A stretch of 28,796 nucleotides of DNA. Source: a virus. Its lineage: Duplodnaviria > Caudoviricetes. The stretch is from positions 1 through 28,796 of IMG/VR virus record IMGVR_UViG_3300017589_000077. One strand, given 5' to 3'. Below are positions 1 to 28,796 of the stretch, in pieces. Positions within the stretch are counted from its first letter, which is position 1. Every line of letters starts with the position of its first letter. Below the pieces are notes generated by a model, which worked only from the letters and a program-made list of their open reading frames with translations, was not told where the DNA came from and did not search any database. The translations under genes were made by a program, and so were the position numbers.

Positions 1-417
1 TATAGTACAACAATAGACGCTTTCAAAACTGTATCTGAAATTGAATATATTTTAATGAAACACAAAGCGAAATCAATTATGAAAAAATATGAAGATGGCA
101 CCATATGCGGATTATCATTTTTAATTGATACAGGATTACGGCAAATACCAATCAGACTTCCAGTAAAAATAGATGAATGTCTGAAAGTGCTGCAAAAAGA
201 AAAGAAGAATAGTCCACGTAGCAACATAAAGGCTACCAGAGATCAAGCAGAGCGTGTAGCATGGAGAATTTTGAAAGACTGGGTTGAAGCGCAAATGGCA
301 CTGCTAGATATTGAAATGGTGTCAATGCAAGAGATTTTTCTTCCATACATCGAATTACAGAACGGTCAAACGATTTATCAAAACCTTGAAGAAAAACGAT
401 TCTTGTTGGAAGCGTAA
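1..417 (+). CDS. Phage hypothetical protein, 5'-truncated by the window edge
   Basis: Frame is open from base 1 (YSTTIDAFKTVSEIEYILMKHKA...), so the true start is probably upstream of the ATG at 55. Confidence 0.75.
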   Translation, partial: YSTTIDAFKTVSEIEYILMKHKAKSIMKKYEDGTICGLSFLIDTGLRQIPIRLPVKIDECLKVLQKEKKNSPRSNIKATRDQAERVAWRILKDWVEAQMALLDIEMVSMQEIFLPYIELQNGQTIYQNLEEKRFLLEA

Positions 418-442
418 ATTAAAGTAATTGGAGGTGTTTAGT

Positions 443-1420
443 ATGAAGGATATAAAAATTCTAGAATTATTTGGTGGAATCGGATCTCCAAGAAGGTCAT
501 TAGAAAATATTGGAATTGAATTGAAGAGTTTAGATTATGTTGAAATTTTACCATTTGCAGTATTAGCATACAACGCGATTTTCGACAATGGGTATAAACC
601 ACAGGATATAAGATTATGGAATATGAAACCTGATATTTTAATACATGGAAGTCCTTGTCAGGATTTTAGCAAGAATGGACTCAACAATATTAATACAGGA
701 CGTTCTATCCTTTATGAAAAAACACTTTCTATTATTGGTGAAGAATTAGTTGCAAAACCTAAGATTGTATTGTGGGAGAATGTACCTAATCTTGCTTCTA
801 AAAGGCATAAAGAACACCTGAATCACTATTTAAATGCAATGGAAGAATATGGATATCATAATTATTATCAGATTTTGAAAGCAAGTGATTATGGTATCCC
901 ACAAGAAAGAGATCGAATATATACATTAAGTTTACTTGATGATTGTGATTTTAAGTTTCCAGAGCCAATAGATTTAAAACATGACATTAGACATTATTTA
1001 GATATGGACACAGACTTCAATGAATGGAAACCATCTGATAATGAACTTTCGATTTTCTTTAAAGAAGATGAAAAATTGTTTGTAAAAGAAGCAACAAAAC
1101 TTGGATGTAAAGAAGTTGAAGAATTTGACGTAGTTAATGTTGAATTTCCAAATTCATTAACAAGAAGAGGAAGAGTTGGTAAAAGAGCAGCGAAAACGCT
1201 TACAACTCATCCAAGACAGGTTATTTATTATAACGGACAGTTACGATTATTAACTGCAAAAGAGCATTTACGACTTATGGGATTTAAAGATAAAGATTAT
1301 AACAAAATGCGTAAATTTGGAATTACTGATACTCAGATATCTGCTTTGGCAGGAAATAGTATTTGTATTCCTGTATTAGAAGCTATATTTAAAGAACTTC
1401 AAAAATATGGATTGTTATGA
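443..1420 (+). CDS. C5 cytosine DNA methyltransferase (orphan)
   Basis: Motifs [46 protein letters not shown]; GGAGGTG RBS before ATG 443. Confidence 0.95.
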
Positions 1421-1550
1421 AAATATTGCTGATTGTTATATTGACAGACTTAAAATGTCATATAGTCCAGAAGGATTTGTTGATTATATAGAAGGTTTAA
1501 ACTGGGAAAGGGAAAAGTATGAATCAGAATGTAAAAGTATATCAAGTTAA
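1407..1550 (+). CDS. Possible 47-aa small protein ([24 protein letters not shown]...)
   Basis: Translated by hand; fills the gap between the MTase and the next gene and overlaps both ends; no clear RBS. Confidence 0.3.
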
Positions 1551-1890
1551 TGATATGGAGTGGTGGGCAACAGACACAATAGAAAATTTACTAGTTGCAT
1601 ATGAAGAAGAATGTGGTGAAGAAATTATTCTGGATGATTTAGAAGAATGTGATATTGATTCAGAAGGAATGTATTACAGTTTTGAAAACAACTCAGAAGC
1701 GGACATAATGATAAAAATTATTATGAAGTATCTAGGAAAAGATAAAAATCATATAGAACTTGAATTAGATGATAAGAAGTATCAATTCTGCCAAGGGGAT
1801 GGGAACTCAATACATGTAAGCTTTAGAAGAGCGATTGAACTTGACGGTGAATACATAAAACCATATTTAATTGCGGGCAGTGAATATTAA
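1519..1890 (+). CDS. Acidic phage hypothetical protein
   Basis: 123-aa ORF with a purine-rich RBS (GAAAGGGA). Confidence 0.75.
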   Translation: MNQNVKVYQVNDMEWWATDTIENLLVAYEEECGEEIILDDLEECDIDSEGMYYSFENNSEADIMIKIIMKYLGKDKNHIELELDDKKYQFCQGDGNSIHVSFRRAIELDGEYIKPYLIAGSEY

Positions 1891-2013
1891 AAAAATGGAA
1901 GTGATCTGGTGGGGCGCAATCAGTTAGAGGGTGATCACGTAGTACGACTGTTTGAGGTTGGCAGTAATTGGATAAAACATAAACTTTGCTTGAGAGAAAT
2001 GGGGATAGAAGAA

Positions 2014-2403
2014 ATGAACATAATGAAAAAATTCAAAAAGAAAGAAGTTAGAAGTGTTGTGAACTCATATTTTGCAAAGTTACACGATGAATGGAATGAA
2101 AATTCTAACATTATTATTAAACTAAGAAGCGGCATTTTTCATAATCAGGTATATGACGTTGCTATAATTTCAAAACTTATTAAAAATGCAAGAAATGCTG
2201 AGTCTGAAAACCAAGTGATTATTCAGTCAGCCATAGCGGTGGGATATGTAAATGCAATGCAGGAGCATGAATATATTTCAGAAGAAGAGATGGTGAGAAT
2301 TATTAACATGATTGCACGTGTTGGTGAAAAGAGACTGGAAGAGTTGCAATCAGTAACAAAAGCAAGATCATTCGACTGGATCAGAAGGAAGGTGACGTCT
2401 TGA
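2014..2403 (+). CDS. Phage hypothetical protein (start uncertain: 1909, 1999, 2014 or 2023)
   Basis: ORF coupled to the next gene by a TTGA overlap; GGGG RBS-like element before ATG 2014. Confidence 0.65.
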   Translation: MNIMKKFKKKEVRSVVNSYFAKLHDEWNENSNIIIKLRSGIFHNQVYDVAIISKLIKNARNAESENQVIIQSAIAVGYVNAMQEHEYISEEEMVRIINMIARVGEKRLEELQSVTKARSFDWIRRKVTS

Positions 2404-2903
2404 ATCATAAAAAAAAGATATATGCAGTAGATTTTGATGACACACTTGCTATAACAAATTTTCCTTTAATAGTAGAGCCGAAAATAAACATGATCAATGT
2501 CTGCAAAAGACTTCGCCAGAAAGGAAACACAGTTATTTTATGGACATGCCGATGTGGAGCAGATCTGGCGGCAGCAGTTGAATATTGCATGCAGTTTGGT
2601 CTTGAATTTGATTATGTCAATGAAGGGACACCAGAGAATGTGGAGAAATTTGGTAATGACAGCAGAAAGATATTTGCTGACGTTTATATAGATGATAAGT
2701 CATACAACCCAGAAGAAAAGTTAACTGAGGATGCATTATATATTCGCATGTGGCAGAACTATGAAAATTCAGTTTTAGATATGGGAATACAAATTGCAAG
2801 TTTAATGCGTCCGGTACTGGAAGCAGTTATGGGTTGTGCAAACAAATTAATGGATTTTGAAGCTGTAATCGGAAAGAAGGAAGGAGAAGAAGATGGCCAG
2901 TGA
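2400..2903 (+). CDS. HAD-superfamily hydrolase/phosphatase-like protein
   Basis: Motif I AVDFDDTL, motif II ILWTCR, C-terminal K...ADVYIDDK. Confidence 0.85.
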   Translation: MNHKKKIYAVDFDDTLAITNFPLIVEPKINMINVCKRLRQKGNTVILWTCRCGADLAAAVEYCMQFGLEFDYVNEGTPENVEKFGNDSRKIFADVYIDDKSYNPEEKLTEDALYIRMWQNYENSVLDMGIQIASLMRPVLEAVMGCANKLMDFEAVIGKKEGEEDGQ

Positions 2904-3288
2904 AAAACAACAGACAGGGGCATGCAGATTTTGTGGTCAGAACCAGATTATAACATGTGAAGATAATTTGACAGAACCGCAACTGGAAGAAGAAGCAACA
3001 AGGCAGTGTGAGTGTGACGACGCACAAGCATATCAGGCAGCAGTAAACAGAAGGCAGATTGCCAAGCAACGCGTATCGGAATTATTTGGAGAAGGTGCCG
3101 GAGAGTATAAACAGCCGGAAGCAGTAACGCAACAGATTCTACAAGCAGTAGATTTAATATGTGACAAGGTTGCAAAGGAAATAACGGTCAAGATCAGGAC
3201 AGGGCTAAAAGCAAGAGTTATGCAGATGGCAAAAGACAAGATAAAAGTAGTAAGAGAAGCAAGTAACACAGATGCATTTGAATCATAA
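2893..3288 (+). CDS. Hypothetical protein with putative Zn-binding cysteines
   Basis: CRFC and CEC motifs; AAGGAG RBS. Confidence 0.75.
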   Translation: MASEKQQTGACRFCGQNQIITCEDNLTEPQLEEEATRQCECDDAQAYQAAVNRRQIAKQRVSELFGEGAGEYKQPEAVTQQILQAVDLICDKVAKEITVKIRTGLKARVMQMAKDKIKVVREASNTDAFES

Positions 3289-3334
3289 ACGATGATTCAT
3301 ACACCAGACAAACATACACCCGAATATAAACAAT

Positions 3335-3372
3335 AAAAAACCACTTCGGAAGTCGCATTCCGTTGTGGTTTT
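3335..3372 (-). terminator. Intrinsic terminator on the - strand, possibly bidirectional
   Basis: - strand reads AAAACCAC-AA-CGGAA-tgcgac-TTCCG-AA-GTGG-TTTTTT. Confidence 0.7.
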
Positions 3373-3398
3373 ACCGTAAAAACTATGTAATTAAGACT
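3335..3398 (-). ncRNA. Putative counter-transcribed antisense RNA (~65 nt) in the rep leader
   Basis: Bounded by a near-consensus - strand promoter and a - strand terminator; too short for a credible ORF. Confidence 0.55.
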
Positions 3399-3404
3399 AT
3401 TAAT

Positions 3405-3433
3405 ATTATATAGCAAATACGGCAAAAAGTCAA
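3405..3433 (-). promoter_or_regulatory. Sigma70/SigA-type promoter on the - strand
   Basis: TTGACT (3433-3428), 17-bp spacer, TATAAT (3410-3405). Confidence 0.75.
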
Positions 3434-3439
3434 GAAAAT

Positions 3440-3480
3440 AGGGGTTTTCAAGCCCCTGAATAACTTGATAAGTTTATTAT
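3440..3480 (+). other. Candidate rolling-circle double-strand origin (nick site)
   Basis: Hairpin AGGGGT-tttcaa-GCCCCT (3440-3457), then AACTTG^ATA within the mini-palindrome AACTT-GAT-AAGTT (3462-3474), about 35 bp upstream of the HUH rep. Confidence 0.5.
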
Positions 3481-3503
3481 CTTAACGACAAGGGTGACTA
3501 TAT

Positions 3504-4232
3504 ATGCCGTATATAAAAGAAACATGTAAGGCTGGAAAAACGAAAGAATACTGTTTTTATTATTCAAGAAGATTTCATGGTAAGAAGGAAGGTAAAAGAG
3601 AGAAAAAAGAGAATCCCACCAGCGAAGCACAAAAGAGAGTCAATATTAGACAGGCTGAACGAAAACTGACAAGAAAGATAAACGCTAATTTTACACCAGA
3701 TGATTATTATATAACACTGTTATACGATAAAGATGAAAGACCACAGGGCAAGGAAGAATTACAAAAGCACGTATCGGGATTTCTTCGTGATCTAAGAAAA
3801 GCATACAAACAGTGTGGAAAGGAATTGAAATATATTTGGGTTGCAGAGATTGGAGAGCGCGGAGCAGTTCACGTCCACATGGTAATTAACTGTATTGATA
3901 TACAGAGAATAAAAAAATTGTGGAAGTATGGACATATGCATATTGAACCAATGTATGAGGATGGAAACTATAGGAAGCTGGCTGCATATTTTATTAAATA
4001 CAGTGAAAAGACTTTAAATACAACAGGAGAGTTACAGGGTAAGCGATGGAACGCTTCAAAGAACCTTATTACACCGCCAGAAAGAAAAAGAATCATTAGA
4101 TCACGGGATCATTACAGCTGTGACATCAAAGTACCAGAAGGTTGGTATCTTGATAAAGATTCTATCCGTGAAGGGATTCACGAAATAACAGGGTATTCGT
4201 ATTTCAATTACACATTAGTAAAACTTGAATGA
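3504..4232 (+). CDS. HUH-family rolling-circle replication initiator-like protein
   Basis: RCR motif I YITLLY, motif II GAVHVHMVI (HUH), motif III LAAYFIKY (YxxK); basic protein; AAGGGTG RBS. Confidence 0.82.
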   Translation: MPYIKETCKAGKTKEYCFYYSRRFHGKKEGKREKKENPTSEAQKRVNIRQAERKLTRKINANFTPDDYYITLLYDKDERPQGKEELQKHVSGFLRDLRKAYKQCGKELKYIWVAEIGERGAVHVHMVINCIDIQRIKKLWKYGHMHIEPMYEDGNYRKLAAYFIKYSEKTLNTTGELQGKRWNASKNLITPPERKRIIRSRDHYSCDIKVPEGWYLDKDSIREGIHEITGYSYFNYTLVKLE

Positions 4233-4286
4233 AAAGAGGTATTAAATGCTAATGAATTCTTTGAAAGATTACATGAAAGAGAAAGT

Positions 4287-4544
4287 ATGAAAATTAAAGC
4301 ACAATTTTATGAAGAGTATGAAAGGAAAACAAGACCCAAAATTCCAAAATGTTTATTTAATACAGAGATTGAAAGATTAGTGGGAATTGTATCACCAAGT
4401 AGGCTTACATTTGAACTGATCAAAGGGAATGAAGACGTATTTAAGTTTTTAAAAGAACAGAGAAAATATGAGAACTATATGAGATCAACAAATAGACAGC
4501 AATGGAAATCATTCTATAGATCCGTAAGAATCGAGCGTATTTAA
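4287..4544 (+). CDS. Small basic hypothetical protein
   Basis: 85-aa ORF with a purine-rich upstream region. Confidence 0.6.
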   Translation: MKIKAQFYEEYERKTRPKIPKCLFNTEIERLVGIVSPSRLTFELIKGNEDVFKFLKEQRKYENYMRSTNRQQWKSFYRSVRIERI

Positions 4545-4591
4545 GTAATTATAAACATTTCATATGGCAAAAATAGAAATAAAGGAGAACT

Positions 4592-4978
4592 ATGCGTAAT
4601 TTAAAAGCAGGAGAAGATACAGAGCAGATTGGTGTCATTGAATGGGCAAACTGGAACAGAAGTAGATATCCAGAACTAGAACTTCTCTTTCATGTACCGA
4701 ATGGGGGAAAGCGATCAGCGATAGAAGCAGCACGATTTAAAGCTATGGGAGTAAAAGCGGGCGTACCGGATTTGATTTTACCAGTACCACGCGGGGGATA
4801 TGCTGGATTATTTATTGAAATGAAATACGGCAAGAATAAAACAACAACATTACAGGACTGGTGGCTGTCACAAATGATAAGACAAGGCTATAGAGCAACA
4901 GTATGTCACAGTGGGGTTGAAGCAACCGCAGTACTGGAAGAATATCTTAAAAAGCCAAAAACAACATGCCTGATATAA
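4592..4978 (+). CDS. VRR-NUC domain nuclease (PD-(D/E)xK fold)
   Basis: FHVPNGGKR...GVKAGVPDL...FIEMK...Q signature; AAAGGAG RBS. Confidence 0.9.
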   Translation: MRNLKAGEDTEQIGVIEWANWNRSRYPELELLFHVPNGGKRSAIEAARFKAMGVKAGVPDLILPVPRGGYAGLFIEMKYGKNKTTTLQDWWLSQMIRQGYRATVCHSGVEATAVLEEYLKKPKTTCLI

Positions 4979-5049
4979 GAGAAGTTGGAACGGACAAATC
5001 GTGAGATACATATAACCGTAATAAAATTATGTGAAGGGAAGGAAAGTGG

Positions 5050-5802
5050 ATGAAAGTAATATCAGTGATCAATTTAAAAGGTGGAGTTGCCAAAAGTACA
5101 ACTGCAATCAATGTTTCAGCAATACTAAACAGGGAGTATGGGAAAAGGATTCTTCTGATCGACAACGATAAGCAGGGTAATACAAGTAGATTTATGAATC
5201 ACTTTAATGCACAAGTCCAATGTGGCAGCAGTCGTATGTTAAACAGGGAACAACCAGTGATTTTTAAAATATGTGATGGATTCGACTTGATTGCTGCAAA
5301 TATGACTTTAGAATCAGCAGAATATAAAGTACTGGAAAGTAAAGATATCCAGTACAACAGGTACAGCGATGCATTGAAGCGTTATGAATCAGATTATGAT
5401 TATGTGATTATAGACAATGCACCAGCAGTAAGCATGTGCGTAATCAATGCACTTTATGCATCGAATGAAGTGATTATTCCTGTGAAGATAGATAACTGGG
5501 CTTTAGATGGTGTTGACGTTGTAGCAGAGCAGATCGAATCAATGAAGAAGCTAAACAGCACATTAACGATCAGGGGAATTTTAATTACAAATTTTGTAAA
5601 AAGTACTGTTAATCTGGCGGCAGAAGAATGGCTGAAAAATAATTGCAAACATAAAGTATTTGCAACAAAGATCAGAAACAGTAAGAAAGTGGATGAATCA
5701 ACGTTCTATAAACAGCCATTGATAGAGTTCAGCAAGACGTCAGCTGCATGTATAGACTATAAAAAGTTTGTGAAAGAATATTTAGAACTTGAAAAACGAT
5801 GA
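5050..5802 (+). CDS. parA: ParA/Soj family ATPase
   Basis: Deviant Walker A KGGVAKST, LLIDNDKQGN, YVIIDNAP, VIIPV. Confidence 0.92.
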   Translation: MKVISVINLKGGVAKSTTAINVSAILNREYGKRILLIDNDKQGNTSRFMNHFNAQVQCGSSRMLNREQPVIFKICDGFDLIAANMTLESAEYKVLESKDIQYNRYSDALKRYESDYDYVIIDNAPAVSMCVINALYASNEVIIPVKIDNWALDGVDVVAEQIESMKKLNSTLTIRGILITNFVKSTVNLAAEEWLKNNCKHKVFATKIRNSKKVDESTFYKQPLIEFSKTSAACIDYKKFVKEYLELEKR

Positions 5803-5836
5803 TTCAGGAAAGAAGACTGGAAAGGCAGGTATTACA

Positions 5837-6808
5837 ATGTCGGGATTTAATATACTTGATATTTTGAATGAGAAAAAGACAGCAGAAGCTATGACAGAAG
5901 GTTTTGAAGATATCAGCATGGACTACAAAGATATCATTGTAACGAAGCATAATAAGTACAGCATGAATGAAATCGAAGATCTTGCAACAGGCATTCACAT
6001 GGCAGGTGGACTGCAAGAACCTCTTGTACTTGGACGGGTAAATGGAGAATACTGGCTTGTATCTGGTCACAGAAGGATTGCGGCAATAGATATTCTTGTA
6101 AGAGAAGGAGAAGAAGCCTTTGCACAGGTTGCATGCAGATACAAAGATATGACAGAAACAGAATTTCGCATGCAGTTGTTAATCGGCAACACTTTTAACC
6201 GGAAAGATACTGACTATGACCGAATGATGGAAGCGCAGGAATGGAAAGCAATACTTGAACAGATGAAAGCGGATGGATCATTCAAGCCAGAAAAGGGCAG
6301 CAGGACAAGAGACTATGTTGCAAAAATCATGGGTGTTTCTTCTGGAACTATCGGTGATCTTGATAGAATCAGCAATAACGCAACAGATGAAGTCAAAGAA
6401 CAGCTAATGGAAGGAAATCTATCTTTGTCGGCAGCAGCAGAGACTAGCAGGCTTCCAGAAGAAGAACAAAATATAATTGCACAGGCAGCAGCAGCAGGGG
6501 AAGACATAAAGTGTACAGAGATTCAGGCGATGGCAGATGCAAAAAAGAATGAACAAGATATTCAGATTGATCAGACAGAAGAAGATCATAGCAAAGCTAC
6601 ACTTGAACAGTTAAAAAATCATGTGTCAGATACCGACACAACTGAGGAAGAAAAAGAAAATGCAAGACGTCTGCATGCGCTGAAAATGCTTGAAAGGTAT
6701 TATATATATTTAAGCGATGAAGAAGTTAGAATTCTTGAAGCCATGCTGGAAGACTGTAAAAGAAGAAAACGTGAATATGGTTTAGAAGATTGTGGGGAAA
6801 CGATATGA
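5837..6808 (+). CDS. parB: ParB/Spo0J-like partition protein
   Basis: GLQEPLVL...LVSGHRR CTP-binding box, HTH-like RDYVAKIMGVSSGTI, directly after parA; likely start ATG 5837. Confidence 0.88.
   Translation: MSGFNILDILNEKKTAEAMTEGFEDISMDYKDIIVTKHNKYSMNEIEDLATGIHMAGGLQEPLVLGRVNGEYWLVSGHRRIAAIDILVREGEEAFAQVACRYKDMTETEFRMQLLIGNTFNRKDTDYDRMMEAQEWKAILEQMKADGSFKPEKGSRTRDYVAKIMGVSSGTIGDLDRISNNATDEVKEQLMEGNLSLSAAAETSRLPEEEQNIIAQAAAAGEDIKCTEIQAMADAKKNEQDIQIDQTEEDHSKATLEQLKNHVSDTDTTEEEKENARRLHALKMLERYYIYLSDEEVRILEAMLEDCKRRKREYGLEDCGETI
6622..6640. repeat. Imperfect 19-bp palindrome TGTGTCAGA-T-ACCGACACA (candidate parS) inside parB
   Basis: 17/19 identical to the perfect palindrome at 12927-12945. 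Confidence 0.55.
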
Positions 6809-7080
6809 AAATAATCATTACGATTGAGCATGAAGGTACAGAATTAACACCAGCGATTCAGCTTGAAGGAAGTACCTGTGAAACAAGCTGTAATTGTGAG
6901 GAAAGTACAGCCAGAGAAAAAGAATCAAAGCCGGAAGTGGTTATGAGCAGAGATCATCAGGCAAGATATGATATAGCTTCGGATCTTGCAAATGTTTGTG
7001 AATATCTGGAAGAAGCAGAAATTATGAAATTAAAGTTGATAATACAGAAATGTGAAGGGAGAAGGAAGCAGGAACGATGA
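6805..7080 (+). CDS. Hypothetical protein
   Basis: ATGA overlaps with both parB and the next gene. Confidence 0.65.
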   Translation: MKIIITIEHEGTELTPAIQLEGSTCETSCNCEESTAREKESKPEVVMSRDHQARYDIASDLANVCEYLEEAEIMKLKLIIQKCEGRRKQER

Positions 7081-7304
7081 TAATAATAATTGCAGTAATA
7101 ATATTTGGGTATATTGAAGCCGCAATAATAACCGGAGTTTATATGTATTTAGTGACATGGGATAAGTCACCCGAGCCACTTAATAAGGACAATGAAACGA
7201 ATTCGAAACAAATTACAAGATTAAGCGTGGCAGCAGGAATATTGTTTCCTGTAACACTTGCAATATTATTAGCGTATGCGCTTGCAGAAAGGAGAAAGAG
7301 ATAA
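7077..7304 (+). CDS. Small membrane protein (two predicted TM segments)
   Basis: Two hydrophobic stretches; ATGA coupling. Confidence 0.65.
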   Translation: MIIIIAVIIFGYIEAAIITGVYMYLVTWDKSPEPLNKDNETNSKQITRLSVAAGILFPVTLAILLAYALAERRKR

Positions 7305-7396
7305 TGGCAATCAATTTAACAGCTGTAATTATTACAGCAATCATTTGTACTTCAATCTGCTTTATGGCATGGATTGGAAACAGTAAAAAGAAATAG
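7304..7396 (+). CDS. 30-aa single-TM peptide MAINLTAVIITAIICTSICFMAWIGNSKKK
   Basis: TAATG overlap and GAAAGGAG RBS; below the ORF-track length cutoff. Confidence 0.6.
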   Translation: MAINLTAVIITAIICTSICFMAWIGNSKKK

Positions 7397-7411
7397 CAGG
7401 AAGGAACAGCA

Positions 7412-7837
7412 ATGAATAAAGTTATTATCATGGGACGCTTAACTAAAGATCCTGGTGTAAAGTGGTTAGAAGGTAACAGTTCACAAGACCAGACATGCAT
7501 TGCCAAATATACATTAGCGGTAGATAGAAGATTCGGGGATAATGGAGCAGATTATATTGATTGCGTCGCGTTTGGTAAAGCTGGGACATTTGCTGAAAAG
7601 TACTTGAAAAAGGGAACGAAGATTGTAGTCACAGGAAGAATTCAGACGGGAAGCTATACAAATAAAAATGGCATAAAAATATATACGATGGACGTCGTTG
7701 TTGAAGATCAAGAATTCGCTGAAAATAAATCACAAAATCAGGGAAGAGAATCAGACGGTCAGAATAGTTCAAGTGACATGTCGGAAGGCTTCATGAATAT
7801 TCCAGATGGAATTGACGAAGAATTGCCATTCACTTAA
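7412..7837 (+). CDS. ssb: Single-stranded DNA-binding protein
   Basis: MNKVIIMGRLTKDP N-terminus, YLKKGTKIVVTGRIQT, acidic DEELPF tail. Confidence 0.96.
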   Translation: MNKVIIMGRLTKDPGVKWLEGNSSQDQTCIAKYTLAVDRRFGDNGADYIDCVAFGKAGTFAEKYLKKGTKIVVTGRIQTGSYTNKNGIKIYTMDVVVEDQEFAENKSQNQGRESDGQNSSSDMSEGFMNIPDGIDEELPFT

Positions 7838-7849
7838 GGGGGAAGCATC

Positions 7850-8359
7850 GTGGAAGCAGTCGAAGAAAAAAGAATGATTACTCTTTCAGAAGATGATATT
7901 AAATATTTAGTGAAAGCAGGAATTAAAGAATTTAAACGGGAAGAAGAGAAGAACAAACAAAAAGATAAGTATCATGATACGTTCCAGCTTATGAAAATAT
8001 ATAGGGACGTTGCAGTACATATCAACGAAGGAATAAGCGGAGCAGATCAGCTGCACATTGAAGGAATGTCAGATAAGCAAAGAGAAATATATATTAAGTC
8101 AATCAGAGATAGCAAAATCAGATCTATGATCATGGGAGATCACATTGACAGAATGCTGCAAGAAGTAAAAGCCAGAAGGATATTAGCAGGGCGCGCGATT
8201 GAGTATGAAGCATTCGAAATGTATTTTCTTGAAGGCAAGACATATGAGCAGATTGCAGAAGAACTAGAATGCGGGAATAGTTCACCAAGACGCTGGACGT
8301 CTGGAATACTTAGGGAACTTGCACCATTACTTTGGGGATATGATGTGCTTCTGACATGA
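7850..8359 (+). CDS. Sigma70 region-4-like HTH late-gene regulator (RinA/ArpU position)
   Basis: C-terminal YFLEGKTYEQIAEELECG...RRW HTH; last gene before the packaging module. Confidence 0.7.
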   Translation: MEAVEEKRMITLSEDDIKYLVKAGIKEFKREEEKNKQKDKYHDTFQLMKIYRDVAVHINEGISGADQLHIEGMSDKQREIYIKSIRDSKIRSMIMGDHIDRMLQEVKARRILAGRAIEYEAFEMYFLEGKTYEQIAEELECGNSSPRRWTSGILRELAPLLWGYDVLLT

Positions 8360-8403
8360 AAATAAAATGAAAAAAACGTGATATTTTGTAGGATGAATTC
8401 AAA

Positions 8404-8412
8404 TGGTATTAT
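8404..8412 (+). promoter_or_regulatory. Putative late promoter, extended -10 TGGTATTAT
   Basis: TGn-TATTAT with no good -35, located between the regulator and HNH. Confidence 0.4.
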
Positions 8413-8434
8413 GTTAGTGTAGCAAAGTATAAAG

Positions 8435-8469
8435 AAGCGGCGAGGGTTAAACCTTGTCGCTTTTGCTTT
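8435..8469 (+). terminator. Intrinsic terminator-like hairpin
   Basis: AAGCGGCGAGG-gttaaa-CCTTGTCGCTT followed by TTGCTTT. Confidence 0.6.
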
Positions 8470-8549
8470 GCACATAACTTTCCTTCTGTCAGTATCGTTG
8501 AAGCTGATCACAACAACGGTACTGACAAAAACAAAGCGGGTGTAACGAA

Positions 8550-8912
8550 ATGACCATAACAGAAGATCAACTGGAAACATGGATCACTCAGCTGATCAAA
8601 GATAACAAGCTTTCAAAGTTTTATAAGTGGAGTGAGTGGCGGGAACTGGCAGAAGAAATTAAAAAAGAAAATAACTTTGAATGCCAGCTATGCAAAGAAA
8701 GACACATACATTCAAAAGCAAGAAGCGTACATCATGTTCAGTGGGTCAGGAAGCACCCAAGACTTGCTATGTCTAGGACGTATGAGTATCAGGGAAAGAT
8801 ATATAAGAACCTCATACCTTTATGTGAAGCATGTCACAATGAGCAGCACCCAGACAAGCGGGTACGGAATGAATATAAAAAAAATAAATTTTTTAATGAA
8901 GAACGATGGTGA
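8550..8912 (+). CDS. HNH endonuclease (terminase-associated, HK97 gp74-like)
   Basis: CQLC...VHHV...NLIPLCEACHNEQH; immediately upstream of terS. Confidence 0.92.
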   Translation: MTITEDQLETWITQLIKDNKLSKFYKWSEWRELAEEIKKENNFECQLCKERHIHSKARSVHHVQWVRKHPRLAMSRTYEYQGKIYKNLIPLCEACHNEQHPDKRVRNEYKKNKFFNEERW

Positions 8913-9015
8913 CATACTCCCCCATCAAAAAGAATTGAATTTTTAAATTTGATAGGGAATCGGGGTAAGGGGTATACAAAACAGAAAATCGCGCGCACAT
9001 AAGGGGGTGGTATGC
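8913..9015. other. Candidate cos/packaging region
   Basis: HNH-terS intergenic region with C and G runs (CCCCCATCAAA...TTTGATAGGG, CGGGGTAAGGGG, CGCGCGC); this is the usual cos position in such phages. Confidence 0.45.
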
Positions 9016-9381
9016 ATGGCTAAAAAACCAGATGAAAGAAGCGCAGAGGTAAAACGGATTGTAAGGTCAAAACAGTACAAGGAAATTGAAAAAGATCTAT
9101 GTGATCAGTTGGAATCAAACGGGACTTTCGGAAAATTCTTTGAAGATCTGATTCAAGATTATATGGCAATGTATGTCACAAAATGTCTTCTGATCGAAGA
9201 TATCCAAAAGCGCGGAACTATCGTGACTTATGATAATGGCGGTGGTCAAAAAGGGTACAAGAAAAATGAAGCTGTGGACATGTTCAATAAGACAAATGGT
9301 CAAATGCTAAAGCTACTTTCTGAACTGGGGCTGAAAGCCAGTGCCGCGCTAGGTGGTGGCTGTTATGACGACGATTTATAA
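9016..9381 (+). CDS. terS: Terminase small subunit (P27-like)
   Basis: DIQKRGTIV..NGGGQ..KKNEAV...LLSELGL pattern; position; GGGGGTG RBS. Confidence 0.88.
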   Translation: MAKKPDERSAEVKRIVRSKQYKEIEKDLCDQLESNGTFGKFFEDLIQDYMAMYVTKCLLIEDIQKRGTIVTYDNGGGQKGYKKNEAVDMFNKTNGQMLKLLSELGLKASAALGGGCYDDDL

Positions 9382-11032
9382 CGACGTAAAAGAAATCAAA
9401 GACTATTTTGATATGGTCGAAAATGGTGGTAAAAAAGGCTATAAACGTGTCAGTTTGTGGCAGAAAAAATTCGTTTTATTCGTCAAAAAGGTATTTGAAA
9501 GTGAAGATTTGGTCATTAAAACTGATCAACTTAAAAAATATATGTCACTTGAAAAATACTTTGACTTTAAATTATTTGAATGGGAAAAATGCGTATTCGC
9601 ACTTCATATTTGTGTGTTCAGACAAGACGGTATGCCGCGCTTTCCAGATCTTATGATACTTGTTTCAAGGGGTGCTGGTAAAAATGGATATTTGGCATTT
9701 GAAGACTTCTGTCTGATCAGTCCATATAACGACATAAGAGAATATGACATTGATATTTGTGCTACAGCAGAGGAACAGGCAAGAACAAGCTTTGACGATA
9801 TTTACAACGTTCTTGAAACGCCAGAGAACACAAAAAAATTAAAGAAGTTTTTTTACTGGAATAAGCAAACCATTGTTGGAAGAAAAAACAGATCAAAGAT
9901 AAAGTATAGAACCAACAATGCAAAGTCAAAAGACGGGTTGCGTTCTGGGAAGGTTGATTTTGATGAAGTACATGCCTATGAGACATACGACAATATAAAA
10001 GTATTTACCACAGCCCTGGGCAAAAAGGCACACCCACGTAGAACATATATCACAACAAATGGGGATGTATGCGATGGTGTTCTTGATGATCTGATCGAAA
10101 AGTCACAGAGAATTCTAGATTTTGAAGTTGATGACAACGGATTTCTACCATTTATCTGTATGCTTGATGATCCAGAAGAAGTATACGACGAAGAAAACTG
10201 GTACAAAGCAAATCCATCATTACAGTATTTGCCTAATTTGTTAGAAGAAACGAAAAAAGAATTTATTGAGTGGCAGGAAAACAGATCCAGCAGCAGTGAT
10301 TTTATGACAAAGAGAATGAACATCAGGCAGGGAAACAAGGAAGTACAGATCACATGCTGGGAAAACATTCTTGCAACAAAGCAGGATGTTGAGCCACACA
10401 GAAAAGGACAGGCAGCAGTACTGGGAATTGACTATACAAAGATAAATGACTTTGCATCAGCTGGATTTCTGACAAGACAGGATGGCAAGTTTGTATGGAT
10501 TCAAAAAACTTGGGTATGTAAGCACAGCGCAGATCTTCCGCGTATTAAATATCCAATTCATGAGCCGGAAGCAACGGGGGAACTTGAAATAATAGACGCC
10601 CCAGAAATAGATCCAGAGATTATTGTGCTTTGGATAGAAGAAAAGATGGCAGAATATACGATCATCATGACAGCACTTGATGATTATCGTTATGCACTCA
10701 TGAAAAAATCATTGTCAAGAATTGGAATCAGTTATGAAAACAAAAATATTAAGCTGGTACGTCCATCTGACAAGATAAAAATTGAGCCAATAATAGACAG
10801 TGCATTTACAAATCACAACATAGTATTTGGGGATTCCTCTTTGATGCGCTGGTATACAAATAATACTAAAAAGGTTAAGTCCAAAAAGTACGGGAACTAT
10901 GAGTATCAAAAAATCGAAGCGAAAAGCAGAAAGACAGATGGCTTTTTCGCATTTGTTGCAGCTATGACGGAGTATGAAGTAATTCCAGAAGAACAGGTAT
11001 GTGGAACAATACTTCCACTATTCACTATGTAG
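9365..11032 (+). CDS. terL: Terminase large subunit
   Basis: Walker A SRGAGKN, Walker B VDFDEVH, YITT coupling motif, WYKANPSL, RNase H-like GIDY and KTDG. Confidence 0.96.
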   Translation: MTTIYNDVKEIKDYFDMVENGGKKGYKRVSLWQKKFVLFVKKVFESEDLVIKTDQLKKYMSLEKYFDFKLFEWEKCVFALHICVFRQDGMPRFPDLMILVSRGAGKNGYLAFEDFCLISPYNDIREYDIDICATAEEQARTSFDDIYNVLETPENTKKLKKFFYWNKQTIVGRKNRSKIKYRTNNAKSKDGLRSGKVDFDEVHAYETYDNIKVFTTALGKKAHPRRTYITTNGDVCDGVLDDLIEKSQRILDFEVDDNGFLPFICMLDDPEEVYDEENWYKANPSLQYLPNLLEETKKEFIEWQENRSSSSDFMTKRMNIRQGNKEVQITCWENILATKQDVEPHRKGQAAVLGIDYTKINDFASAGFLTRQDGKFVWIQKTWVCKHSADLPRIKYPIHEPEATGELEIIDAPEIDPEIIVLWIEEKMAEYTIIMTALDDYRYALMKKSLSRIGISYENKNIKLVRPSDKIKIEPIIDSAFTNHNIVFGDSSLMRWYTNNTKKVKSKKYGNYEYQKIEAKSRKTDGFFAFVAAMTEYEVIPEEQVCGTILPLFTM

Positions 11033-11049
11033 GAAAGGGGGGAAAAAAA

Positions 11050-12201
11050 TTGAATATAAATGATTTCTTTTTAAGAGCATTTGGAAAAGTAAGCACCATA
11101 AACTTACAAACGCAAATAGAAGAACAGGTAACAGAAGTATTCTTCAAAGAATTAGCGACAGCATGTGCAATCAATATGGTCGCTTCCACAATTAGCAAAT
11201 GTGAAATACGAACATTTGTAAAATATGAGCCAGTAAAAAAAGAAGACTACTATCTTTGGAATATATCACCAAACCAAAACGAAAACAGCAGTGACATGTT
11301 ACAAAAATTTATTACAAATCTTTGCTATGACAATGAAGCTTTGATTGTAGAAATCAATGGAAGTCTATATGTTGCTGATTCGTTTAGTCGGAGAAGATAC
11401 GCTTTATACGAGGATGTATTCAGCAATATTGTGATCGGTGATCTAACACTACAAAAGTCACTTCCGGCAAGAGAAGTAATTTATATGCAGCTGAATAATA
11501 TAGATATCAGGCAAAGACTTGAAGGTGCCTATACAAGCTATGGAAAAACAGTTGCAAAGGCAATCCGTAATAGCCTTCGGGCAAATGGTCAAAAAGGAAT
11601 ACTTGATATTGATGCAGCAACATCAGCCAGCAAAGACTATGCAGAAAATTTAAAAATACTTTTTGATGAAAGATTCAAGCCGTTCTTCGAAGCAAGTCAA
11701 GCAGTTCTTCCATTGACTTCTGGATATAAATACACAGATGTTACAAAGGTTACTACACCGCCAGCACCATCAGATATCAATGAAAGAATCAATTATGAAT
11801 TTGAAATGGCAGGACGTGCTTTGAAGATTCCAAAAGCTTTGATGCTTGGGGATGTATCTGACGTAGAGAAAGTAACAAAAAATTATCTTACGTTTGCAAT
11901 AGATCCGCTTGCAGATAAATTCGGGGAAGAATGTACAAGAAAGCGATATGGGGAAAAGCAATATATCAAAGGCAACTACATGGATGTGAACACAAATGCA
12001 ATTCAGCATATTGATATTTTTGCAGAAGCTGTAAGTAGCGACAAGCTATTTTCAAGCGGTCTGTATTGCATTGATGAACTTCGTGTGAAACTGGGTGACA
12101 CGGCTTTAAAGACTGACTGGTCACAAAAGCATTACATAACAAAGAACTATGCAGATGCAGAAAAAATGGAACATCTAGGAAATTCAGAAGGGGGTGAATA
12201 G
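11050..12201 (+). CDS. Portal protein (HK97-like)
   Basis: Position after terL; PNQNENS...LKIPKALMLG...IDELRVKLG; TTG start after AAAGGGGGG. Confidence 0.92.
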   Translation: MNINDFFLRAFGKVSTINLQTQIEEQVTEVFFKELATACAINMVASTISKCEIRTFVKYEPVKKEDYYLWNISPNQNENSSDMLQKFITNLCYDNEALIVEINGSLYVADSFSRRRYALYEDVFSNIVIGDLTLQKSLPAREVIYMQLNNIDIRQRLEGAYTSYGKTVAKAIRNSLRANGQKGILDIDAATSASKDYAENLKILFDERFKPFFEASQAVLPLTSGYKYTDVTKVTTPPAPSDINERINYEFEMAGRALKIPKALMLGDVSDVEKVTKNYLTFAIDPLADKFGEECTRKRYGEKQYIKGNYMDVNTNAIQHIDIFAEAVSSDKLFSSGLYCIDELRVKLGDTALKTDWSQKHYITKNYADAEKMEHLGNSEGGE

Positions 12202-12204
12202 GAA

Positions 12205-13074
12205 GTGAAGCAGAAGCAAACACAGTATTGTTTCAAACAGGAAGCAAACAGTAATGTTCATAAACTTTATATTTATGATGATGTTACAGAATATGGTGAG
12301 CTTGACTGGTGGACATGGGAGTATACGGAATCAGAAACAAGCGCAGAGTATTTTAGAAAAGCTTTAGAAGCGATACCAGATACAGACACGATTGAACTGC
12401 ATATTAATTCATATGGTGGATCTGTAAAAGAGGGTGTTGCAATCTATAACCAGTTAAAGCGTAAGAATTGCAAGGAGATCATCGCATATGTTGATGGATT
12501 TGCGTATTCAATCGCTTCTGTCATTTTACAGGCAGCAGATAGAAGAATCATGGGACTGGGAACAAGTCTTTTGATTCATAACATGTGGATCAGTACGACT
12601 GGTAATGCAGAAGATTTGAGAAAAGCAGCAGACGATCTGGACATACTTATGGAAAGTAACAGGCAAATTTATCTTGAACGGGCAACAATTACAGAAGATG
12701 AACTGATTGAAATCATGGCAAAGGAAACATACTTAACGCCAGATCAGGCAATATCAATGGGATTTGCTGATGAAGTAGAGTCAAGAACCGGAAGTAAAAC
12801 AGAAGATCCAGCAATTATGCAGCAAAAATTATTACAGCAGCTTGCAAATATGCGTTGTGAAATGAATGCACAAAAATCTTTTAGAGAAGAACTATCAAAA
12901 CTGCATCAGTCAACGCAACAAAAAAATGTGTCAGATTCTGACACAGGGGAAGAACCTGAGGAAGATACAGGAGATAGTAAAGAAACCACAGAAACTAAAG
13001 AAGAAGTTAACAACTCTATGGCTGCATTAATTGCAATGGCAGCAGCAAGAACATTGAAGAGCGAAAGGAATTAA
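12205..13074 (+). CDS. ClpP-family head maturation protease
   Basis: HINSYGGSV, DGFAYSIAS (catalytic Ser), LIHN (His), ETYLTPDQAISMGFAD. Confidence 0.93.
   Translation: MKQKQTQYCFKQEANSNVHKLYIYDDVTEYGELDWWTWEYTESETSAEYFRKALEAIPDTDTIELHINSYGGSVKEGVAIYNQLKRKNCKEIIAYVDGFAYSIASVILQAADRRIMGLGTSLLIHNMWISTTGNAEDLRKAADDLDILMESNRQIYLERATITEDELIEIMAKETYLTPDQAISMGFADEVESRTGSKTEDPAIMQQKLLQQLANMRCEMNAQKSFREELSKLHQSTQQKNVSDSDTGEEPEEDTGDSKETTETKEEVNNSMAALIAMAAARTLKSERN
12927..12945. repeat. Perfect 19-bp palindrome TGTGTCAGA-T-TCTGACACA (candidate parS)
   Basis: 9-bp perfect arms, in the low-complexity C-terminal linker of the protease gene. Confidence 0.6.
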
Positions 13075-13079
13075 AAAGA

Positions 13080-14426
13080 ATGAAAAGTAAAGATGTAGAA
13101 ATGCTTGAAAGAACAGAACTTGCACAGAAATTCAATGAAGCATTAAAAAGCAATGATCCAGAACAGGTTGCACAGGCTATGGCAGACATGGCAGATGGTA
13201 TTCAGCAGGAGATATTACAAAAAGCACAGTCGATGGCAGCAGTAGAACAGATTGACGCAGCAGCACTGGCAGCGCGGGGAGTAAGACAACTTACATCAGA
13301 TGAAAAGAAATATTATCAGGCTTTGGTTTCTGCAATGAAAACAGACGATCCAAAACAGGCATTAGCAAATATTACAGTTACAATGCCACAAACAATTATC
13401 GAAAGTGTTTTCGAAGATCTACAGAAGGAACACCCGCTGCTTGCTGCAATCAATTTTCAGAATACCACATATATGACAGAGTGGATCTTGAATAAAAATG
13501 GAAAACAGAAAGCAGTATGGGGAGCAGTAACAGCAGAAATCACAAAAGAACTTGAAGGTGATTTCGAAAAATTATCAATGGTATTGAATTCTTTAACAGC
13601 ATTTCTTCCAGTTGCAAAATCTATGCTGGATCTTGGAGAAGGATGGCTTGACAGTTATGTGCGCGAAGTTTTAAAAGATGCAATCTATGTAGGACTGGAA
13701 GATGGAATTGTTAATGGTACTGGAATTAATATGCCTATCGGTATGACAAAAGATCTGAATGCTTCAAAAGCTGATGGTGCGCCATATCCAGACAAAGCAG
13801 CAATTAAAATCACAAGATTTACTTCTGAAAAATATGGAGCGATTATTGCATCCCTTGCAAAGAGCAGGAACGGCAGACCAAGAACCGTGGGAACTGTAAT
13901 CATGCTTGTAAATCCGGTTGATTACTTCAATAAAGTAATGCCAGCAACAACGATTCAAAGACCAGATGGTACGTTTGCAAATAATGTACTTCCATATCCA
14001 ACAACTATTATTCAGTGTGAAGAAGTTGCAGCAGGAAAAGCGGTTGTTGGAATTGCTGATAAATACTTTATGGGGATGGGAACATCAAAAGACGGTGTCA
14101 TTGAATATGATGACAGCTATAAGTTTTTACAGCGTGAAAGAGTTTACGCAGCGTTTATTTATGCAAATGGTAAACCAATTGATAATAATGCATTTACTGT
14201 GCTTGATATCAGCGAACTGGAAGCAGCAGCATATACCGTTATTACAGGAACAACAATTGAAACGACAACAGTAGAGAAGACAGTCTGGACAGAAGCAGAA
14301 CTTACAGCATTAACGATTGATCAGATCAAGGGTCTTGCTGCTTACCGTGGATATACAATTACAGCAACTGTAAAAGCTGAAATCATTGCTGAATTCTTAG
14401 CAGCACAGACAGCAGCACAGGCTTAA
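13080..14426 (+). CDS. Major capsid protein (HK97 fold) with a C-terminal helical extension
   Basis: Helical N-terminal delta-like domain, IVNGTGINMPIGM, GKPIDNNAF; position after the protease. Confidence 0.93.
   Translation: MKSKDVEMLERTELAQKFNEALKSNDPEQVAQAMADMADGIQQEILQKAQSMAAVEQIDAAALAARGVRQLTSDEKKYYQALVSAMKTDDPKQALANITVTMPQTIIESVFEDLQKEHPLLAAINFQNTTYMTEWILNKNGKQKAVWGAVTAEITKELEGDFEKLSMVLNSLTAFLPVAKSMLDLGEGWLDSYVREVLKDAIYVGLEDGIVNGTGINMPIGMTKDLNASKADGAPYPDKAAIKITRFTSEKYGAIIASLAKSRNGRPRTVGTVIMLVNPVDYFNKVMPATTIQRPDGTFANNVLPYPTTIIQCEEVAAGKAVVGIADKYFMGMGTSKDGVIEYDDSYKFLQRERVYAAFIYANGKPIDNNAFTVLDISELEAAAYTVITGTTIETTTVEKTVWTEAELTALTIDQIKGLAAYRGYTITATVKAEIIAEFLAAQTAAQA
14400..14425 (+). repeat. 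26-bp exact direct repeat, copy 1 (capsid 3' end)
   Basis: GCAGCACAGACAGCAGCACAGGCTTA, identical to 16607-16632. Confidence 0.95.
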
Positions 14427-14434
14427 GTATTTTA

Positions 14435-14458
14435 AGACAGCGGGGATTCCCGCTGTCT
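14435..14458 (+). terminator. Perfect 10-bp hairpin after the capsid gene (weak terminator or mRNA stabiliser)
   Basis: AGACAGCGGG-gatt-CCCGCTGTCT with a poor U-tract. Confidence 0.6.
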
Positions 14459-14478
14459 ATCATTGAAAGTGGTGAAAT

Positions 14479-14832
14479 ATGGATGAAACAGAGGTAACAA
14501 CTGAAACGACGCCAGTACCAGAGACAGAAGAACAACTTCTTGAAGCAGTTCTGAATGATCTTGATATTACATACAATGATGAAAACATAAAAAAAAGAAT
14601 AAAAGGTATCATGGAACGCGGGAAAGCCTATCTTGATGATAAATACGGGTCGGGAATCAACTTTGAAACAGATAAACAGGCGCGCGAACTATTGTTTTCA
14701 TACTGTAGATATGGAAGATCTAACGCTATAGAACAGTTTGAACATGATTTCCTTTCAATGATCATAAATCTGGCGATCCGAGGAGCAAAAGGTACTTACC
14801 AAACGGGGGTGACAGATGAAGTCACAATTTGA
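14479..14832 (+). CDS. Head-tail connector (gp6-like adaptor)
   Basis: Size and position after the capsid gene; helical ELLFSYCRY motif. Confidence 0.75.
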   Translation: MDETEVTTETTPVPETEEQLLEAVLNDLDITYNDENIKKRIKGIMERGKAYLDDKYGSGINFETDKQARELLFSYCRYGRSNAIEQFEHDFLSMIINLAIRGAKGTYQTGVTDEVTI

Positions 14833-15151
14833 AACATTCAATGATGGTATTTTAGGTGTTTACAGTAAAAACGATGAAGATAAGTTGGTGAAAATACTTG
14901 AAAATATTCGTTTCGGTGAAGAAAACGTGGGTATTTCAAGACATTTCGCTGCATTAGCAGCAGGGCAGCAAGTGGACAAGACAATACATGTTCCAATGCA
15001 AAAAACTTTTACGGTACACAACATTGTTGTCATTAATAATGATGAACAATATGACATTGAAAAGATTGATCATCTGCAAGACACAAAGCCACCAATCACA
15101 AAGTTATCTTTGAAACTGCTTGAAATGCATAGAAAGAAGGAATTTGCATGA
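14816..15151 (+). CDS. Head closure/stopper protein
   Basis: Synteny; beta-rich, QYDIEKIDH. Confidence 0.7.
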   Translation: MKSQFETFNDGILGVYSKNDEDKLVKILENIRFGEENVGISRHFAALAAGQQVDKTIHVPMQKTFTVHNIVVINNDEQYDIEKIDHLQDTKPPITKLSLKLLEMHRKKEFA

Positions 15152-15555
15152 AAGTAAATGCATCTGGTGCAATACCACCGGAGAATCTTGGGGAAGCTAT
15201 TCAGGAAGCTTTAATTTCATGGACAGAAGAAAAAGAAAAAGAATTCTTCAAGGTAATAGATAAAGCAGCAGACAAATGTAATGATGCAGCAGCTTCGTAC
15301 CTGTCTAAAGGAAATGGTGTTGACACAGGCGATTATAAAAATTCTTTCCGCGTAAACAGTGAACGGTTAAGCAAACATCATCATAAATCAACGTGGTATG
15401 TTGATGCACCAGAATACAGGCTGATTCACTTATTAGAAAATGGTCATGCAACGAGGAATGGCGGGAGAACGAAAGCTATAAAACATGTAGTACATGGAAG
15501 AGAGATTGCAGAGCAGGTGTTGGATGGGTCTATACAAAAGATATGGCAGGGGTAG
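15148..15555 (+). CDS. HK97 gp10-like tail completion protein
   Basis: DTGDYKNSF...YRLIHLLENGHATRNGGR signature. Confidence 0.8.
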   Translation: MKVNASGAIPPENLGEAIQEALISWTEEKEKEFFKVIDKAADKCNDAAASYLSKGNGVDTGDYKNSFRVNSERLSKHHHKSTWYVDAPEYRLIHLLENGHATRNGGRTKAIKHVVHGREIAEQVLDGSIQKIWQG

Positions 15556-15888
15556 GTGGAAAGTAAAGTGTTAGATTTAAAAAACCTAATTGAAAGTAAA
15601 ACGAGCATACCAACAGCAGATACGGCATTCACAAAACCGCAAAATCTACCGTTTTGCGTATTTCTTGATAGACAGGATACAGACGGGGATGACAGAAAAA
15701 ATGTACAGGTAATTGAACACGATCTGGCGGTTGAATTCTATGCAGCAAGAATTGACAGTGCCAATGAAACGAAATTAGAAGAGTTATTCAAACAGCAGGG
15801 CTGGGAATACACGAGAGAACGCACCTATTTATCAGATGAACAGTATTTTGAAACAATCTATCAAATGAATTTCAAAGAAAGGAAATAA
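15556..15888 (+). CDS. Tail terminator-like protein
   Basis: Synteny before the major tail protein; LPFCVF motif. Confidence 0.65.
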   Translation: MESKVLDLKNLIESKTSIPTADTAFTKPQNLPFCVFLDRQDTDGDDRKNVQVIEHDLAVEFYAARIDSANETKLEELFKQQGWEYTRERTYLSDEQYFETIYQMNFKERK

Positions 15889-15892
15889 AAAA

Positions 15893-16633
15893 ATGCCAGA
15901 TGTAAAAGGAACAAAAGAAAAGGTAACACTTGGATCTGGACTGACCTATATGAAAGAATTTACAGGGATGTTACCAAGTGCAGCTGAACTGATTGAAGAA
16001 ATGGTAAAAGAAGAATATCTTGCCGGATATACAAAAGGCGGTGCAAGTATTGAGTACAAGCCGACTAGTACATCAGAAAAAGATGATATGGGTCTTAAAG
16101 TAAAAGAAGTGATCACAGAAGAGGAAGCAACCTATAAAACAGGTCTTTTCACTTGGAATGGAGTCACATTAAAGAAAATTTGTGCGACAGCAAGAGTTGA
16201 AGAGGTAGACGTGACGATCAATGGTAAGTTAAAGAAATTAAGAATTGCAAAGATTGGTGGAGTTGCAAATGATGATGGAAAACAGTACGTTGTTTTATTC
16301 GTACATGAAGATCCAGTCGAAGGTAATTGCTATCTGATCATTGTCGGAAGGAATGCAGCTGGATTTACGATTACTTTTGAAGCAGACAGCGCGACTGTAA
16401 TTGATGCTGAATTTGCTTGTAAACCACAAGACAGTGAAGGTACCCTGATTCAGTTTATAGAAGAATTAGACGATCCGGCAGACGATGGAATTTATACACA
16501 GGTAGAACTTGAAGCAATGACAATTACTTCTATTCAGGCACTTGCAGCAAGTAAAAATTATACAATTACGAAAACATTAAAAGCTGAGATTATTACAGAG
16601 TTCTTGGCAGCACAGACAGCAGCACAGGCTTAG
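15893..16633 (+). CDS. Major tail (tube) protein with a C-terminal helical extension
   Basis: LGSG...AGYTKGGASIEYKP...VIDAEF; position; GAAAGGA RBS. Confidence 0.85.
   Translation: MPDVKGTKEKVTLGSGLTYMKEFTGMLPSAAELIEEMVKEEYLAGYTKGGASIEYKPTSTSEKDDMGLKVKEVITEEEATYKTGLFTWNGVTLKKICATARVEEVDVTINGKLKKLRIAKIGGVANDDGKQYVVLFVHEDPVEGNCYLIIVGRNAAGFTITFEADSATVIDAEFACKPQDSEGTLIQFIEELDDPADDGIYTQVELEAMTITSIQALAASKNYTITKTLKAEIITEFLAAQTAAQA
16607..16632 (+). repeat. 26-bp exact direct repeat, copy 2 (major tail 3' end)
   Basis: Identical to 14400-14425. Confidence 0.95.
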
Positions 16634-16639
16634 CATGTA

Positions 16640-16666
16640 AGGCTGGGTACTCCCCAGCCTGTTTTT
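16640..16666 (+). terminator. Intrinsic terminator after the major tail gene
   Basis: AGGCTGGG-tactc-CCCAGCCT-GTTTTT. Confidence 0.7.
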
Positions 16667-16686
16667 AAAAGAAGGGAAGAAAAGTT

Positions 16687-17067
16687 ATGAACTACAATAT
16701 CAATTTTCAAAAAGCAAAAAGAAACTATATGGTATTAACATTTGACGATGAAGCAGACGGGGAAGAATTCGTTCATACAATACAAGTCGGAATGCCGAAA
16801 AAGAAGATATTTGATGCACTTTTAGATCTACAAGAAATTATGGAAAAAATAAAAGAAGTTCCAGAAGAGGAAAGAAATAAATCAGAGAATAGCAGAAAAC
16901 AGATAGAGGAAATGTATACTCTGGTATCAATTATTCTTTCAAATAATCTTGTGAAAGAACATATTTCAAAAGAGTGGGTCGAAGATCAGATGGTATTTGA
17001 AGAGATTCGGGAATTATTGACACAGTATGTGAAATTTTGCAAAGGGGAAGCAACAAACCCAAACTAG
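16687..17067 (+). CDS. Tail assembly chaperone (gpG-like)
   Basis: Between the major tail and TMP genes; ends at a slippery site. Confidence 0.8.
   Translation: MNYNINFQKAKRNYMVLTFDDEADGEEFVHTIQVGMPKKKIFDALLDLQEIMEKIKEVPEEERNKSENSRKQIEEMYTLVSIILSNNLVKEHISKEWVEDQMVFEEIRELLTQYVKFCKGEATNPN
17058..17064 (+). other. -1 programmed ribosomal frameshift site C CCA AAC
   Basis: X XXY YYZ heptamer directly before TAG; the -1 frame continues ...KLALPFYP. Confidence 0.75.
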
Positions 17068-17330
17068 CATTGCCCTTCTATCCAACGGATGAAGAAGGGT
17101 ATTTCGAAATACCAACATACTGGGAACATATTGTACATGAATACACTGGGCTGAATGTCAATGAAATTGAAGAATTAGAATACATTGATTATCTGCAATA
17201 TAGACGTGATGCATTTATTCACATGCTGAATGAAACAGAACAAGGCAGGGAATATCTTGAAAAGGCACGTATGTTGATGCAGACAGAACCAGACCGTGAA
17301 AAGCTTCGCAACCGTTTCGGTAAGAAGTAA
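17058..17330 (+). CDS. gpT-like portion of the G-T frameshift fusion
   Basis: -1 frame ORF with no good start or RBS of its own, ending just before TMP. Confidence 0.72.
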   Translation, partial: PKLALPFYPTDEEGYFEIPTYWEHIVHEYTGLNVNEIEELEYIDYLQYRRDAFIHMLNETEQGREYLEKARMLMQTEPDREKLRNRFGKK

Positions 17331-17341
17331 GGGGTGTAAGC

Positions 17342-20050
17342 ATGGCAAAAGGCTTGAAAGGTATCACAGTAGAAATAGATGGAAACGTGCAGCCACTAAA
17401 TAAAGCTTTAACATCTGTTAATGCAAACGCAAAAAGCTTACAAAGTGAGTTGAAGGGTGTAAATACCCTGTTAAAGACTGATCCGTCTAACGTGGAACTA
17501 CAAGCACAAAAGCAAGTGATATTAAGCGATGCAATTAGCGAAACGGAAGCAAAGCTTAAATTACTTGCACAGGCTGAAAAAGATGCAGCGGCAGCAGGGA
17601 AAGACATAAACGATGAAGGTTACAGGAATTTACAGCGCGAAATAATCTTAACCAAGACAAAGCTTGATGATCTAAAAGGTCAACAGGCAACATTCCAGAA
17701 ATTATCTACAGCAGCAGAAACATTCGGAACTAAAATAGCAAATATTGCTAACAAAATTCCGGTCGTGAATAAGCTTGCATCAGCTTTTGGAAGTGTAAAA
17801 GATAAAATTACAGATGCAGTATCAAAGAATGAAAAGATAGAAAAAATAGGTAAGTCTGTACAGTCAGCAAAAGACAAGGTGGGACAGCTTGCCGAAAAGA
17901 TACCAGTTATTGGAAAGATCGGTACCGCGTTTCAAGGAGCAGGAGAAGCCGTTGAGAAAGTAAAAGAAAAGCTTCCACCACTTTCAACAGCAATAAAAGC
18001 AACAGGAGAAGCCGCAGCATCAGCAGCAAAGGGTGGTTTTACTGTATTAACATCAGTTGTCGGTGGGACTGTGAAAGCTGTAGCTGGATTTGGTACAGCA
18101 GCAGGGGCAGCACTTATATCAGTTGCAAAACAGGCTATTACACAATATGCAGATTATGAGCAGCTTGTAGGTGGAGTTGAGACTCTTTTTAAGGGGTCGG
18201 CAGGGACGGTTGAGAAATATGCAGACAATGCATATAAAACAGCAGGACTTTCAGCAAATGCCTACATGGAAACAGTCACAAGCTTTTCAGCATCATTGTT
18301 GCAAAGTATGAATGGCGATACAGAAGCGGCAGCCAAAAAAGCAGATTTAGCAATCACAGATATGGCAGACAATGCAAATAAGATGGGTACTAGCATGGAT
18401 AGTATTCAGACGACATATCAGGGATTCGCAAAACAAAACTTTACGATGCTAGATAACCTAAAGCTTGGGTATGGTGGAACAAAAGAAGAAATGCAAAGAC
18501 TTCTTAGCGATGCCACAAAGCTTTCCGGTGTTAAGTATGATGTATCATCCTATGCGGACATTGTGGATGCAATACATGTTGTTCAAACAGAAATGGGAAT
18601 AACAGGTACGACCGCAAAAGAAGCAAGTTCAACAATTTCTGGATCAATCAGTTCAACAAAAGCAGCATGGGGAAATCTTCTGACAGGATTTGCAAACGAT
18701 GAAGCTGACGTTGGAGCATTGATTGATGATCTTATGGATTCAGTTATTTCAGTACTGGATAATCTGGCACCAAGAGTACTTCAATCTGTGGGATCTATTA
18801 TTGCAGCAGCACCGGAACTGATAGGCAGATTAAGCGAAGTAATAATGGGGTTAATGGGACAGGCAGAAGGCATGCTGGGGGGATTGATAGATCCTCTAAT
18901 TAACGGGTTTTTTGGACTTCTTGATTCGGCTATAGCAATGATGCCAACACTCATGCCAAAGCTTTTAAATGCTGCAATTACTGTCTTTTCGGGACTGCTT
19001 AATGGACTTAATCAAACGATTCCAAAACTTATGGCAATGATACCTACACTAATCACAAGCATGACAGGAACACTTACAGCAAATTTACCGCAGATCATTA
19101 CAGCTGGTATTCAAATATTAGTAAATCTAATAAATGGAATTACAAATGCAGTGCCTTCACTTATTATGGCAATCGTTGCATTGATTCCAGTGATTGTTAC
19201 AGCGGTATTAGACAATCTTCCAGCAATTATTACAGCAGGGTTAAATCTACTGATTGCACTTATAACTGGAATAATTGATGCAATACCACAATTAATTGCT
19301 ATGCTTCCAACTATTATTACAACAATAGTGCAGACACTTCTTACAATGTTGCCACAAATAATCATGGCTGGCATACAGCTTTTAACTGCATTAACGAATG
19401 GGCTAGTACAAGCTATTCCAACATTGGTTTTGATGTTACCGCAGATCATTTCAAGTATTATTAATACCTTGATAATGAACTTGCCGCAGATTATTTCGGC
19501 AGGAATTCAGCTTTTAGGAGCATTAGTTAGCGGATTGATCCAGGCAATTCCAGCACTCATAGCAGCACTTCCGCAGATTGTAACAGCAATATTTGATACG
19601 CTGGGGGCAATTAACTGGGGTGAACTTGGAACAAACATCATAGCAGGAATTAAAGACGGTGTTATAAGTGCCGCACAGGGTTTGGCACAGGCAGTAGCAG
19701 ACGCAGCCAGAGCAGCACTGGACGCAGCAAAATCAGCACTTGGAATACACAGTCCTTCGAGAGTGTTCAGGGATGAAGTAGGAAAACAGATGGCGGCAGG
19801 TATGGCCATCGGATTTGAAGAAGAGAACGCAAACAGGGCAGCAGAAATGGCAAACAGCATCCCGACCACATTTGACGGATACATGGCAGCAAATAAGAGT
19901 ACTGCTACATACAGTCAGGAAGCAGCAGGGGCAGCAGGATTCACACAAAATATCACAATCAACAGTCCAAAAGAGGTATCTCCTAGCGAAACAGCACGTC
20001 AGACAAGAAATGCAACAAGACAAATGGTACTTAAATTACAGAGGGCGTAA
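17342..20050 (+). CDS. Tape measure protein
   Basis: 902 aa, Ala-rich helical; periodic LPQII.AG..LL..L..G repeats; LGIHSPSRVF near the C-terminus. Confidence 0.95.
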   Translation: MAKGLKGITVEIDGNVQPLNKALTSVNANAKSLQSELKGVNTLLKTDPSNVELQAQKQVILSDAISETEAKLKLLAQAEKDAAAAGKDINDEGYRNLQREIILTKTKLDDLKGQQATFQKLSTAAETFGTKIANIANKIPVVNKLASAFGSVKDKITDAVSKNEKIEKIGKSVQSAKDKVGQLAEKIPVIGKIGTAFQGAGEAVEKVKEKLPPLSTAIKATGEAAASAAKGGFTVLTSVVGGTVKAVAGFGTAAGAALISVAKQAITQYADYEQLVGGVETLFKGSAGTVEKYADNAYKTAGLSANAYMETVTSFSASLLQSMNGDTEAAAKKADLAITDMADNANKMGTSMDSIQTTYQGFAKQNFTMLDNLKLGYGGTKEEMQRLLSDATKLSGVKYDVSSYADIVDAIHVVQTEMGITGTTAKEASSTISGSISSTKAAWGNLLTGFANDEADVGALIDDLMDSVISVLDNLAPRVLQSVGSIIAAAPELIGRLSEVIMGLMGQAEGMLGGLIDPLINGFFGLLDSAIAMMPTLMPKLLNAAITVFSGLLNGLNQTIPKLMAMIPTLITSMTGTLTANLPQIITAGIQILVNLINGITNAVPSLIMAIVALIPVIVTAVLDNLPAIITAGLNLLIALITGIIDAIPQLIAMLPTIITTIVQTLLTMLPQIIMAGIQLLTALTNGLVQAIPTLVLMLPQIISSIINTLIMNLPQIISAGIQLLGALVSGLIQAIPALIAALPQIVTAIFDTLGAINWGELGTNIIAGIKDGVISAAQGLAQAVADAARAALDAAKSALGIHSPSRVFRDEVGKQMAAGMAIGFEEENANRAAEMANSIPTTFDGYMAANKSTATYSQEAAGAAGFTQNITINSPKEVSPSETARQTRNATRQMVLKLQRA

Positions 20051-20052
20051 AA

Positions 20053-20913
20053 ATGAAGTCTATAAAATGCGTAAACAGCAATGGAATAGCAGCTGTCTTT
20101 ACTTATGATCATGATAGCACAGAATATTTTCTTGTGTCACTTGATGGTGTCTACAGCATTAGAAATACGATCAACACAACGAAAAATGCAACTTCGGACG
20201 GATCAAACTATAGTGGTGAAGGGCTGGAACAAAGAAACATTGTTATTACAGCAAATATTATTAGAAATTACAGAGAAAACCGCGACATTTTGTCGCGTGT
20301 TTTCAAAGTACATTCGGAAGGCACTTTCTATCATACAGAGGAAGGCGAAACGCGAAAGATAGAATACAGAGTTGAATCAATTGACTTTTCAGAAACGGGA
20401 GTGATCCGTCCAGTCACAATTTCACTTATATGCCCTGATCCATACTTTAAAGATAGTGAAGTGACAAATATTGACATGTCAAGCTGGGAAGATGATTTCG
20501 AAATGGAATTTGAACTGTCCGAAGATGGAATTGAATTTGGAATAAGAAAAAAAGATGAAATAAAAGTTGTGGACAATGACAGTACAACAGACGTCGGAAT
20601 TATTTTAACAATCATTGCAGATGGTGAAGTAATAAACCCAGCCATATTGAATGTAACAACAGGGGAATCACTAAAATTACTGTGTACAATGCTTCCAGAA
20701 GACAAAATAACAATCACAACAGAGCAGGGCAATATAAATGTGTTATTGACAAGAAACGGGACAGAAATTGATTACAATTACACAGTGGATGAAGACAACG
20801 AAGGGTACATACAGTTACAGTCTGGAAGGAATTATATTAACTATACAGCAGAAGAAGGAACAGAGTATATGAATGTGTCCTTTAAGTATGAAAACAGCTA
20901 TGTGATGCCGTAA
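20053..20913 (+). CDS. Distal tail protein (Dit)
   Basis: Follows TMP; ISLICPDPYF and LQSGRNYI motifs. Confidence 0.85.
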   Translation: MKSIKCVNSNGIAAVFTYDHDSTEYFLVSLDGVYSIRNTINTTKNATSDGSNYSGEGLEQRNIVITANIIRNYRENRDILSRVFKVHSEGTFYHTEEGETRKIEYRVESIDFSETGVIRPVTISLICPDPYFKDSEVTNIDMSSWEDDFEMEFELSEDGIEFGIRKKDEIKVVDNDSTTDVGIILTIIADGEVINPAILNVTTGESLKLLCTMLPEDKITITTEQGNINVLLTRNGTEIDYNYTVDEDNEGYIQLQSGRNYINYTAEEGTEYMNVSFKYENSYVMP

Positions 20914-20924
20914 GGGGTGAATAA

Positions 20925-22022
20925 ATGGCAGTGCAATCGGCAGTAGAAATGAGACAGACAAAGCAGATAAAGATCTATGATGGTGCATTAAAAAGAAAAG
21001 GCGTTATTGATGTGTTTAGATCTCTTATCTGGACAAGGAAGTATTTTGAAGCAGGGACAGTGGAACTTCACGCATCATTAAATAGCAGGAATCTTGATTT
21101 GCTAAAAGAAGGCAATATTATCACCATGACGGGATCTTTAGAAAGTGCATTTGTTGAAGGAATCGCAGTGGATGATTACAGTAACGAAATAACAGCGACC
21201 GGAAGAATGTTATCATCTGGACTAAATAGAAGAGGTATTAATACAGTTGTAATTTTTACAGATGGAACATATGAAGAAGCAATGCGACAACTAGTGACAA
21301 TAGCTGCAATAAGTGCAACAGAGCCACTAATAGGCTTGCAGCTTGGAACGGCAGCAGGACTGGGAGATCTAGTTACATTTCAAGTGAGTTACAAAGAGTT
21401 ATATTCATATCTTTGCAAATTATCTAAATGTTGCAATTTAGGTTTTCGGATAAGGGCAGATTACAAGCACAAGATATTTTATTTTGAAGTATACAAGGGT
21501 GTTGATCATAGCAAAAGCCAAACAATCAATAAAAGGGTTATCTTTTCAGAAGTATTTAAAAATATTAATCAGGCAACATTTGTTAGCAACAATCAGAACA
21601 TGAAAACACATGCAATCGTTCTCGGAGAAGGTGAAGGAGCAAGCAGAGTGAAAGTGATTGCAACAGTTGACGAAATGGCAGCAGGATGGGAGCGAAGAGA
21701 ATTGATTGTTGATGCCGCAGACATTTCAAGCGATGGAATAACAACAGCCCAGTATCAAGCAGCATTAATGCAAAGAGGTATTGAGAAACTAGCTGAATGC
21801 GGAATTGTTGAATGTTTAGAAGCTACCACCCTTCCTTTTGTGAATTTCTCTTATAAGAAAGATTATAACCTTGGTGATATTGTGACGGTTAATAAGAAGG
21901 CATGGGGAATTGAAGCTGATAAAAGAATAACAGAAATCCAAGAAATTTATGAAAATGGTGGCTTTATGATTGTACCAACATTTGGAGATCCACTCCCAGA
22001 AACAGTAGATCTAAACAGTTAA
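20925..22022 (+). CDS. Baseplate hub / Tal-like protein (ReqiPepy6 gp37-like)
   Basis: SLIWTRKYFEAG, GEGEGASR, RRELIVDA, DYNLGDIVTV, PTFG. Confidence 0.85.
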   Translation: MAVQSAVEMRQTKQIKIYDGALKRKGVIDVFRSLIWTRKYFEAGTVELHASLNSRNLDLLKEGNIITMTGSLESAFVEGIAVDDYSNEITATGRMLSSGLNRRGINTVVIFTDGTYEEAMRQLVTIAAISATEPLIGLQLGTAAGLGDLVTFQVSYKELYSYLCKLSKCCNLGFRIRADYKHKIFYFEVYKGVDHSKSQTINKRVIFSEVFKNINQATFVSNNQNMKTHAIVLGEGEGASRVKVIATVDEMAAGWERRELIVDAADISSDGITTAQYQAALMQRGIEKLAECGIVECLEATTLPFVNFSYKKDYNLGDIVTVNKKAWGIEADKRITEIQEIYENGGFMIVPTFGDPLPETVDLNS

Positions 22023-22037
22023 AAGAAAGGAACTGAA

Positions 22038-23009
22038 ATGGCAGAAATATATAGTTTTTTTAACTCTAAGAACAGTGATAGAAAATATAATGCAAAACAC
22101 TGGGCTGATTATTTCAAGCCGCTTTTTAAGAATGGTGTTTTCAATGGTGGGCTACAGGTTACTGCAAATGATGATATGTCAATAACAATCAATGAAGGCT
22201 ATGCATGGATTGATGGTTATGCCTATCATTTAGATGCACCACTGACTTTTGATCTTGAAACAGCAAGCGGCAACATGAACCGTATGGATAATATCGTAAT
22301 ACGTCTTGATACTGCTAATAGGTGGGTAAGAGCATTTCTCGTGACCGGATCATATTATGCAGGGGCAACAGTAGCACCGGAAATTGTAAGAAGCACAACC
22401 ATAGACGAAAGATGCTTGTGTCAAATACCTATCCCATCAGGAACGACAAAAGTTACTCAGTCAATGATTAATGATACCAGAGCAGATGCAGTGAAATGTG
22501 GATGGGTTACTGGTGCGGTAGATCAGATTGATCTAGAGCAAATCACACTTCAATTCAATACATTTTTTGCAGAGTACAAAGCTGAAATTCAAAACCAGTA
22601 TGAAATATATCATAATAACATAGTTACCTATGAAACAGAACAAAAGGCAGATTTTGAAGCATGGGTGGAAAGTGTAAAGGATATTCTGGACACAAATGTA
22701 GCAGGGAATCTTCTTCTATTGATTGAACAGAAAATGAAAAAAATTACGATACAGGTAATTAATGGTGCGTTATCATTTGCAATCGAAGAAGAATTACAGC
22801 TGGCAATAGAAGACTTCATTACTAAAGAAACTGTTTTAAATGCAGATGGAACAACCACTTGCACAGACAGTGAAGGAAATAAAAAAGTGACAACAAAAGG
22901 GAATGGAATCATAACCAGTGTGTACACAATGAAAAGCGGAAAAGTTTATACAAAAACGATTACATTAAGCAGCAATAAAATCACTCAAAGGATTGTACTG
23001 AATGCTTAA
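22038..23009 (+). CDS. Baseplate upper / minor tail protein
   Basis: FFNS..DRKYNA...GLQV...GYAWIDGY N-domain, coiled-coil middle; synteny. Confidence 0.7.
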   Translation: MAEIYSFFNSKNSDRKYNAKHWADYFKPLFKNGVFNGGLQVTANDDMSITINEGYAWIDGYAYHLDAPLTFDLETASGNMNRMDNIVIRLDTANRWVRAFLVTGSYYAGATVAPEIVRSTTIDERCLCQIPIPSGTTKVTQSMINDTRADAVKCGWVTGAVDQIDLEQITLQFNTFFAEYKAEIQNQYEIYHNNIVTYETEQKADFEAWVESVKDILDTNVAGNLLLLIEQKMKKITIQVINGALSFAIEEELQLAIEDFITKETVLNADGTTTCTDSEGNKKVTTKGNGIITSVYTMKSGKVYTKTITLSSNKITQRIVLNA

Positions 23010-23036
23010 TTGCAAAGGAAACGGGGGAATAAAAAA

Positions 23037-24236
23037 ATGTCAATGGATGAAGCGTTAATTGTTGCAATGTGTAAAGTTGTCGTAATTGGAAAAGTACAGT
23101 CGCTTGTTGGTCAAACTGTAATGATTACAGATGGAAGCACTCAATATACTGGTGTGTTCGGATCTGATCTTGTTGTTACATTTGATGTGTGGAGTACAAA
23201 GAAATATACGGTAACAGCAGGTGCGTTTTCAGAAGTAGTTATAGTCGGGAGTGGGCAATATGTAGAAGTTGAACTTGGAGCGTTTGACAGGTTGTGGATA
23301 TATAATAGAGGTAAGCAAGATTTTGATTTAACTGGTGGATTTTATCGTTCTATTGATGGAGCAAATGCAAATAGGAGCTATGCTGAATTAGCTACGTACG
23401 ATAATAGCATTATAGGAAGTAATGCTGCCGGTTTATATACAGGTAAGCAAGTGGATGTGACAGGGTATAAAACACTGTGGGTACAAATAAACCCAATACC
23501 GGCAGTAACATATTGTGCGATGGTAGTAGGATTAGCAACAGGACAGACTATGTCTACTGCCGTGTGGAAAAAATATGTTAATTCATTTTGGTCAAGTTTT
23601 GACAAAGAAACATGGGTACCGCTAGATATATCTGAACTAAGTGGTTTGCATTATGTTTTTGGATTTGCAAGTAATGGAAATGGTTCAACTCCTTCTGGCT
23701 ATATAGTTATTAGAAGATTGTTTTTATCAAAAGATACAGTAACTCCATTAATAGCACGTTCTACTTCATTACTAAATCCTGCTCCGTTTATTGGTGGAAC
23801 AGTAACCGCTGATAGTGTTTTTAGTGGATGGCAAATATCTGGTGCCATTAGAAGACAAGATAATAATTATGATACAAATACGTATAGTGGGACGGATATG
23901 TGGTCAAGTCTAGCGACAGGTACAGATAGATGGTATAAAGTAATTTTTGATACTGCTAAAGTTGCAAATATAGTGCGTGTAGATATGGCGTATAGTATAG
24001 CAGCAAACAATGTCGAATTACTGGGCTCTAATGACGATATTAATTATACTTCGCTAACGACATTAGTCTTTGCATCAAGTGTACATTCTAATATTAAGTT
24101 ATTTAATAATACTGTAGCATATAAGTATTATAAATTAAAATTTACTAATATGCGTTCCGGAAACCAAGTAGGTTTAACTGGTGTACAGTTGTATAGTTGT
24201 AATAACTTAACTAAAGTATATAAAGACTTAAATTAA
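23037..24236 (+). CDS. Putative receptor-binding protein with a C-terminal discoidin (F5/8)-like domain
   Basis: Beta-rich; WSS....RWYKVIFD...ELLGSND..NYTSL...AYKYYKLKF; last large tail gene; start ATG 23037. Confidence 0.65.
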   Translation: MSMDEALIVAMCKVVVIGKVQSLVGQTVMITDGSTQYTGVFGSDLVVTFDVWSTKKYTVTAGAFSEVVIVGSGQYVEVELGAFDRLWIYNRGKQDFDLTGGFYRSIDGANANRSYAELATYDNSIIGSNAAGLYTGKQVDVTGYKTLWVQINPIPAVTYCAMVVGLATGQTMSTAVWKKYVNSFWSSFDKETWVPLDISELSGLHYVFGFASNGNGSTPSGYIVIRRLFLSKDTVTPLIARSTSLLNPAPFIGGTVTADSVFSGWQISGAIRRQDNNYDTNTYSGTDMWSSLATGTDRWYKVIFDTAKVANIVRVDMAYSIAANNVELLGSNDDINYTSLTTLVFASSVHSNIKLFNNTVAYKYYKLKFTNMRSGNQVGLTGVQLYSCNNLTKVYKDLN

Positions 24237-24248
24237 AGAAGGTACAAG

Positions 24249-24431
24249 ATGATAAATTTAGTAAGTAATAATCGTTGTGAACATTGTGGAAATCCGGATA
24301 ATAAGACTTGCTATACTGTAACATCTTTTCCGGATTCTACTGTTCCATCAATGACTGTTTGTGAGGATTGTTTAAAAGAACTGGGTGAAGAAATAGCACA
24401 GGCTTTTAGTAGTACGGTTACTACAGAATAG
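24249..24431 (+). CDS. Small CxxC...CxxC protein
   Basis: CEHC and CEDC; GAAGGT RBS. Confidence 0.65.
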   Translation: MINLVSNNRCEHCGNPDNKTCYTVTSFPDSTVPSMTVCEDCLKELGEEIAQAFSSTVTTE

Positions 24432-24524
24432 TAAGTAATCAAACCCCGATAACTATACCCAAGAGCATATAAAAATCAAGAAAGGAAATGCAATGAGTAA
24501 AAGAAATTAGCAGGGGGAACGATT

Positions 24525-24956
24525 GTGCCGACAATGGAAGACATAAAATGTATATTTACACAAGTGGCAGCAGTACTGGGAATAGTAGGTATCTTTATTG
24601 AGATTACACCAATTCCAATAAATCCTATATCAATTATTTTGGGATGGATAGGAAAGCAAATTAACAGCGAAATGAAAAACGATATGAGGAATCTGGAAGA
24701 GAAGATTACAAAGCTAGCAAGAAGGGTTGATGAAAAAGAAATCGACGATCTACGCTGGGAAATTCTTGATTTTTCTAATTCGTGCATGAACGGGCGTCTT
24801 CATACAAAAGGAGAATTCGATCACATCGTTAGCCAGAATCAAAAGTATCATAGAATACTTGAAGAAAATGGGATGAAAAATGGACAGGTGGAAATCGAAT
24901 ATAAAAATATCGAAAGGATATACCAGAAATGCATAGAAAGGAACAATTTTCTTTAA
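24525..24956 (+). CDS. Lysis-cassette membrane protein (holin-associated)
   Basis: N-terminal TM, coiled coil, LRWEILDF motif; upstream of the endolysin. Confidence 0.7.
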   Translation: MPTMEDIKCIFTQVAAVLGIVGIFIEITPIPINPISIILGWIGKQINSEMKNDMRNLEEKITKLARRVDEKEIDDLRWEILDFSNSCMNGRLHTKGEFDHIVSQNQKYHRILEENGMKNGQVEIEYKNIERIYQKCIERNNFL

Positions 24957-25279
24957 GAAAGAATAATGATAAGATGCTGGGCTGGATTTGGGAGTTTACA
25001 AAGAAGGTTGTGACGATCGTAACGGTGTTATATATACTTTCTTTCATTTATTCAATGTATGTCATTATGCACTATATAAATGCGACTTCTGGGTACGCAT
25101 CCTGTCTTGATACGATGATCACAGAGTATAACGAAACATTTAGAAATGTGGTAGGCGGGTACTTGATCAAAGCAGGTGTTGAGAATGTAAGTAAAATAGT
25201 TTCTTCGAAAATTGGATCTGTCTCTGGGGAAGTATCGGGATCGGATGCAGATGGACAAATAATTGAAAGTGGGGAATAA
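24929..25279 (+). CDS. Membrane protein in the lysis cassette (start uncertain)
   Basis: EFTKK-TM...YLIKAGVEN. Confidence 0.6.
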   Translation: MHRKEQFSLRKNNDKMLGWIWEFTKKVVTIVTVLYILSFIYSMYVIMHYINATSGYASCLDTMITEYNETFRNVVGGYLIKAGVENVSKIVSSKIGSVSGEVSGSDADGQIIESGE

Positions 25280-25284
25280 GGAAT

Positions 25285-25629
25285 ATGAAAAATAAAATAA
25301 TGAATATGTTATCAAGGAAATTCATCCTGACAATGATTGCAACCGTAATAGGAATTGCTACAATGGCAACAAATACGGATAACGTGAAAGTACAGATAGC
25401 TGGTCTTGTAGTAATACTGATTGCGCAGGTGGTTTATAACATCATCGAAGGAACGATTGATGCGAAATCAATGATCACATTATCAGCGCAGACGTTAACC
25501 ACAATATCAGAACTTTTGAAGGCTTCAAATAGCACGACTGTTATAACAACAACTCAAACAGAAACAGACGTACAGAAGGCACTGGAAGCAGTAAAAAAAG
25601 CTACAGAAGCGGCAGCATTCACAAAATAA
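25285..25629 (+). CDS. Holin-like protein
   Basis: LSRKF followed by two TM segments and IIEGTIDAK; directly before the endolysin. Confidence 0.75.
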   Translation: MKNKIMNMLSRKFILTMIATVIGIATMATNTDNVKVQIAGLVVILIAQVVYNIIEGTIDAKSMITLSAQTLTTISELLKASNSTTVITTTQTETDVQKALEAVKKATEAAAFTK

Positions 25630-25667
25630 CAAATAATAATGTAAAACATTTGAGAGGAAAACATACA

Positions 25668-26519
25668 ATGAGTGTAAAAGCATACAGTAAAAAGAGCAAT
25701 GGAAACACTGCTTTGTCTGCAAATTTCAAAGTTAAAGAATTTTGCTGCAATGATGGAAGCGACACTATTTTAATAGATAGTGCACTGGTAGAGATATTAC
25801 AGAAGATCAGAAGCCACTTTAACAAATCAGTATCAATTAATTCTGCATATAGGACAGCTGCATATAATGCAAAGGTAGGTGGCGAAAAATCAAGTTATCA
25901 TATCAAAGGACAGGCAGCGGATATTGTTGTAAGTGGAACAAATGTTGCAGAAGTTGCAAAATATGCAGAGAGCATCGGAGTACTGGGAATCGGACTTTAT
26001 AGCAGTTTTGTTCATGTTGATACCAGGGCAACAAAGTTCTACTGGAAAAATAATGACAGCAATAGCGTAAGCACTTTTGGCGGGGCAGCAGCTACAACAA
26101 CAGCTTCCACAATGAAAACAAGCGATACAGGAATAGAAATGATCAAGCAGCTTGAAGGATTCGAAAAGGAAGCATACAAAGACAGCAAAGGCATATGGAC
26201 AATAGGGTATGGACACACAAGTGGAGTGAAGCAAGGGCAGAAGATCACAGCAGATCAGGCAGTAGCATTTTTAAAAGCGGATCTGGCAACAGCGGAAGCA
26301 GCAGTAAACAGTAAAAAAATGGGACTGAATCAGAACCAATTTGATGCACTGGTGTCATTTACATTTAATTGTGGGGCAGGAAATCTTGATTCATTGGTCA
26401 ATGGAAGGACGCTTCCTGTAATTGCAGAGAAAATGTTGTTATACAATAAAGCTGGCGGGAAAAAGCTTGCAGGACTTGTAAGAAGAAGAAAAGCAGAGTA
26501 CGATTTGTTTAAAAAATAA
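25668..26519 (+). CDS. Endolysin: peptidase M15A domain plus GH24 lysozyme domain
   Basis: SAYRT..N..VGG...SYHIKGQAADI...FVHVDTR, AAATTTAST linker, LEGFEKEAYKDSKGIWTIGYGHT (E-x8-D-x5-T), GLVRRRKAE. Confidence 0.92.
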   Translation: MSVKAYSKKSNGNTALSANFKVKEFCCNDGSDTILIDSALVEILQKIRSHFNKSVSINSAYRTAAYNAKVGGEKSSYHIKGQAADIVVSGTNVAEVAKYAESIGVLGIGLYSSFVHVDTRATKFYWKNNDSNSVSTFGGAAATTTASTMKTSDTGIEMIKQLEGFEKEAYKDSKGIWTIGYGHTSGVKQGQKITADQAVAFLKADLATAEAAVNSKKMGLNQNQFDALVSFTFNCGAGNLDSLVNGRTLPVIAEKMLLYNKAGGKKLAGLVRRRKAEYDLFKK

Positions 26520-26528
26520 AGTATAGAA

Positions 26529-26565
26529 AGAAGTTTGCAGGAAATAACTTGCAGACTTCTTTTTT
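26529..26565 (+). terminator. Late-operon terminator
   Basis: AGAAGTTTGCAGG-aaataa-CTTGCAGACTTCT-TTTTT. Confidence 0.8.
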
Positions 26566-26576
26566 AGTGTTAAAAT
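26549..26576 (+). promoter_or_regulatory. Putative SigA promoter for the accessory genes, overlapping the terminator
   Basis: TTGCAG-16 bp-TAAAAT with an extended -10 TG. Confidence 0.5.
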
Positions 26577-26614
26577 TATAATAAATAAAATTGAAAGCAG
26601 AAGGGATAATACGG

Positions 26615-27472
26615 ATGCAGTTTATTAATGAATTTCTAAAAAGTTGGAGAAAAAGCACAGCTGAAAAAATATCATTTTGGCTATTTATTGCAAGTTTGAT
26701 TATGGCGATTATTGCATTTATGCCATATGGTTTTTTTGATGAAAATACAACGAACAATATAAATAATGTTTTAATTGGTCTTGCGACAAACATGATAGGA
26801 ATCATTATAACAATTTCTTTTGTTCAATATTTTTTAGATATTCAGAAAACAAAAAATGAACGTGAGGAAGAAGAAAAATTACTTATCAGATCATATAGAA
26901 GTATAAAGTTTATAATTGATAGATATACAATTTATTTTTATAGAATTACAACGCCATTTGCAAAAGATCAAGACGATGAATTTATATTAAAAGAGGAATT
27001 TAGTTTTGAAGATATGTGTGATATGCATTATATATCAGCAAGCATGTATGATCATATTTTTGATTCTTCTATATCTTTATTTTTTAAACAAGAGTATATT
27101 TTAAGGGAAAGTTTTTTATCTATACTTAATCATAACCAATTGAAATATAACAATGCTATTTTAGAAATATTAAGCCAATTTTTAGAACAATCATTTGAAA
27201 ATGATTTTAGTGGATTTATACTTGGAATGGACAAAGGACAATTCAGTGAAAAAAGACATTGCGATCAATTTATTAGAATGATAAAAGAATCTGGAAGCGA
27301 TTATATAAAAAGATATAACAATGAAGATACAACATTAGAATCAAATGGAATATTACCATATATACGTCTGTACTTTTTATTGAAAGAAGAAGCGAAACTT
27401 ATAAATAAATTTAAAACTGAAATGGAAAAATTAGTAATGAAATATGAAACAAAGCAGTATGACGCAGTATGA
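26615..27472 (+). CDS. AT-rich accessory protein with two N-terminal TM segments
   Basis: Two hydrophobic helices then a soluble helical domain; visibly more AT-rich than the structural genes. Confidence 0.75.
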   Translation: MQFINEFLKSWRKSTAEKISFWLFIASLIMAIIAFMPYGFFDENTTNNINNVLIGLATNMIGIIITISFVQYFLDIQKTKNEREEEEKLLIRSYRSIKFIIDRYTIYFYRITTPFAKDQDDEFILKEEFSFEDMCDMHYISASMYDHIFDSSISLFFKQEYILRESFLSILNHNQLKYNNAILEILSQFLEQSFENDFSGFILGMDKGQFSEKRHCDQFIRMIKESGSDYIKRYNNEDTTLESNGILPYIRLYFLLKEEAKLINKFKTEMEKLVMKYETKQYDAV

Positions 27473-27556
27473 AATGGTATGCGTAACAGACGAACAACTG
27501 ACAACTGACAAATGGAAGCCCATTTAAACAGTATTCGTACTTATCAAGGAGGGAAT

Positions 27557-28468
27557 GTGGGAGAAAATACTTTAATTATAAATACACTTAACGAATTGAT
27601 TGATTTATTCAAACCGGGAGGAATTCTCGATGAGTTTCGCAAAAAAGGATATGTTTTTAGGGGTGAAGCAGATAGTACATGGAAATTGATTCCAAATCTA
27701 CTAAGAAATGGTAACTCTACAAAACTTCATGAAGCTGCATACAATATTTGTTATATAGATGATGAAGATGAAAAAAATGAAATAACACCAGAAATATATT
27801 TGCGAAAAGAAGAAGCATATGTTTTGAATAAGTTTTATGAGTGTTCCAACATTAATGGATTAAAAATACCAAATGTTGATATTTATTCACAAAAAGGAAG
27901 CAATATAAATGATGAATGGTATTCGGAAGGATATCAAGAAATTGCATCATTAGCACAACATTATGGAATGTACACAAGGATGTTGGATTGGACATATGAT
28001 ATATTTGTAGCGCTTTTTTTTGCATTTCGAGAAAGGTTAAAGAAAACAGATCTAAATGGAAATGTAAGAATTTGGATACTAAATAAAAATTATATTGAGA
28101 TTGATAATTTTGTTCCGTTAAAATTTGTTAGACCGCCATATTATAGTAACAAAAATATATCAGCACAAAAAGGCTTATTATCGTATTGGAAGATGAAGGG
28201 GATTTATGAACCACAAAATAATACGATTAACAGTAAACCAATAGATGTATTACTGTTTGAGTATTACAAAGACCTAATATATCCAATAATAGGAATGAAA
28301 TTTGAACATATTTTGGACGCGATAGAAATCAATCCTAAGATATGTAGCGAAGGAATCAGATGGCTGGATAGTATTGGATACAATGCTGCTAGAATATTCC
28401 CGGGATATGTAGGAGTGAAAGAGTATATCTATGATGATAGATATTTATATGCAGAAGAAAATAAATAG
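27557..28468 (+). CDS. FRG domain protein
   Basis: YVFRGEADSTWKLIPNLLR, AQHYGMYTRMLDWT...ALFFA, NISAQKG; GTG start after AGGAGG. Confidence 0.9.
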   Translation: MGENTLIINTLNELIDLFKPGGILDEFRKKGYVFRGEADSTWKLIPNLLRNGNSTKLHEAAYNICYIDDEDEKNEITPEIYLRKEEAYVLNKFYECSNINGLKIPNVDIYSQKGSNINDEWYSEGYQEIASLAQHYGMYTRMLDWTYDIFVALFFAFRERLKKTDLNGNVRIWILNKNYIEIDNFVPLKFVRPPYYSNKNISAQKGLLSYWKMKGIYEPQNNTINSKPIDVLLFEYYKDLIYPIIGMKFEHILDAIEINPKICSEGIRWLDSIGYNAARIFPGYVGVKEYIYDDRYLYAEENK

Positions 28469-28796
28469 TATACATTAGTTATTTTTAGATCTAATAAGCA
28501 GTGATACAAGGGTATGGAGACTGTATAATATTTAGGAAGTAAAAATTAATCTTTAGAAGTGATGATTGCAACAATTCCACACTGGATAAATACTTAAATT
28601 ACTGTAAAAGGAATTGATTTATTTAATATAAAATGAAATGTATTATAATAAGGAAGAAATGGTTGCAACAGAATGATAAAAATACTAAAATCAGTATAAA
28701 AATATATAAAAGCACAACGGTATACCACAAGTAATACACAAACGACTAAACAATACCCATAAAATGGGAAATGACAGTTTCAATTGAAGAAGCAGC

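Follow-up and report, generated by a model that had tools for sequence, protein, structure and literature searches.

How does a tailed phage copy its genome, and in what state does it persist, when its early region resembles part of a small plasmid? The window analyzed here, the 28,796-nt stretch of IMG/VR record IMGVR_UViG_3300017589_000077 (Caudoviricetes), is an 81%-complete fragment that lacks ~7 kb at its left end; its own lysogeny module is missing. An earlier note on this DNA described positions 3335–7837 as a plasmid-like module in which a copy-controlled rolling-circle replicon may be coupled to active partition, possibly permitting episomal persistence. The parts are real, but they are interrupted by other genes, namely an ORF of 85 aa, one for a VRR-NUC nuclease, and a further pair of small ORFs. 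The resolvase-like nuclease (4592–4978, plus strand), identified by Pfam and PHROG profile matches, is a usual neighbor of Rep and parAB, and its family occurs in 91 of 166 clustered loci. Profile matches also bear out the ssb gene placed within the module (7412–7837, plus strand), which encodes a single-stranded DNA-binding protein, and in the window ORF map rep, parA, and parB are co-oriented in an early/lytic gene run. We consider it fairly probable that the phage is an integrating siphophage of the Lachnospiraceae type, that the locus serves as its lytic replicon, working by rolling circle under antisense limitation, and that ParABS is an accessory.

The Rep protein and its predicted origin

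The rep gene (3504–4232, plus strand) encodes a 242-aa HUH protein of the two-tyrosine type, which matches PF23343 (E = 5.7e-21) and phrog_3584, "replication initiation protein" (E = 3e-57), a family previously annotated in tailed phages. The three rolling-circle motifs that had been read from the sequence hold up: across 46 aligned homologs H123, H125, Y162, and K165 are invariant, and T71 (motif I) and Y166 are kept in at least 90%. In a confident structure model (pLDDT 90.8), H123 and H125 form the HxH of the HUH metal-binding motif on strand 122–128, and the Y162-x-x-K165-Y166 motif lies on helix 157–174. Among solved structures in the PDB the model had no match at E ≤ 1e-3, the best being a weak one to PCV2 Rep (E = 2.9e-3) followed by many HUH Reps; among predicted structures, matches included microvirus initiators, with E values down to 4e-7. 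One scan each of IMG/VR and the GTDB genomes returned 313 and 130 Rep-bearing stretches, respectively. From its sequence, Rep likely starts rolling-circle copying of the phage genome by a predicted nicking reaction.

The heptamer CTTGATA, the conserved nick site of Rep_1/pC194 (PMC10378824), occurs at 3464–3470, placing the predicted nick 37 nt upstream of rep. Since 16 copies are present in the window, the bare heptamer is not diagnostic. The extended motif CTTGATAAGTTTATTATC (3464–3481, plus strand), in which the heptamer is joined to a conserved TTATTATC, is by contrast unique, nothing else in the window fitting its pattern; this pattern was found 38 times in rep leaders versus four times elsewhere (2.1 Mb of both strands) and is present in 37 of 56 leaders. 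The nick-type motif that the earlier note saw just upstream of Rep is part of an extended pattern concentrated in rep leaders and, on sequence grounds, a putative cognate nick site beside the gene within a predicted double-strand origin. It is of the phiX174/pC194 type; by analogy, the cut would separate G3467 from A3468. Between the −35 box described below and the nick motif lies hairpin 2 (3440–3457), a GC-rich inverted repeat, which displays no strand bias in wobble asymmetry across leaders and likely belongs to the origin.

A predicted antisense switch in the rep leader

The counter-oriented promoter and terminator noticed earlier in the rep leader are both upheld. A σA-type promoter on the minus strand, TTGACT(3433)-17-TATAAT(3405), points away from rep with 11 of 12 consensus matches (3405–3433), and hairpin 1 (3337–3372, minus strand), followed by a U-run, is the predicted intrinsic terminator (3362–3347) of a putative antisense RNA of ~63 nt (3335–3398, minus strand), with its start placed ~7 nt past the −10 box. 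No Rfam family matched. Wobble asymmetry in hairpin 1 favors the minus strand across 39 leaders (25 versus 4, p = 1e-4). A relaxed promoter pattern is found in 42 of 56 leaders, compared with 3.7 in shuffles; both this promoter and the nick motif are present in 31 leaders, and in 29 of these the −35 box is 29–33 nt from the nick. Strict minus-strand promoter–terminator units in 1.06 Mb fall at rep in 22 of 24 cases. The arrangement of nick motif, counter promoter, and terminator is conserved across Reps of 27–69% identity. The promoter pattern is absent from 14 of the 56 leaders, including that of the cultured phage Arawn, and the switch is therefore not universal.

Folding and pairing scores of leaders suggest how this RNA may act. 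Arm A of the mRNA leader (3369–3394, plus strand), a putative anti-sequestrator that lies under the antisense RNA, can pair with arm B (3405–3433, plus strand), which consists of the antisense promoter's bases read on the mRNA; within arm B, ATACGGCA (3417–3424) is complementary to 3505–3512 at the rep start codon. What is new here is the prediction that the spacer of the antisense promoter, when read on the mRNA, has two alternative partners, the antisense-covered stretch and the rep start region. Arm A–arm B pairing scored 19.6 for own arms versus 12.8 for cross pairs, the own pair being best in 14 of 39 leaders. For 35 leaders the arm B–start duplex came to −13.5 for own versus −10.9 for cross pairs (p = 4e-4, an optimistic value, as are the others given here, the clusters being cut at 80% Rep identity and not independent), against baselines of −8.9 for shuffled sequences and −9.6 for inner rep windows; own pairing was in the top three for only 10 of the 35. 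Folding of the antisense-bound state closed the rep start in 25 of 35 leaders and opened it in 5, with a mean closing of +2.9 versus +0.4 kcal/mol when arms were swapped (p = 3e-5, likewise optimistic); in the window's own leader the value rose from 6.7 to 12.4. In silico, the antisense RNA is predicted to switch the leader between alternative pairings. In 9 of 35 leaders, the window's included (0.89), arm B is already paired with the start at equilibrium without antisense RNA, so cotranscriptional folding must be assumed.

The sequence of events would be as follows. Upon infection or induction, the early operon would be transcribed through 3335–3503 into rep, and arms A and B are predicted to pair during mRNA synthesis, leaving the rep start open. 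The promoter within arm B would then yield the antisense RNA, which would cover hairpin 1 and arm A; arm B, being the promoter from which this RNA starts, is left out. With the antisense RNA bound, arm B would turn translation off by pairing with the start codon and ribosome-binding site of rep, which could keep leaky Rep from nicking a lysogen's chromosome and limit Rep levels while the genome multiplies. By analogy with the family, Rep would nick CTTG^ATA, host helicase and polymerase would extend the strand, the two tyrosines would cut and rejoin, and phage SSB would coat the displaced strand.

Three other readings of the leader and of Rep have to be weighed. It is quite improbable that the arms serve foremost as a single-strand origin, rebuilding the promoter on the displaced plus strand so that RNA polymerase primes the lagging strand in an ssoA-like manner, just upstream of the nick. 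Strand and position fit (the arms would be displaced last), the spacing to the nick is constant, wobble pairs in the fold-back tend to favor the plus strand (24 G-T versus 12 A-C, p = 0.065), and the window DNA folds with z = −4.1. However, in the fold-back the −10 box and spacer pair while the −35 box is mostly unpaired (in the stem at 0.03–0.28, versus 0.66–0.90 at arm positions 6–18), the conserved U-tailed terminator would release the primer, and the match of arm B to the rep start would go unexplained; the leader might also act as a single-strand origin in addition to its role in the switch. More improbable still is action on transcription, in which counter-transcription or attenuation at hairpin 2 halts read-through into rep, or supercoils and opens the origin. 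Attenuation is used by pT181 and pIP501 (PMC5703833), some leaders have a short T-run after hairpin 2, and the promoter keeps a constant distance from the nick, but in the window GAATAA rather than a U-run follows hairpin 2, hairpin 2 shows no preferred strand, and the swapped-arm control points to pairing between arm B and the rep start that depends on sequence. Finally, Rep might be a passenger, the relic of a satellite or mobile element, with an unrecognized initiator in the missing 7 kb. Because the record is 81% complete, the observation that the window holds no other initiator is insufficient alone, and a few genome loci do have Rep and an integrase without nearby head genes (L088, L141, and L150). 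No canonical initiator was found among 92 neighbor proteins scanned, and in 50 related whole records, where the search took in four families (DnaC, DnaD, DnaB, and replisome organizer), PF01695, PF07261, PF03796, and PF09681 each had no match above cut-off; none of the four occurs in the 25 records at least 90% complete. Together with catalytic residues and an origin that are intact in phages from Butyrivibrio to Clostridium, this makes a passenger scarcely credible. Leader conservation, the lack of any tested initiator, and the predicted switch support the antisense-controlled rolling-circle replicon of the earlier proposal.

Partition genes and the lysogenic state

Downstream of Rep, parA and parB are present as described. 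ParA (5050–5802, plus strand; profile matches) is Soj-like, without an N-terminal extension, and has a deviant Walker A motif, KGGVAKS, GVAK being the commonest form in the family. The ParB-like protein (5789–6808, plus strand; likely start ATG 5837) matches phrog_4715 (E = 1e-38), with a Pfam score below cut-off, and carries a CTP-box-like motif, SGHRRIAA, of the form G-x-R-R-x-x-A, which is found in 83 of 93 family members. Of the parS-like palindromes noted earlier, one 17-mer is linked to parB; generic palindromes in the window are at chance (30 versus 21–37 in shuffles), and no window sequence matches the canonical Firmicute parS with fewer than three mismatches. The 17-mer recurs as GTGTCAGATACCGACAC at 6623–6639, inside parB, and as GTGTCAGATTCTGACAC at 12928–12944, inside the Clp head-protease gene and outside 3335–7837. 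Two copies compare with 0.13 expected, with a pattern written after both sites had been seen, so the real tests are its association with parB and the records picked by palindrome. It is present in 13 of 19 parB-positive versus 2 of 38 parB-negative clusters (p = 9e-7), its GTG and GAC codons are fixed in 11 of 11 cases versus 25% and 42% background, ParA occurs in 28 of 36 records picked by palindrome alone, and exact matches are found in ~1,100 viral stretches. The sites lie inside coding genes (parB, head protease, and portal). At the sequence level, ParA and ParB hold up together with a parS-like site, and the three are mutually associated; the palindrome is likely a parS of its own kind with predicted ParB binding.

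Coupling of partition to the replicon, in contrast to what had been proposed, is not supported: of 44 Rep clusters only 16 also have parA and parB, and on a tree of 49 tips the labels change 11 times, so the pair is optional among Rep homologs. Nor does episomal persistence find support. A dual life or a true phage-plasmid, existing for at least part of its life as a low-copy episome maintained by antisense-limited rolling-circle replication and ParABS, seems unlikely to us, even though such an episome needs antisense copy control and ParABS, all 21 Rep-positive records among the 36 picked by palindrome also carry ParA, distant Rep homologs reside on 5-kb plasmids, and the left end of the window is missing. 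Against it, parAB is optional and encoded by the lytic strand, in relatives it lies downstream of the repressor, and rep and the partition genes are not set apart from the lytic operon. The circular phage-plasmids phiSM101 and P. sordellii circular phage do have Rep in the lytic operon, but their partition genes are separate and in the lysogeny region. Among ParA-positive records, 14 reach 90% completeness: nine have a tyrosine recombinase match, four more are classed as provirus, and the last has an IS30 transposase. In mycobacterial parABS phages the cassette replaces the integrase (PMC7157519), whereas here both co-occur. Tyrosine recombinases were found in relatives: PF00589 matches 27 of 50 related records, some of these matches being to a second, XerC-like gene rather than the integrase, and of the 23 without a match at least one (L040/G021) has an integrase that the search missed. 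Twenty-three of the 50 are classed as provirus, 47 of 80 genome loci counted sit in contigs >60 kb, the nearest relatives (L002 and L035) carry an integrase and a repressor, and the closest Rep and closest ParB relatives both have a tyrosine integrase. The phage of the window, with its own lysogeny module missing, is by its relatives, most of which are located in bacterial chromosomes, likely to integrate. Under the favored reading of a lytic replicon, ParB may load on GTGTC-N7-GACAC and, with ParA, position or segregate excised or incoming circles, the weakest step of the model, and ParABS would not be the main maintenance system of the lysogen.

Known systems and significance

Tailed phages with a rolling-circle initiator were known before. 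P2, a temperate tailed phage, replicates by rolling circle, and the gpA proteins of P2 and phiX174 are two-tyrosine HUH initiators that nick beside or in their own gene; the nick heptamer of the window is that of pC194/Rep_1. The phage studied here, an HK97-type siphophage of Clostridia, differs from P2: its Rep is far smaller than P2 gpA, and P2 is not known to have an antisense leader or ParABS. The Reps of Butyrivibrio phage Arawn, C. scindens phiCs5676-1, and C. perfringens phiS63 and phiSM101 are of the same family (32–43% identity), several being labeled "replication initiation protein" in RefSeq/GenBank, and are likewise in the early lytic operon. Arawn lacks the counter promoter, whereas the other three retain promoter and terminator, and none of the four has a parA–parB pair of the window's type beside Rep. 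The combination called unusual is so in the literature found but common among these phages; the accessible main text of PMC7372960 and PMC3442830 does not contain the word "rolling."

Antisense control of plasmid Reps is exemplified by RNAI of pSK41 and pT181 and RNAIII of pIP501 (PMC5703833), small counter-transcribed RNAs that, like the one predicted for the window, bind the leader ~100 nt upstream of the start and flip pairing against Rep synthesis; in pSK41 it is the ribosome-binding site that becomes sequestered, the outcome also predicted for the window. Unlike in these systems, the window's leader belongs to a likely integrating phage, its sequestering arm would be the antisense promoter's spacer, and the nick site is in the same leader; pSK41 Rep is also a RepA_N initiator, not an HUH Rep. 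For partition, P1 and phiSM101 are temperate phages that combine a ParA ATPase with a ParB bearing a CTP-box-like motif and with a palindrome dedicated to partition. The same three components are described in mycobacterial cluster A phages (PMC7157519). In such plasmid-prophages parABS replaces the integration cassette, whereas the type studied here is in the lytic operon, co-occurs with integrases, and has intragenic sites.

These analyses suggest, in concrete terms, how many temperate phages that infect Lachnospiraceae and other Clostridia may replicate. They predict that a phage initiator is under antisense control of the plasmid kind, and that its leader is compact, the promoter overlapping with the sequestering arm and the origin. 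A bolder and rather doubtful extension is that a widespread group of Lachnospiraceae siphophages has a third state between integration and lysis, an antisense-controlled, ParABS-partitioned rolling circle of 35–40 kb, in which antisense RNA acting in trans sets a plasmid-like incompatibility, a resident prophage blocking the Rep of incoming phages with the same leader whatever their repressor. The palindrome may define a new parS specificity, and the 0.9-kb leader and rep unit could seed vectors for hard-to-engineer gut anaerobes. If true, the proposed control would explain how a prophage safely carries a nicking enzyme and its target in the chromosome, and would provide a repressor-independent route to superinfection exclusion.

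The HUH Rep as probable replication initiator

Rep (ORF 3504-4232, 242 aa) is assigned to PF23343 and phrog_3584, and 46 sequences show no variation at H123, H125, Y162 and K165 and almost none at Y166, which upholds the earlier reading of a protein with HUH-type catalytic residues. Its structure model is confident (pLDDT 90.8); in a fold search the solved HUH Reps rank first, weakly (E 2.9e-3), the strong matches are predicted siphovirus and microvirus initiators, and a sequence search against the PDB gave no match. The family comprises 223 clusters in the protein search and 313 viral plus 130 genomic stretches, and is found in the cultured phages Arawn, Idris, Closwp03, phiCs5676-1, phiS63 and phiSM101. 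Phage P2 exemplifies the use of a rolling-circle initiator by a tailed phage; other points of comparison are ICE6013, IS1630 and the two-tyrosine chemistry of phiX174.

The earlier note had seen no other initiator, and the wider searches agree. Whole-record searches covered 50 of the 81 viral loci, selected by record length; none of these long related records, of which 25 reach 90% completeness or more, has a DnaC, DnaD, DnaB or replisome organiser scoring above cut-off. Likewise, no initiator, helicase or primase was found among the 92 neighbour proteins scanned, a set that leaves out 274 rare families of at least 220 aa. Because no other initiator appears in either set, Rep is very probably the phage's replication initiator, a role already implied by its database labels. 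Three further loci (L088, L141 and L150) combine Rep with an integrase, with phage head genes not recognised nearby, and are possibly satellites or integrative elements that use the same Rep.

A conserved leader and a predicted antisense switch

Upstream of rep, the nick motif and the counter-oriented promoter described in the earlier note proved to be conserved among Rep homologues. Grouping the loci at 80% Rep identity gave 57 clusters, and 56 of these supplied leaders (one lacks 300 nt upstream). Of the leaders, 43 contain the relaxed nick motif (1.3 in shuffles), 37 the extended motif, which has a single occurrence in the window (0.1 in shuffles), and 42 the counter promoter (3.7 in shuffles); where promoter and nick motif are both present, 29-33 nt separate them in 29/31 leaders. 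The bare heptamer CTTGATA, the published Rep_1/pC194 nick site (PMC10378824; the pC194 origin sequence is available in PMC7072734), was rejected as a diagnostic mark, with 16 copies in the window. The leader is preserved in full in phiCs5676-1, a cultured phage of the commensal C. scindens DSM 5676. One lineage (L069, L052, L073 and L007), in which rep stands between a XerC-like gene and terminase, directly before the latter, has a nick-like motif and no antisense promoter.

Strict minus-strand units of promoter plus terminator number 24 in 1.06 Mb, and 22 of them lie at rep; after plus-strand promoters a terminator was found in 0/28 cases. The wobble pairs of the terminator hairpin (3337-3372) favour the minus strand, 25 vs 4, as a terminator on that strand requires. 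From this conserved promoter and terminator an antisense RNA of 55-70 nt is predicted; the leader matches no Rfam family.

Arm pairing was assessed in the 39 of 56 leaders with a 17-nt-spacer promoter and enough flank, and the rep start region in 35 (four lack an aligned start). The promoter spacer, read on the mRNA as arm B (3405-3433), varies freely in sequence while its complementarity to two plus-strand sites is kept. Arm A (3369-3394), which lies between the terminator and the -10 box and is covered by the antisense RNA, pairs best with its own arm B in 14/39 leaders, against ~1 expected. Pairing of arm B with the rep start region averages -13.5 kcal/mol for a leader's own arms, as against -10.9 for cross pairs, -8.9 for shuffles and -9.6 for inner rep (35 leaders); in the window, ATACGGCA (3417-3424) is complementary to TGCCGTAT (3505-3512). 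The antisense-bound state was modelled by barring the stretch under the RNA from pairing. Opening the start region then cost on average 2.9 kcal/mol more (25/35 leaders more closed, 5/35 more open), and leaders with arm B-start pairing above 0.5 went from 9 to 31 of 35. Swapping arm B between leaders reduces the gain to 0.4.

These folding models make it fairly likely that an antisense switch controls Rep. Its predicted logic is that of pSK41, in which an 83-nt RNA binds ~100 nt upstream and triggers formation of a stem masking the ribosome-binding site (PMC5703833). The leader fold-back could instead be a single-strand origin, that is, a priming site for the lagging strand; its position and strand fit such a role, but pairing rarely involves the -35 box and the complementarity to the rep start codon would be left unexplained, and we regard this reading as very unlikely. 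As to the antisense RNA proposed in the earlier note, the promoter/terminator pair and the conserved alternative pairings speak for the predicted switch; against it, the promoter pattern is absent from 14/56 leaders, and 9/35, the window among them, are largely closed even without the RNA. A leader's own arm B-start pairing ranks in the top three in just 10/35 cases, and the leader clusters are related to one another, so that the counts are not independent.

A ParB-linked palindrome

ParA and ParB both carry their characteristic motifs. A 17-bp palindrome, GTGTC-N7-GACAC, lies within parB (6623) and within the Clp gene (12928); it is present in 13/19 parB-positive vs 2/38 parB-negative clusters, its codons are fixed, unlike background, and it recurs in 17/18 loci fetched with ParB, made up of 16 loci and the L037 lineage (L237 holds just the end of the gene). 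Selection by palindrome gave 131 loci; from the first 80, 37 were taken and 36 records searched: ParA was found in 28/36, in 7 of them without a Rep match, the Rep family in 21/36 and a tyrosine recombinase in 14/36, counts uncorrected for how often ParA occurs in phages at large. Generic palindromes and canonical parS sites were rejected, both being at chance level in the window. From its sequence and distribution the 17-bp palindrome is, with good confidence, the putative parS, and ParABS looks real and modular.

Distant PF23343-type Reps (L224-L235; ~290 aa, single-tyrosine-looking, LATYITQN) are directly followed by parA-parB and accompanied by the same palindrome, with a different leader. 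In the lineage with rep before terminase, parAB lies upstream and the palindrome within the portal gene; L141 has palindromes with parAB not in view. Many parAB-less Rep loci, among them L111, L107, L109 and L045, have a block of RNase H, PcfJ-like and unknown genes in the place of parAB. Protein family f23 was rejected as an orphan ParB, its CTP-box motif being absent in 25/25; it co-occurs with parAB in 0 of 45 clusters. Every part of the replicon and partition set has precedent; a literature search that covered few subscription papers and no supplements found neither the leader, the palindrome, their combination nor rolling-circle replication in these phages.

Genome ends, integration and partition

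The window is an entire IMG/VR virus record, linear and ~81% complete, and runs from early genes through rep, VRR-NUC, parA, parB, ssb, activator, HNH, terminase, portal, Clp protease, HK97-type capsid, tail and lysin to two accessory genes. A strong inverted repeat (8478-8536; 23-nt arms, 83%) directly upstream of the HNH gene is likely part of the late-operon leader. The HNH-terminase-HK97 gene set points to cos packaging, and in phiS63, of the same Rep family, 3' cohesive ends are proven (PMC3442830). No repressor or integrase lies within the 28,796 nt; in relatives both sit left of the early genes, the portion absent from the window. A relative from metagenome run X1, one 34,279-nt contig ~91-93% alike, reaches ~7.1 kb past window position 1551, and its right end is the same point as the window's; two assemblies with a common end point would fit an attachment junction. 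This shared right end (28553-28796) is non-coding; around 28720-28750 it has short repeats, possibly arm sites for an integrase. In the metagenome scan the best relatives were at most 66% alike over full Rep. The accessory genes after the lysin (26591-28468), both low-GC, encode a 293-aa membrane protein of no family and an FRG-domain protein that matches the defence candidate PDC-S15 (E 4e-29); since the X1 relative has another insert, of 1.4 kb, in their place, the slot is variable.

In a group of related Rep-ParABS prophages (L132/L196 in G062, L118/L199 in G051, L094/L375 in G057, L092/L376 in G069, and G052, G064 and G065), an IS30-family transposase stands at the prophage end in 7/7 genomes checked, and no tyrosine or serine integrase was found in the flanks read; the window lacks this arrangement. 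In 4/7, inverted repeats (core TCGCATTTAAT) frame the entire prophage together with a ~15-nt direct repeat of host sequence, a different one in each genome. This suggests whole-phage integration via an IS30 DDE transposase; a literature search on this point found no phage that integrates in this way. The complete 34.5-kb record G029 (L170-L171), with terminal repeats, carries Rep, an IS91-type transposase and a Tad2-like anti-defence gene, with neither integrase nor parA found. G041 was rejected as a free circle, its end repeat being just 78% identical.

The earlier note had envisaged a rolling-circle replicon coupled to active partition and possibly persisting as an episome; neither the coupling nor the persistence was supported. 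With at least 7 kb downstream, parA and parB accompany Rep in 72/127 loci and 16/44 clusters, and on a tree of 49 tips the parAB label switches 11 times, a number inflated by short loci. The window's tree sisters are L002, with integrase, repressor and parAB, and L088; the nearest ParB belongs to G018, which has an integrase. Fourteen ParA-positive records reach 90% completeness or more: nine have a tyrosine recombinase, four more are proviruses and one has an IS30 transposase. The same Rep lies in the lytic operon of phiSM101, which is episomal, and of a circular P. sordellii phage; both have separate partition genes, and phiSM101 a separate plasmid Rep as well. Mycobacterial parABS phages carry the cassette in place of the integrase (PMC7157519). 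Because parAB is optional, relatives carry integrases or are proviruses, phage-plasmids keep separate partition genes and the mycobacterial phages differ, a plasmid lysogen is unlikely. It is likely that the window phage integrates; with lower probability, ParABS may serve a transient partitioned circle.
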